Source: an uncultured candidate division Zixibacteria bacterium (GTDB lineage: Bacteria; Zixibacteria; MSB-5A5; GN15; FEB-12). Taken from it: a stretch of 64,000 nt of DNA. The notes below the pieces were generated by a model, which saw only the letters and a list, made by a program, of their open reading frames with translations, ran no database searches and had not been told where the DNA came from. A program made the position numbers and the translations under genes. Positions 1-64,000 of the stretch are shown here, piece by piece; positions within the stretch are counted from its first letter, which is position 1, and each line of letters opens with the position of its first letter. Location: the NCBI GenBank assembly GCA_963735035.1, contig CAVTJJ010000006.1:384001-448000 (forward strand), read 5' to 3'.

Positions 1-1
1 T

Positions 2-1117
2 GATCTCGATCAGATCAATTTTCACCTGGCGCGACGACAGAAAGGGTATGGTCGGGGGGGACGTCAGCGGATCGAAAAAGATACCGCCAGAATCGTCTCC
101 GGAGTACGGCACGGCATCACCATGGGTGGGCCGATTACACTGGTGATCGAGAATCGCGACTGGGCCAACTGGGCGCCCGTCATGGATCCGATCAACCCGC
201 CGACCGAACCGCTCACTCCCAAGCAACAGAAACTGCTCAAGGATACTTCGCGACCTAGACCTGGCCACGCCGATCTGGCGGGGGGAATAAAGTACGGTCA
301 TCATGATCTTCGCAATGTGCTGGAGCGCGCCTCGGCTCGCGAGACTGCAGCCCGCGTAGCGGCTGGAGCCCTGGTCAGACAACTTTTGGAACGGTTTGAC
401 GTCCGGATCGTCTCCCACGTGGTGCGGATCGGCGAAGTAGCACTCAAAGCTGGATTCCCACGTCCGGAGCTTGAGCTGATCCAAAAGCTGTCCGAGAAAT
501 CTGACGTTCGCTGCATTGACACCAAAACCGGACAACGAATGAAGACCGCGATTCGTCAGGCCATGAAACAACGCGATTCGCTGGGCGGTGTGGCAGAGAT
601 TATCATCTCAGGACTCCCGGCCGGACTGGGGAGCTTCTCGCAATCGGCGGATCGGCTTGATGGCCGGCTCGCGGGTGCGCTGATGTCTATCCAGTCGGCC
701 AGGGCGGTAGAGATCGGTCTGGGTTTTGAGGCAGCGGCAAAGCATGGATCAGAAGTTCAGGATGAGATATTCTACGATCCCGCCGGCGACCCCGCTCGGA
801 AGCGGTTCTATCGCCAGACCAATAATGCCGGCGGCCTGGAAGGCGGTATCACGAACGGGGAAGACGTAATCGCCCGAGTGGCGGTCAAACCGATTTCCAC
901 TCTGATGCGTCCTCTATTGACGGTGGATGTACATACCAAAAAAACGGCCAGAGCGATGGTGGAGCGGACCGATGTCTGCGTTGTACCGGCGGTTGCTGTC
1001 GTCGCCGAAGCCGCGGCGACGATGGTTTTCGCTGACGCCTTTCTTCACAAATTTGGCTCGGATAATCTCAACGAAATCGAGCGGAATTACCAGGCCTACC
1101 TCAAGGACGAATACTAA
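2..1117 (+). CDS. aroC: chorismate synthase (5' truncated by the window edge)
   Basis: Frame is open from position 2 (RRQKGYGRGGR); motifs RPGHADL, RASARETAARVA, NNAGGLEGG, KPISTL. Confidence 0.97.
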   Translation, partial: DLDQINFHLARRQKGYGRGGRQRIEKDTARIVSGVRHGITMGGPITLVIENRDWANWAPVMDPINPPTEPLTPKQQKLLKDTSRPRPGHADLAGGIKYGHHDLRNVLERASARETAARVAAGALVRQLLERFDVRIVSHVVRIGEVALKAGFPRPELELIQKLSEKSDVRCIDTKTGQRMKTAIRQAMKQRDSLGGVAEIIISGLPAGLGSFSQSADRLDGRLAGALMSIQSARAVEIGLGFEAAAKHGSEVQDEIFYDPAGDPARKRFYRQTNNAGGLEGGITNGEDVIARVAVKPISTLMRPLLTVDVHTKKTARAMVERTDVCVVPAVAVVAEAAATMVFADAFLHKFGSDNLNEIERNYQAYLKDEY

Positions 1118-1210
1118 AGTTTCGCCTTCTTGCGTCGCTGTTCTACTCCATATTTAAGTTGCCTCTGGAACGGTCTTCGCCTAGACTGCGGCTATTGAAA
1201 GGAGACTCGC

Positions 1211-2701
1211 ATGCAATACTCATTCAGCTACGACAAGCCATCTGATCTGAAAGAAGACGTGGTGGTTTGTTTTGTCCCTGAAATCAAAGAAGCCAGTGGC
1301 CCCTACTTGAAAATTCTCGATAATGCGTCCGGAGGACTGCTTTCTCGATCCGCAACCGCCCAGGAATTCAACGGCAAGTCAGGCGAGTTCATCTCTTTCA
1401 CCAATCCCAAAGATTGGAAAACACGACGACTGGTCTTGGCCGGTATAGGTGATTCCAAGAAGCTCAATGCTGATGTCTTTCGTCGGGTGTTAGGCGATCT
1501 CTCGCGGCAGAAGGTCGTGACCCAGTCAAAATCCGTGGCCTTGCATTTTGGCAGCTATGGCGACGATTCATTCTTTCAGGCGGCAGTCGAAGGGTATCTC
1601 CTCGGATCATACAAGCAACGCGAGTATAAGACAGGTGACGCCGCTCAGGACAAGAGCCGACTATCGCACTTGAGATTCTCGGTCAGTCGTGCAGCGTGGA
1701 TCAAGAAGGCCCAGCGGGCGGTCGAGCGCGGGACTATCATTGCCGAAGGTCAATTGCTCGTCAGGGACCTTGTCCAGACTCCGGCGGGGGACCTGACCCC
1801 GAAGATATATGCTGCAAAGGCTCAGCAATTGACGCGCAAACATAAGATCTCCTGCCATATCCTCGATGAGAAAGCGATCACTCAGGAGAAGATGGGGGCG
1901 CTTTTGGGCGTGGCCCGAGGTTCGGAAGAACCGCCCCGTTTCATGATTCTCGAATACAAGGGTGTCGTGGGACAGAAGCCTGTGGTGCTGGTAGGCAAAG
2001 GGGTCACGTTCGATTCGGGCGGCATCTCGCTGAAGCCGGGTCAGGATATGCACGAGATGAAAGGTGATATGGCCGGCTCGGCCGTTGTGCTGGCTACTCT
2101 GATTACAGCGGCCCGCCTCAAGCTGCGTATTCATCTCGTAGCGTTGATGCCCCTTACCGAGAACATGCCCTCGGGGCATGCCACTCGTCCCGGCGATATC
2201 CTCGTCTCGCGGAAGGGCAAGACCATCGAGGTGATAAATACCGACGCCGAAGGTCGCCTCATTCTGGCCGATGCCCTCGATTACGCCAACAAATTCAAGC
2301 CTCAAGTGGTAATCGACATCGCGACTCTTACCGGCGCGGCGCTGTATGTCCTGGGGTTTGCCGGGGCGCCTATCATGGGCAACAATAAGAAATTGCTGGA
2401 TCGAATCAGCGCCGCTGCCGACGTCACAGCCGAAAAAGTCTGGCCGTTGCCGATCTGGGACGAACATCGCGACCAGATGAAATCGAGCATAGCCGATCTG
2501 GTGAACTCAGGAGGACGTCCGGCCGGTACCATCGCCGGGGCGGCATTCCTCGAGAACTTCATAGGCGACTGGCCTTGGGCACATATTGACATCGCCTACT
2601 GCGATGTCGAGCACGGCGGGAAACCGTACGTACCTAAAGGGGCGACCGGATTCGGCCTACGGCTTCTTATCGAAGTCATTTCCAACTGGAAGAAATTGTA
2701 A
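1211..2701 (+). CDS. pepA: leucyl aminopeptidase (M17)
   Basis: VGKGVTFDSGG, MKGDMAG, NTDAEGRL and HIDIA motifs; AGGAG RBS. Confidence 0.96.
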   Translation: MQYSFSYDKPSDLKEDVVVCFVPEIKEASGPYLKILDNASGGLLSRSATAQEFNGKSGEFISFTNPKDWKTRRLVLAGIGDSKKLNADVFRRVLGDLSRQKVVTQSKSVALHFGSYGDDSFFQAAVEGYLLGSYKQREYKTGDAAQDKSRLSHLRFSVSRAAWIKKAQRAVERGTIIAEGQLLVRDLVQTPAGDLTPKIYAAKAQQLTRKHKISCHILDEKAITQEKMGALLGVARGSEEPPRFMILEYKGVVGQKPVVLVGKGVTFDSGGISLKPGQDMHEMKGDMAGSAVVLATLITAARLKLRIHLVALMPLTENMPSGHATRPGDILVSRKGKTIEVINTDAEGRLILADALDYANKFKPQVVIDIATLTGAALYVLGFAGAPIMGNNKKLLDRISAAADVTAEKVWPLPIWDEHRDQMKSSIADLVNSGGRPAGTIAGAAFLENFIGDWPWAHIDIAYCDVEHGGKPYVPKGATGFGLRLLIEVISNWKKL

Positions 2702-2724
2702 CGGCATAGACGCCTGGCTACGCA

Positions 2725-2766
2725 ACAAAGAGGGCCGGATCTTGATGATCCGGCCCTTTGCTTTTG
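2725..2766. terminator. probable bidirectional intrinsic terminator
   Basis: Hairpin AGGGCCGGATC-ttgat-GATCCGGCCCT with A-rich and T-rich flanks, between convergent genes. Confidence 0.8.
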
Positions 2767-2789
2767 CGCTTGGAAGTAAATTACAGATG

Positions 2790-3818
2790 CTATTTGGACC
2801 AGGCGGGAGCGGAGTCCTGACCGGGACCGGTCAGCTTGCGCGCACCGTTGCCGGTGATATCACAAATCCAGATCGAACCGTCCCGCGTGGCAAAAGTAAG
2901 CCACTTTGAATCGGGAGAGAACGACGGCGCTATGGCGTAGAGTCCGGTCGCCGGTGGCGGAGTATAAACCAGAAATCTCTCGGACAAATCAGCGGATACG
3001 ATATACAAACCCGGTTCGGACATCTTGTTGTTTACGCAGGCGATCCACTTGCCATCGGGTGACCAGGCCGGAGCCACGAGGTCAGCCATTTTCATCGACA
3101 GCTTTCCGACCTCGCCCAGACCGAGCATGAAATCGTTCTTGGGTAGTTTCACCAGACCCTGCTGGCGGAACCCACCCTCGGATGTCTTGACCATGTGCAC
3201 GAAGACAATCTCGCCGGCGGCATTCATAGTCGGCGAAATAAAGAACTCGGACATGTTCTGCCAGTCACGGCGCAGCAAATCTTCCGTACCGCCCTCAGCC
3301 GGGGTCATGACACAGACCTGGTAATTCGGAAGGAAGGCATTTACGAAATTGGCGTTCATGTCCTTGTAGTAGATGATCGACTGACCGTCGGCGCTCCACT
3401 CCGGATCGCGCGAACCCACTCCGTCGGTGATGCGATACCAGAAATTGCTATTACCCGCTGCGGCCGAATCGACATAGGCGATAAAGATGTCGTACACTTT
3501 GTGGTTTCCGCCCAGATTGTCCGGACCCTGCAGCGTAACACGGCCGGAACGGGTGAAGGCAATACGCTTGCCATCGGGAGCCCAGCTTACCCGACCATCG
3601 GCGTTTCCGGCTTCACAGACTTTAGTTTGCTGTCCGCCGGAGGCGTCCATCATCCAGACGTTCTTGTCACGAATGAAAGCAATCTTACCGGTCGGGGCGC
3701 CGATCTGACCGGCCCTTGCGGGGGGAAGTTTATCGACGGCAAGAAGGGTTGTAGCTGCCGGTAGCAGCAGGAACAGAGCAGTCGCCATGCAGGCGGTCAA
3801 GAACGTTTTTTTCGTCAC
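2790..3818 (-). CDS. secreted TolB-like PD40/WD40-like beta-propeller protein
   Basis: Signal peptide; repeated SWAPDGKRIAF, PEWSADG, PAWSPDGKWI, PSFSPDSKWL; probable GTG start at 3818. Confidence 0.85.
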   Translation of the reverse strand: MTKKTFLTACMATALFLLLPAATTLLAVDKLPPARAGQIGAPTGKIAFIRDKNVWMMDASGGQQTKVCEAGNADGRVSWAPDGKRIAFTRSGRVTLQGPDNLGGNHKVYDIFIAYVDSAAAGNSNFWYRITDGVGSRDPEWSADGQSIIYYKDMNANFVNAFLPNYQVCVMTPAEGGTEDLLRRDWQNMSEFFISPTMNAAGEIVFVHMVKTSEGGFRQQGLVKLPKNDFMLGLGEVGKLSMKMADLVAPAWSPDGKWIACVNNKMSEPGLYIVSADLSERFLVYTPPPATGLYAIAPSFSPDSKWLTFATRDGSIWICDITGNGARKLTGPGQDSAPAWSK

Positions 3819-3911
3819 CTGATTTCTCCAGAATCGAGTTATGTCCGGTCCAAGATACACCCGGGGAGACCTCTGTCAATCGGCGAGCACTCTCCCTGAG
3901 CTTTTTTCCGG

Positions 3912-4760
3912 CTACCAGTTGAAAAAGCGCTTCAGCTCGACCTTGGCGCGGATGCCCGAAAGAGCCAAGTCCACGCGTCCCTTTGCGGTGCCGTCGATGC
4001 TGGCGACAATCTCATCACCGTTCGTATTATACCAGGCGACGTTGCCGAAGTTCAGGTAAAGGTAGCCCGCGTCGGCCGCGAGACCCAGGTCCCAAATACC
4101 GATCGGATAATCCGCGCCAACTCCGAACGAGAATCCCGGGGCCGTCCCCTTGAAGCTGGTATTGGTGCCGACCGGCGCTCCGGTGGAGAGATTCAGGTTT
4201 TCATACTCCGGCCAGAGGTCCCACGTGGCGGTGTAGTAGCCCACCGAGCCGCCGAGGCGAACCGCGTACTTGGATAATCCCTGACCCGCGACAGGCGGAT
4301 TGAAAACATAGTACTGGAATGACGAAGTCAGGCCAAATACTTTCAATTCGCTCTTGGGATCCGACGCCACTGTGGTGCCGGTGGACAACTGCAAGTAGGT
4401 GTCGTTCGCAGGCAGGGTCTGGCCCTGCTTGAGCCAGTATTCGCCGCCGATAGACCAGGCGAACCGCTTGTGGAAGACCATCCCGAAGTCGGCTCCGAGA
4501 GATATTCCCCGGTAAATACCCGCGAAAGAGTTGTTTCCAAGCTTCGCGCTTTCGACGACGGCGAAGTCATTGTAGTCGTTGTGACGGTTGATTCGATCGA
4601 CGCTGCAATTGAACGACGCCCATCCGAGTCTCGAAGTCTGTTTCGCCACGGTCTTATTGAGATACCGGTTGACGATTTCCTGTTCCGTTTCGGCGGTGGC
4701 CAAACCGACCAGCATCACCAGCGACGTGAACAAGGCGATAAGTGTAAATCTGAGGCGCAT
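3912..4760 (-). CDS. putative outer-membrane beta-barrel protein
   Basis: AGGAGG RBS before ATG at 4760; signal peptide; alternating aromatic/Gly strands; aromatic C-terminus (KRFFNW). Confidence 0.65.
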   Translation of the reverse strand: MRLRFTLIALFTSLVMLVGLATAETEQEIVNRYLNKTVAKQTSRLGWASFNCSVDRINRHNDYNDFAVVESAKLGNNSFAGIYRGISLGADFGMVFHKRFAWSIGGEYWLKQGQTLPANDTYLQLSTGTTVASDPKSELKVFGLTSSFQYYVFNPPVAGQGLSKYAVRLGGSVGYYTATWDLWPEYENLNLSTGAPVGTNTSFKGTAPGFSFGVGADYPIGIWDLGLAADAGYLYLNFGNVAWYNTNGDEIVASIDGTAKGRVDLALSGIRAKVELKRFFNW

Positions 4761-4861
4761 TTTACCTCCTAAAGCGCTAAAGTCTCCGTTCCTGAGATTT
4801 ATCGGTAGCCGACGGAGGAATCTTGACGAACTCTTGAGAAAGCCTGCCCTAGGCCCAGTAA

Positions 4862-4896
4862 TAAAACGAGGCGGGCGCTTGCGCACCCGCCTCGTT
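4862..4896 (-). terminator. intrinsic terminator after PFOR
   Basis: Hairpin AACGAGGCGGG...CCCGCCTCGTT followed by T residues on the minus strand. Confidence 0.75.
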
Positions 4897-4917
4897 CATC
4901 GAAAGTCATTGTTGGGC

Positions 4918-7900
4918 TTAGCTTTGAGTCGGTCCGTACTTCATGGCCGCCATCTGGCTGTAAAAATTCCAGCGGCGATCACAGTCCTGCTGCCCGAGAG
5001 CTACGAGCCGCTCGGCCCGCTCTTTGTCCTTGGCCAGCAAGGTCCGGAACCGGTTCTCGGCAAAAGCATATTCGCGGAACGGAATCGACGGCGCTTTGCA
5101 GTCGAGCTTCAAAGGATTCTCGCCCTTTTCCAGAAGCACCGGATTATAGCGATACAGCAGCCAGTGGCCGCTCTTGACCGCGATATCCTCACGACCCATG
5201 CCTAAGGCCATGTCGATACCGTGGGCGATACAGTGAGAATAAGCGATGATGATCGACGGGCCATCGTACTGTTCGGCCTCGACCATCGCCTTGACCGTCT
5301 GATTATGGCTGGAGCCCATGGCCACCTGAGCTACATAGACGTTGCCATAGGACATCATCATCATGCCCAGGTCCTTTTTCGGCATCGGCTTGCCGGCCGC
5401 AGCGAACAAAGCGGTGGCGCCGCGCGGAGTGGATTTGGACATCTGACCGCCGGTGTTGGAATACACTTCGGTGTCGAGCACCAGGACGTTGACGTTCTTG
5501 CCGGAGGCCATGACATGATCCAGACCGCCGTAGCCGATGTCATACGCCCAGCCATCGCCGCCGATAACCCAGACCGATTTCTTGACCAGGGAGTCGGCGA
5601 TTGATTTCAGGGTGCGCACCTTCTCGCTGCCGTTGAGTGAAACCAGTCGTTGCTTGAGAGCTTCAACCCGCTTACGCTGTTCCACTACGCCCGCCTGAGT
5701 CTTCTGATCGGCCTTCAGAATACCTTCATACAAATCCGGCACCAATTCTCTGGTGAGTTCAAGCGCGAACTCGTTGAGTTTGTCGGCCGTTAGTCTCATT
5801 CCGAAACCGAACTCAGCGTTGTCTTCGAAAAGCGAGTTGGACCAGGCCGGGCCGCGTCCGTCGGCATTCTGCGCATACGGCGTGGTCGGGAGATTGCCGC
5901 CGTAGATCGAACTGCATCCGGTGGCGTTGGCGCACAGGGCGCGATCACCGAACAACTGGGTCATCAACTTGATGTACGGTGTCTCGCCGCAACCCGAGCA
6001 AGCGCCGGAGAATTCGAACAACGGCTTGACGAACTGCGAGCCTTTGACGGTCTCGATGTTGATCAAGGCCTGATCGGTTTCCGGCAGCTTGTTAAGGAAG
6101 TAATCCCAGTTGACCGCTTCGGTCTTTCTCAGAGGCGCTTGCAACGACATGTTGATCGCCTTGCGCTCGGTCTTGTTGCCCTCGGCGTCCTTGGCGTAGG
6201 CCGGACAGGCATTCACGCAAAGTTCACATCCGGTGCAATCTTCGGGAGCGACCTGAAGTACATAGTACTTGCCCTTGAGAGGTTTGAGAGCCTCGACATA
6301 CTTGAACGTCGCCGGAGCGCCGGACAGATCTTCCTTTTCGACAATCTTCGGACGAATGGCGGCGTGCGGGCAGACGATCGAGCAGATGTTGCACTGGATA
6401 CAAACGTCCGGCTCCCAGACCGGAATGTCCACCGCGATGTTTCGCTTTTCGTACTGCGTCGTCGCCGTCATGTAGGTGCCGTCATCGGGGAACACCGACA
6501 CAGGGAGCTGATCGCCGCGTCCCGCGATGATTTCAGCCGTGACATTCTTGACGAAGTCCGGCGCGGAATCCGGCACGATCGGCGGACGTCGTTTGGTCGA
6601 AGTCACCCTGCTCGGAATATTGATCTCCCGCAGTCCTCTTCCCGGCGGCGTCGACCGCGGCGTAGTTCATCTTGACGACTTTCTCGCCCTTGTCGCCGTA
6701 AGTCTCATCGATCATGTGCTTGATCGCCTCGATCGCCTTTTCCTTCGGCAGAATGCCGGAGATGAGGAAGAAGGCGGTCTGCATGATCATGTTGATGCGG
6801 GCGCCCAGTCCGAGCTGTTTGCCCAGAGCGATGGCGTCGATCACATAGAACTTGGCTTTCTTGGCGATCAATTGCTCCTGGACTTCCACCGGAAGAGTAT
6901 CCCAGACTTTGTCCGGTTCGGTCATGCTGTTGAGCAGGAAGGTGCCGCCGGGGCAGAGCTTCTCGACCATATCGTATTTCTCGAGGAATGATTCGTTGTG
7001 GCAGGCCACGAACTGAGCCGACTTGATCAGGTACGGCTTGCGAATCTCCTTCTTGCCGAAGCGAACGTGCGATACGGTCACCGCGCCCGCTTTCTTGGAA
7101 TCGTACACGAAATAGCCCTGGGCGTAATTGTCGGTGTACTCGCCGATGATTTTGATCGAGTTCTTGTTGGCGCCGACGGTGCCGTCGGAACCGAGGCCGA
7201 AGAAAAGGCCGCGGAAGTCATTCCCTTCGAGATCAATCGAAGGATCCATCGAAAGCGAAGTGTGCGTTACATCGTCGACGATACCGACCGTGAAATGGCT
7301 CTTGGGAGTCTTCTCCTTCAGATTATCGAAAATGCCCTTGACCATCGAGGGATTGAACTCACTCGAACCGAGACCGTACCGCCCGCCTATAATCAGCGGC
7401 CGCTGAGCATACTTGACCCAGCCGTTATCCATGGCTTCGTTCAGAGCGGCCTGGACGTCGGTATACATCGGCTCGCCGACCGATCCAGCTTCCTTGGTGC
7501 GATCCAGGACGGCGATCCGCTTGACCGTCGCCGGCAGGGCCCGGGCAAACGCCTCAGCCGAGAACGGCCGATACAGGCGGACCTTGATCATCCCGACTTT
7601 CTCGCCGCGAGCAACCAGCCAATCGACCACTTCGTGAGTAGTCTCGGCTCCGCTGCCCATGATGACTACGACATTCTCCGCCTGCGGATGGCCGACGTAG
7701 TCGAACAGATGATAATGACGGCCAACGATCTTGGCGAACTTGTCCATCTCTTCCTGGACGATTTCCGGCGCGGCCAGATAGTACTTGTTGATCGTCTCAC
7801 GGTGCTGGAAGAAGACGTCGGGGTTCTGTGACGTGCCTTTGATCGTCGGACGATCGGGGGAGAGGGCCCGCAGTCGGTGGCTCTCGACCAGCTCTTGGGG

Positions 7901-8536
7901 CAACATCGCCCGCATATCATCGAAAGTGATCTCTTCGATCTTGGCAACTTCGTGCGACGTGCGGAAACCGTCAAAGTAATGCACGAACGGTACCCGGCTT
8001 CGCAATGAGGCGGCCTGTGTGATCAGGGCCATGTCCATGATGTTCTGCACCGAACCGGAGGCCATCAGGCCAAAGCCGGTGGAGCGGGTAGCCATGACGT
8101 CGGAATGATCGCCGAAAATCGAAAGGGCGTGGCTCGCCAGCGCCCGGGCCGAAACGTGAAACACGGTCGGCGTCATTTCGCCGGCGATCTTGTACATATT
8201 CGGAATCATCAGGAGAAGACCCTGCGAAGCCGTGAACGTCGTCGTCAGGCAACCGGTAGTCAGGGCCCCGTGGACGGCGCCCGAGGCGCCCCCTTCGGAC
8301 TGCATTTCCACTACCGTGGGGACGGTCCCCCAGATATTCTTCTCACCGCGCGCCGACTTGACATCGGATTTCTCACCCATGTCCGACGACGGGGTGATAG
8401 GGTAGATGGCGATAACTTCGTTGGTAGCATGCGCCACATGCGCCGCCGCTGTATTGCCGTCTATCGTGACCATCCGACGCTTGCCCGTTGATTTGAGCGT
8501 CTTGTCTGCGACTTTTTCAAGCGTCTGTTCTGTCAT
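4918..8536 (-). CDS. nifJ: pyruvate:ferredoxin (flavodoxin) oxidoreductase; one frameshift near 6640
   Basis: YPITPSS and GLGSDGTVG in ORF 6533-8536; two CxxCxxCxxxCP motifs, FEFSGACSGCGET and GGDGWAYDIG in ORF 4918-6606; the halves join by a 1-base indel. Confidence 0.95.
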
Positions 8537-8577
8537 AACTATTCTCCAATTAATCTTATACGTAGCTACTAGTAGGT

Positions 8578-9144
8578 TTATCGGACGTCCTTGTCATTCG
8601 TTGACAAGGTGATTTCTTTCTGAGCCTGATACTTGCCCTTCTTGTCACGGTACGAAACCTGACAGATTTCCGTGGCTTCGAGAAACAACAACTGGGCGAT
8701 TCCTTCTTTGGCATAGACCCGCACCGGTCTCGGACCGGTGTTAGACAACGAAAGTGTGGCAAAGCCTTCCCATTCCGGCTCGAAGGGAGTGACATTGACT
8801 ACAACGCCGCAGCGCGCATAGGTGGACTTGCCGGTACATACAGTGATGACGTCTCGCGGTATCCGGAAATACTCGAGGCTGCGCGCCAGAATGAAACTAT
8901 TAGCAGGTATCAACAATGATTCTGCCCGGCAGTCAACAAACAGGTCGGGGGAGGCTTTCTTCGGGTCGAGTTCGACGATGCGACTGAGATCGGGAACCTT
9001 GAATTCGTCGGCCAATCGGAAATCATATCCGTAGGCCGACACACCGAAACTTATGCCGCCTCTAACCTGGTCGGCTTCAAAAGGTTCGATCATCTGATGG
9101 CTGGAGGCCATCTCTTTTATCCAGCGGTCTGACTTTACGCCCAT
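8578..9144 (-). CDS. dcd: dCTP deaminase
   Basis: GKSTYARCG, NVTPFEPEWEG, EGIAQLLF, YRDKKGKYQ. Confidence 0.95.
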   Translation of the reverse strand: MGVKSDRWIKEMASSHQMIEPFEADQVRGGISFGVSAYGYDFRLADEFKVPDLSRIVELDPKKASPDLFVDCRAESLLIPANSFILARSLEYFRIPRDVITVCTGKSTYARCGVVVNVTPFEPEWEGFATLSLSNTGPRPVRVYAKEGIAQLLFLEATEICQVSYRDKKGKYQAQKEITLSTNDKDVR

Positions 9145-9227
9145 GGGTACGACTCGGTCCTGCTTTCCATTCGAGGCCGAGACTATAACTCAAGTCGTCT
9201 CAAAAGTAAACCGCTGTTGTGGCCCGA

Positions 9228-9674
9228 TCACGCCGTCAACACCTTGAGTGGTGGGGTCTCGGTTTTCTGCCATCGAATCAGATCGGCGAGGGTGTACTCC
9301 TCGAAAACCGAGAGCAACCTTCTTTCGGCCAGTACGAGAACTTCACGGATGGCGCAGAATTCATCCGGATCCTTCAGGCAGGCCCGCTTATCTTCAATAC
9401 AGCGCATCAGGTGATAAGGTCCCTGAATAATTTCGAGGACTTCTTTTACCGTAATCTCAGCCGGATCTTTCGCCAGCGAAAATCCACCGCGCACACCCCG
9501 GTGAGACCGGATTAGTCCGCTTTTGGAAAGCGATTGGAAAATCTTGGCCAGAAACTTTTCAGGGATATCTTTGGCCTCTGAAATCTCGGATAGAGGCACA
9601 ACTTTGGATCGGTCGGCCTCCGCCAGGTAAAGTACGCCAAACATGCCGTACTCTTCGGCCTTAGTGAATTGCAT
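9228..9674 (-). CDS. Rrf2 family transcriptional regulator with three Cys (Fe-S type)
   Basis: FLAKIFQSL..SGLIRSHRGVRGGF wHTH; C-x6-C-x7-C. Confidence 0.93.
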   Translation of the reverse strand: MQFTKAEEYGMFGVLYLAEADRSKVVPLSEISEAKDIPEKFLAKIFQSLSKSGLIRSHRGVRGGFSLAKDPAEITVKEVLEIIQGPYHLMRCIEDKRACLKDPDEFCAIREVLVLAERRLLSVFEEYTLADLIRWQKTETPPLKVLTA

Positions 9675-9924
9675 ATCAGCCTTTCTTCAAAGCACCGTCG
9701 GCCAACTCAATTTTGGCCGCCAACTGCCAAACGGCGTCGCGTCCGTCTTGATTTCAAGATAGGATAATAGAGACCCAAGTCAATGGTTTTGTTTGTTATT
9801 TTTTTCTCAAAGTCCCAACTTCTTTTTGTTATAGTCTATAACGTTAGCTCTCGTAGAATTACCAACAATCCCCTTTTCTTTCGCTTCGGCATTGCCTATT
9901 TTGGAGGATTGAGAAAGGTCAAAA

Positions 9925-10473
9925 ATGACGGTAACCAAAGACGAATTAAAAGGTTTGTTAATCGTCTATACCGGAAACGGTAAAGGCAAGACCACCGCCG
10001 CTCTCGGTATGTGTATACGGGCCATCGGCTACGGATGGAAGGTCTGTGTCATCCAATTCGTCAAAGGGAGCTGGAAATACGGCGAATTGGAAGGTATCAA
10101 GCGGTTGGCGCCGGAAGTGGAACTTCGGGTGGTCGGGGAAGGCTTCGTGGGTATAATCGACGATCAAAAGGATTTCGAAGTTCACTGCAAGGCCGCCCGC
10201 GACGGCCTCGAAGAGGCGGGCAAAATCCTCACTTCAGGCAAATTCCCTTTGGTAATTCTCGACGAGCTCAACGTAGCGCTGGATCTCGGCCTGGTAACGC
10301 CGGAAGCTGTCCGCGAGCTCCTGGCGCTTAAGAGCGACCGCCAGCATCTGGTTATAACCGGACGAGGCGCTCCGGATTGGCTGATCGAGATGGCCGACCT
10401 TGTAACAGAAATGCGGGAGATCAAACATCCGTATCAGAAAGGTATCCTCGCCCAGAAAGGCGTTGACTGGTAG
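9925..10473 (+). CDS. cobO: cob(I)alamin adenosyltransferase (CobO/BtuR)
   Basis: YTGNGKGKTTAALG, QFVKG, ILDEL, ITGR, KHPY. Confidence 0.95.
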   Translation: MTVTKDELKGLLIVYTGNGKGKTTAALGMCIRAIGYGWKVCVIQFVKGSWKYGELEGIKRLAPEVELRVVGEGFVGIIDDQKDFEVHCKAARDGLEEAGKILTSGKFPLVILDELNVALDLGLVTPEAVRELLALKSDRQHLVITGRGAPDWLIEMADLVTEMREIKHPYQKGILAQKGVDW

Positions 10474-10570
10474 AGCTTGTGTAAGGTAGCTTCCACAGAA
10501 CTGTTCGTCGGTACGGACGTTGACTACTGTGAGAAGTTGGACCCTGACCTTGATTCCCAGGAAGAACTAA

Positions 10571-11521
10571 ATGGCTGAAAAGCAATATGACATTGTGATA
10601 GTCGGAGCCGGACCCGGCGGTCTGTGTGCCGGTCTTTATGCCGCCAGAGCCAGACGCAAAACGATCTGTCTCGAAATGGGCCTTCCGGGCGGCCAAATTG
10701 CCAATACCGCCGAAGTGGAAGATTACCTCGGATTCGAACATATATCCGGCGCCGAACTTTCGATGAAATTCGCGGCCCACGCCCAAAGCTTCGGACTTGA
10801 AATCGCCTCTGATCAGGTCGAAGAAATCTACACTGAAGGCGATGACCGTCTGGCCCGATGCGCCTCGGGTGCCGTCTATCGCGCCCGGGCGATTATCATG
10901 TCCACGGGCGGCTCACCGGTCAAGCTCGGGGTCCCCGGAGAACTAGAATATGCCGGGCGAGGGGTTTCCTATTGTGCGATTTGCGACGGGGCCTTCTTCC
11001 GCGATAAGATTATCGCCGTGGTCGGCGGGGGCGACGTAGCGGTAGAGGAAGGGACGTTCCTTACCAAGTTCGGAAGTAAAGTCTACATCATTCATCGGCG
11101 TGACCAGTTGCGGGCCGCGAAGATCATTCAGCAGCGCGCTTATTCCAACTCCAAGATCGAGTTCATTTGGGATACTGTTGTTGAATCGGTCAACGGTGAT
11201 GGCCGGGTGGTGTCGGGTCTCAGCCTCAAGAACATCAAGACCGGCGCCCAATCAAAGCTGCCGGTCAACGCGGTCTTTCCGTTCATAGGTTTTCATCCCA
11301 ACTCGAACCTGGTTCGGGGTGGTCTGAAATGTGACGAGGGGGGATATATCATCACCGATTACAAAATGGAAACCTCGGTGCCAGGTGTGTTCGCCTGCGG
11401 GGATGTCCGTTCGCAGCTGGTTCGCCAGATTACCAATGCGGTCGGCGATGGTACTACCGCGGCCGTGGCCGCGGAGAAATATCTGGAGAAGCTCGAAGAT
11501 AAGGCTGCGCGGCGCACCTGA
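10571..11521 (+). CDS. trxB: thioredoxin-disulfide reductase
   Basis: GAGPGG, GRGVSYCAICDG, VGGGD, ACGD. Confidence 0.96.
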   Translation: MAEKQYDIVIVGAGPGGLCAGLYAARARRKTICLEMGLPGGQIANTAEVEDYLGFEHISGAELSMKFAAHAQSFGLEIASDQVEEIYTEGDDRLARCASGAVYRARAIIMSTGGSPVKLGVPGELEYAGRGVSYCAICDGAFFRDKIIAVVGGGDVAVEEGTFLTKFGSKVYIIHRRDQLRAAKIIQQRAYSNSKIEFIWDTVVESVNGDGRVVSGLSLKNIKTGAQSKLPVNAVFPFIGFHPNSNLVRGGLKCDEGGYIITDYKMETSVPGVFACGDVRSQLVRQITNAVGDGTTAAVAAEKYLEKLEDKAARRT

Positions 11522-11706
11522 GTGAGGTTCAGTCAATCGTATTGCCCCGGCTGAGGGACTCGTTGCGTGGACCCCGAGCTTGGAGTGCAAGTAATTGTGC
11601 CGATAGGGCTTAGGTGTCACGCTTCTTGCCGCTCCTACCTGCCGCACGGCCAGCCTATTTTCATTGAATAACTTGACGTATAAGATGTATGATATGCAGT
11701 CCAGGG

Positions 11707-11732
11707 TGCAACCTGGCAGTCTGAGACTCGTC
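11707..11732 (+). promoter_or_regulatory. putative ECF sigma promoter (TGCAAC-N16-CGTC)
   Basis: AAC-N16-CGTC with the same spacing as the motif upstream of the ECF sigma gene. Confidence 0.5.
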
Positions 11733-11944
11733 TTAAATGATGTTAAGGCTAATCTACAGTTTCGACACGATTGGGTAGAAAAGCTGGATCACACTACTTG
11801 GACATAGGAAACGAATCCTAAGGGCTTGAAAGAAATTCGGTAATAGTAATAGACCGACGCGCAACTTCTGCGGGCGATCAGTTGTCATATCGATAAAACA
11901 ACGAACGCAGCAATGTTGGCCGCGTGGAATGAAGGAGTTGTTTG

Positions 11945-13334
11945 ATGAAGCGGGTGGCTGTAATTCTGATTCTGACATTGACAATGGTAATGGTGTCCGG
12001 ACTGGTCCAGGCGACCACGATGACACTGGACGATTGTATACAACTGGCGCTAGAAAAGAGGGCTTCGATCATACAGGCGCGCGGCTCCGAAGGATCGGCT
12101 GCGGCCGGCAAAAGGGCCGCTCTTGGAGCGTTTCTGCCCAATATTCGGCGCGTCCTATTCTTACAGCAAAGGCAGGCAGTTCGATATCAATCCGCCTGAT
12201 GTCCAGGTGACACAGTACATGGACGCTTTTGACACTACCGTGATTGCAGGGGATACAGTTCGTAACGCAATCAGAGTTCCTGTCGCGTTTGAGACTATAA
12301 CCTCCCAGGACCAGGGACCGAGCAAGACGTGGGGCGCCACGGCCGACATGGATATATTCAATGCCGCAAGCTGGTTTCAATACGCGGCCGCAAGTGCCGC
12401 AAAAGCAGGAGCACAATTGGATGTGCTCGCGTCCGAACAGGATTTGATAACCTCCGTCAAGGTATCTTATTACGCCCATCTTGCAGCAGTCCAGAACGTG
12501 ACTGTCCAGGAGGATGCGGTTAAACGATCCGCCGAGCAGTTGAAGCTGATTGAGTCGCGGTTTGAGTTGGGGTCCGCCTCCAAATCGGATGTTCTACGCC
12601 AGAAAGTGCAGTCCGGTAACGATCAGCTTGCATTTATTAGTGCGACCAACGCGGTGACGGATACAAAAGCCAATCTTGCTTACACTATTGGAATTGATCC
12701 CAGGGAAGATCTGCAATTTGCGACAGAACCTACCGGTGATCAATACGGGGGAACTCTGGATGAGGCGATTAGCTTCGGTATTGAGCATAATCCTCGCCTT
12801 CTATCGTCACAGAAATCGACCGATCAGGCCAGGCACTCATTGCGCGCCGCTAAGTCAGGGTACCTTCCCACGCTGACGGCATCGGCGGATTATCGCAAGT
12901 TTAACGGCACTCAGTCGTTCACCAATTCCACGCTGAAGTATTCCAATAAGTCGTACAGCTATGGCTTCTCAGTCGGTTATTCGATATTCGATGGCTTCCT
13001 GCGTGAAAAACGGGTAACCGATGCCAAGGTTTATCGTAATAATACCATGGCCGCTCTGGCGGACACGCGCAACTCCGTTATTTCCGGTATCAAGTCATCA
13101 TACTTGAAGATCGAACAGTTGAAGAAGCAGCAGGAAGTCTCGACCGAAAACGTCGCAGCGGCGGAAGAAGATTATCGAATCACGCAGGAAAAATACAACT
13201 TGGGCGCGGCTACGATCCTCGATCTGCTGGACGCCCAGGTGACGTTGAAAGGGGCTCAAGTGGGGCTCATCAACGTACAGTTTGATTTGAATTTGGCGAT
13301 TGCGCAGCTCGAATACGCAATGGGCAAAATGTAA
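11945..13334 (+). CDS. TolC family outer-membrane efflux protein; one frameshift near 12140-12146
   Basis: Signal peptide and MTLDDCIQLALE in the first frame; RFELGSAS and KYNLGAATILDLLDAQ in the second frame. Confidence 0.9.
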
Positions 13335-13358
13335 AAGCAAATATAGGGTGCGTCGGGT

Positions 13359-14674
13359 ATGAAGAAGAAGAAAGTCTGGATCATCATCGGCGTGGTTGTG
13401 GTGGCGGGGGCCCTCACATATGTCACGCTGACCTCTAACAAGAAGAAGATGACCGATGTTAATGCGGCCACGGTGGCCAAACAACATCTGGTTGAAAAGG
13501 TGTCCGCCTCCGGGCGTATCCAGCCTCAGACCAAGGTCAATATTACGTCGGAGTTCAGTGGTAAGATCATGTCTCTGCCGGTGGTGGAAGGGCAGCAGGT
13601 CTCTACTGGACAACTCCTGATAGTCATGGACACGGTGCAGATCAAGGCGGATGTTAGTCAGGCCAGGTTCGGTCTGGACGGCTATCGCGCCGCCCTGGAC
13701 GGGGCCAAAGCCAGCGACGACCAGGCCCAGGAAGAATATCAACGGCGCCAGAAGCTGTTCGATCAGAAATTGGGTTCCGAAACGGAGCTCAGCACGGCGC
13801 GATATGCCTATCTCAATGCCAAGGCTAATTACGAGAGCTTGAAGGCGCAGGTCAGCGGGGCAGAGGCCGCTTTCGATAAGCAGCTCGATCGCCTCGCGAA
13901 GGCCAGGATTGCCGCGCCGATGAACGGTGTGGTGACTTCACTGAACGTCGAGGTCGGTGAAATTGCCGCCGGTCAGACCGCGTTCACCCAGGGCCAGACG
14001 CTCATGACCATCTCCGATCTAAGCGTTTTTGAGGTCGAGGTCGAGGTCGATGAGACCGAAGTCAACAAGATCGCGTTGGGGCAGCGCGCTGATATCGAAG
14101 TTGATGCCTTCCCTGATACGACTTTCGCCGGCAGCGTCGTGGAAATCGGCAATACGGCCGTGTTGATCGGTGGCGGAACGCAGGATCAATCCACCAATTT
14201 CAAAGTCAAAGTGACGTTCGCCGAAATCAATCCGAGCCTTCGTCCCGGCATGTCGGCGACGGTTGACATCACGGCCGCCGAGCGCAAGGATGTATTGGCC
14301 GTGCCGTTTGCATCAGTGGTTACGCGCAGCTACAATATGGATTCACTCGCGACGGCCAGAGCGGGCAAGAACGCTAAAGACACCGGTTCGGGCGAAGTTC
14401 TCGCGGCTGAGAACGACAGTCTTAGCGCTCCCAAAGACAGCGCCAAGGCCGGAAAAGATAAGGAGCTCAAGGGCGTGTTTGTGATTCGCGAAGGTATCGC
14501 CCGTTTTGCTCCGATTCAGACCGGTATCGCCGGACAAAAAGACATTGAAGTCACCGAAGGTGTGGCTGAAAAGGACTCGGTAATTTCAGGACCGTACAGT
14601 GTCCTTCGAACGCTCAAAGACGGCGACGCCATTAAGGTCGTCAAAGCCGACAGCACAAAGCAGGAATCGAAATA

Positions 14675-14675
<1 letters not shown>
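13359..14675 (+). CDS. MacA/HlyD-type periplasmic adaptor subunit
   Basis: N-terminal [30 protein letters not shown]. Confidence 0.92.
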
Positions 14676-15382
<707 letters not shown>

Positions 15383-15395
15383 AGGTTAAGCGACT

Positions 15396-16621
15396 ATGGT
15401 CCTGGGTTCCCTATTTCGCATCGCGTCCGGCGCTCTCTGGGCCAACAAGCTCCGCTCCGGATTGACTTTCCTGGGTGTCATTCTTGGTGTCACTTCGGTA
15501 ATGACCATAATGTCGTTTCTGCAGGGTGCCGTGGGAGAGATCGAGCGAGCTCTGGATTCGCTTGGCCCGTCGACATTCATGGTGGCCAAGATGATGTCGG
15601 TCTTCTCTGAGGAAGAGTTTTTGGAGAAGATAAAGCGGCGTCCGGTTTCTTTGCATACCGCGGATGTGATCGAGAGAGACTGTCAATTGTGTGAACTGGT
15701 CTCACCGAGACTTTTCGACCAGGCCCGCATAAGCTACGAGAGTCAGAGTCTCAGGCGTATCGACGTCATGGGCGGTACCTCCAATTTTATCGACATCGTT
15801 GATATCGAAGTTGGCCAGGGGCGGTTTCACTCCCACGAAGACGATATTTACAAGCGCAATGTGATTTTCATCGGCGACCTTGTCCGCGAGAATTTCTTCG
15901 AGGGTCGAGACCCGATTGGCAAAGATCGTCAAGCTCGGCGGTCAAAAATACACCGTCATTGGAGTCGCCAAGAAGCGTGGGACTTTGATGGGCGAAAGCC
16001 AGGACGATTTTGTCGTAATCCCGTTGTCCGCCTTCCTCCGCCAGTTCGGCGAGCCGGAGCGCAGGGGTACTTTCCTGACCATCAAAGCTGTTTCGGTCGA
16101 GAAGCTGCCAGAGGCGATGGACGAGGTCCGTCTCATTATGCGCACGTATCGCAAGGTGCCGTACAACGAACCGGATGATTTCGACATGGAGACAGCCGAG
16201 AGCATTTTGGAGCAACTTAACGCTTTCACCTTGATGTTTCGATTAGTCTTCATAGGCATTTCCGGAATCTCGCTGGTAATCGGCGGCATCGTCGTGATGA
16301 ATATCATGATGGTTTCGGTAACCGAACGAACGCGAGAAATAGGCATACGAAAAGTCGATCGGTGCCAAACAACGCCACATTCTCATCCAGTTCCTGTTTG
16401 AATCGGTGATGCTGACGTTTTCCGGAGGCGCCGTCGGTGTGGCTCTGGGGTTCATTATCGCAAAATCAGTCGCGCTCCAGTTCGACCTGAATATAGAACC
16501 GTCCTTGCTGGCCATCTGGTCCGGTCTGGGAGTGTCGACCGGGATCGGTTTGATCTTCGGCATCTACCCGGCCATGAAAGCGGCCCGCCTGGATCCGATA
16601 AAAGCCCTGAGCTACGAGTGA
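15396..16621 (+). CDS. MacB/FtsX-type ABC permease 1; frameshifts near 15921 and 16350
   Basis: NKLRSGLT, GGIVVMNIMMVSVTERTREIG and YPAMKAARLDPI lie in three frames; both breaks are at A-runs. Confidence 0.88.
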
Positions 16622-16633
16622 GAGGACGACCAC

Positions 16634-17884
16634 GTGTTACTTTCACCCGTTGAAATGCGCGACGCCGTGATTATGGCGATGTCGTCGGTCAGGGGGAACA
16701 AGTTTCGTTCCATCCTGACCATTATGGGCGTTCTGGTCGGGGTGGCGGCGGTGATCTCGATGGCTTCGGTGATCGACGGTCTGAATGGAGCCGCGCAGTC
16801 GGAAATCGACCGCATGGGTTCGAATGTAATCATGGTGAACAAGTTCCCGCAGGGAGTGAACCATGAGGATCTGACCGAAGACGAGCGCAACCGGCCACCT
16901 ATAACGATCGGTGAGGCCCAGACCATACTGGCCAACTGCCCCAGTGTTGATGGTGTGGCGCCGCACAACTACTATTTCAGGCCCGGTGGAAACGAAGCCA
17001 AGTACAATAATCGCAAATTCAACAATCCGAATTTCAACGGCACCTGGCCGGACTATGTGAAGGTGAGGGCCAAAAATGTCTCGTCGGGGCGGTTTCTTGA
17101 TCAGACCGATCTGCAATACCGACGCATGGTCTGTGTGCTGGGATCCGGAGTCGCCGAAGTGCTCTTCCCCGGCGAGGATGCGGTCGGGAAGATGATGCGC
17201 CTAAATGGCGACGAATTCGAAGTGATCGGGATCTTTGAGAAGGTCAAGTCCAATTTCGGGAATGAGTGGGAAAACCGTCTCATCAGTATCCCTATGACAA
17301 CGTTTGCGAAACTGATTCCATGGGAGAAAGAGCTAGCTCTGGATGTGTCAGCTCGATCACGCGAGGTATTAGCGCAAGCCCAGGAGGAGATAATCTCGGC
17401 TCTGCGAATCTATCGCAAAGTGCCATTTGACAAGCCGAACAATTTCGCGCTCTCCACGCAAGACCAGTTCAAGGAACAGGCTGCTCAGATTACCGATGTG
17501 GTTTACATGATCATGATCGTCATTACTTCGGTCGGCCTATTGGTCGGCGGTATCGGCGTGATGAATATCATGCTGGTATCGGTTACAGAGCGCACTCGCG
17601 AGATCGGTGTCCGCAAGGCGATCGGCGCAAAGAAAGCCAATATCGTGCTCCAGTTTCTGACCGAAGCGATGTCCCTGGCCGGTCTTGGCGGTGTTATCGG
17701 AATCTTCGTGGGAGTCATTCTGGGCATGATCCTCAACAAAACCTTCAATTTCCCGGTAACGCTGCCCTTTCTCTGGATATTTATCGGATTCGGAGTATCT
17801 GTCACGGTTGGCCTGGTGTCGGGGGTCTATCCGGCCATTAAGGCGGCCCGGTTGGACCCGATCGAGTCTTTGCGCTATGAATAA
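16634..17884 (+). CDS. MacB/FtsX-type ABC permease 2
   Basis: VGGIGVMNIMLVSVTERTREIGVRKAIGA; YPAIKAARLDPIESLRYE. Confidence 0.94.
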   Translation: MLLSPVEMRDAVIMAMSSVRGNKFRSILTIMGVLVGVAAVISMASVIDGLNGAAQSEIDRMGSNVIMVNKFPQGVNHEDLTEDERNRPPITIGEAQTILANCPSVDGVAPHNYYFRPGGNEAKYNNRKFNNPNFNGTWPDYVKVRAKNVSSGRFLDQTDLQYRRMVCVLGSGVAEVLFPGEDAVGKMMRLNGDEFEVIGIFEKVKSNFGNEWENRLISIPMTTFAKLIPWEKELALDVSARSREVLAQAQEEIISALRIYRKVPFDKPNNFALSTQDQFKEQAAQITDVVYMIMIVITSVGLLVGGIGVMNIMLVSVTERTREIGVRKAIGAKKANIVLQFLTEAMSLAGLGGVIGIFVGVILGMILNKTFNFPVTLPFLWIFIGFGVSVTVGLVSGVYPAIKAARLDPIESLRYE

Positions 17885-17925
17885 CTTCCCCTCTGGCGTT
17901 ATATTGCGCTGTGAGTAATTGAATC

Positions 17926-19176
17926 ATGTTGCTGTCACCTTCTGAAATTCGCGATGCTATCGGCATGGCGCTGACTTCGGTGCGAACCAACAAATTTCGC
18001 TCCTTTCTGACAATTCTGGGAGTAATGGTGGGAGTGGGGGCCGTTATTGCCATGGCCTCGGTGGTAAGCGGACTTAATCTCGCAGCGGAGGCCGAAATCG
18101 ATATGATGGGCTCAAACGTTATCATTGTCGATCGTTTCGGGCCCGGGGTAGATTACGACAATCTGACCGAAGAGGAGCGCAGCAGTCCTTATCCCGACGA
18201 GGAGGACGCTGAAGTCATCATGGCGAATTGCCCGTCGGTTGACGGTGTTGCGCCTCAGAACCACTGGAATTTCGACAGCGGTAACGACCTAAAGTATCGA
18301 AATCACAAGTTCTCCAACGCGACCTTCAATGGCACGTGGCCCGACCTGATCAAAGTGCGTGATATCGACATGAAAGAGGGCCGTTTTATCAGCGAGACTG
18401 ATATCCAATATCGCACCGATGTCTGTGTGATCGGCACGGAAGTCGAGAGGGTGCTTTTCGCTGGTGAGAATCCGCTCGGCAAGATGGTCCGTCTGCAGGA
18501 CCATGAATTCGAGGTCGTCGGCGTGTATGAGGAAGCCAAATCAAGCTTCGGCAACGACTACTGGAACCGGCTTATCAGTATTCCCCTGAGCACTTATTCC
18601 AAGTGGCTGCCGTTTGACAAAGCTCTGACGCTTGAAGTCCGGGCGGCTACGCGGCCCCAGATCAACCAGGCAATAGAAGAAATTATCCAGGCCTTGCGCA
18701 TACATCGTCGCGTCCCTTTTGGCAAACCCAACAATTTCTATCTGTCCACTCAGGAGCAATTCAAAGAACAGGCCCAGAAGATAACCGATGTGATTTACAT
18801 CATTATGATCGTAATCACTTCGGTAGGTCTCTTGGTCGGCGGTATCGGGGTAATGAACATTATGCTGGTCTCGGTGACCGAGCGAACTCGTGAGATCGGG
18901 GTGCGGAAGGCGATCGGGGCCAAACGCTCCAATATTCTGCTTCAGTTTCTGACCGAGGCCATGTCGTTGTCGGGGCTGGGGGGGATAATCGGAGTGGTGG
19001 TGGGGGTGTCACTCGGATTGATCTTGAACAACTCCTTCGGTTTCCCCGTCTCTTTGCCGGTGTTCTGGATTGTAGTCGGTTTTCTGGTTTCGGTATCGGT
19101 TGGCCTGGTTTCGGGTGTGTATCCGGCCTTTAAGGCGGCCCGCCTTGATCCAATCGACGCCCTCCGGTACGAATAA
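17926..19176 (+). CDS. MacB/FtsX-type ABC permease 3 (paralog of permease 2)
   Basis: Same motifs, same 416-aa length, same MLLSP start. Confidence 0.94.
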   Translation: MLLSPSEIRDAIGMALTSVRTNKFRSFLTILGVMVGVGAVIAMASVVSGLNLAAEAEIDMMGSNVIIVDRFGPGVDYDNLTEEERSSPYPDEEDAEVIMANCPSVDGVAPQNHWNFDSGNDLKYRNHKFSNATFNGTWPDLIKVRDIDMKEGRFISETDIQYRTDVCVIGTEVERVLFAGENPLGKMVRLQDHEFEVVGVYEEAKSSFGNDYWNRLISIPLSTYSKWLPFDKALTLEVRAATRPQINQAIEEIIQALRIHRRVPFGKPNNFYLSTQEQFKEQAQKITDVIYIIMIVITSVGLLVGGIGVMNIMLVSVTERTREIGVRKAIGAKRSNILLQFLTEAMSLSGLGGIIGVVVGVSLGLILNNSFGFPVSLPVFWIVVGFLVSVSVGLVSGVYPAFKAARLDPIDALRYE

Positions 19177-19274
19177 TCGATCTGGCCAATCTGACGTTTT
19201 GAATCTTGCCCGGCCGGCCGACCACGATTACATTGATCCGGGAACGCCACAAGAGCGTTTTTGTTTTTGAAGGT

Positions 19275-20612
19275 ATGGATAATACGGTCCGCAAATTTCT
19301 CTTTCTTGGTTTGTTGCTTTCGATTGGTCTGCCGATCGTAGCGGTGGCCCAGTTCCTGGCACCCGACGAGCAGGCGGCAACGGTTGCAGAATACCTGCGG
19401 GTCGATTATGCCTATTTTCGAGCGGACACTCCGGATTCGGTTCGTCTGGAGTTGTACTACCAGATTCAGCATCGCGGGCTGGCGTTCAATTTGGCGAACG
19501 GGTCATACTCCGCTGCCTATGAACTGGCGGTTACGGTTATGGATAAGGATGGCCGCGAGCTGCGCTCTTTTACTCGGGATCGTCAGATTGTACTCGGCGC
19601 CGATGAGGAGGTGCGTACCAGGGTCGATTCTCGCACCAGCCAGATAACCCTCAATTTGCCCTCCGGCGATTACCGGGTGCAGTTCAAGCTCAAAGACAAG
19701 AACAGTTCCAAGGTAATGCTTAAGGAACTGAAGGTTGACCTCTGGGACTTGTACGGCAAACTACCCCGACTTTCGGAGATCGAGTTCGCCCAGGCTTTTC
19801 AGAAAGGCTCGGCCGATTCGAGCATCTTTTCCAAGAACGATATCCTGGTGGTGCCGTCAGTGAACCGCGCCTACGGTACGGTGGAAGGCGACCGACTCGC
19901 CTATTATTTCGAAATTTATCCGGGGATCGAAAAATTAGACAAAGCCGTGATCGAGACGAGAATAAGACATTTTCGCCGTGGCTTGGTCTATCGCGACACG
20001 CTGCACATATCCCTTGGAACGGAGCCTGATCGACAATTGCGCGAGATTTCTCTCGATCAGCTTGTTCCCGGAGACTATGAATTGATAGTGAGTCTGCTGG
20101 GGCGTCGTGACAAGAAGCTGGCTGAGCGCACGCAGTTGTTCCAGGTTGCCTGGACCCAGGAAGGCATGATCAAGAACGACTGGGAAACCACGCTCAAGCA
20201 GTTGCAGTTGTTTGCTGACGACGTCGATGTCAGCGACATGAAGAAATTGAAGACTATCGAGGAGCGCGTCAAAGCCTTCGATCAATTCTGGCAGGAGCGT
20301 GATCCCACCGATGGGACCCGTGAAAACGAGGCCAAGGCGGCGTTCTACTATCGCATAAGGATAGCCAACGAGCAGTTCGGGGTCATGCGCACTGAAGGGT
20401 GGCGCACCGACCGTGGGCGGATCTTCGTCCGGTACGGTGAACCCGATTATATGGCCAATGAGCCCTTTTCGCCGGACCGTCATCCCTATCAGATCTGGTA
20501 TTACTCCAGCCTCTCTCCTAACCGACGGTTCATATTTGTAGACGAGAAAGAAGATGGAGATTTCCGCCTCCAGTACCCGTACGACGGGCTTACCACGGCC
20601 GGCGGATTCTAA
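19275..20612 (+). CDS. secreted GWxTD domain protein
   Basis: Signal peptide; FWQERDPT..ENE, GWRTDRGRIFVRYGEPD; ATG at 19275 preferred. Confidence 0.88.
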   Translation: MDNTVRKFLFLGLLLSIGLPIVAVAQFLAPDEQAATVAEYLRVDYAYFRADTPDSVRLELYYQIQHRGLAFNLANGSYSAAYELAVTVMDKDGRELRSFTRDRQIVLGADEEVRTRVDSRTSQITLNLPSGDYRVQFKLKDKNSSKVMLKELKVDLWDLYGKLPRLSEIEFAQAFQKGSADSSIFSKNDILVVPSVNRAYGTVEGDRLAYYFEIYPGIEKLDKAVIETRIRHFRRGLVYRDTLHISLGTEPDRQLREISLDQLVPGDYELIVSLLGRRDKKLAERTQLFQVAWTQEGMIKNDWETTLKQLQLFADDVDVSDMKKLKTIEERVKAFDQFWQERDPTDGTRENEAKAAFYYRIRIANEQFGVMRTEGWRTDRGRIFVRYGEPDYMANEPFSPDRHPYQIWYYSSLSPNRRFIFVDEKEDGDFRLQYPYDGLTTAGGF

Positions 20613-20617
20613 CTCTT

Positions 20618-22060
20618 ATGAATTCACGAAGTAGTTTCACCTGGGTGGGATTGACAGTGCTATTTGCTCTCATTGTGACCGCCGGTGTGTCTCTGGCGGC
20701 TAACCCGGTCGATCAGGGGCTGACGGTTCGGGCGGGCGTGATTGTTTTCAATCGACCGGTCTTCGATACGGTATCTCTGGTCGAATTTCCCTTTGTCTTG
20801 ACGCGCGATCAGTTCGATTTCTACCGTCCGGACAGTTCTTCCGGGGCTTTGTTCGCGCGGATATTTGCGCAGGTCAATGTATATGGCGCCGACGGACGGC
20901 CGGTCGATTCCGCCAACACTTACTTTTCAGCAGGTGCGGTCGATTCAATCGACGCGCTCAGGCCCGCTTACAGCCTCTTCAATAGCCTTGTTATTGTCGC
21001 CCGACCGGGGATTTACTCGGCCCGCGTGACAGTTGTCGACGTGGTCAGCAAGCGGCAGGGCGAATGCTTTCTCGACCGTATCAATGTCGAAGCGCCGGTC
21101 AAAGATCGACTTTCAATGGGGGGGAAGTGTCTGGCCTTTCGAATCTCCTACGTGGGCGAAACGCCCGGCGTGGGTATCGGAGTACCGAGGAACGGTTACG
21201 AAGTACGGTGCAACCCGACGGGTGCATTCTCAACTCACGATACGACTGCGTCGTACTACGCCGAGGTGTACAACCTGAAATACGATTCGCGAGCGCCGTC
21301 AGATTTTGTGGTCACCAGCCAGATTCTCGACGACTCGAACAAAGTCTTTCGTGAGTTGGGCAGTCGCACCCGAGCGAAAGCGGGGACGTCGGCCGTAATT
21401 GCCGAAACCTTTTCGATCGCCGGATGGCCGGCCGGACGATATGATTTGCAGGTGACGGTTGCTGACCGCGTGTCCGGTGAAGAAGTCAGCTATGACTTTC
21501 CACTCATCATTGTAGCTCCCCAGATGGCAGCCGTAATCGCTCCGTCATCATTGTCCGAAGATGCTGATCCATGTGCGGGCCTCGATCTGGAAACGCAGCG
21601 CCGCCTGGTCTGCTATCTGCTGACGAGCCAGGAAAAGGATATCCTGAAGGGGCTGACTCCGGATGGCCAGCGCCTCTATATAGAGCGGTACTGGCAGGAG
21701 CGGGATCCCGATGTTACCACCAGGGTGCTCGAAAACCGTCAGCAGATGTATGAGCACTACCTTTACGCCAACAACTTCTTTTCGATTAGTGAGGGAAAGA
21801 CCGACGGTTGGTTCACGGATCGCGGTCGCGTCTTCATGGTTTATGGTCAACCGGACAAGCTGGAGGACTTTACCCACCCCTCTAACGAGTACCCTTACCA
21901 GGTCTGGTGGTATTATTCATTGAGGGATGGCAGCGTCTTCGTTTTTCAGGATTCCCGAGGGTTCGGGGACTTCAAGTTGGTGCATTCGAGCTATGCCGGG
22001 GAGTTGTTCAACAAGGTCTGGGATCAGGCCATCAGGGATGGTAGTTACGACGCTGACTAG
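20618..22060 (+). CDS. secreted GWxTD domain protein
   Basis: Signal peptide; YWQERDPD, GWFTDRGRVFMVYGQPD. Confidence 0.88.
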   Translation: MNSRSSFTWVGLTVLFALIVTAGVSLAANPVDQGLTVRAGVIVFNRPVFDTVSLVEFPFVLTRDQFDFYRPDSSSGALFARIFAQVNVYGADGRPVDSANTYFSAGAVDSIDALRPAYSLFNSLVIVARPGIYSARVTVVDVVSKRQGECFLDRINVEAPVKDRLSMGGKCLAFRISYVGETPGVGIGVPRNGYEVRCNPTGAFSTHDTTASYYAEVYNLKYDSRAPSDFVVTSQILDDSNKVFRELGSRTRAKAGTSAVIAETFSIAGWPAGRYDLQVTVADRVSGEEVSYDFPLIIVAPQMAAVIAPSSLSEDADPCAGLDLETQRRLVCYLLTSQEKDILKGLTPDGQRLYIERYWQERDPDVTTRVLENRQQMYEHYLYANNFFSISEGKTDGWFTDRGRVFMVYGQPDKLEDFTHPSNEYPYQVWWYYSLRDGSVFVFQDSRGFGDFKLVHSSYAGELFNKVWDQAIRDGSYDAD

Positions 22061-22085
22061 GCAAGTTTGATTATAGTGGAAATAG

Positions 22086-22125
22086 AAAAGCCGCCCGCCT
22101 CGTTGGAGACGGACGGCTTTGCTTT
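22086..22125. terminator. probable bidirectional terminator
   Basis: Hairpin AAAGCCGCCCG...CGGACGGCTTT between convergent genes. Confidence 0.7.
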
Positions 22126-22151
22126 GATTGCAATCAACCGAACTGGGACAG

Positions 22152-22907
22152 CTATTTGCCACCCTCTGCCGGTTTGGCGGCGGTGTCGGTGTTCTGTGGT
22201 ATTGTAGTCGACTTAATAGAACGTTTGACCGGTACCGTGAAGCGGACACCTTTACCCTCGCCAGCCTGGAAAGTGAAGGACTTCTCGAGCTGCTTATCGA
22301 GAGCGGCCGGGAGAAGCTTCACTTCGCCGCTGGCACTCTGGCCGGCGCCGATCTTCTTAGGAAGCGAAATCTCGGCGTATTTGGGGATGTCGGCTATCAT
22401 GGTCAGTTCGATTTCTTTGTCCGAGACGTTCGTGATCGTGAATTTCATCCGATCGCGCACCTTCTCACCGAACTGCGATATGTCCAGCTTGTAGGGCTTG
22501 ACAATGACGGGGTAGGTCGAGTCCGGTCGCTGAATGACTTCGGCGACAATCGATACGTTCTTGTCCGGCTGACCTTCGTTTGTGACGATACGCGGCCGCT
22601 TGGTTACGCGCTGCGTGTACGCCTTGGTGCTGAAAATGATCTCAAGGGCAGTGCTGTCACCGACAGCAAGCTCCGATTTGTCCAACGGAGCTTTGGTGCA
22701 GCCTCACCCAGGCACCACTTTGTCGATCTTCAAGATGTCGTCACCACGGTTGTAGAGCCAGAAGACGTGGGAAATCTCGGAGTTCTGTGGAACGTATCCG
22801 AAATCGAATTCCATTTCGGACATTTCCATGCGCGGGGCCGCGACAACCGAAATAGCCGCCAGCAAGGCCAGCCCCACGGCCAGAACAATTACACTGAAGT
22901 TTCTCAT
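22152..22907 (-). CDS. secreted DUF1573/Ig-like protein with in-frame TGA (candidate selenocysteine at 22704-22706)
   Basis: ORFs 22704-22907 and 22152-22685 are in one frame and read KVVPG-TGA-GCTKAPL; FDFG and F.L.N.G..L.I DUF1573 pattern; 251 aa with read-through. Confidence 0.85.
22668..22693 (-). promoter_or_regulatory. candidate bacterial SECIS hairpin
   Basis: mRNA AAGCUCCG-UU-GGAC-AA-AU-CGGAGCUU; 8-bp perfect stem starting at the 11th nt after UGA; apical loop starts with G. Confidence 0.7.
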
Positions 22908-22950
22908 TTGTCCTTCCAGTAAGTCCTTAAGGTTTATCTATCGTCTTATA

Positions 22951-23673
22951 TCATTTTTCTTTTGTCGTAAATACAGGGCGGAAACTGAAGTCGCCGAACT
23001 GCATGGGAATTGATACCCTAATGATCTCGCCCTGGTTCCCACTCAAATCGATCGTAACGGAACCTTCGTAGAGAACTGCAGCATTATCCTTTCCTATCGT
23101 TATCCGTCCGACAATCGTCTTGCCCGCTTCAACCGAATCCGGAAGCACTAACACGATTCCGGGACCTGATTCTACCGGGCTTACCGATAGTTTCTCGGCG
23201 GTCCGGTTGGTAAGCTCAAAAGTACCCGACAATTCGACTTCCGGGCTGCCCGACAATTTCACATTTACGGGCGACCAAGAGACAGACGCCTGAAGCTTGT
23301 CCGGGGTTACTACATTTCCTTTGAGGACTATCTCATAAGGGAACGGAATGGAATCAAAATAGAGATAGGCGGACTGGCTCCGAGCGCCAGCAGAACCTCT
23401 TGTCTGCCAGTAAAATACGAGAGGCAGACTATCGCCGGGGGGGATGGTGTCCTGAATTTGGGGAACGACCAGACAACCGCATCCGGACTTTACGGAATTA
23501 ATTCTGAGCGTGTCGGTACCCACGGCATGAACCCAGATCTGATGCGTAACGGTCACGTTGGTCGTTACCTGACCGAAATCGAATTCGCCGCCATTGATTC
23601 TGAACTTGTCCTCAGCCCACGAAGACGTGGCAAGTAGAAGGCTAAGAGCGAATATGCGAACAGTAATAATCAT
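22951..23673 (-). CDS. secreted DUF1573/Ig-like protein (Cys paralog)
   Basis: Signal peptide; EFDFG; TLRINSVKSGCGCL. Confidence 0.8.
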   Translation of the reverse strand: MIITVRIFALSLLLATSSWAEDKFRINGGEFDFGQVTTNVTVTHQIWVHAVGTDTLRINSVKSGCGCLVVPQIQDTIPPGDSLPLVFYWQTRGSAGARSQSAYLYFDSIPFPYEIVLKGNVVTPDKLQASVSWSPVNVKLSGSPEVELSGTFELTNRTAEKLSVSPVESGPGIVLVLPDSVEAGKTIVGRITIGKDNAAVLYEGSVTIDLSGNQGEIIRVSIPMQFGDFSFRPVFTTKEK

Positions 23674-23797
23674 AATGTTGACTCGGTCGTATAACTTATT
23701 GCATCGAAGCGGGTTGGTCAAGGTCTTTCAACTGTTTTAGCTTGTTCTTAAACACCTGGCGTTCTAAGATTGATCGATTTAATCGAGTTGTAGATTT

Positions 23798-24730
23798 ATG
23801 CGTGTAATTGAAATACAGGACCTCACCAAGATCTATGCTACCCGACTGAAGAAGGGCAACGTAGTCGCGCTGGATACGGTGTCATTTGGGGTTGATCAAG
23901 GTGAAATCTTTGGCTTGCTTGGCCCGAACGGGGCCGGCAAGACCACCCTTATCAAAGTGCTGTTGGGCATCACTGAAGCGACTTCGGGCGATGTTCTTAT
24001 CAACGGCCTTCGTCCGACCGATCCAACCTCCCGTGAGAAACTGGGGTTTCTTCAAGAGAATCCCCGGTTCCCGGAACACCTGACTGGCAACGGTCTTTTG
24101 TGGTTGGCCGGTCGACTATGCGGAGTCAGTGATGCGGACCTGGACAAGCGGACCCCGGTGCTGATGGAAACGGTCGGGATGGGGAAATGGGCCGATGTCA
24201 AGATAAGCAAGTACTCCAAGGGGATGATTCAGAGAATCGGTCTGGCTCAGGCGCTTGTCTCGGAGCCGGATATAGTGTTTCTTGACGAACCGACCGAAGG
24301 GATTGATCCGATCGGCAAAGTCGAATTTAGAGACGTCCTCAAGCGTCTGCGCGATCAAGGCAAGACGGTGCTTCTCAATTCCCACCTGCTGGGCGAAGTC
24401 GAGATGATTGCCGACCGGGTAGCAATCTTGTCTCGTGGAAAACTGGCGCGGGTGGGGACGGTCGATGAACTGACGGTAAGTGGGAATCAATACGAAATCG
24501 AGGCGGATATCGGTGACGACCGGTTTGAGATGCCCCCTGAGGTTGGTCGCATCGTAATTATCAAGACTGATGGAATGACGGTCGAACTCGAAAAGCTGGA
24601 GAACATCAATCTGGTCATCGATCAGTTGCGCCTGCGGCATATAAACATTCGGTCAGTGCAGCCGGTCAGACAGTCGCTGGAGCGGTCGTTCGTTGACGCC
24701 GTCACGGAGCCTGCGGGGGGGACGGAATGA
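23798..24730 (+). CDS. ABC-2 type transporter ATP-binding protein
   Basis: GPNGAGKTT, YSKGMIQR, LDEPTEG, NSHLL. Confidence 0.93.
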   Translation: MRVIEIQDLTKIYATRLKKGNVVALDTVSFGVDQGEIFGLLGPNGAGKTTLIKVLLGITEATSGDVLINGLRPTDPTSREKLGFLQENPRFPEHLTGNGLLWLAGRLCGVSDADLDKRTPVLMETVGMGKWADVKISKYSKGMIQRIGLAQALVSEPDIVFLDEPTEGIDPIGKVEFRDVLKRLRDQGKTVLLNSHLLGEVEMIADRVAILSRGKLARVGTVDELTVSGNQYEIEADIGDDRFEMPPEVGRIVIIKTDGMTVELEKLENINLVIDQLRLRHINIRSVQPVRQSLERSFVDAVTEPAGGTE

Positions 24731-25515
24731 ACGGTCTGTTTCGCGACACCCTTGCAGAGATGATCAGCCGGAAGATATTCGTCCTCTTTGTCATCGTGAC
24801 CCTGATCCTCTTGTTGGCCGTCTGGGGCACCTGGGAGGTCAGACTGAACATATCGGGTGACCAGGAGTTCAACGAGTCAGCCTCGGGTGCTGCGGCGTCG
24901 CTCGTGGCTGAGGCTTTTTCGAAAGTCATGTCGGTCTTTGTATTCTTTGCCGTATTCGCCACCGCCGGCTTGATACCCCGATCACTCGAACGGGGCAGGG
25001 CTGAATTCTTTCTGTCCAAGCCTCTCTCGCGGGCGCGGCTTCTGACGGCCAGGCTCGTGTCCATATGGCTGGTCTATGGCCTGATGGTCGTCGCCTGCGG
25101 CTTGATCGTCTACCTCGTGATGGTTCTCGTGCATGGTGGCTTTGACCCGGCTATGTTAGTTCTCTTCGTTATGACGTTCGTAGAATTCGGCATCTGGGTC
25201 AGCATCATTGGTATGGCCGGGATACTGTTCGGTTCGGCGTCGTGGACGATGATTATCGCGTTCAGTATCTGGGTTGCGCAATTGCTGTTGGCCTCCCACG
25301 ACAGTCTCCGGAATTTCCTGACCAATCAGGTTGTTATATACACGATAGATACGTTGTACTACATAGTTCCCAAGACTGGTCAGATGCGTGACCTGGCGGT
25401 CAGTGTTGCGATCGGACGACCCGTGGAAAGCTGGCTGCCCCTCTGGAGCTCGGCGGTCGTCGCAGCTATCTTGTACTACTGTACCGTTTCGGTTTTTTCG
25501 CGCCGGGATTACTAG
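24727..25515 (+). CDS. ABC-2 type transporter permease
   Basis: About six TM segments; ERGRAEFFLSKPLSR; C-terminal FSRRDY; overlaps the ATPase stop codon. Confidence 0.88.
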   Translation: MNGLFRDTLAEMISRKIFVLFVIVTLILLLAVWGTWEVRLNISGDQEFNESASGAAASLVAEAFSKVMSVFVFFAVFATAGLIPRSLERGRAEFFLSKPLSRARLLTARLVSIWLVYGLMVVACGLIVYLVMVLVHGGFDPAMLVLFVMTFVEFGIWVSIIGMAGILFGSASWTMIIAFSIWVAQLLLASHDSLRNFLTNQVVIYTIDTLYYIVPKTGQMRDLAVSVAIGRPVESWLPLWSSAVVAAILYYCTVSVFSRRDY

Positions 25516-25539
25516 TCCCGGGTAGATCGGGAATCGGCC

Positions 25540-26067
25540 ATGGCGGATTCGAGTGAACTTCAAATTCTGCTGGAACCTCTTCGGATTGCCCTGCAGTTGG
25601 AAGTCGAGGGGCGGCTTTTGTTCCTGGAGGCGGCGCGACGGGCTTCCGGGCGCCATGCCAGGCAGACTTTCGAGTTTCTTGCCTTGGAGGAAGAACGTCA
25701 TCTGCGGCGGATTAGCGATTTCTACGCCACGATTGAAAAGAAAGGTCGGCCGGACAAATCGTATCGGCCGGACCCTATCTCTGGCGACCGTCTGGCTCAA
25801 TTCAATTCCCGGCTGGCCCTGCTGCGCGACGACCTGAAACCGACCCAGTCGGATATTGAGGCTTTTCGCTTTGCGATCCGGTTCGAAAACGGGGCCGAGG
25901 ATTTCTATCGCCGACAAATTGAAAGCTCCGACGACGAGCTAGTCTGCAGTTTCTATCGCTGGCTGGTGGCCGAAGAGGAAATCCATGGCCAGATTCTGAC
26001 CTCCTGTCTCGAATTTGCCGAAGATCCAGCCGCCTGGTTTGGCAAACAGGACGGCAACAAAGACTGA
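25540..26067 (+). CDS. ferritin-like/rubrerythrin family protein
   Basis: Paired E..G..F/Y and EExH motifs (EEERH, EEEIH). Confidence 0.85.
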   Translation: MADSSELQILLEPLRIALQLEVEGRLLFLEAARRASGRHARQTFEFLALEEERHLRRISDFYATIEKKGRPDKSYRPDPISGDRLAQFNSRLALLRDDLKPTQSDIEAFRFAIRFENGAEDFYRRQIESSDDELVCSFYRWLVAEEEIHGQILTSCLEFAEDPAAWFGKQDGNKD

Positions 26068-26150
26068 GAGACATTCCAAACTGCTTTACTCCCCACCCTG
26101 TGTTGCCTATATTTTCAGCCTGATTTCGTACCGTATAAAGGAGTGCTTGT

Positions 26151-27518
26151 ATGACCCCGCTAGATTATCTCAACCAAACTGAGAAGCAACGTCTCGACGA
26201 TCTATTTGAGTTCCTCCGTTTCCCGTCGGTATCCGCCAAGTCCGAACATCAGCCCGACATGGTCAAGTGTGCGACCTGGCTGTGTGATCATCTCAAAGCC
26301 ATCGGGTTCAAGTCCGAGGTTCTTCCGACCGGAGGACATCCGCTGGTATACGGCGAGTATCTGGTATCACCGAAACTGCCGACCGTACTCTACTATGGAC
26401 ACTACGACGTCCAGCCTCCGGAACCGTTTGATTTGTGGAAGACTCCGCCTTTTGAGCCGAGAGTCGATGGTGGATACATCTGGGCGCGCGGCTGTGCCGA
26501 CAACAAGGGGCAGTTGTTTACGCACGTCAAAGGGCTCGAAGCGGCACTAAAGACCAACGGTACCCTGCCGCTAAACGTGAAGCTGCTCTTCGAAGGTGAA
26601 GAAGAAGTTCATTCGGCGCATCTTCCGGCCTGGATCAAGAAGAATCGCAAGATGCTGGCGGCCGACATCGCAGTGGTTTCCGACACGGCGATGTTTTCAC
26701 CGACCCTGCCGGCCGTCACGTTTGGGCTGCGCGGAATAGCTTCGTGCGAAGTATTCGTGTATGGTCCCGATAAAGACGTCCACTCCGGCAGTTTCGGCGG
26801 CGCGATCGCCAATCCAGCTAACATGCTCTGTCGGCTGGTGTCGCAGTTGCACGACAAAGACGGGCGGGTAGCCATACCGGGATTCTACAAAGCGGTCAAG
26901 CCCCTCACCAAGTGGGAACGCGCCCAGTTCAAGAAGCTTCCCTTCAACGAAAAAGGGTACATGAAAGAACTTGGCGTGAAGGGTCTACAAGGCGAGAAAG
27001 GCTATTCAACTTACGAGCGTTCCTGGTCGCGTCCGACCTGCGATGTCAACGGCATCACCAGCGGTTATCAGGGTGAAGGAGCCAAGACAATCATCCCGTC
27101 GTTTGCCTCATGCAAGATAACCATGCGTCTCGTGCCGGATCAGGAGCCGATGGACATCTGCAACAAGCTGGAGAAGTTCCTGCTAAAGATCGCTCCCAAG
27201 TCGGTTCGCATCAAAGTCGACAAGCACGGCGGCGCGAGCGCGGTGGTTGTCCCACAGGAAGGTCCCTGGCTGGACGCCGCGGCGCGAGCCATCAAAGTCG
27301 GATTCGGCAAAGCGCCGGTATTCATGAAAGAAGGCGGGTCGATACCGATTGTCGGCGAATTCAAGGCTACGCTGGGAGTCGATACACTCCTGATCGGCTT
27401 CTGCCAGAACACCGACAACATTCACTCACCCAACGAACGCTTCCGCGTTCAGGACTTTGAGCGAGGCTGCAAGACGGCTGCCGCGCTGCCGTTCGAACTG
27501 GCCGGAGTAAAGGGCTAA
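26151..27518 (+). CDS. M20 family dipeptidase
   Basis: YGHYDVQP, ARGCADNKGQ, EGEEE, HSG, GGSIP, HSPNE. Confidence 0.93.
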   Translation: MTPLDYLNQTEKQRLDDLFEFLRFPSVSAKSEHQPDMVKCATWLCDHLKAIGFKSEVLPTGGHPLVYGEYLVSPKLPTVLYYGHYDVQPPEPFDLWKTPPFEPRVDGGYIWARGCADNKGQLFTHVKGLEAALKTNGTLPLNVKLLFEGEEEVHSAHLPAWIKKNRKMLAADIAVVSDTAMFSPTLPAVTFGLRGIASCEVFVYGPDKDVHSGSFGGAIANPANMLCRLVSQLHDKDGRVAIPGFYKAVKPLTKWERAQFKKLPFNEKGYMKELGVKGLQGEKGYSTYERSWSRPTCDVNGITSGYQGEGAKTIIPSFASCKITMRLVPDQEPMDICNKLEKFLLKIAPKSVRIKVDKHGGASAVVVPQEGPWLDAAARAIKVGFGKAPVFMKEGGSIPIVGEFKATLGVDTLLIGFCQNTDNIHSPNERFRVQDFERGCKTAAALPFELAGVKG

Positions 27519-28315
27519 TGGATTTTGGGTTGAAAGGTAAGCGGGCGCTCATCACAGGAGCGTCCGCCGGCCTCGGCGCCGCAGCGGCGCTGACTTTGGC
27601 TGCCGAAGGGGCGCAAGTTATCATCAACGGCCGTGATAGAGCCCGTCTCGAAGCTGCCGCGAAGAAGATTGAAACGGCTACCGGCGTCAAGCCGGGAATC
27701 GCGATAGGTGATGTGGCCAATTCAACCGACCGAGACAAGGTCATCAAAGCCATCAATGACCTGCTGCCGAATGGAAGAATCGATATTCTCGTGTCTAATA
27801 CCGGTGGTCCACCGGCCGGAGCTTTTCTGGACCACACAAGCGAGGTTTGGGACGAGGCCGGAAAACTTCTGCTCGAATCAGCCGTCGGTCTGACCAGAGC
27901 TTTTCTTCCCGGTATGATCGACCAGAAGTGGGGCCGACTGATTTACATAACGTCGGTGGCTGTGCTTCAGCCTATCGATGACCTGATCCTCTCCAACAGC
28001 TACCGGGCGGCCGTGACCGGTTTTAGCAAGACTGTCTCAAATACCTACGCCAAACATGGCATCACGGCGAATTGTGTCTGTCCCGGCTACACCGCGACCG
28101 AACGTCTCATGGGACTCGCTGAAACCCGCGCCAAGGCGGCCGGGATAACTCAGCAACAGGCGTTACAGAGATTTGTCGATGCCGTTCCGGCGGGTCGATT
28201 GGGCAGGCCGGACGAATTGGCTTCGCTGATTACTTTCCTGGCCTCAGACTGCGCCGCTTACATTACCGGCTGCTCAATTCCGGTAGACGGTGGCGTGTAC
28301 CGGGGTCTGGTCTGA
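27518..28315 (+). CDS. SDR family oxidoreductase
   Basis: TGASAGLG, NTGGP, PGYTATER, VDGG. Confidence 0.92.
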   Translation: MDFGLKGKRALITGASAGLGAAAALTLAAEGAQVIINGRDRARLEAAAKKIETATGVKPGIAIGDVANSTDRDKVIKAINDLLPNGRIDILVSNTGGPPAGAFLDHTSEVWDEAGKLLLESAVGLTRAFLPGMIDQKWGRLIYITSVAVLQPIDDLILSNSYRAAVTGFSKTVSNTYAKHGITANCVCPGYTATERLMGLAETRAKAAGITQQQALQRFVDAVPAGRLGRPDELASLITFLASDCAAYITGCSIPVDGGVYRGLV

Positions 28316-28346
28316 TCCGCCGACACAACCCGCACATGGTAAGAGC

Positions 28347-29252
28347 ATGAGTTTCGCCGGTGACAGCGTACCTTCGGGGCCGCGACCTCAGCTCTGGCGC
28401 ATTGTGCTGGCGGTGGCGGTCCTTCAGACGATCGCTGGAGCTTGCTACCCGATAGCAAAGTACGGACTGAGCATAATCGAGCCGTTCACGTTTGCGTTCT
28501 ATCGGTTCCTGATTTCTTCAATAGTGTTGCTGATCTTGTCCTGGTCACGACGCCATGATAAACCTATCGAAAGACAGGATTGGTGGCGCATCGTCTTCTT
28601 AGGCATTTTGGTCATTCCACTGAACCAAACGTTGTTTCTGGTAGGCCAGGCGATGACCGGCGCCGGTCATGGAGCGTTTCTGTTTTCGACAACCCCGGTG
28701 TGGGTATTTCTGTTGGCTGTTATTCACCTGAAAGAGAAAGCCACCTGGCGGAGGGGCGCAGGCATTGTCGTGGCGGTCTCGGGTGTGATCATAATCATGT
28801 GGTCGGGGCTGGCCCATTTCGGCAAGGAGTATCTCATAGGTGACCTGATCATTGTCGTCTCCGTGGTCGCCTGGGGATACTACACGATTCTGGGGCAGAG
28901 CCTGGTGCGGAAGTACGGCGCACTTCGGACCACCGCCTACGCACTCGCGAGCGGCTCGGCCATCTACTTTCCGTTTGGCTTGTACTACGCCATCAAGTTT
29001 GACTATTCAAACACCACCCCGGCGGCCTGGGGATCGGTCGTATATATGGCGATTGGCCTCTCAGTAGTGGTATATGTGCTCTGGTACTGGTTGATAAAGC
29101 ATCTCGAAGTGTCCCGCATTGCCGTCTATCACAACATCCAGCCGATTTGGGCGTCCACTGTGGCGTATATCTTTCTGCACGAATCGCTAACTCCCGTCTT
29201 TCTGGTGGGCGGCGCTTTGGTACTCGTCGGCGTTCTCATCACCGAACTCTGA
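28347..29252 (+). CDS. DMT/EamA family transporter
   Basis: About ten TM segments in two EamA repeats (FYRF, LKEK, LHES). Confidence 0.9.
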   Translation: MSFAGDSVPSGPRPQLWRIVLAVAVLQTIAGACYPIAKYGLSIIEPFTFAFYRFLISSIVLLILSWSRRHDKPIERQDWWRIVFLGILVIPLNQTLFLVGQAMTGAGHGAFLFSTTPVWVFLLAVIHLKEKATWRRGAGIVVAVSGVIIIMWSGLAHFGKEYLIGDLIIVVSVVAWGYYTILGQSLVRKYGALRTTAYALASGSAIYFPFGLYYAIKFDYSNTTPAAWGSVVYMAIGLSVVVYVLWYWLIKHLEVSRIAVYHNIQPIWASTVAYIFLHESLTPVFLVGGALVLVGVLITEL

Positions 29253-29317
29253 AATACAGTTCGGGCCCACACGCCGTTGCATGCAGGCCCGACACATTCT
29301 GAGCTATCTATCCTATC

Positions 29318-31432
29318 CTATTTAGCCGTAGAGTTGCCCTTATCGCTCGTCCCTACCCGATAGAGCACAAACCCCAGCAGGGCAAAGGGGATGAGCGCGA
29401 ACCAGTCGACCTGGGCCAGATAGCCTAGATAACTTGAACAGTCGATGCTGTCGCTCCAGCCGGCGCCGGTGATGCCGGCTATGATCACGCCCATGATGGT
29501 TCCTCCCGCGATGAAACCGGCCGACATCAACATGCCCGGCGAGAACTCCGCCTCGGCGGCCGAGCTTCGCACTTTCTTTTCGACCAGGATGCGAATCAAT
29601 CCGCCCGCCATGATTGGGGTTGAGGTTGACAGAGGCAGATAGAGCCCCACGGCGAACGGTAGCGCCGAAACACCCACCAGCTCCATCAGCAGTGCCAGCG
29701 AAATTCCTATCAACACTAATCCCCAGGGCAGCTTCTGGGTCAGGATACCGTCAATGATCAAACTGAAAAGCCGCGCTTTCGGCGAATCCAGTTTGGTCAC
29801 CGGCTTGCCGTCGACTTCGGTCACCGTTCCGGCGATACCGGGATCGATGAGATACTTAATCTGGTTGGTTTCGTCCACCAGATATCTTCCGATGAGGACA
29901 TTGCCAACCGGCTCTGTTACATGATGAAGACGGTAAGTCTTGCCATCGGGACCGACCTGGGTGCCGTCGGCAGCCGATGGGGCCGCCACGTACTCTGGAT
30001 AGGTGCGCGGTACTACTGTCGTATAGGCGTTGTTCAGGCCGATCAGGACGAGTCCGATCACCAGGGCGCTGGAGATCACGCCGATCATGATGGCCAATTG
30101 TTGATACTTGGGAGTCCCGCCCACCAGATAGCCGGTCTTCAAATCCTGGCTGATAGTCCCGCCGTTGGAAGCCGCAATGCAGACAATCGCCGCCGTGCAA
30201 AGAGCCATGGCCCGGAATCCCACCCCGGTCCAGCCGACCGCGAGGAAGAGCAGGCAGGTTATCAAGAGTGTGGCGACTGTCATTCCTGAGATCGGGTTCG
30301 ACGATGAACCTATCTCTCCGGTGATGCGACTGGAGACGGTTACGAAGAAGAATCCGAACAGGACGATCAGAATCGCCGAGATCATGTTGATGTGCAGGAT
30401 CGGAGCCAGCCATATCGCTGCGACCAGACCGAGGCTGCCGAAGACGACCACCGACATCGGCAGGTCCTGGTCAGTTCGGGGGAGATTCGCGCGGTTGGTC
30501 TTGCCGGACCGAGATTCGAGAAAGGTCGTGAACCCGCGACGGAAGGCTGAGATAATGGTCGGGAAGGAACGAATCAGACTGATGATACCGCCTGCGGCCA
30601 CCGCGCCCGCGCCTATGTAAAGCACATACGCATTGCGAATCTGTCCCGGGTCCATATCCTTGATAAGGGTGGTCGCGGGGAACAGGGGGGTAGCTAGATG
30701 CTCTCCGAAGATCGTGATCGCCGGGATCAGAATCAGATATGAGAGCATCCCTCCGGCCAGCATGTTGGCCGAGACCTTGGGACCGATGATATATCCCACC
30801 CCCATCAGTTCCGGCGAGATTTCCGCCGAGACCGATGCCCCCTTGAAGAAATTGAGCATCCGCTCCGGAATCTCGGCCCATATCCTCAACCCAACATTGA
30901 CAAACTTGTATACGGCACCCAATCCAAAACCGAGGAAGACCATCTTGGCATTCGTGCCACCCTGTTCACCGACGATCAGCACGTCGGCGCAGGCTGTTCC
31001 TTCGGGATAGGCCAGCTTACCGTGTTCTTTGACGATCAACCCCTGCCGTAGCGGGATCATCATCAGCACGCCCAGAATTCCTCCGAGCAGGGACATTATC
31101 AAAATTGGGAGCAGATCCATTTCCAACCCGAGGAGCAGGAAGACCGGCATCGTAGTGGCGACACCGAAAGCAATCGATTCACCGGCCGAACCGGTTGTCT
31201 GAACGATGTTGTTCTCCAGGATCGTCGCCCGGCCGAGCACCCGGAACAATGTGATGGACAGTACGGCGATGGGAATCGACGCGCTTACGGTCATGCCTAC
31301 TTTCAGGGCGAGATAGACTGAAGAAGCGGCGAAGATGATGCCCAGGATAGCGCCGATGGCGACCGCTCTGAAGGTGAACTCCCGGGGGCTTTCGGACGCG
31401 GGGATATAGGGCTTGAAATCAGAATGTGACAT
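29318..31432 (-). CDS. OPT family oligopeptide transporter
   Basis: YLALKVGMTVSASIP, LENNIVQT, YPEGTACA, SSNPISG, QDLKTG. Confidence 0.94.
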   Translation of the reverse strand: MSHSDFKPYIPASESPREFTFRAVAIGAILGIIFAASSVYLALKVGMTVSASIPIAVLSITLFRVLGRATILENNIVQTTGSAGESIAFGVATTMPVFLLLGLEMDLLPILIMSLLGGILGVLMMIPLRQGLIVKEHGKLAYPEGTACADVLIVGEQGGTNAKMVFLGFGLGAVYKFVNVGLRIWAEIPERMLNFFKGASVSAEISPELMGVGYIIGPKVSANMLAGGMLSYLILIPAITIFGEHLATPLFPATTLIKDMDPGQIRNAYVLYIGAGAVAAGGIISLIRSFPTIISAFRRGFTTFLESRSGKTNRANLPRTDQDLPMSVVVFGSLGLVAAIWLAPILHINMISAILIVLFGFFFVTVSSRITGEIGSSSNPISGMTVATLLITCLLFLAVGWTGVGFRAMALCTAAIVCIAASNGGTISQDLKTGYLVGGTPKYQQLAIMIGVISSALVIGLVLIGLNNAYTTVVPRTYPEYVAAPSAADGTQVGPDGKTYRLHHVTEPVGNVLIGRYLVDETNQIKYLIDPGIAGTVTEVDGKPVTKLDSPKARLFSLIIDGILTQKLPWGLVLIGISLALLMELVGVSALPFAVGLYLPLSTSTPIMAGGLIRILVEKKVRSSAAEAEFSPGMLMSAGFIAGGTIMGVIIAGITGAGWSDSIDCSSYLGYLAQVDWFALIPFALLGFVLYRVGTSDKGNSTAK

Positions 31433-31940
31433 ACCACCTGCTCTGGTCGTGGGGTTGCCGGAATTTTGAGGTTAGTATGCCTAAAAGGGCCGTTCGGGGC
31501 AACCATTAACCGCTTCCATGGTCCAGGATGGCCGGTTTCGGATCGCACTATATGCGCCGAAGGGCCGAAAAACGCCTCAATCTGGAACTGCAAGCTTGGA
31601 AAAGTGTTACATGATATAGGAAGGCGCTTGCAGCAGTGATGGCTTTGGACGAGGCCATGCGGTTGATTTGCAGCCTTTGGACGAGTCTTTATGCCACAGT
31701 TAAACAATTGGCCTACAATTGATAACAGAAATTACTTGACATAATTGGGTTGTGGGCGTTAGATTTGTTTGGGACGTCAGTTAGGTAATCGTTTTCCTTC
31801 ACCCCGGTTGCTGTAAAAAAGGTAGGACTTATTTTGACGCAATTTTGGAAATCGATTGCGGCGGGAAACGGTTGCCGACGAGCAGAAGATTGCGAATCGG
31901 TCAACTACAACAACAACCTTTTCAACCCTGAGGGGGTGAA

Positions 31941-32771
31941 ATGACGTTGAAACATTACAAGACACTGACGGTGATCGTCGCTATCGCGATGCTGCCGGCT
32001 TGGGCGTTTGCGGCCAACAAGTTTGCGCCGTTAGCCGCCGTTGCGGGTGAAAACAATACCGTAGTCGTTCCTTTGTCGATTGCGAACGATGACGGTGTTA
32101 TTGCGATTGACATCCCGTTGAAATTTTCGGAAGGCGTGACTTTGAAGTCAGTGAACTTCGAAGGGACGCGAGTCGATTATTTCGATGCCAAACTTTCCCG
32201 GATTGACAACGACAAGCATACAGTCGTTATCGGCCTTATCCACCAGCTCAGTCCTGTGGCGAAAGATCCTCTCACGGCGGGTGAGGGACCAGTCGCCAAT
32301 TTGGTGTTTGAGGTCACAGATCCGTCCGTTACCGAAATCCGGATTGACAAGGACGTGACTTCCAGCCCGGCTCACGATCTGACGTATGTATATCATACGC
32401 GGTCGAACGCCGGAAGCTACGCTTTCGACGAAGCCCACCCGGACTTCCCGGGCGTGACTGTCGCCCTTGGTACGGTGACGAGTGCTCTGCCGACAGAATT
32501 TGCTCTGGAGCAGAACTACCCGAACCCGTTCAACCCGGATACCGAAATACGCTATGCTCTTCCGGTCGAATCCGATGTCGAGTTGAGCGTCTTCAATATC
32601 CTGGGTCAGATGGTAACGACATTGACGAGTGGCAGAATGCCGGCCGGTAATCATTCGATTACCTGGCATGGCACCGATTCCGACGGTGCTCAGGTGGCGA
32701 GCGGTATCTATTTCTACCGGATCTCTGCGAAGAATTTCTCAGAGACCAAGAAGATGATGCTGCTGAAGTAA
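31941..32771 (+). CDS. secreted cohesin-like domain + FlgD-Ig/T9SS-like C-terminal sorting domain protein
   Basis: Signal peptide; VVVPLSIAN..IDIPLKF; LEQNYPNPFNP..WHGTD..VASGIYFYR..KKMMLLK. Confidence 0.85.
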   Translation: MTLKHYKTLTVIVAIAMLPAWAFAANKFAPLAAVAGENNTVVVPLSIANDDGVIAIDIPLKFSEGVTLKSVNFEGTRVDYFDAKLSRIDNDKHTVVIGLIHQLSPVAKDPLTAGEGPVANLVFEVTDPSVTEIRIDKDVTSSPAHDLTYVYHTRSNAGSYAFDEAHPDFPGVTVALGTVTSALPTEFALEQNYPNPFNPDTEIRYALPVESDVELSVFNILGQMVTTLTSGRMPAGNHSITWHGTDSDGAQVASGIYFYRISAKNFSETKKMMLLK

Positions 32772-32824
32772 GTCTGATCCGGCTTTAGCCGGTTCCGATT
32801 AGTTGTGTGTTCAATAAAGCTTGG

Positions 32825-32856
32825 AAGGCTCTTCCCGAGTACCGGGGAGAGCTTTC
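32825..32856. terminator. probable terminator
   Basis: Hairpin GAAGGCTCTTCCCG...CGGGGAGAGCTTTC between convergent genes. Confidence 0.65.
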
Positions 32857-32935
32857 TGATGTCTGGCCTACAAATTGACATCGAACGAGCTTCGTACCGT
32901 ATTCCCCCGAAAAGGCTTATTCTCGACTGAAGAGG

Positions 32936-33967
32936 CTATCTGACTGCAATCGGTTCGATTTCCTCATCACTGGCCGGTTCCACAGTTAATTCATCGCTGT
33001 GGCCGTCGGAGACACGCCTGGCGATTACCTTGACCGACGGCAGACGACGGGACGACGAATATCGAGCGGTAACAGCGGCGGCCAGACGAAGGTTCTGCTC
33101 TGAGGCTGCTCCTACCAGCACGGTAAGGGGAGAGGCCACGTCAGCGAGCTCAAGACTGTAATGCTGGCTCTTGAGCAAGGAAGTCAGGGTGCGGTTCTCA
33201 GTTTCGTTCCGGCCTACTATGATCTTGGTGGAGTCGTCCAGTCGGAAGTGGCGCCCCGTCTTCAGGAGATTCAGATCGTCGAAAGTCATGTAGTCCGTGT
33301 GCTCCAGAAGGTCACGCAAACGTATTGAGTAGCTGTGATCGGTAAGCAGGCAGCCGCCTGCCGGCGTGGGATAGTCCTCCAAACCCAACTCTTTCGCCAG
33401 TTCAATCTGTCGCTTGCGCGAGCGTCCTTTGATCCCTTCCAGTTGTTCCCGGTCTATCAGACCGTTCAGTTCGGCTTCGGTTGGGGGGAGAAGCTTCGCT
33501 GAGAGCGGTCGGAGCAGCTTACCTTTCACGCCGGCTTCTTTCTCAGTCAGTCTCAGCTTGTCTTTGACCTGGGAGAAAGGCCGCTGACCCATGACTTCGC
33601 CGGTTACTATAAAATCGGCGTTGGTCAGTTCCATGAGCGCTTTGGCTTCGCGCAGCATCAGGATGCGGCAGTCGATGCAGATGTTCATTTCCTTGCCGCG
33701 CCCGAATTTCGGATGAGCCACGATATCAACAAACTTCTGCCCGAGATGCATCAATTTGACATTGAAGCCGAACTTCTCGGCGGCCGGGTACGGATCGGAC
33801 CCGCACGAAGAACGGTCGCCCAGGTCACATCCGAAATGGGTCATGAACGTGATGGCAGTGACCTCGATATTCTGGCGCAGTACCAGAAGTATCGAGAGGG
33901 CGGAGTCAAGCCCGCCCGAGAAAAGTGCTATGGCATGACCCCGTCGGGCGCCACTCTGTTTATCCAT
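32936..33967 (-). CDS. ThiI-like PP-loop tRNA sulfurtransferase family protein (no THUMP domain)
   Basis: SGGLDS PP-loop, NICIDCR, TGEVMGQRP.SQ, PAGGCLLT, GRHFR, VGRN. Confidence 0.8.
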   Translation of the reverse strand: MDKQSGARRGHAIALFSGGLDSALSILLVLRQNIEVTAITFMTHFGCDLGDRSSCGSDPYPAAEKFGFNVKLMHLGQKFVDIVAHPKFGRGKEMNICIDCRILMLREAKALMELTNADFIVTGEVMGQRPFSQVKDKLRLTEKEAGVKGKLLRPLSAKLLPPTEAELNGLIDREQLEGIKGRSRKRQIELAKELGLEDYPTPAGGCLLTDHSYSIRLRDLLEHTDYMTFDDLNLLKTGRHFRLDDSTKIIVGRNETENRTLTSLLKSQHYSLELADVASPLTVLVGAASEQNLRLAAAVTARYSSSRRLPSVKVIARRVSDGHSDELTVEPASDEEIEPIAVR

Positions 33968-34128
33968 TAACCTTACCCATTCTCAATCCAGGACTCCATA
34001 TGCCATTAACGCTGCCCGAAGGCCGAACGTTGGCCTGATTATACCCCTTTTTGCGCGCTGCGCAACGCCCGTTTAGGCTTGACTCCCAGTCGTCAGGCAC
34101 CTAGACTGACCCGCATAACAGAAGGGAT

Positions 34129-34917
34129 ATCGCCATCTTTTACGGCATTGACAACGTCATCAAGCGCTGGGCTTACGAGTGCCAGAACCTCTTTTATTTC
34201 TCGATGAGAATATTGGGGACTCTGGTGCGGCGGCCGTTCTATTTTGCCGAGACGCTGGAGCAGATGTATTCGATCGGCATCGGATCACTGCTTTTGGTGA
34301 CGTTGACGGGAATAATCTCCGGGCAGGCGCTTGCTCTGGCGTTTGCCCAAGAGCTGGCCTTCTTCGGCGCCAAGGACTATCTCGGCAGAATCGTCTGCAT
34401 GGCCATCCTTCGCGAACTGGGTCCGATATTGACCGGACTTATGATCGCCGCCAGGGTGGCGGCCGGCATCACTGCTGAAATCGGCTCCATGAAATCGTCG
34501 AATCAAATCGACGCCATGATAGCTTTCGGTATTGACCCTCTTAAGAAGATAGCCCGCCCCCGTCTTATATCTCTGGTAATTATGGTCCCCGTGTTGACGA
34601 TCATCTGTGACGCCCTCGCCATCACCGGAGGCTGGGTCGTGGGACGGTTCATCGGCCACGTGACCACTACGATGTACTGGTCCCAAGTGATGTTGAAACT
34701 CAATTACGGCAATATCCTGATGGGGTTGTTCAAACCGTTCTGCTTTTCCTTCGTGATTGCCTTTATCTCATGTTACTGCGGGTTCACTTCCGCGGGCGGC
34801 ACCAAGGGGGTCGGCCGGGCTACGACTAATTCGGTGATGTTTACCTCGATCGTGATCCTGATTGTGAACTTCTTCATTACGAAAATCATCGGTAGTCTTA
34901 TGAAGGGGTACTTTTGA
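34129..34917 (+). CDS. mlaE: MlaE family ABC permease (start uncertain; first ATG at 34204)
   Basis: RELGP, AEIGSMK..QIDA, GGTKGVGRATT.SV. Confidence 0.9.
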   Translation: MAIFYGIDNVIKRWAYECQNLFYFSMRILGTLVRRPFYFAETLEQMYSIGIGSLLLVTLTGIISGQALALAFAQELAFFGAKDYLGRIVCMAILRELGPILTGLMIAARVAAGITAEIGSMKSSNQIDAMIAFGIDPLKKIARPRLISLVIMVPVLTIICDALAITGGWVVGRFIGHVTTTMYWSQVMLKLNYGNILMGLFKPFCFSFVIAFISCYCGFTSAGGTKGVGRATTNSVMFTSIVILIVNFFITKIIGSLMKGYF

Positions 34918-35693
34918 TCGAGTTACAGGCCGTAAACTTCTCGTACTGGGACAAACAAGTCCTCAAGAATGTCTCGTTCCGCGTGGATGACGCCGAGATG
35001 GTTGTCATTATGGGTCCGTCCGGGTCCGGCAAATCCACGATTCTGCGTCTGCTCCTCGGCCTGGAAATCCCGCAATCGGGCCGGGTGCTGATAGACGGTC
35101 AAAACATCAGCGCGATGAAGGAGCTTCAGAAGCAGGAAATCAGGAAGCGGATGGGCATGGTCTTTCAGGACGGCGCCCTGTTCGACTCTATGACGGTCGG
35201 TGAAAATGTCGGCTACTACCTGCTGGAACATACCGAGATGACCTGGCCGGACATTTCCCGGAAGGCGCACGAGATGCTCGGGTTTGTGGGCCTTGAGGCC
35301 GACGAGATCGGCGACAAGCTGCCTGAAGAATTGTCGGGCGGAATGCGACGCCGGGTGGCGATCGGTCGCGCGTTGCTTTCGACCAACCCGAAAGTCATGC
35401 TCTACGATGAGCCGACCACTGGTTTGGACCCGCATGCCAGCGAAACGGTCCTGAGGCTCATCTCGAAACTCCATAATGAAAAATCGATTTGTTCCATCGT
35501 TGTCACTCACCAGATAGCGGACGCTCTGGAGCTCGCGGATCGATTCGTGGTAATCGATGACGGCGAAGTCGCTTTCGACGGATCTCTGGAGGAGCTGAGA
35601 ACTTCCACTGATCCGAGAGTCATCGACTTCCTGGAACCTTTCCGGGTATCGTATGGACGGGTGGCGAAGAAACGTTTCGTCGGGTTAGATTAG
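34914..35693 (+). CDS. mlaF: MlaF family ABC ATPase
   Basis: [39 protein letters not shown]. Confidence 0.92.
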   Translation: MIELQAVNFSYWDKQVLKNVSFRVDDAEMVVIMGPSGSGKSTILRLLLGLEIPQSGRVLIDGQNISAMKELQKQEIRKRMGMVFQDGALFDSMTVGENVGYYLLEHTEMTWPDISRKAHEMLGFVGLEADEIGDKLPEELSGGMRRRVAIGRALLSTNPKVMLYDEPTTGLDPHASETVLRLISKLHNEKSICSIVVTHQIADALELADRFVVIDDGEVAFDGSLEELRTSTDPRVIDFLEPFRVSYGRVAKKRFVGLD

Positions 35694-35709
35694 AAAATCA
35701 ACTGAGGAT

Positions 35710-36651
35710 GTGAGTATGCGCAGATCAGCAAAAATAAAATGGGGTACGGTGCCGGTCGGCCTGATTATCATGGGAGCGATCGTCATTCTGATCTATTCCT
35801 CGATGACCGGTGGTGGAACCTCGATATTCCAGCAGAAGGTCAACTTCGTTTGTTACTTCGAGAATGTGAACGGTTTGGTCAGGGGCTCACCCGTCTGGAT
35901 GTCCGGCGTTGAAGTGGGCAACGTGACCGGTTTGGAATTCGACATTGGTGATTCTCTTCGGCAGGTGAAGGTCTACTGCCGGGTTACGAATGAAATCCAT
36001 CGCTTCCTGAATGTTGACACCAGGGTGGCGCTCGGGACGATCGGTTTTCTGGGTGACAAGTATGTCGAAATCTATCCGGGCCTGACTGGAGCCACGCCTA
36101 TAACGTCCGGCGCTGTCATTGTCAGCAAGACTGTCGGCTCGGCCACGAGACTGTTCGAAGCCGGAGAGAACGCCATGAACAACGCCGGCCGCGTGGTGTC
36201 CGGGATCGATACTTTGCTGACCCGTGTCAATCGAGGTGAAGGTTCGCTTGGTCAACTGGCCTCGAACGATACGCTCTACGTGCAGTTGACCGCTTTGCTG
36301 GCCAACCTGACGAAGATAACGGCGTCGCTGCAGAAGAACCAGGAATCGCTTATTGAATCGGTCCGGCACATGTCGCAGTCGGTTGGTGATCTGGCGGTGC
36401 AGGTGAAAGACGACAAGGGCACGTTGGGTAAATTGATTGCCGAACCGGGGCTGTACAACAATCTGAATGCAACTTCGGCCCGGTTGGATTCGATTCTGAC
36501 GAAGATAGATCGATCCGACGGCAGCGCGGGCAGGCTGGTCAACGACACCGGTCTCTATGTCGAGTTGACAAATCTGCTGGCGCGGGCGAATTCGCTGATT
36601 ACGGACATCGAGAAGAACCCGAGGAAGTACTTCAAGTTTAGTGTGTTCTAG
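35710..36651 (+). CDS. mlaD: MlaD/MCE family protein
   Basis: GLVRGSPVWMSGVEVGNV, GFLGDKYVEI, helical C-terminus, NPRKY. Confidence 0.92.
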   Translation: MSMRRSAKIKWGTVPVGLIIMGAIVILIYSSMTGGGTSIFQQKVNFVCYFENVNGLVRGSPVWMSGVEVGNVTGLEFDIGDSLRQVKVYCRVTNEIHRFLNVDTRVALGTIGFLGDKYVEIYPGLTGATPITSGAVIVSKTVGSATRLFEAGENAMNNAGRVVSGIDTLLTRVNRGEGSLGQLASNDTLYVQLTALLANLTKITASLQKNQESLIESVRHMSQSVGDLAVQVKDDKGTLGKLIAEPGLYNNLNATSARLDSILTKIDRSDGSAGRLVNDTGLYVELTNLLARANSLITDIEKNPRKYFKFSVF

Positions 36652-36662
36652 GGGGAGTATAC

Positions 36663-37466
36663 ATGTTCGATAAGTACTTCGTAAGAAAGCACATCGAAGG
36701 TGTTCTCAAAGGGCTGAGGCAAGTCGATCTTAGCAAGTCCGGCGTCGAGGATCTACTTGGGTGGAAGCGGACCGCAGAGGGCGCCGTTCAAGAAGTGTAC
36801 GGGGCAGGCAGTGATCTGCTGGGCCGCTTGCAGAAATTGAACGTGGTGCCATACTGCGGATTGGACGGTTCCGGACATTTGGTGTGGACGGACGATGCGG
36901 CTCGAAAGAAGGGGGAAGATAGGGACGCAATTGAACAGATTGTGCTCGATTTCCAATCATCGGTGAATCAATCTGGACTACCTATCGGTTATCTGGTGCC
37001 TTCCAGAAGGCAGAAGATATCGCTCGTCTTTTCGTTTATAAGCGGTTCGGTTCTGACATTACTGGGTGTATGGTCAGCGTCCTTCATCTCGGCATCATTT
37101 GAATCATTCGATAAGAAGAGCGAGGCGGCCATTCTCTTGACGGACTTTCGGAATTGGTATGAAGCAAATGACGCTGAATATAGACTGCAGCTCGCACAAA
37201 TTACTTCGGATCAGGCTGCCAATGGCGCGTATTTATCGGGCCCAGCGGTAAAGCAGATTATTGACTTCTCCGAATCATTTCGAAGGGCACGCGACAACAC
37301 GATCGACTCTTTCAATGTTAGGCTTCGAGGTTTCGGGGTCAACACTGATACCCTGAATGTAAGAAGGCGTCTTCCAATCAGACTGGATCGAGAGTTGAAG
37401 CCTAGGCTAGATGCTTTACAGCTCGATCAGCAGGGAATTCAGAACCTCCGATTGGACACTTTGTAA
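36663..37466 (+). CDS. hypothetical single-pass membrane protein
   Basis: 267-aa ORF, GGGAG RBS, one central hydrophobic segment; more AT-rich than its neighbours. Confidence 0.65.
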   Translation: MFDKYFVRKHIEGVLKGLRQVDLSKSGVEDLLGWKRTAEGAVQEVYGAGSDLLGRLQKLNVVPYCGLDGSGHLVWTDDAARKKGEDRDAIEQIVLDFQSSVNQSGLPIGYLVPSRRQKISLVFSFISGSVLTLLGVWSASFISASFESFDKKSEAAILLTDFRNWYEANDAEYRLQLAQITSDQAANGAYLSGPAVKQIIDFSESFRRARDNTIDSFNVRLRGFGVNTDTLNVRRRLPIRLDRELKPRLDALQLDQQGIQNLRLDTL

Positions 37467-37485
37467 GCTTTGTAAGTCGAAACCG

Positions 37486-37742
37486 GTACCCCACCCAACG
37501 GGTGGGATTTGAGGCGGAGTGCCTTGCCCCGTCATGCCCGACTTGGTCGGGCACCCATGACCACTCGCGGTTGAATCAGATGAAGTGCTTACATGAGGGT
37601 CAGTCGCTGAATTGGATTCCCAAGAATGGGGGGCTCGCAGACGGACTCGCCTTACAAGGACAGGCGGAAATCAGTTCTCTTGATCACATCTCTTTGCTTT
37701 CCGGCGCGACAGCCCATAGACCCCCGACGCCTCGGGGGTGAC
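37486..37742. repeat. REP-like palindrome cluster
   Basis: CCCACCC-aac-GGGTGGG; GTCATGCCCGAC-ttg-GTCGGGCA; ACCCCCGA-cgcc-TCGGGGGTGAC. Confidence 0.6.
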
Positions 37743-37863
37743 GGCCTATCGGCCGTCTTTCTTTGGATGTCGAACATGTCCTTGCGAAAATCCTATCCGT
37801 TGGGTGGGGTGCCGGAGAGTATTTCTCTTTGCGGACGATATTGTTCGCCCTGCTTGTCGCACC

Positions 37864-38598
37864 CTACTTCGCCGAATCACCACCCGCATTTATTATAATC
37901 TCGGTTTTCGGGCGTTGGGTGAGCGAATCGGGGTTGATGCCTATCTGCTTGAGATATTCATAAATAGGCGGAAGGCCGACCTCGGCCCGACGCAGATCCA
38001 CCCCGGATGAATCTTCGATTGGGTATAGCCCGAGTTTCCCGGTGGAGGGATCGTTCCACAACTGGGTGCCGTATTTCTGAGGTTTATCGCGACGCATCAG
38101 GATACGGTCCTGAAGCATCGCCAGGTGGGCGCGTTCGATTTCCCCCTTGGCCGCAGCAGCTTCAACCATCGGGAGGTACTTCTCCTGGATCTCTATCGAG
38201 CTGTGCTGAAGCACAATGAATGCGGCCATGGCCGCCTGATTCCCGACCAGTGACTTCCCGGGCCAGCCATTCTTGGCGATGATCTCTTCAAGCTGGGCCG
38301 TGTTGACGCTATCAAGAAGATTGGCGTCGCGACTGGCCGTCTGGCCTTCGGGCGAGCGCCAGCCCTTCTCGTTGATAATCGAGTCGAACCGATCACGCGA
38401 TTGCTGTTCCTGGTCCGCCATCATTATGAGCTGACGGATCAGTGCACCTTGTATCTGCTCCGGCGTCTTGGGTGGTTCGCTCTGCTTCTTGTCGGAGCAA
38501 GAGAGGAAGGCAGAGCCGACTCCAAAGAGGAGCAAGCTCAGGAGCAGGAGAGTCGGACGACAGAAGGAAGACGGATGGGAATTCATTGCGATATTCAT
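37864..38598 (-). CDS. putative lipoprotein, DUF6624-like
   Basis: Lipobox-like FLSC; DQ-like/N..LEEII..NGWPG, QHS, AMLQDR..Q.YGTQ, VD.RRA.VGL. Confidence 0.75.
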   Translation of the reverse strand: MNIAMNSHPSSFCRPTLLLLSLLLFGVGSAFLSCSDKKQSEPPKTPEQIQGALIRQLIMMADQEQQSRDRFDSIINEKGWRSPEGQTASRDANLLDSVNTAQLEEIIAKNGWPGKSLVGNQAAMAAFIVLQHSSIEIQEKYLPMVEAAAAKGEIERAHLAMLQDRILMRRDKPQKYGTQLWNDPSTGKLGLYPIEDSSGVDLRRAEVGLPPIYEYLKQIGINPDSLTQRPKTEIIINAGGDSAK

Positions 38599-38625
38599 TT
38601 TCGGGTCCTTAAAGTGGTCTCTTAG

Positions 38626-38760
38626 TAAGTCACCCTGTGCTAAGCCTGCGCTGAGCTTGCAGAAGGGTGGTTGACTTCGTTGCCAGTCATGCTTCGACAG
38701 GCTCAGCATGACTAGTCCTTAATCTTCATTCGTCGGCAGATGTGGGCATCTGCCGGGCAC
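38626..38760. repeat. REP-like mosaic
   Basis: TAAGTCACCCTG...GAAGGGTGG (near copy at 47337-47381); GTCATGCT..AGCATGAC; GGCAGATG-tggg-CATCTGCC (shared with the 128-bp array). Confidence 0.7.
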
Positions 38761-38817
38761 GCCTACTTTCGGGAACTCCAAGAATCTTCATTGCAATTCC
38801 GACGTCACACTATACCC

Positions 38818-41098
38818 TCACACCGGCAGCACGGCCAGCATAAATTCCAGCAACTTCACTACGCCGATCTTGCCGCCGTCGCCGACTTCCAAAGGTGGCC
38901 CTACACACGACGGACACCCGTCCGAGCAGGGGCAGTGCGTCACATGGTGCAGGCTGGCTTCAAATAGTTGCTCCGATTCCGAATACAATTTCTCGGCGAG
39001 ACCGACTCCGCCCGGAATGTTCTCGTAAACATAAACAGTCGGTTGCTCGGTGAATGGCGCCCGGACCTGCGAAATCGACCGCAGGTCGCGCGCGTCGCAC
39101 ATCACCCAGAGCGGCGCAATCTTGCCCAAAATATTGGCCAGGCCGCGCAACGAGCCGCCGAATTGTGACCGCTGGAGCTTCAGGCGTTCCGGTATGTCGC
39201 CGGGGAAGGAATACCAGAAGGCGGTCGTGTGCATCTCCATCTCCGGCATTTTCAGATCGCCCGAGCCGATGTTCTCGTGGGTCTCGAACTTGATCTTTTT
39301 GAACATTACCGTCGTGCTAGTTAGGGAGACTTCGCCCACATAGCGGCGCGAGTCATCGAGAGTACGTTCTTCGTTGAAGATGTCCAGCACCTTGAGGTCG
39401 GTCTTGGTCTCGGCGTCGGTGTAGTAGTCGACCTTGACCTCTTTCACATACGCCTTGCGTCCTTCCCAGTCGAGATTGGTGACCTGGTACTGTTCGGCGC
39501 GGTGGAGATAGATCGCTTCGGGGTGAAGGAAGATCGGGGCGGAGAAATAGTCAACTTCGCCGATGACCTCGCAGTTTTTCGTTTCGTTCAGAATGACAAA
39601 ATTCTCCGGCGACGCTGACCGGAGCGAGACCTGTTGGGCCGGGTAAATTTCCGACGACCAATGATACCGCCCGGCGCTATGGCGCAGAATCTTCTCGCCC
39701 GCCAGGTAATCGAGAATCTTCCCGGTGTTGATGTCATCCAGGTACTCGTCTTCGTCGAATGGAAGTTCAAACGCCGCGCACTTGAGATGATTGGTCTTTA
39801 TGATCAGGTTGTCGGGATCGATAATTCCCGACTCCGGTGTGCGATCGGTGATGTATTTCGGTTCGGTGCAGAGGAATTGGTTGATGGCCGATGAATTCGC
39901 GACCAGAATCGTTAGCGACACCCCGGAACGCCGTCCAGCCCGCCCGGCCTGTTGCCAGAGCGAGGCGATTGAACCGGGATAGCCGACAATCACCGAAACA
40001 TCGAGCGAACCAATATCGATGCCGAGTTCCAGAGCGTTAGTCGATACAACTCCGGTGATTTCACCGGTTCGAAGGCCGTGCTCGATACGACGTCGCTCGT
40101 TCGGAAGGTACCCGCCCCGATATCCGGTGATATTGATTCCTGAGCCGAAATCACCCTTCAGCTCGCGCTGTAGATAGGTCAGCAGTATCTCTACGTAGAG
40201 TCGATAATGTGCGAACACAATGGTCTGCACTTTATGGCGAAGAATCAGCGCCGCGAGGTGGGCGGCTTCGTTGATCGAAGAACGCCGGATGCCCAGTTCG
40301 CGGTTGATCACCGGCGGATTATAGATAACGAAATGTTTCTCACCCGATGGCGCCCCGTTGTTGTCGACCAATGTCACCGGTCTGCCAATGATGCGTGACG
40401 CCAGATCGTCGGGATTGGCGATCGTGGCCGAACAACAGATAAACTGCGGATTCGAGCCGTAGAATTTACAGATCCGGGCCAAACGCTTTATCACATTGGC
40501 CAGGTGCGAGCCGAACACGCCACGGTACTGGTGGATTTCATCGATGACCACATACCGAAGATTCTCGAATAACTTAATCCACTTGGTATGGTGTGGGCAG
40601 AATTCCGGCGTGGAGCATGTCGGGGTTGCTGACCACTATGTGTCCGGCCGAGCGAATCAGGCGTCGGGCGGTCTGAGGTGTGTCGCCGTCGAAAGTGTAA
40701 GTCTTGATGTCAACTTCGAGCTCGGTGATCAGATCGTGAAGTTCGGAAAGCTGATCCTGGGAGAGCGCCTTGGTGGGGAAGAGGTAAAGCGCTCGGGCGT
40801 TTGAGTCGTTCAAAACCGTGTGAATTACCGGCAAGTTGTAGCAAAGCGTCTTGCCAGATGCGGTGGGGGTGACCACGACTACATCGCGGCCCTGTAATAC
40901 TTCTTCCACCGCCTTGGCTTGATGGGTGTATAGCTGCTCGATGCCCCGCTTTCTCAAACCGGCCACTAAGCGTCGATCTATATCTTCCGGGAAATCAACC
41001 AGTCGCGCCGCTTTGGGTGGGAAAGTCTTCCAGTGCGCAATGTTCCCCTTGATCTCGGGTGAGTCCCTCAGAAAATCAATGATTTGTTCGAGTGTCAT
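38818..41098 (-). CDS. DEAD/DEAH helicase with DUF1998 (Hrq1/MrfA/YprA-like); one frameshift near 40595
   Basis: TASGKT, PTKALSQDQ, DEIH, SAT, NALELGID, QAGRAGR, C-terminal CPCSDGCPSC. Confidence 0.92.
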
Positions 41099-41140
41099 GC
41101 TGCCCTGCCGAAGTGTCGCCGGGGTAGGAGTGTTTCGTGA

Positions 41141-41683
41141 TCAGACCATGCCGGTAAGCTGCCGCTTACAAACGTCGCAAAATTTCTCCGACTTGGAATC
41201 AATGTCCAGCATCTCCTGGCTGAAATAGTTCACACATCTCGGGTTGCGACACTCGGTCAGGTCAAACAGATGGCTGAGCTGGTGTACGGCTTCTTTGTAC
41301 AGCCGAGGATACACTTTGCGTTCGTCTTCGGGAAGTCCATAGAACTCCTGCCGGATATAGTAAAGCGACACCACCGCCGTCCCGGACAGGCGGTCGCTCC
41401 AGCCCATCACGTACGTTTCGTCGGGTACATACAGGTCTTCTTCGCAGACGGCAATCACTTTCTCGCGGCTGTTGGCTTTGGTTCGCTCCAGTTTGGCCAG
41501 GACGACCTGTGCATAGTACTGACTGCGGGCGACGTTGTAGGCTTCCGGAGGGATTTTCATGCCCTTGAGGATATCGACCGAGCGGTTGAAAACCGGCCCG
41601 ATAGCCGAGGCCAGACGGTTGACCACCATGTAATCAACGTCTCCCAACGGAACGACGACTATTTTGGATCTAAGCAGTACCAC
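41141..41683 (-). CDS. archaemetzincin (M54)-like protein with degenerate active site
   Basis: AYN..RSQY, DLY, KEAVHQLSHLFDLTEC.NPRCV, D.KS..FC..C. Confidence 0.85.
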   Translation of the reverse strand: MVLLRSKIVVVPLGDVDYMVVNRLASAIGPVFNRSVDILKGMKIPPEAYNVARSQYYAQVVLAKLERTKANSREKVIAVCEEDLYVPDETYVMGWSDRLSGTAVVSLYYIRQEFYGLPEDERKVYPRLYKEAVHQLSHLFDLTECRNPRCVNYFSQEMLDIDSKSEKFCDVCKRQLTGMV

Positions 41684-41698
41684 AGCCTCACCCCGGGA

Positions 41699-41890
41699 CT
41701 ATTCCGCCGTGAAAAAGCGCGACTTGCTGCCGTCGGGGGAGACGGCCACTTCCGCCTTAACCGCACAACGGGGGCACCAGCCTACGAAGGCGGTCCCGTC
41801 CCGGTTCAAGTAAATGCGGCTGTACTGGTTGCAACACTTGAAATGCATTCCGATAAACGGCCGTTTGGGCTCGGTCTTTTCTTCCACCAT
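41699..41890 (-). CDS. small Cys-rich (putative Zn-ribbon) protein
   Basis: 63 aa; HFKCC..Y.RIY.N...G.CPRC; collinear with the flanking genes. Confidence 0.7.
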   Translation of the reverse strand: MVEEKTEPKRPFIGMHFKCCNQYSRIYLNRDGTAFVGWCPRCAVKAEVAVSPDGSKSRFFTAE

Positions 41891-41962
41891 ACACTACTAA
41901 TATAGCTCGGCAGCCCGATAAGTTCAAATCATTTTGGCCTTGAAGGGAAAGCCCGGAGAACT

Positions 41963-42652
41963 CTAGTCACTGTGATTGGGGGTGTCGTCAGCGGATGTTA
42001 TCATGGCTTCAAGTATCTTCACCGACGCGGAGCATCCTATGCGAGTAGCTCCCGCTTCGATCATATCACAGCATTGCTGTGGGGTGCGAATCCCACCCGC
42101 CGCTTTGACCTGTATGAGGCCGTTCGCCGCCTCGACAAGAGTCCGCACCTGGTCGACTGTTACGTCGCCGGAGAAACCGGTTCCGGTTTTGACAAACTGG
42201 GCACCGCCGTTGATGACCGTGCGGACAGCATCGATTTGGTGCTGGCGGCTTAGAAGAGGTGCTTCGATTATGACTTTCAATACTGTTCCGACCGGCAGCG
42301 TTCGCCGCACCTGGCTGATCTCGCTTTCGACCTTATCGTACTCGCCGCCTGTCAGCCAGCCAATATTTGCCACCAGGTCAATTTCGGAAGCCCCGTCAAT
42401 AGCGCCGCGCACCGCCTCGACAATCTTGGTTTCGGTCCTCGAAGCCCCCAGAGGAAATCCGGCCACCGTTACGAGACGGACGGAGCTTTCCTTGATCTCT
42501 TCTGCGGCTGCGATCACATTCGCCGGGTTCACGACGACAGCGCCGAAGTTGTACTGCAATGCTTCTCGGCAGACGCGACGGATATCTGTCTCAGTAGCTT
42601 CGGGGCGAAGGATGGTATGTTCGATGTACGCGGCCAACTGTTCAGGAGTCAT
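41963..42652 (-). CDS. deoC: deoxyribose-phosphate aldolase
   Basis: EHTIL, GFPLGA, EIDLV, LKVIIE, FVKTGTGF, KAAGGIR, GATRIG. Confidence 0.94.
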   Translation of the reverse strand: MTPEQLAAYIEHTILRPEATETDIRRVCREALQYNFGAVVVNPANVIAAAEEIKESSVRLVTVAGFPLGASRTETKIVEAVRGAIDGASEIDLVANIGWLTGGEYDKVESEISQVRRTLPVGTVLKVIIEAPLLSRQHQIDAVRTVINGGAQFVKTGTGFSGDVTVDQVRTLVEAANGLIQVKAAGGIRTPQQCCDMIEAGATRIGCSASVKILEAMITSADDTPNHSD

Positions 42653-42718
42653 GGTCAATTCTTATGTTGAGCAGTTATCTATCTGGAAATGATCGCTTCT
42701 TGCTTCGCAATTTCCCAC

Positions 42719-42750
42719 AAAAAAGCCCCCGGCTCAAGAGAACCGGGGGC
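42719..42750 (-). terminator. intrinsic terminator
   Basis: GCCCCCGG...CCGGGGGC followed by six T on the minus strand. Confidence 0.8.
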
Positions 42751-42775
42751 AGAATTGATTTAGTCTGTCGGCGGC

Positions 42776-43678
42776 TTACGGCATTTTCAAGCTGGTGACG
42801 TAGAAATCGGCGTCGTATTCAATTCCGACTTTGACGTTTACTTTTTGACCGGGCTGGAAACCTGCCTCAGGTTCGGTCATGCTCTCCTTGAGCACTCGGT
42901 CGCTGTCGAGTATATATCGCTCTTTGACCGACACGAGGATCCCTTCGGTATAGGCAAAATACAAGTGCCCTTTCGAGGTGATCTTGTCCACGCCCGAAAC
43001 CAACTCGTATTGCTTGGCCTTTCTGCTGGGAAGCGGGATGATACAGGTGCCGTCATATTCGATCACAACACAGTCGTATCCGCGCTCCCGCGCAAACGAT
43101 TTGACAGTGTACGTCGTGGACGCTTCCACGGGACCCTCAGGCAGGACCACGGTTGTGGTTTGAGTCCAGGAATATCCCTGACCCACTTCAACGTCTGGAA
43201 ATACCGGGTAGCCCTGTTTGTAGTATTCTTTCAGGTAATCCAGATTTCCCTTAGTGGTGTCCGAGGCAAACTCCATGTCCACCATACGGCCGTTCGGTTT
43301 CATATACTCGAGAATTGGCGGACCTTCCATCGGCGATGACTTGGTCGTATCGGAGGAGGTTTTGTCCAGCAAGTTGCGGGAACGCCATTGCGAGTTTTGG
43401 GTGGATACGATCTCGGCGGTTGAGTCTTCGAGAACGCGACGCACCTCATTGGCGATGTCGAGTGTAGACTCTACATACTCGTGTTGCAGCACCCGCTTGG
43501 TATCGCGATCTTCGACCTTTACCATTCCGCGAGCGATCTGCTGAGAGGTGGTTTTCATGCCGGGGACGTGCTTGTAGCGGATGTGGACTTTCTTGGTTCC
43601 CTGATCACAGGAACTCAGCCACGATCCACTCAGCAACAAGACGCACGCCCACAGAAGCGCGTACTTGGATTTTGTCAT
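42776..43678 (-). CDS. hypothetical lipoprotein
   Basis: Lipobox-like LSSC; beta-rich; FPD.EV..G.SW motif. Confidence 0.75.
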   Translation of the reverse strand: MTKSKYALLWACVLLLSGSWLSSCDQGTKKVHIRYKHVPGMKTTSQQIARGMVKVEDRDTKRVLQHEYVESTLDIANEVRRVLEDSTAEIVSTQNSQWRSRNLLDKTSSDTTKSSPMEGPPILEYMKPNGRMVDMEFASDTTKGNLDYLKEYYKQGYPVFPDVEVGQGYSWTQTTTVVLPEGPVEASTTYTVKSFARERGYDCVVIEYDGTCIIPLPSRKAKQYELVSGVDKITSKGHLYFAYTEGILVSVKERYILDSDRVLKESMTEPEAGFQPGQKVNVKVGIEYDADFYVTSLKMP

Positions 43679-43708
43679 TAGGCAGGTCACTCCGTTTGCA
43701 GTTAGTCC

Positions 43709-44260
43709 TCATCTACCTCCGCCGGTTCCCGACGAAAGGCCGAGACCGGACGAACTGGCCAGCATACCGGGGGTGCCTACCAACAGCATGCTGCCGGCGA
43801 TGAGCGCTTGCTCATCGTCTGATATATAGTTGACCCGGGAAGGCGATGCCTGGTCTTCCGAAGTCACCGAGCTAAGATGCGGCTCCCCGCTGAAGGGTGA
43901 CGAAGAGCCGATCAACAACGATCCGAAGAAAATTACGAGAGAAGCCGCCACCGCTATCATAGCGCGATAGAATGACCTTCTTTCGACCGACCGACGCGCG
44001 ATCTCGTCCGAGACCACTACAAACTCCGGCGTCTCGACCGTTCGGGCCCGAATGAGGTCCGCCGATTCCTGCCAATAGGAATCCGACGGTTCGGGAACGG
44101 TCAGCCCGGACATCAACTGGCGCAGACGCGCGGTCTCTTCGTATTCCTCCCGACAGGAGACACACACGTTCAAATGGGCTCGTACCGAGGTTTCGAGCGG
44201 GGGAGGGAGCTCCCGGTCCAGAAGATCGTCCAGGAGCGATCTAAAATACAAGCATGTCAT
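43709..44260 (-). CDS. zinc-finger (zf-HC2/ZAS) anti-sigma factor
   Basis: MTC..., HLNVCVSC (Hx3Cx2C), one TM; directly downstream of the ECF sigma. Confidence 0.9.
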   Translation of the reverse strand: MTCLYFRSLLDDLLDRELPPPLETSVRAHLNVCVSCREEYEETARLRQLMSGLTVPEPSDSYWQESADLIRARTVETPEFVVVSDEIARRSVERRSFYRAMIAVAASLVIFFGSLLIGSSSPFSGEPHLSSVTSEDQASPSRVNYISDDEQALIAGSMLLVGTPGMLASSSGLGLSSGTGGGR

Positions 44261-44262
44261 TC

Positions 44263-44835
44263 TTACTCCTTGGCGGAAAGGCGCTTCTTAAGTATCGCCT
44301 TGAGCTTTTTTCTAGCTATGTGCAGGTTGGATCGAACGGTCGCTTCGGGACAATCCAAGATGCCGGCCACTTCTGTCTTCGTATAGCCTTCGACATCGTG
44401 CAGCAGCACCGTGGTCTTCTGTCTTGGTGGCAGAGTGTCCAGCGCCATTCGGATCTCTTCCATCATCACCTTGTTCCTTAGGTCGTCCTGCGGCGTCTTG
44501 ACGTGTCGGGCCAGTTCCATCTGGACTTCGCCGGGGAGTGCGGTAGAGTCATCTATCTGACTGTGACCCTTCTGCTTACGAAGAAGGTCAATCGCGTAGT
44601 TGGTGGCTACCCGCACCAGGAACGAGGTGAAGTTGGTTACATCCGTCAACTCCTTTCGTCGTCGGTAGATCCGTACAAAGGTCTCCTGCACTACTTCGTC
44701 GGCGTCCAAATGGTTGCCCAGCATCTGGAAGGCCAGCGTATAGACCTTCTTCTGATACCGGGCGACCAGCCCGGCAAAAGCGGTGCTATCGCCCTGAACG
44801 AATCTCTGCAGCAACTCTGGGACGTTATCGTTCAT
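44263..44835 (-). CDS. ECF sigma-70 family sigma factor
   Basis: ADEVVQETF, VATNYAID.LRK, LPPRQK, TVRSNLHIARKKL. Confidence 0.94.
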   Translation of the reverse strand: MNDNVPELLQRFVQGDSTAFAGLVARYQKKVYTLAFQMLGNHLDADEVVQETFVRIYRRRKELTDVTNFTSFLVRVATNYAIDLLRKQKGHSQIDDSTALPGEVQMELARHVKTPQDDLRNKVMMEEIRMALDTLPPRQKTTVLLHDVEGYTKTEVAGILDCPEATVRSNLHIARKKLKAILKKRLSAKE

Positions 44836-44863
44836 GGTTTCCCAGAGCTCTATCTAAATCAAG

Positions 44864-44889
44864 GACGTACAAAGGCTTCGAGTGTTCAA
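44864..44889 (-). promoter_or_regulatory. putative autoregulatory ECF promoter (TTGAAC-N16-CGTC)
   Basis: Lies 28 nt upstream of the sigma ATG; AAC/CGT elements are typical of ECF promoters. Confidence 0.55.
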
Positions 44890-45112
44890 TCGGTCTAGGG
44901 TTTGTTTAACAACAATCGGGCCAATCTTGTCAAGCTGGTCCCTTTTGTCAATCCTTTTTTTGCCAACGACTTAGCTGTAAAGCCCCGCAATTGGAGAGTT
45001 TACGGGTGACTCCACGTACCCAATCTGAGACTGGACAAGTGAGACCTTCTTTCGAAATCGATGCTTAGGACTAGCCGAGAAAGCCCCAAATTCAATTCGG
45101 CGGTATCTTCGC

Positions 45113-45219
45113 GAGCCGGCAGATGTGGGTCCGCCGCGGCGGACCGGGCACGTAACCTCACTCCCGCCACGCCTCTTGAGATCGCCACGGCCCCCGACCG
45201 GGTCGGGCCTCGCGATGAC
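45113..45219. repeat. REP-like mosaic
   Basis: GCCGGCAGATGTGGG, GGTCCGCC-gc-GGCGGACC, GAGATCGCCACGG...CCTCGCGATGAC; shares parts with the 128-bp array. Confidence 0.6.
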
Positions 45220-45295
45220 TGGCCTGAGGCCTTTCAACGCGAGCATAATTTGAGCCAGGATCCCAACAACCTGACCCGTACCGACTCGATAATCG

Positions 45296-45324
45296 TTGAC
45301 ATTGGTCGATAACGCCGATATACT
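45296..45324 (+). promoter_or_regulatory. sigma-70 promoter of tRNA-Ala
   Basis: TTGACA-N17-TATACT followed by a GC-rich discriminator. Confidence 0.85.
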
Positions 45325-45336
45325 TGGGCCGCCATT

Positions 45337-45412
45337 GGGGCTATAGCTCAGTTGGGAGAGCGCTTGACTGGCAGTCAAGAGGTCGGGAGTTCGACCCTCC
45401 CTAGCTCCACCA
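45337..45412 (+). tRNA. tRNA-Ala(GGC)
   Basis: GGGGCTA acceptor, anticodon arm CTTGA-CTGGCAG-TCAAG, GTTCGA T-loop, encoded CCA. Confidence 0.97.
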
Positions 45413-45418
45413 AATTCC

Positions 45419-45449
45419 AAACCCCTGCTTCCGCAGGGGTTTTCATTTT
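45419..45449 (+). terminator. intrinsic terminator after the tRNA
   Basis: AAACCCCTGC-ttcc-GCAGGGGTTTT. Confidence 0.85.
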
Positions 45450-45549
45450 CAGACCGTAAATTGGCTCTGAAACAAATCGACCGGCGCCGTCGTAACATCC
45501 GTGTAGATAGACCAAATTGGCAGAGACCTCTACTCAAAGGGACAGCCGT

Positions 45550-47331
45550 ATGAGCACAAAGCTGTTAATTGCGTTGGTTACGCTGGTGGCGGCCGTATTC
45601 ACATCCTCGGCCGGGGCAGAAGTAATCGCGAACATCGACCATTTTCGCGAAGGTCAGATCGAGACGGCCGGATTCGAACTGCTCAAGGGCGGCGAGGTCA
45701 ATATCGACGCGGTCGGTCTGCGCCAGCCTCAGAACCGTCGCCTGGGCGTCTACGCCTGGATTATCGACACCAAGACGCGCGCCCTGGTCTGGTCGATGAC
45801 CTACACCAACAGTTCCCGCGAAGGTCTTCGTGGGCTCCTGCGCAAAACCGAAGAGAGCAAGTTTCTCGAACCAGGGAAGTACGAACTCTACATGTACGCC
45901 GGCAACCAGTGGAGCAACGGCAGCTTCACGTTCAGCGGCGGCAAGGACCTCTATGACGTCCTGAGCGATCTGATCGACAACAAAGACGCCGACTGGGAAG
46001 ATTACGACAACTACGACTGGACCCGCAACCTGGACGACTGCTATGTCAAGCTCTCATCCGATGAACTCAAGGCGACTGATTTCAAAGCGTTCGATGTGAC
46101 GGGCGAGATTCCGGGAGCGTTGGTGGCATTCAACCGTCTCGGCGACGATGAAAATATCGAGCAGGGGTTCACGCTTGACGAGCCGATGAATATCAAGATT
46201 TACGCTCTGGTCGAACACCCGGCCGGCACCAAGACGCCGTGTGATTTCGGCTGGATAATCAACACCGCCAACCGCGAGCGGGTGTGGGAAATCGATCGGT
46301 TCAATACCGAGCGGGCCGGTGGCGGACGCAAGAACCGGGTTTTCAACGACCAGGTCCGACTCGAAAAGGGCAACTACGTTCTTCACTATGTCACCGATGA
46401 TTCCCATTCGTGGAAAGATTTCAACATGGAGCCGCCGTTCGACCCGATGAACTGGGGCATCACGCTTCTGCCGGGGACCGATTTCAAAGCGGCGGCGTTT
46501 CATCTGACCGAGGTCAAGGACGAGCGCGGCAAGCCGCTTATCGATTTCACCCGCGCCCGCGACAACGAGAGTTTCGAGCAGGCCTTCGAGTTGACCAAAC
46601 CGGCCACGCTTTCGGTCTATGCTATCGGCGAATACTCGGACAACGATCATGAGTTTGTCGATCATGGCTGGATCGAAGACGCTTCTACCGGCGAAGCGAT
46701 CTGGGAGATGGATCGCGGCAACACCGAACCTGCGGGCGGCGGCGACAAGAACCGGATGTTCGACGGCTCTGTGGAACTCAAGCCCGGCAAGTATGTCGCG
46801 TACTATGTCACCGATGACTCGCATTCATACCGCAACTGGAACGTGGCGGCGCCCTACGATGCCAGCGCGTACGGTATGGCGATTTACGCCAAGGGCGAGC
46901 CGGCGGCAATCGGTTTCCGAATGATCGATGACGCTCAGACTCTCGAAGGTACGAACACCTGGTTCGGATTACCCGGGTGCGCGACGATGAACGTCGGCGC
47001 GAGAAATTCACGCTCGCCAAGGACACCGAGGTCCGTATTTACGCTATGGGCGAGGGGGTAGACGGGGATATGGCCGACTATGGCTGGATCGACAATGACG
47101 AGACGGGGAGAACGGTCTGGGAGATGACTTATCGGAAGACCGATCATGCCGGTGGCGCTGAGAAGAACCGGGTGTGTGACGATACGATTTTGCTGAAGGC
47201 CGGAACGTACGTGGTGTATTTCGAGACGGACGGTTCGCACTCGTACGGCAACTGGAACACGTGCCGCGCCGCGCCATCCCGAAAAATGGGGCATCACGGT
47301 CTCGGTCGCCGACGGCTTAGCGAAGAAATAG
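45550..47331 (+). CDS. secreted protein with four ~140-aa internal repeats; frameshifts near 46957 and 47261
   Basis: Signal peptide; repeated GWI..VWE..AGG..KNR..G.Y..TD(D/G)SHS; the last repeat is split across frames. Confidence 0.8.
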
Positions 47332-47336
47332 CACAC

Positions 47337-47535
47337 TAAGTCACCCTGAGCTGAGCCTGCTCTGAGCTTGACGAAGGGTGGCACGAAGAAATTGTAGGGC
47401 AGGTCCGCTTCGAACCTGCCAATAAGAAAACACCAGTCCTTACATTCTTGATACGCCAAACGGGGCGGCGACCACACGCCGCCCCTTCTTCTTATTGTTC
47501 AGTCACCCTCCGCGAAGACGGAGGGCCCAAGGGTG
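47337..47535. repeat. REP-like cluster at the left edge of the methyltransferase cassette
   Basis: Near copy of 38626-38670; GTAGGGCAGGT..ACCTGCC; GGGGCGGCG..CGCCGCCCC; CCCTCCG..CGGAGGG. Confidence 0.65.
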
Positions 47536-47666
47536 TCGAAATCAACCTTCTCGGGCGGGGGCACTCTGGGCTGCCTGTCACACATTTTTGCCCCTCACCC
47601 TTCAAATGTGATTCTTGTTGTGAAATATGAGGGATAGATTTATGATAACTATCAAGGGAGGATAAT

Positions 47667-48881
47667 ATGGAGAATTGGATGTCAGGTCACAGGAAGACGC
47701 AAATTTCGGAAGCGGACGTGTTCTTTTCGAGAGTCAACGGAAAGAAGCTGTCACAGAAGCACGCCTTCCGTCTTATTGACCTGTTTGCTGGAGCAGGGGG
47801 GTTATCTCTCGGTTTCAGCAGTCGCTTTGGCCACAACTTTCAACCGGTTTGGGCCAACGATACGGACCAATCTGCCGCAGCAACTTACAACGTGAATTTT
47901 GGGCAACATTGCCAAATAGGCGACATCGAGACGATCCTTCGAAGCAGATCGTTCACTGTCCCAAAAGCAGATGTCGTTATCGGAGGGCCACCCTGTCAGG
48001 GGTTCAGTCTCCTGAACAAAGACAGAGAAGGAGACGCAAGACGACAATTGTGGAAACCGTTCCTCGACATTGTGAAGCGAAGCGGGGCCGAGGTCTTTGT
48101 CATGGAAAACGTCCCGCAATTGCTGGGAACAGATGAACACGCAAGTATAGAGAAAGCTGCAAAGTCGATGGGTTTTGGAGTCGTCGCAGCCAAATTGTGC
48201 GCGGCAGACTATGGTGTGCCACAAGTGCGATATCGGGCATTCATCGTCGGGTCTAAAGTGTCCGATCCCAAGTCAGATTTTCCCCCAAAAAAGACGCACA
48301 TAGCGCCCGCGAATCGCAAGCGGAGTATACAGCTTGGTTTTGGCGATGGTAACGGTAACGGGAATTACCTCGAAAACCCAGAGGCTTGGCGAACACTACG
48401 CGATGTCATTTGGGACCTTCCAAATCCTGCCGGTACTGAGATTCGAGACGTGGCTCCGCCGATGGATCTACACTTTGGCAGGCGGCCGACAGAAACCAGT
48501 CTCCTCCGATACAAAGCCATACCCAAAGAAGGAATGAACCGGTTTGACCTACAACGTTTGGTGCCAGAGCTAACCCCCGCATGTTGGATTCGCAAGAAGA
48601 GTGGAGGAACGGATTTGTTCGGAAGGCTATGGTGGGATCGCCCAGCTTTCACTATTCGTACGGAGTTCTTCAAACCTGAGAAGGGCAGATATCTCCATCC
48701 GTCCGAACATAGGCCTATTACCCATCGAGAAGCAGCTCGGATACAGTCATTCCCGGATGACTTTCGTTTTGTTGGCACTAAGATCGAGATTGCAAAGCAG
48801 ATAGGGAATGCAGTGCCGCCGATGATGGCGGCTAGAGTGGCAGATTGTGTTTATGCACTTCTATTGCATGGTAAGAAGTGA
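47667..48881 (+). CDS. DNA (cytosine-5) methyltransferase
   Basis: DLFAGAGG, GGPPCQGFS, MENV, QxRxR, REAARIQSFPD, QIGNAVP. Confidence 0.96.
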   Translation: MENWMSGHRKTQISEADVFFSRVNGKKLSQKHAFRLIDLFAGAGGLSLGFSSRFGHNFQPVWANDTDQSAAATYNVNFGQHCQIGDIETILRSRSFTVPKADVVIGGPPCQGFSLLNKDREGDARRQLWKPFLDIVKRSGAEVFVMENVPQLLGTDEHASIEKAAKSMGFGVVAAKLCAADYGVPQVRYRAFIVGSKVSDPKSDFPPKKTHIAPANRKRSIQLGFGDGNGNGNYLENPEAWRTLRDVIWDLPNPAGTEIRDVAPPMDLHFGRRPTETSLLRYKAIPKEGMNRFDLQRLVPELTPACWIRKKSGGTDLFGRLWWDRPAFTIRTEFFKPEKGRYLHPSEHRPITHREAARIQSFPDDFRFVGTKIEIAKQIGNAVPPMMAARVADCVYALLLHGKK

Positions 48882-49303
48882 TGACTGATGTCTTCTCGAA
48901 GCGGAAGAGAAGCGAAATCATGTCTCGTGTAAAGGGTCGTGACACCAAGCCGGAATGTGTCGTGCGGTCAACCCTTCACCGTCTCGGTTACAGATTCAGA
49001 TTATCAGTCGGAGTTCTGCCGGGGAAACCGGATATTGTGCTAAGAAAGCATCACACAGTGGTCTTTGTCCATGGTTGCTTTTGGCACGGCCACCGTAGAT
49101 GCCGTAAGAGCTCAAGGCCGAGTACACATGCCAAGTTCTGGAATCAGAAGCTCGACAATAACATTGAGCGCGACCAGTCAATCCGTAGATTGCTAAGACG
49201 TCAAGGATGGCGCGTCTTGACGGTTTGGGAGTGCCAAACCAAGAACGTCGCAAAGCTTGAAGAACGACTTACTTCGTATCTCCAAAAGGGGGTTCCCGCA
49301 TGA
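48878..49303 (+). CDS. vsr: very short patch repair endonuclease
   Basis: DVFSKRKRSEIMSRVK..DTKPE, PGKPD, FVHGCFWHGH, VWEC. Confidence 0.95.
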   Translation: MMTDVFSKRKRSEIMSRVKGRDTKPECVVRSTLHRLGYRFRLSVGVLPGKPDIVLRKHHTVVFVHGCFWHGHRRCRKSSRPSTHAKFWNQKLDNNIERDQSIRRLLRRQGWRVLTVWECQTKNVAKLEERLTSYLQKGVPA

Positions 49304-49845
49304 GTGCAAGAGACAGAATCAGAAGCTTCTTAGAGAAACACGTAGGCAAGGTAGTGACTACGCAGGAAATCAGAAAGGTCGCGGGTATTAGCGAATACGC
49401 GAGGCGCATCCGCGAATTGAAAGACGACGAAGGAATGCAGATTCGGACTCACAATGACCGTCACGACCTTCGACCGGGGGAGTACATTCTTGAAAGTCTC
49501 GATCGCCATCCGGTAATCGACAGAGGTATATCCCCGCAGCTCCGAACGGAGATTCTGGAGCGCAACGGTTATACTTGCCAGCATTGTGGTGCGGGCCCAG
49601 GGGATCCTGATCCCTTCGATCCGAAGCGTAAACTCCGTTTGCACATTGATCACATTTTCCCCAAGAGTCAAGGAGGGTCAGATGAGAAGGACAACCTCCG
49701 AGTACTCTGTTCTGCGTGTAATCAGGGGCGGTCCAACATTCAACCAGCTTCTGAATCTGCACGTAACCTCATAGCCCGCATCCGCAAATGTTCCAGGGCC
49801 GTACAACTTGAGGTACTTGAAGCTTTGCGCAAGAAGTTTGATTAG
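49300..49845 (+). CDS. HNH endonuclease with N-terminal HTH-like region (putative restriction endonuclease)
   Basis: CQHCG, HIDHIFPKSQGG, NLRVLCSACN; ARRIREL. Confidence 0.88.
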   Translation: MSARDRIRSFLEKHVGKVVTTQEIRKVAGISEYARRIRELKDDEGMQIRTHNDRHDLRPGEYILESLDRHPVIDRGISPQLRTEILERNGYTCQHCGAGPGDPDPFDPKRKLRLHIDHIFPKSQGGSDEKDNLRVLCSACNQGRSNIQPASESARNLIARIRKCSRAVQLEVLEALRKKFD

Positions 49846-49936
49846 TGACCTTCTTGATGTGCGTGGAGTCAGTAGAGCAGCGATCACGGCCCTGTTTTTA
49901 ATTGAATTCCCTTCCTACACTCCCTATCCTCTTCCC

Positions 49937-50428
49937 ATGCGTGTTCTTGGGATCGATCCGGGTCTGAATATCACCGGCTATAGCATCCTCGACGTCCACG
50001 ACCGGCAAATCAAGCTGGTCGAGGCGGGAGTAGTGCGCACAAACCCGCATGCCGACATGGGCGAGCGGCTTCGCGAAATCGGCTGCGAGATCGGCCGGAT
50101 CATCGCGCAGTTTTCGCCGCAGGCGCTGGCGGTCGAAGAACTCTACTCGCACTACTCGCATCCGAAAACCGCCATCATCATGGGTCACGCGCGCGGTGTC
50201 ATCTTCAACAAAGCGGCCGAGGCGGGGCTGGCCATTTTCCCGTACGCCTCCACGCGGATCAAAAAATCTCTCACCGGCAACGGCCATGCCACCAAGGCCC
50301 AGGTGCAGCGCATGGTGCGCTCCACGCTCAACTTGCTCGAAGTGCCCGATCCGCCCGACGTGGCCGACGCGCTCGCGATTGCGCTCTGCCACTGCCGCTC
50401 GCTCGAACATCAGGAGGTCCTGTCGTGA
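49937..50428 (+). CDS. ruvC: Holliday junction resolvase RuvC
   Basis: LGIDPG, AVEE, GHARG, TGNG.A.K.QV, DVADALAIA. Confidence 0.95.
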   Translation: MRVLGIDPGLNITGYSILDVHDRQIKLVEAGVVRTNPHADMGERLREIGCEIGRIIAQFSPQALAVEELYSHYSHPKTAIIMGHARGVIFNKAAEAGLAIFPYASTRIKKSLTGNGHATKAQVQRMVRSTLNLLEVPDPPDVADALAIALCHCRSLEHQEVLS

Positions 50429-51073
50429 TAAGTCGTATCCGTGGCGTGCTGGTCCAGATAGCCGAGCAGTCGGCGCTGATCGAAAACGGGGGAGTCTCCT
50501 ACGAGATCCGGCTCCCGTCGGCGCTGGTGGACCGTCTCAAAGACGACAACCGGATCGGCTCGGAAATCCAGTTCGAGACGCTCTATTACATCGAGGCGGG
50601 CGACCGTCGCTCGAGCCACTACCCGACGGCTCGTGGGGTTCATCAACCCGATCGACCGGGAATTCTTCTCGCTCTATCTTCAGGTGCCCGGCATGGGGGT
50701 CACCAAGGGGCTGAAATCGCTGGTTCTGCCGGTGAGCGAGATAGCGGCCGCCATTGAGACCAAAGACGCTGGTACGCTCAAACGGCTCCCCGGGGTCGGT
50801 GGGCGGCTTGCTGACAAGATTATAGCGGAGTTGGTCGGGAAGTGCGCTCGGTTCGCCCTGGCGCGCGGCTCAGAGCCTCTGGCGGCCAAACCGAGCGTGG
50901 CCGCGCCTTTTGTCGAAGAAGCGATGGCGATTCTCGAGCAGTTGCAGTATACTCGCGGTGAGGCCAAAACTATGATCGACGCTGCTCTGAAAACCGACCC
51001 GAAAGTAAACCAGGCGGAAGACCTGATTTCGCTCGTATTCAAGTCCAGTCTGACGTCCAAGGGTGACGCCTGA
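50425..51073 (+). CDS. ruvA: Holliday junction DNA-binding protein RuvA; one frameshift near 50626
   Basis: MISRIRG..GGVSYEI; GF...DREFF, VPGMG, LPGVG..LA.KI; lies between ruvC and ruvB. Confidence 0.9.
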
Positions 51074-52098
51074 TGGGTATCGAACGGATAGTAGGCGCGG
51101 ATCAGCTCGGTCCCGACGAGGACCTGACCCAGTATTCGCTCCGGCCGCAGACGCTTAAGGAGTTCATCGGGCAGCGGGAGCTGTGCGGAAAACTGCAGGT
51201 GCTGCTTCAGGCGGCGCGGGGGCGCAACGAGCCGGTCGAGCATATGCTTCTGTACGGCCCACCCGGGCTGGGGAAAACCACGCTCGCGCATATTATCGCC
51301 CGCGAGATGGGATCGAAGATCATTTCGACTTCGGGGCCATCGTTGCAGCGCGCCGGCGACCTGATGGGAATTCTCACGAATTTGAACGAGGGTGATGTTC
51401 TATTCATCGACGAAATCCACCGGCTGTCATCGGTGATCGAGGAGTTCATCTATCCGGCGATGGAGGATTTCAAAGTAGATTTCGTGGTGGATAAAGGCGC
51501 GTTCGCGAAAGTCATCAATGTCCCCCTGAAGCGATTCACGTTGATCGGCGCCACCACCCGGGCGGGGATGCTCTCGGCGCCGTTGCGTGACCGGTTCGGG
51601 CTGTATTATCATCTCGATTTCTATCCGCCGGAAGATTTGGCGCAGGTGGTCATTCGTTCGGCGGCATTGCTCGACATCAGCATTGATCCGGAAGCTTCGA
51701 AAGTGGTGGCGGTTCGTTCACGCGGCACACCCCGTATTTCGAATCGGTTGCTGCGCCGCGTTCGTGATTATGCTGCGGTCAAGGGGGACGGCAAAGTTAC
51801 CCCTGAGATGGCGGTTCAGGCGCTGGAGGTCGAAGGTATTGACTCCATGGGGCTGGACGGGCTCGATCGGAAATTGATCGAGACGATCATCAAATATTAC
51901 CAGGGCGGCCCGGTTGGAATCGAGGCGTTAGGCGCGACCCTGAATGAGGAAATCGATACGCTAGTGGACATGGTTGAGCCGTTTTTGCTCAAAATCGGCT
52001 ATATTCAACGAACCCGGCGCGGACGGGTAGTCTCCGCCGAGGCGGCCAAGCATCTCGGTATGTTGTTGTCCCACAATCCACAACGCGACATGTTCTGA
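51073..52098 (+). CDS. ruvB: Holliday junction branch migration helicase RuvB
   Basis: LRPQ, GPPGLGKTT, FIDEIHR, GATTRAG, RGTPR. Confidence 0.97.
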   Translation: MGIERIVGADQLGPDEDLTQYSLRPQTLKEFIGQRELCGKLQVLLQAARGRNEPVEHMLLYGPPGLGKTTLAHIIAREMGSKIISTSGPSLQRAGDLMGILTNLNEGDVLFIDEIHRLSSVIEEFIYPAMEDFKVDFVVDKGAFAKVINVPLKRFTLIGATTRAGMLSAPLRDRFGLYYHLDFYPPEDLAQVVIRSAALLDISIDPEASKVVAVRSRGTPRISNRLLRRVRDYAAVKGDGKVTPEMAVQALEVEGIDSMGLDGLDRKLIETIIKYYQGGPVGIEALGATLNEEIDTLVDMVEPFLLKIGYIQRTRRGRVVSAEAAKHLGMLLSHNPQRDMF

Positions 52099-52212
52099 GC
52101 TATCTCGTCTTTGGGGGGAACTTCAGATAGTTTGGGGGGTTTAGTAATTCCGCTTGCACCCGATGTAATCAGAGCGCACTTTGCACGCCCTGTAAGCTGA
52201 TTTGGAGGATGT

Positions 52213-52530
52213 TTGAGTTTGACGGATAAAATTAAGGCACTCACGGACGAGCAACTTCGGTTGCTGGTCGACTCGATGTGCGTCCAGTTGGGCCGTGGCG
52301 GTCAGGAAGCGGTCCAGGTGGTCAATACGCTCATCAAGGAGACCGTCAAGTTCCGTGACAAGCTCAAACAGGAAACCGGCGAGATCCTGACTGTCAGTGA
52401 TACTCGCATTGCCCTGGAAGCTCTTACCGAGCATCTCAAGGGTCGCAAGCTGACCAATGGTCTGACGCCTGAGCAGAAGGCGCTTACCCAGATTTGGATC
52501 GACCGCCTGACCTTGTTCAAAGCCGTATGA
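52213..52530 (+). CDS. hypothetical helical protein
   Basis: GGAGG RBS, TTG start, host-like codon usage. Confidence 0.7.
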   Translation: MSLTDKIKALTDEQLRLLVDSMCVQLGRGGQEAVQVVNTLIKETVKFRDKLKQETGEILTVSDTRIALEALTEHLKGRKLTNGLTPEQKALTQIWIDRLTLFKAV

Positions 52531-52563
52531 CCGAGCCCCCGGCCCGTAAGCCGGATCGCTCTC

Positions 52564-53673
52564 ATGAAACTATCTCTTTTTGATTACAATCTTCCTCGAG
52601 AACTGATCGCCCAGCATCCGTCGCGGCGACGGGATCAATCGCGTCTGATGGTCCTAAATCGCTCAGGCGGCGAGATTCGTCATGCCCGCTTTTCTGATTC
52701 ACTGGACTATCTCAGGCCGGGTGATGCGCTGGTGGTCAACAACACGCGGGTGTTTAAGGCGAGGCTGCTGGGCAAGCGTGCGACCGGTGGTCAGGTGGAG
52801 ATATTTCTAGTCAGGAAATCGGGATTGCCACGCGTCGATGCCCCGCCTGACGGCGGGCCATCTCCGCTCGCAATGACGGATAGTGGGGCTCAGTCACGGT
52901 CCGCCGAAATCTGGGAGGCGCTGGTACAGCCATCGAAACGGCTCAACGAGGGGGAGAGGATCGCGTTCAGCGAGTCAGATTCTGTCACGCTTGAAAGTTA
53001 CATCGGAGATGGTCGGTGGCGGGTGGCATTCGATTCAACGCCTTCTCGTCAGAGAATCATTTCCAAGTATGGCCATGTGCCGCTGCCGCAGTATATCAAT
53101 CGTGTGGATGCTCCAACTGACATGAAGCGCTACCAGACCGTGTTCGCCAAGGCCGACCAGACCGGAGCGGTGGCGGCGCCGACGGCCGGGTTTCATCTCA
53201 CGCGAAGTCTGCTTCGAAAGATTCATGACAAGGGTGTGGCGTTGTGCGAAGTCACTTTACATGTCGGGCCCGGGACTTTCAAGCCGATCACAGTTGACGA
53301 AATCGAAGCTCATACGGTCGATCCGGAATATGCCACCCTGTCATCCGAGGTCGCCGATACCCTGAATCGTACTCGTCAGGCGGGCGGGCGGATTTTCGCG
53401 GTCGGGACAACTTCGGTGCGGACCCTGGAATCGGCGCCGCACGACGGCGAGCGGATTCTCCCGTTTGAGGGGATGGTCGATCTATATATCCAGCCCGGTC
53501 ATCAATTTCGATTTGTAGACCACCTGGTTACCAATTTCCATCTTCCTAAGTCATCGCTTCTGGTGTTAGTGGCGGCCTTTGCTGGGCGCGAGCAGGTTCT
53601 CGGTGCGTATGCCGAAGCCGTCGCTAACGAGTACCGGTTCTACAGTTACGGCGACGCCATGTTGATCCTATAA
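52564..53673 (+). CDS. queA: tRNA preQ1 S-adenosylmethionine ribosyltransferase-isomerase
   Basis: FDYNLP..LIAQ, YQTVFA, AAPTAG, AVGTTSVR, TNFHLP, FYSYGDAM. Confidence 0.97.
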   Translation: MKLSLFDYNLPRELIAQHPSRRRDQSRLMVLNRSGGEIRHARFSDSLDYLRPGDALVVNNTRVFKARLLGKRATGGQVEIFLVRKSGLPRVDAPPDGGPSPLAMTDSGAQSRSAEIWEALVQPSKRLNEGERIAFSESDSVTLESYIGDGRWRVAFDSTPSRQRIISKYGHVPLPQYINRVDAPTDMKRYQTVFAKADQTGAVAAPTAGFHLTRSLLRKIHDKGVALCEVTLHVGPGTFKPITVDEIEAHTVDPEYATLSSEVADTLNRTRQAGGRIFAVGTTSVRTLESAPHDGERILPFEGMVDLYIQPGHQFRFVDHLVTNFHLPKSSLLVLVAAFAGREQVLGAYAEAVANEYRFYSYGDAMLIL

Positions 53674-53714
53674 ACGCTTTCCTGGCACGGTTTGGGGACC
53701 TATATTCGGGGCCG

Positions 53715-54407
53715 ATGAAAACCTCGGCACTAATTGTAGCGGCCGGAAGCTCGGTCCGGTTTGGCGGGGCCTTGCCCAAGCAGTTTCGCACACTGGCGGG
53801 CAAGCCGCTGCTGGTATGGGCTATCCAGCGATTCGAAGAAGCCGCGTCGATTGACGATATCACCCTGGTCGTTGCGAAAGACCAGATTCAGTACACGCAG
53901 GAAAAGGTCCTCGCCCCTTACGATTTCAAGAAAGTCATCGGCGTGATGGCGGGAGGAGCGACACGGCAGGAATCGGTTCTTCGAGGTCTGGAGAGCTTCT
54001 CGACTTCGACGCGTCTGATAGCAATACACGATGGCGCCCGGCCCTTGGTGTCACCGGTCGATATCGATGCGGTAGTCAAAGAAGCCGCTACTCACAAAGC
54101 GGCAATATTGGCGACCCGTGTGATCGAGACGGTAAAGCGGGTCAAAGACGGATATATCCTCTCGACCCAGGACCGGAACGATCTTTGGACAGCCCAGACC
54201 CCGCAAGTGTTCGAGTACAGCCTGATTGTAGCGGCGCATCGCCGTGCGGCCGTGGCCGGACAAGATGCAACTGACGACGCCGCTCTGGTCGAGACCGCGG
54301 GTTACAAAGTCTGCGTGGTCGAAGCGACCGCTCCAAATCTGAAGATCACTAACCGCGAAGATATGAAACTGGCTGAGGCGCTCTTAAAAGGGGGCGGTGA
54401 TGTCTGA
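53715..54407 (+). CDS. ispD: 2-C-methyl-D-erythritol 4-phosphate cytidylyltransferase
   Basis: AAG...R, PKQF, RQESV, HDGARP, QTPQ, TDDA, NLKIT. Confidence 0.95.
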
Positions 54408-54903
54408 CAGCAAGCTTTCCCGAATGAGAATAGGGCAAGGGTTTGACATCCACCGTCTGGTGGCTGGGCGTCGGTTGGTACTCGGCGGGGTAGAAATCCC
54501 GTTCGAGAAGGGACTGCTCGGCCACAGCGATGCCGATGTGTTGCTTCATGCCATCGCCGACGCGCTTCTGGGCACGGCCGCTTTGGGCGATATCGGCCGC
54601 CATTTTCCGCCGTCCGATCCCAAATTCAAAGACGCCGACTCGGCAGAACTGCTCGCGCAGGTAGTCCGAAAACTATACGCGGCGGGATGTGACGATATCT
54701 GCAATGTCGATTGTACGGTGATGGCCGAACTTCCGAAACTGCTGCCGTATATCGAAACGATGCGCAATCGTATCGCCGAGATTCTCAAGATCACGCCGGA
54801 TCGTGTGAGTGTGAAGGCTACTACCTGTGAAGGGCTCGGGTTTGTCGGACGCGAAGAAGGTATTGCCGCGTCAGCCGTCTGCCTGGCGATCTTCCATGAG
54901 TGA
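54400..54903 (+). CDS. ispF: 2-C-methyl-D-erythritol 2,4-cyclodiphosphate synthase
   Basis: [29 protein letters not shown]. Confidence 0.96.
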
Positions 54904-55528
54904 CTATTTGCCACAAATCAACGTCTGGCTTGATCAGGTGTTCGCGCACGGTTCGCTATGGGTGTACCTGGCGATTTTGGTGGCGTGCATGATCGAGAAT
55001 TTCTTCCCGCCATTTCCCGGTGATGCGTTCATAGTGGCGGCAGGTTGTCTGGTGGCGCTGGATCGTCTCGATCCGGCGTGGGCAATGACCGCAGTCTGTG
55101 TCGGCGGGATGATTTCGGCGGTGACCATGTATGGTATCGGACATCATTTTGGGCGCGGGTTCTTCATCAGGAAGAATTATCGCTACTTTTCGGCGAGGCA
55201 CATCGCCCGGGCCGAGGCCAAATTCGACCGCTGGGGTGGCCTGATCTTGGTAAGTTCGCGTTTCGCGGTCGGGATTCGGGTGGCGCTGCTGGTGGGAGCC
55301 GGGATCGCCGCTTATCCGGTCTACCGGTTGATCGCCTATACGCTGATTTCGTACCTTTTGTTTTCCAGCCTTCTGATGTTTCTTGGGTACAAATTGGTGG
55401 CGCATCTGGACCAGATTAAGTCCTTCCTGGCCACCTACAATTACATCGCGTGGGTGATTATTGTTGCGCTAGTCGCCTGGTATCTGTTTCGTCGGGCCAA
55501 AAAGAGGCGCAGAGGCAAAGAGAATTGA
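54896..55528 (+). CDS. DedA family membrane protein
   Basis: [20 protein letters not shown]. Confidence 0.9.
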
Positions 55529-56542
55529 AAGTACTAGTATTAGTCGGCGGTGATTCCAACGAACGGGCGGTATCGCTCAACAGCGGCGCGGCGATCTGCA
55601 AAGCGCTCATGAAGCTGGGGCATGAGGTCAAGGCGCTCGACTCCGGCACGGGGCAGTCTTTGATCGATAGCAATGGTCGCCTTCTGCTCGAAGGTGGCAA
55701 GGCGCCCTACGATGTCGCTTCAATAGCGACACCCGAACCGGGTGCGCTGGTCAAGTCGTTTGCGACCGATTACCGCGATGTCGATGTCGTTTTCCTGGCT
55801 CTGCATGGCGGCAAGGGCGAGAACGGCACGATCCAGAATCTGTTGGAACTGGCGGGAAAGAAATACACCGGATCCGGTATGGCGGCGTCGGCAGTGGCAA
55901 TGGACAAGGCGTTGGCCAAGCGGCTGATGGTTGCGGCCGGTGTGCCAACACCCGATGGCAGGATGTTCCGTCTGTCTTCCGAAATCACACCGGAGTCTGT
56001 CGTAAAGCAGATCGCTGATACTCTGCCTCTGCCACTGATTGTAAAGCCTAATGACGGCGGCTCGACTATCGGCCTGACCAAAGTGACCGAGAAGTCACAA
56101 ATACTCGAAGCGGTCAAGCAGTGTGCGATTCACAGCCGCGAAGTTCTGGTCGAGCGATATATTTCCGGTCGCGAGCTGACCGTTACAGTTTTCGACGGCC
56201 GCGCCTATCCGATTGTTGAAATCCGTCCCAAAGGCGGACTGTACGACTACGAGGCCAAGTACACGAAGGGGAAGAGCGAATACATCGCCCCCGCCGATGT
56301 CCCCGCCGATATCGCAGGAAGAATTCAGAAGGCGGCTACAGCGGTGTTTGAAGTAATTCGGTTGCCGCGGGCTCGCCCGGGTTGACTTCATCCTGGAACC
56401 GGACGGAAGGTTCTACTGTCTGGAAATTAACACTCTGCCCGGGATGACCGCGCTGTCGCTCGCACCGATGGCGTTCAAGTGCGAGGGGATAGAGTTCGAC
56501 AAACTGGTGGCTATGATCATCGAATCGGCCCTGAAAGATTGA
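55525..56542 (+). CDS. ddl: D-alanine--D-alanine ligase; one frameshift near 56358
   Basis: GGDSNERAVSL, LHGGKGENG, KP..GGS, YDYEAKY; RVDF..LEINTLPGMT continues in another frame to TGA at 56542. Confidence 0.93.
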
Positions 56543-56549
56543 TTCATAC

Positions 56550-57287
56550 ATGGAAAAACTTAGACCGCGCGCCCTCATATTTGATCTCGGCTCAACTCTG
56601 ATCGAATACGAATCGATCCCCTGGGACGAGCTCAACCTGATTTGCCTGGAGTCCGGGCGGCAATTCCTGATGACCAAAGGATACGACTTGCCGTCACGTG
56701 ACGTAGTAGAACAGACGTTTGAGGACATTAGGTCGGCGTATCGACGGGAAGCATCGGAGTCTCTGATCGAATGGGATGTGCCCACGGTCGTATCGCGCAT
56801 GTTCGATGCGCTTAATATCACCTACGATGATGCCCTGGTGGACGCTTTCTTCGACGCTTATTACGAGCCGGTCGATCGGGAGTTGTACATATTTGGGGAT
56901 ACGCTCGAGACTTTGGCTGTTCTGAAGAAGACTTATCCGGTGATGGGGCTGGTTTCGAATACGGTCTTTCCGGAGCGCGCCCACATGAGGGAGCTGGACC
57001 GGTTTGGCATAGCGCCGTTTCTGAAATTCACGGTGTTCAGTTCCACGTTTGGGCTTCGCAAGCCGCACGGTGATATTTTCATACAGGCCTGCAATCTGGC
57101 CGGGTACGCGCCGCCCGAATGTCTGTACGTGGGTGATCGATATATCGAGGATGTTCTCGGGCCGACCGGGATCGGAATGAACGCGATTCTCAAAGCCAAA
57201 GCGGGTCGCGAGTACCCGTCTGACATGCCGACATCGTTGCGTAAGATCGACAATCTAATCGAGCTGCTGGATCACCTGGAACATTAG
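56550..57287 (+). CDS. HAD family hydrolase
   Basis: IFDLGSTL, VSN, RKP, YVGDRY.ED. Confidence 0.88.
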   Translation: MEKLRPRALIFDLGSTLIEYESIPWDELNLICLESGRQFLMTKGYDLPSRDVVEQTFEDIRSAYRREASESLIEWDVPTVVSRMFDALNITYDDALVDAFFDAYYEPVDRELYIFGDTLETLAVLKKTYPVMGLVSNTVFPERAHMRELDRFGIAPFLKFTVFSSTFGLRKPHGDIFIQACNLAGYAPPECLYVGDRYIEDVLGPTGIGMNAILKAKAGREYPSDMPTSLRKIDNLIELLDHLEH

Positions 57288-57372
57288 GCCGTTCCGGCAG
57301 TTGCACTGGAAATACGACTGCAATATATTGCCGCCATTGCATTTTGGATGGACTAGCCGGAAGAGGTGATGT

Positions 57373-58449
57373 GTGGACAAAGTTGAACTGCTGCTGAAAG
57401 AACTTACCGAGACCGATGGCGTCTCCGGCCATGAGACCGATATCCGCCGCCTGATGGCGCGTGAGTTGAAGCGGGTGACCGACAGCCTTCACTATGACAA
57501 GATGGGCTCGATCATGGGGGTCAAGAAGGGGGCGTCGGACAAGCCTCGGATCATGGTTGTGGCTCATATGGATGAGATCGGTTTCATGGTGCGCGAGATC
57601 ACGAGCGAAGGATATATCAAGTTTCTGCCGCTGGGCGGCTGGTGGGGGCACGTCGCGCTCGGCCAGCGGTTGCGCGTACTGACCTCAAAAGGCCCGGTGA
57701 TTGGTGTGGTTGGTTCCAAGCCGCCGCATTTGCTTCCGGACGACGAACGCAAGAAGGTCATCGACATCAAGGATATGTTCCTCGACTGCGGTGTGATGGA
57801 GAAGTTTGATCTCGAGAAGAAGTTCGGCATCAAAGTTGGCGATCCTATCGTCCCGGACAGCCAGTTCACGATCATGAACAATGACAAGCTGTACCTCTCC
57901 AAGGCGTTCGATAATCGGATGGCCTGTGGCGTCGTGATCGAAGTTCTCAAGAAGCTCAACAAAGTCAAGCACCCGAATACGATTCTGGGATGCGGATCGG
58001 TACAGGAAGAAATCGGGCTGCGCGGCGCCCAGACCATAGCGCACCTGGGTGAACCGGACGTCTGCATCGTGTGTGATGTCGGCATAGCACAGGATGTCCC
58101 CCCGGACGGCTTCAAGAAGGCCGAAAAGCTCGGGGCCGGGCCGGGCATTCTGGTTATGGATGCCACGATGCTTCCGAATGTCGGACTCAAGAACCTGGTG
58201 GTCAAGACCGCCGAGACCGGACGCATTCCGTACCATCTGACGACCATGGATCGGGGTGGTACCGATGGCGGTCGGGTGCATGTCAGCCGAGTAGGGGTGC
58301 CGTCGATCGTGATCGGCGCACCGGTGCGATACATACACAGCCACAACGGAATACTGTCGCGGGCCGACTATGACAATACGATCAAGCTGGTGGCCGAGGT
58401 AATAAAGAGGCTGGACGCCAAAACGGTGAAATCATTCACGGAGGCTTAG
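57373..58449 (+). CDS. M42 family metallopeptidase
   Basis: SGHE, AHMDEIG, KAFDNR, QEEIGLRGA, GGTDG, RYIHS. Confidence 0.94.
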   Translation: MDKVELLLKELTETDGVSGHETDIRRLMARELKRVTDSLHYDKMGSIMGVKKGASDKPRIMVVAHMDEIGFMVREITSEGYIKFLPLGGWWGHVALGQRLRVLTSKGPVIGVVGSKPPHLLPDDERKKVIDIKDMFLDCGVMEKFDLEKKFGIKVGDPIVPDSQFTIMNNDKLYLSKAFDNRMACGVVIEVLKKLNKVKHPNTILGCGSVQEEIGLRGAQTIAHLGEPDVCIVCDVGIAQDVPPDGFKKAEKLGAGPGILVMDATMLPNVGLKNLVVKTAETGRIPYHLTTMDRGGTDGGRVHVSRVGVPSIVIGAPVRYIHSHNGILSRADYDNTIKLVAEVIKRLDAKTVKSFTEA

Positions 58450-58455
58450 AAGGTT

Positions 58456-59850
58456 ATGCCGCTCGTCTTTCGCAATAGCATGTCGCGCGTCAAAGAGGAA
58501 TTCAAACCGATCATTCCGGGAACGGTGCGGATGTACACCTGCGGACCTACCGTGTATGATTTCGCCCACATCGGCAATTTTAGGGCGTACACTTTCGAAG
58601 ACCTCCTGCGGCGGTATCTCAAATACAAGGGATACCAGGTCACGCAGGTGATGAACCTGACCGACGTGGACGACAAGACCATCCGCGACTCCCGCGCCCA
58701 GGGAATCACTCTGAAACAACACACGGCCAAATTCGAAAAGGCGTTCTTCGAAGATCTCAACTCGCTGCGCATCGAGCCGGCCGAACACTATCCGGCGGCG
58801 ACCGATCATGTGCCGGAAATGATCGTGATTATCAAGAAGCTGATCGAAAAGGGATTGGCTTATCAGGCCGATGGGAGCTGGTATTTCAAAATTTCGGCGT
58901 TCCCCGATTATGGCAAGCTGGCGCATCTGGACAAGAGCGGCATGAAAGCGGGTGCGCGGGTAGCGGCCGACGAGTACGAGAAGGAATCGGTCTCGGATTT
59001 CGCGCTGTGGAAGGCGTGGGATGAATCCGACGGCGATGTGTTCTGGGAGACCGAACTTGGCAAGGGACGGCCCGGCTGGCATATAGAATGCTCGGCTATG
59101 TCATCGAAATATCTCGGCAATCATTTTGACATCCACACGGGCGGGGTCGATAACATGTTCCCGCACCATGAGAATGAAATCGCCCAGTCTGAGGGCGCCA
59201 ATGGCGAGACGTTTGTCAATTACTGGATGCATTGCGAGTTCCTCAATATAGAGGGACGCAAGATGTCCAAGTCGCTGGGCAATTTCTATACGCTCAAGGA
59301 CCTGCTGGAGAAGGGGTATTCGCCGCTGGCCATTCGATATCAATTGCTTTCGACCCACTATCGGATGCAGTTGAATTTCACGCTCGATGGCCTCGATCAG
59401 GCGGCCAAATCGCTCGAACGGTACAACGATTTCATCACGAATCTGACCGAGTTTTCGGGTGGACAGTCGAGCGGCGAGGCGGAGGAGATAGTCAAGCGAT
59501 TGGAAACTGATTTCGAAGCCGCCATGGATGATGATCTGAATATCTCGCCGGCGCTCGGGGCGGTGTTTGATTTCATTCGCGATATCAACCGACTTCGTTC
59601 GGAGAACAAATTGTCGGCGGCGGAACGGGACAAGGCGCTGACAGCGATTCATCGGATCGACAAAGTGCTGGATTTTCAGATCAAGCAGGAATCACTCGAC
59701 AGCAAGGTAGAGGGTCTCATTGCGGAGCGAAGTCAGGCCCGGAAGAACCGAAATTTCGCCGAGTCAGACCGGATCCGCGACGAACTGCTCAAGATGGGGA
59801 TCGTGCTCGAGGACACCGCTCAGGGTGTCAAGTGGAAGCGGAAGATGTAG
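58456..59850 (+). CDS. cysS: cysteine--tRNA ligase
   Basis: YTCGPTVY, HIGN, GRPGWHIECSAM, KMSKS. Confidence 0.98.
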   Translation: MPLVFRNSMSRVKEEFKPIIPGTVRMYTCGPTVYDFAHIGNFRAYTFEDLLRRYLKYKGYQVTQVMNLTDVDDKTIRDSRAQGITLKQHTAKFEKAFFEDLNSLRIEPAEHYPAATDHVPEMIVIIKKLIEKGLAYQADGSWYFKISAFPDYGKLAHLDKSGMKAGARVAADEYEKESVSDFALWKAWDESDGDVFWETELGKGRPGWHIECSAMSSKYLGNHFDIHTGGVDNMFPHHENEIAQSEGANGETFVNYWMHCEFLNIEGRKMSKSLGNFYTLKDLLEKGYSPLAIRYQLLSTHYRMQLNFTLDGLDQAAKSLERYNDFITNLTEFSGGQSSGEAEEIVKRLETDFEAAMDDDLNISPALGAVFDFIRDINRLRSENKLSAAERDKALTAIHRIDKVLDFQIKQESLDSKVEGLIAERSQARKNRNFAESDRIRDELLKMGIVLEDTAQGVKWKRKM

Positions 59851-59868
59851 CGGCGCCTTGTGGGGATA

Positions 59869-59928
59869 TGTAGGTCGGGACCCTTGTGGTCCCGACAGAT
59901 GTCGGGGTGACAAGCATCCCGACCTACA
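59869..59928. repeat. GTAG-type REP doublet
   Basis: Inverted ends TGTAGGTCGGGA...TCCCGACCTACA with two internal hairpins. Confidence 0.7.
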
Positions 59929-59981
59929 AGACTTGATGCATCGGAGTCGAATTACGATCGGTAGGTATTGCAGTGAGCGCT

Positions 59982-60386
59982 ATGGTCAAAATCCTCCGTA
60001 TATGTGTGCTGGTAAGCTCTCTGAGTCTGGTTGCAGTAGTCTTTCTCGCGTATTACTTTCAGAAGACCGTGGTCCTCAATCCATATGTATCAGACGGTCG
60101 GCTTGTCGGGCTGTCGTACGAGATCATGGTGGACCTTTATGGCGCTCCCGAGATGGAGGATAATCGGATTGTCACTTGGGAGGATGGACGGAGTCACCGC
60201 TTCGTAGGGTTGGACATGTACTTCCCTATGATGCGGGCAGGAGATTCAGTGCTGATTAAGCACTTGCGCTGGATGTGCGGCGAGGATAGGCAGAGGGACA
60301 CAGAATTATACTGGAATGGAAGCTACTGGAGTGTGTTTCGTAGCGTGGAGGCGCCGCATAATGTGCCCTTGAGGGGACCGCTATGA
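59982..60386 (+). CDS. hypothetical membrane-anchored protein
   Basis: N-terminal hydrophobic segment; similar by eye to the next ORF. Confidence 0.6.
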   Translation: MVKILRICVLVSSLSLVAVVFLAYYFQKTVVLNPYVSDGRLVGLSYEIMVDLYGAPEMEDNRIVTWEDGRSHRFVGLDMYFPMMRAGDSVLIKHLRWMCGEDRQRDTELYWNGSYWSVFRSVEAPHNVPLRGPL

Positions 60387-60458
60387 GCAGTGAGTGAAGT
60401 GCCATGGTGCCTTAAGTGACCCGTCAACCTAGTTTTTGGTTAGATAGAGGAAATCGCC

Positions 60459-60926
60459 ATGCAAAGGAAAGACCCGTTGGTGCAAACGCCGACGGCGGTG
60501 TGGTCCAATAGCGCAAGGTCTTTGTGCGAAATGACTTTGGAGTGTTGCCTGGCAATCGTCTGTGGTATAGCGGCGTTGAATTTGAGCTGTGGAGATCATC
60601 GAGAACCACAGATACAGTGCGGCCACGTCGAGTTGCCCAGTGCTAATCTGGACGACATGGGCCTACACGATAATATGATCATTTCCAAGTACGGCAATCA
60701 GACTGGCGAAGGCGAATGCGATGTGACATTGACTTCACCTCCCGATCCGCGTGGCGGGTACCTGCAACACAGTATTCCGCTTATGCAGGAGGATGACACG
60801 GTACATGTGAGAGTCATGTTCTGGAAATACTCTGACGGACGATTCAAGTATAGGTGGCTATTGCAGTCTCAAGGGAGCTGGCGGGTGTTCCATGGTATCG
60901 ATTACAGAGGCATCGCTGATGAATGA
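60459..60926 (+). CDS. hypothetical putative lipoprotein (start 60459 or 60531)
   Basis: Hydrophobic stretch + LSC; similar by eye to the previous ORF. Confidence 0.55.
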   Translation: MQRKDPLVQTPTAVWSNSARSLCEMTLECCLAIVCGIAALNLSCGDHREPQIQCGHVELPSANLDDMGLHDNMIISKYGNQTGEGECDVTLTSPPDPRGGYLQHSIPLMQEDDTVHVRVMFWKYSDGRFKYRWLLQSQGSWRVFHGIDYRGIADE

Positions 60927-61164
60927 TTGTGTGTCGGGTGGGGGGCAAGCAATCGATCGTTCCAGCAGATCTTGCTCGGCTGTCCGCTTCAGCGGACGAT
61001 CGAGTGTGACCTGCCGGCGTCATGTTCAGGCGTCAGGTCACATTCCCGTTCCGCCTTGGGCGGCCCGGGAACAAGACCTGACGCAACAACCGGTGGTGCT
61101 GTCTGTTGCTGCAAGACTTGCGCTGACGGCTTTCAATCGCTAAATTCCCCCCGCTTATAAACCG

Positions 61165-61237
61165 GCCGGCGTAACTCAGTTGGTAGAGTACCTGATTTGT
61201 AATCAGGCTGTCCTCGGTTCGATTCCGGGCGCCGGCT
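61165..61237 (+). tRNA. tRNA-Thr(TGT)
   Basis: GCCGGCG/CGCCGGC acceptor, anticodon arm CCTGA-TTTGTAA-TCAGG, GGTTCGATTCC; CCA not encoded. Confidence 0.95.
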
Positions 61238-61263
61238 CTTTACTTTCCAAACGAGATTGCTCA

Positions 61264-62379
61264 ATGAATATGAAAACTTCCATACGAATCAGCGCGCTCG
61301 GTATCAGTCTATTCCTGATTGCCGGCTCCATCCTCGCCCAAACGGACTCCCTGCCGCCCATCAACGACGGCCCCTATGTCATTTGGACCGAACCCCACAA
61401 GGCTGAGGTGCTCTATATCTGCAATGATTCGCTGATCGAACGAGAGTATACCGATGTCGACACCCTGCATATTCGCGCCGGCTGCGATGATTCAGCGCCC
61501 ATGCTGGACATTCCAGCGACCCTATCAGCCGTCAAGCCGGACAGCTTCCCGAACGTTACCAAATTCTTCGCGGTCAGCGACATTCACGGCGAATACGAGG
61601 CACTCGTACAACTCCTTAGGAAAGCCGGAGTCATCGACAGCGCTCTGGCCTGGTCGTGGGGGAAAGGGCACCTGGTGGTTGTCGGCGATGTCGGCGACCG
61701 GGGCGACAAAGTAACCGAGGTCTATTGGCTGATCTATCGTTTGGAACAGGAAGCTCAGCGCGTGGGTGGAGACGTTCATTTCGTGATCGGCAATCACGAC
61801 AAGATGGATTTGCGCGGCGAGAGTCGGGATGTCAACGAAGTTTATTCGCGAGGCGTGGTGCTGAAGTCCCGGCTCACGTTGCGCGATTTGCTCGGGCCGG
61901 ACACTGAACTGGGCCAGTGGCTCCGCACCAGAAATGCCATTATCAAACTCAACACGGTGATTTTCGTACACGGCGGGCTCAGCCCGCAACTCGCGGAACG
62001 TGGATGGAGCATTACTGAAATCAACCGCCGGGTTCGCGAATACCTGGAGCTTAGGGGCACCCAGGTGGAGTTCAGTGATGAGCCGAAATTTCTCACCAGC
62101 GTCCTGGGCCCTCTTTGGTACCGGGGCTTCTTCCGGTCGGTGGAAGGCAAATACAACCAATTGACCGAGCCGGAAGTGCGCCAGGTACTGCTGAATTTCG
62201 GAGCCTCGGCTGTGGTAGTGGGGCATAGCCAGCATGAACATATCGATGGCTACTTTGGAGGCCTCGTATGGGGTGCCGATAATATCGTGGCAGGTCCAGA
62301 AATGATGGAGGGACTCCTCTGGCAGGACGATCACTACTACCGAGTATCCGGCGACGGCTCGCGAGTGCAACTACAATAA
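61264..62379 (+). CDS. secreted calcineurin-like metallophosphoesterase
   Basis: Signal peptide; SDIHG, GDVGDRG, GNHD, HGG, GPLWYRG, GHS. Confidence 0.9.
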   Translation: MNMKTSIRISALGISLFLIAGSILAQTDSLPPINDGPYVIWTEPHKAEVLYICNDSLIEREYTDVDTLHIRAGCDDSAPMLDIPATLSAVKPDSFPNVTKFFAVSDIHGEYEALVQLLRKAGVIDSALAWSWGKGHLVVVGDVGDRGDKVTEVYWLIYRLEQEAQRVGGDVHFVIGNHDKMDLRGESRDVNEVYSRGVVLKSRLTLRDLLGPDTELGQWLRTRNAIIKLNTVIFVHGGLSPQLAERGWSITEINRRVREYLELRGTQVEFSDEPKFLTSVLGPLWYRGFFRSVEGKYNQLTEPEVRQVLLNFGASAVVVGHSQHEHIDGYFGGLVWGADNIVAGPEMMEGLLWQDDHYYRVSGDGSRVQLQ

Positions 62380-62399
62380 CGCAGGGATTTGTAATTTCC

Positions 62400-62814
62400 C
62401 CGTGGGCGGCAGACGTCCTCATCTGCCCCTTGAAACGGGGAACACACGTGCCGGCCCGCCGTTTGGCCACGTGCCCGGCAGATGCCCACATCTGCCGGCT
62501 CGTATTGATACCGTGGCGATCTCAACTCCGTGGGCGGCAGACGTCCTCGTCTGCCCCTTGAAACGGGGAACACACGTGCCGGCCCGCCGTTTGGTCAAGT
62601 GCCCGGCAGATGCCCACATCTGCCGGCTCGTATTGATACCGTGGCGATCTCAACTCCGTGGGCGGCAGACGTCCTCGTCTGCCCCTTGAAACGGGGAACA
62701 CACGTGCCGGCCCGCCGTTTGGCCACGTGCCCGGCAGATGCCCACATCTGCCGACGCGCATTGATACCGTGGCGATCTCAACTCCGTGGGCGGCAGACCT
62801 CCTCGTCTGCCCCC
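62400..62814. repeat. 128-bp tandem array of palindromic units (3 full copies + a partial 4th)
   Basis: GTGGGCGGCAGAC starts at 62402, 62530, 62658 and 62786; units are nearly identical. Confidence 0.95.
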
Positions 62815-62936
62815 TATAACGGGTCACAAGGCAACAACCTGCTGTGCCGCTGGATTTTATGTTTACAGCCGCGAATATTCGCCGTATACTCGACCGACTG
62901 GCCGTGGTCAGAAATTGACGGTCAGGGATACAAAAA

Positions 62937-63995
62937 ATGACCAGAGAATTCAGTCGACATATAGCCGTCACCGGCGGCGCCGGTTTCATAGGCTCCAACC
63001 TCCTCTTGCACATGGTGCCCAAGTACCCGGACTACTTGTTTGTCAATGTCGACTGTCTGACCTACGCCGGAAATCTCTCCAGCCTGAAAGCAATTGAACA
63101 GGCTCCGAATTACGGCTTTGAACGGATCGACATCTGCAACTATGATGCCCTCAAAGAATGCGTGGCAAGAAATCAGATCGACGGGGTCATTCATCTTGCG
63201 GCCGAGTCGCATGTCGACCGTTCGATAGTCGGGCCGGCGGCGTTTATCAACAGCAATATCAACGGCACGTTCAATCTGCTGGAAATGGCCCGGCGACTTC
63301 ATCAGGACGGGAAGCCATTTCGCTTCCATCACGTTTCCACCGATGAAGTTTTCGGCTCACTTGGCTCTGAGGGTCATTTCACCGAGGAAAGCCCGTACCG
63401 TCCCAATTCGCCCTATTCGGCGTCGAAGGCGGCCGCGGATCATCTGGTGCGTGCTTATCACCACACGTATGGTCTGGAAACAGTTACGACCAACTGCTCC
63501 AACAATTATGGCCCGTATCAATTCCCTGAGAAGTTGATCCCGCTCATGATTCGGAATGCTACAACCGGGAAAGACCTGCCGGTCTACGGCGACGGCCGTC
63601 AGGTGCGCGACTGGCTCTACGTTCAGGATCACTGCGAGGCGCTCGATCTGGTCTTCCACAAGGGCAAGCCGGGGCAGACGTACAATATCGGCGGCCACAA
63701 TGAAATCGAGAATATCGAGTTGGTTCGCCGCCTGTGTGGAATTCTGGATGAATTGCTCGGTGGTCCGCCGCGCGAGAAGCTGATCAAGTACGTGAAGGAT
63801 CGCCCCGGGCATGACCGTCGGTACGCCATCGATCCGTCCTACATTAAGCGAGAACTCGGGTGGATGCCGCGGCATACGTTCGAGCAGGGACTGAAGGCTA
63901 CTATCAAATGGTATCTGGATAACACGGCCTGGCTCGACGGTTGTCTCAGCGGCGCTTATCTCAAATATTACGACATGATGTACTCCAATCGATAG
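62937..63995 (+). CDS. rfbB: dTDP-glucose 4,6-dehydratase
   Basis: [48 protein letters not shown]. Confidence 0.97.
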
Positions 63996-64000
63996 AGGAA

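Follow-up and report, generated by a model that had tools for sequence, protein, structure and literature searches.

The window analysed here, a stretch of 64,000 nucleotides from an uncultured candidate division Zixibacteria bacterium, carries on its minus strand (22152..22907) what appears to be a complete selenoprotein gene of 251 codons plus a TAG stop (22154..22152), with one in-frame UGA at codon 68. The program-made list of open reading frames divides it into pieces of 67 aa (22704..22907, minus) and 177 aa (22152..22685, minus), which the preliminary description had taken for a single frame interrupted only by TGA. The coordinates in the list and the translation agree with this, as the minus-strand frame 22907..22152 is broken solely by the TGA at 22706..22704. 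Reading through this codon gives a protein of the form MRNFSVIVLAVGLALLAAISVVAAPRM...KVVPG-U-GCTKAPLDKSELAVGDS..., the local context being ...KIDKVVPG-U-GCTKAPLDKSELAVGDS.... Its length of 251 aa had been set against about 240 aa for the adjacent paralog; the latter value holds for a start at an internal ATG, and the paralog measures 256 aa from its listed TTG.

This paralog is a tandem DUF1573 gene that lies upstream (22951..23721, minus; PF07610, E = 4.8e-14), 43 nt from the start of the Sec gene. It reads ...RINSVKSG-C-GCL..., with C-G-C at the aligned site, and the TGA indeed aligns with a Cys of the paralog, as had been noted before. On the other side, a convergent gene with a GWxTD domain (20618..22060, plus; PF20094, TIGR04514) is the nearest neighbour. 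A terminator-like hairpin of 15 pairs followed by a T-rich tail (22087..22120, minus), identified by its match to the consensus only, begins 32 nt past the TAG and sits between the two convergent genes.

For comparisons between genomes, an orthologous set of 30 loci from 30 related genomes was used, one per genome and including the window's own. The synteny with the GWxTD gene is conserved, a homolog adjoining the Sec gene in 29/30 of these loci (own included). A homolog of a neighbouring ABC ATPase was found in 12/30 loci, again counting the window's own, one of the 12 being only 37% identical. A further DUF1573 copy lies beside the Sec gene in 28 of the other 29 loci. When the upstream paralog was used as a tblastn query, 34/36 database loci were matched, which alone is no proof of a separate upstream copy because the paralogs cross-match. 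An ABC-2 permease (PF12679), a non-specific match, is located next door, with a MacAB-TolC-like exporter and another gene of the GWxTD type at a greater distance. Among 36 neighbouring ORFs within ~20 kb there was no copper-related Pfam family, and no neighbour within this distance points to a function of the Sec protein.

We asked how the in-frame TGA is distributed among relatives. TGA occupied the same alignment column in 30/30 orthologous loci, within the motif P-G-U-G-C-T-(K/Q)-A-P, and we take this codon (22704..22706, minus; U68) to be the predicted selenocysteine position. In 38 paralogs with a Cys, this column was filled by TGC (27) or TGT (11), which is the distribution that the preliminary description had proposed to look for. 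The orthologs are 241-274 aa long and share about 48-69% amino acid identity with the window protein. Conservation extends over both sides of the UGA, and one Pfam domain spans it, showing that the downstream half is conserved together with the upstream half. When 61 related genomes were searched in six frames, each of them yielded a relative, and for 55/61 a match scoring 190 bits or more was listed that contained a single TGA, whose position was verified for 30. Furthermore, the TGA (Sec) form was present in 76/79 further named loci, nearly all from Candidatus Zixiibacteriota or mis-binned relatives. These 79 loci overlap the set of 61 genomes and all of them are kin, so that the counts overstate independence and do not represent independent events. 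Nevertheless, the retention of TGA in all orthologs excludes an assembly error or a recent nonsense mutation. Short contigs from relatives, taken from three studies, were compared with the window; no difference is listed at 22704-22706 or 22653-22667, in a listing that leaves 12 differences unshown. In a search of sequencing runs, at most 0.12 of the sampled words occurred in any one run, and no run of RNA was listed as containing the stretch.

The source genome (6 contigs, 3.6 Mb, 97% complete) encodes the full machinery for selenocysteine. selA (511 bits) adjoins selB (328 bits), selD was detected with 394 bits and contains a single in-frame TGA of its own, and the tRNA-Sec scored 67.6 bits in Rfam and was called as SeC(tca) by ARAGORN. 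All four genes named in the preliminary description as a check, selA, selB, selC and selD, were thus found, each over its curated cut-off. In the related genomes, selD was detected in 59/61. Together with the distribution of TGA, these data lead us to conclude with high confidence that UGA codon 68 would be decoded as selenocysteine.

To place the gene among other Sec genes of this genome, a genome-wide screen was performed that combined a codon-usage score with a hairpin filter and does not amount to a complete selenoproteome. It started from 1218 in-frame TGA candidates. The hairpin filter left 133 of these, 13 of them with a Cys nearby. Five candidates seemed convincing and the remainder are probably mostly false. 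The genome has at least five Sec genes, namely selD, two for secreted thioredoxin-fold proteins and two for DUF1573 proteins. The two thioredoxin-fold selenoproteins are predicted to be secreted and carry W-U-T-W-C and W-U-P-Y-C, respectively. A same-genome paralog, L023, was also considered since it was scored with one TGA; this TGA is near its C-terminus and is probably a real stop, and L023 was rejected as a Sec gene. The preliminary description had regarded an exported selenoprotein as unlike the classic selenoenzymes. This view was not upheld, given the two predicted secreted selenoproteins of the same genome. Textbook cases of exported selenoproteins are the periplasmic formate dehydrogenases and the [NiFeSe] hydrogenases.

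The region 3' of the UGA contains two abutting hairpins, here termed H1 and H2. H1 (22668..22693, minus) covers 26 nt from +14 to +39, counted from the U of the UGA, and is variable in sequence and conserved in pairing. Its 8-bp stem, AAGCUCCG/CGGAGCUU, occupies +14..+21 and +32..+39 (window 22693..22686 and 22675..22668), and the first base of the stem is the 11th base after the UGA, in agreement with the earlier reading. The upper UU/AA pairs and the GGAC loop described there exist as well, but they are weak, and in RNAfold the 10-nt apex is largely unpaired; the loop comprises 4 nt (GGAC) if the two weak U-A pairs form. H2 (22653..22667, minus; +40..+54) is the second hairpin of that description, GCUGUC-GGU-GACAGC, and was found as stated. 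It encodes A-V-G-D-S and is likely the stem-loop that would bind SelB. RNAfold gave -30 kcal/mol for a 71-nt stretch of this region, which corresponds to z = -2.52 relative to 200 shuffled sequences, 1 of which was equally stable. This fold energy alone is modest, and it is the comparative data that lift the hairpin signal above chance.

Across the 30 orthologs, the 84 nt surrounding the UGA could be aligned gap-free. For H1, 82.7% of cells were paired over 10 pairs and 30 sequences, a value reached by 0/500 shuffles, and slid registers paired to 37-58%. Three pairs were changed on both sides; pair 27-44, for example, was UA in 9 sequences, AU in 7, GU in 5 and GC in 3. The partners in this pair are the third base of an Ala codon and the second base of a Glu/Val codon. 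The paired fraction of H1 was 0.83 in Sec forms versus 0.42 in 13 close and 0.36 in 26 distant Cys paralogs. The corresponding values for H2 were 1.00 versus 0.46 and 0.34. Both hairpins are therefore confined to the Sec forms and H1 covaries, which answers the question of conservation and covariation that the preliminary description had raised. The mean fold of the H1 region over the 30 Sec forms was -10.4 kcal/mol. An RNAalifold consensus of the 30 orthologs, however, keeps H2 and drops H1. Also, the apex of H1 is not conserved, in that GU was found in 0/30 orthologs and GG in 13/30, and several loops were without any G.

H2 behaved differently. It was identical in 30/30 orthologs except for its loop, which was GGU in 26 and GGC in 4. 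The entropies of its five codons were 0, 0, 0.57, 0 and 0 bits. By comparison, 78 further conserved columns with degenerate codons averaged 1.40 bits, and not one of them was lower than 0.25. Among the 76 Sec forms, only two variants occurred, a GGC loop in 7 and, in 4, a terminal AGU with which a G-U pair is retained. Since any other synonymous codon would disrupt or weaken the pairing, this synonymous invariance indicates selection on the RNA structure; because H2 never varies, it offers no compensatory changes, and its support consists of synonymous-site invariance only. The Cys paralogs mostly encode A-P-G-D-S with mixed codons and have no H2 hairpin. Among the 13 close ones, 1 has the Val, by other codons and without a hairpin. 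In view of the Pro with mixed codons in most Cys paralogs, the Val of the Sec forms seems to have been accepted for the sake of forming H2. A-V-G-D-S also occurs in 10 Cys-form proteins among the 120 database matches listed, for which only protein sequences were available. Thus, the hairpin put forward in the preliminary description as the SECIS element, H1, is indeed conserved and restricted to Sec forms, but it is probably only half of the signal, and the second hairpin is more strictly selected.

Taken together, we assign a probability of about 0.9 to the reading that the locus contains an intact gene for an exported Candidatus Zixiibacteriota selenoprotein with a two-hairpin signal. This has to be weighed against explanations in which the TGA is not recoded. 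The TGA might be a true stop, either in a pseudogene, through an assembly error, or as the end of a 67-aa peptide followed by a 177-aa protein restarted at TTG 22685. Such a reading would fit the public sets, which contain only a 177-aa fragment for the window gene and fragments of 175-177 aa for its closest relatives, and indels seem to have split further genes of the window, a sign that the assembly contains errors. It is very improbable all the same, as the TGA column is shared by 30/30 independent assemblies with the protein conserved on both sides, one Pfam domain spans the stop, and the 177-aa piece would be left without a signal peptide and without half of domain 1. The two hairpins 3' of the TGA that are restricted to Sec forms and the full Sec machinery in the genome argue in the same direction, as does, weakly, the comparison with relatives' contigs from three studies, which lists no change at 22704-22706 with 12 differences not shown. 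Even less probable is that a standard residue (Trp or Cys) is inserted at the UGA, either through near-cognate decoding or under a genetic code in which this codon is reassigned. W indeed stands at this position (PG-W-GCT) in 4 of the 120 homologs listed. However, the codon aligns with Cys and not Trp in 38 paralogs, and L023 appears to end at its C-terminal TGA, pointing to ordinary use of TGA as a stop. The presence of tRNA-Sec, SelA, SelB and SelD, and the restriction of SECIS-like hairpins to TGA forms, also speak against a standard residue.

We further considered which of the two hairpins binds SelB. In the passages of a 2026 review that deal with bSECIS elements (PMC13188914), the consensus of the bSECISearch model has a G-led loop of 3-9 nt, an upper stem of 4-16 bp, an MFE of at most -7.5 kcal/mol and a spacing of 16-37 nt between UGA and loop; the same passages state that bSECIS elements outside the consensus exist, without a description of them. 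H1 in the window has an 8-bp stem, a spacing of 18-20 nt and a 10-nt loop, whereas H2 has a GGU loop, 6-7 bp, a mean energy of -9.0 kcal/mol for its region across the 30 Sec forms and a spacing of 42 nt. Both resemble the model in being stem-loops within the coding region just 3' of the UGA, H2 by its small G(G/U)-led loop and H1 by its spacing. The locus departs from the model in having two abutting Sec-restricted hairpins, with the loop of the invariant one beginning 42 nt after the UGA. Taking the published 16-37 nt rule at face value would make H1, not H2, the SECIS element.

The other Sec genes provided a reference from within the clade. In selD and the two thioredoxin-fold Sec genes, we found one 7-bp hairpin each, with a GUU, GGUC or GUC loop from +24..+27. 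The SECIS loop of E. coli fdhF is GGUC. Among the relatives, the apex triplet of selD at +24..+26 was GUU in 24 and GGU in 5 (29/29 recovered; the pattern missed 1/30 relatives), and the stem of the hairpin covaries across the 29 recovered genes. The selD elements resemble H2 in having a 6-8-bp stem with a G(G/U)U triloop in 24/29, the other 5 having a wider loop that encloses this triplet; one example, GCCAGC-GGU-GCUGGC, can be set beside GCUGUC-GGU-GACAGC of H2. They differ in position, the loop being at +24..+26 in selD and at +46..+48 in H2, and selD has no intervening hairpin. Furthermore, a second, distant DUF1573 Sec paralog with the motif G-(S/T)-U-G-C-T-A-A-V-L is present in 13/61 genomes. 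Its hairpin sequences are different, but the two-hairpin layout is the same, with the GGY of a conserved Gly codon in the second loop, which argues that the layout itself is functional.

These comparisons suggest, with somewhat better than even confidence, that H2 is the SelB-binding site and H1 a structured spacer. The ribosome would read UGA codon 68 as Sec by means of the genome's SelA, SelB, SelD and tRNA-Sec, and the signal within the coding region would be formed by the two abutting hairpins, H1 and then H2. H2, which is shaped like the selD SECIS of the clade, would bind SelB, and H1, which starts 10 nt after the UGA and ends where H2 begins, would loop out as a spacer. With H1 folded, the base of H2 may come to lie about where the selD hairpin begins (+17), near the usual distance from the UGA. 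The same selenoprotein could alternatively be made with H1 as the SelB-binding SECIS and H2 as an accessory element, acting as a roadblock or pause or stabilising H1. The apex of H1, 18-20 nt after the UGA, is at the distance of the loops in selD and the two thioredoxin-fold Sec genes and falls within the 16-37 nt rule as stated in the bSECIS passages of the review (PMC13188914); H1 is also confined to Sec forms, covaries, and reads GGAC in its loop in the window. Its apex, in contrast, lacks the conservation seen in selD, where G(G/U)U forms the apex in 29/29 recovered genes, as opposed to GU in none and GG in only 13 of the 30 H1 sequences, with several loops devoid of G. In addition, H2 has exactly the selD-like shape and is the invariant element, and H1 is the hairpin that RNAalifold discards. 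We therefore consider SelB binding by H1 unlikely, though far less so than a true stop. For the spacer arrangement, we see roughly even chances that the Zixibacteria DUF1573 Sec genes possess a distinct composite bSECIS, in which the SelB site in H2, its GGY triloop formed by the conserved Gly codon, would be displaced by ~22 nt away from the UGA, H1 would be an obligatory looped-out spacer and the Val would be fixed by the need to form H2. If this is true, search rules based on 16-37 nt systematically mis-assign or miss such genes. The two-hairpin signal, whose SelB-like stem-loop is both invariant and displaced, is a concrete, testable example of a bSECIS outside the consensus model.

The preliminary description had left open whether the family is catalogued as a selenoprotein, and this turned out to be the case (OS_HP2, NCBIfam NF041425). 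According to the sections of the original reports that concern this family, a DUF1573/pfam07610 selenoprotein with the motif UGC was first reported as OS_HP2 from the metagenome of Olavius symbionts (Zhang & Gladyshev 2007, PMC1976440), and the GOS data list 'OS_HP2, pfam07610, UxC' with 2 Sec and 354 Cys sequences (Zhang & Gladyshev 2008, PMC2398784). The family is carried on in the selenoprotein listings of reviews of 2022 and 2026 (PMC9312934, PMC13188914). The UGC/UxC within a pfam07610 domain by which the literature defines it is present in the window protein as P-G-U-G-C-T. NF041425 was also the best NCBIfam match, at 63.3 bits under a cut-off of 100, which places the window protein in a separate subfamily related to the OS_HP2 model. 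Compared by model score and published tables, the two share PF07610 and a U-G-C with Sec at the first Cys of CxC, and both are bioinformatic predictions only; they differ in that the window protein has 251 aa and two Ig-like domains and occurs across Zixiibacteriota. The window gene is thus a previously unannotated, clade-wide relative of known DUF1573 selenoproteins and not a new kind of protein. In the literature searched, no Zixibacteria DUF1573 Sec subfamily or two-hairpin SECIS was found, and the papers mentioning DUF1573 gave no functional account.

A collection of 5.8 billion proteins contains the window gene only as the 177-aa fragment, and its closest relatives in the databases are 'hypothetical proteins' of 175-177 aa. 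The W in the 4 database homologs indicates that some gene callers chose a code in which TGA is Trp. Hence, a gene conserved across a whole candidate phylum-level group is stored as fragments of 175-177 aa or with Trp in place of Sec. A subfamily HMM would recover it, whereas the NCBI family model does not reach it.

We lastly examined the protein itself. Pfam DUF1573 (PF07610) matches residues 28-124, across the UGA, with 71.3 bits (gathering threshold 26.1; E = 6.9e-20) and covers positions 2-98 of the 98 in the profile. A second Pfam match is to PF22544, a HYDIN/VesB-like Ig domain. A Sec-type signal peptide is predicted at residues 1-23 (22839..22907, minus), with putative cleavage between VVA and AP. 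A hydrophobic N-terminus followed by (A/G)x(A/G) before and (A/Q/E/V)P(R/L) after the predicted cleavage point was present in 30/30 orthologs, and from this conserved pattern the protein is expected to be exported and its signal peptide cleaved. In an AlphaFold model built with the alignment of 30 sequences (pLDDT 91.3, pTM 0.80), residues 2-20 form an N-terminal helix, and the rest consists of a pair of beta-sandwich domains of the Ig-like (ASH/PapD-like) type and a C-terminal tail that is disordered and rich in Lys and Gly. The U-G-C motif is placed in domain 1, in the loop after the strand 59-65. The top Foldseek matches were HYDIN/ASH/PapD-like Ig domains. The best bacterial one was 2qsv, an uncharacterised protein of P. 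gingivalis W83 (E = 9e-10 over 225 columns). The likeness to 2qsv and the HYDIN/ASH/PapD-like proteins is limited by a different domain arrangement, with whole-model TM-scores of ~0.35, and they provide no functional information. A PDB sequence search with the ortholog profile gave 0 matches at E <= 1.

U68 and C70 are the sole Cys-type residues of the protein, and the chemistry must therefore lie in the U-G-C pair. Our preferred guess, which we hold tentatively and at slightly less than even odds, is that the pair may be an extracytoplasmic redox site alternating between selenol/thiol and selenylsulfide. A bidentate binding site for soft metals or chalcogens would be the alternative, and we regard it as less likely than redox chemistry. 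CxC motifs with redox function include the shuttle disulfide of Erv2 (CGC-type) and CGC peptide mimics of protein disulfide isomerase. The U-G-C pair resembles these in having two chalcogen residues with one Gly between them, and the mature protein has no others of this type. It differs by having Sec in first place and a predicted exported Ig-like domain as its scaffold, and with no relation in sequence or fold the comparison is an analogy only. At the level of the genome, the presence of selD, two Sec genes for secreted thioredoxin-fold proteins and two for DUF1573 proteins suggests that selenium-based redox chemistry takes place in the cell envelope of Zixibacteria.

The genome to which the window belongs encodes the machinery for selenocysteine (Sec) insertion. 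selA adjoins selB on the window's own contig, C6 (C6:290312-293537), ~93-116 kb upstream of the window, and the gene for tRNA-Sec lies on the same contig (C6:279334-279426). selD is found on a second contig, C3 (C3:544546-545625), and its product is itself a selenoprotein (…ACAG-U-ASK…). Among the 61 related genomes searched, 59 carry selD.

The same genome also contains a second DUF1573 selenoprotein (locus L026 / L165), with an open frame of ~410 aa on C3 in which the T of the TGA is at position 489941. This protein has a basic N-terminus followed by a hydrophobic segment, and carries the motif G-T-U-G-C-T-A-A; the two-hairpin signal is present in this gene too. In 13 of the 61 related genomes the second DUF1573 gene was found, TGA included.

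A genome screen for in-frame TGA revealed two further genes, both on the minus strand of C3. The open frame at C3:301330-302328 (T of the TGA at plus-strand position 302016) encodes a predicted secreted thioredoxin-fold selenoprotein with the motif …EFYTDW-U-TWC…, for which a signal peptide is predicted and whose C-terminal half is TPR-like; its one hairpin has 7 bp and a GGUC loop from +27, counted from the U of the UGA. The other, at C3:265524-267074 (T of the TGA at 266435), encodes a large predicted secreted protein with W-U-P-Y-C, probably another exported selenoprotein; here one hairpin with a 7-bp stem, GAGCGCG-GUC-CGCGCUC, occupies +17..+33.

Among the 120 database homologs of the main DUF1573 protein listed (e.g. 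P0004), four combine P-G-W-G-C-T with A-V-G-D-S, the Sec-form residues encoded by the second hairpin; Trp at the Sec site therefore reflects the TGA=Trp code used by some pipelines. Ten further matches have Cys together with A-V-G-D-S and, judged by sequence, may be Cys orthologs that retained the Val.

Three other genes in the window each seem to be divided between two ORFs, namely those for pyruvate:ferredoxin oxidoreductase (4921-6606 and 6536-8536, minus strand), a MacB-type permease (15396-16178 and 15880-16401, plus strand) and a DEAD/MrfA-like helicase (38821-40551 and 40577-41098, minus strand). The pieces overlap in at least two of the three, and the breaks are probably indels or frameshifts, whether assembly errors or real, in agreement with the preliminary description, which took the other breaks in the window for indels. 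Finally, the protein encoded at 31941-32768 (plus strand) combines a FlgD-Ig-like domain with a Por_Secre_tail, the type IX secretion C-terminal sorting domain, which suggests that this Zixibacteria genome may encode a T9SS.
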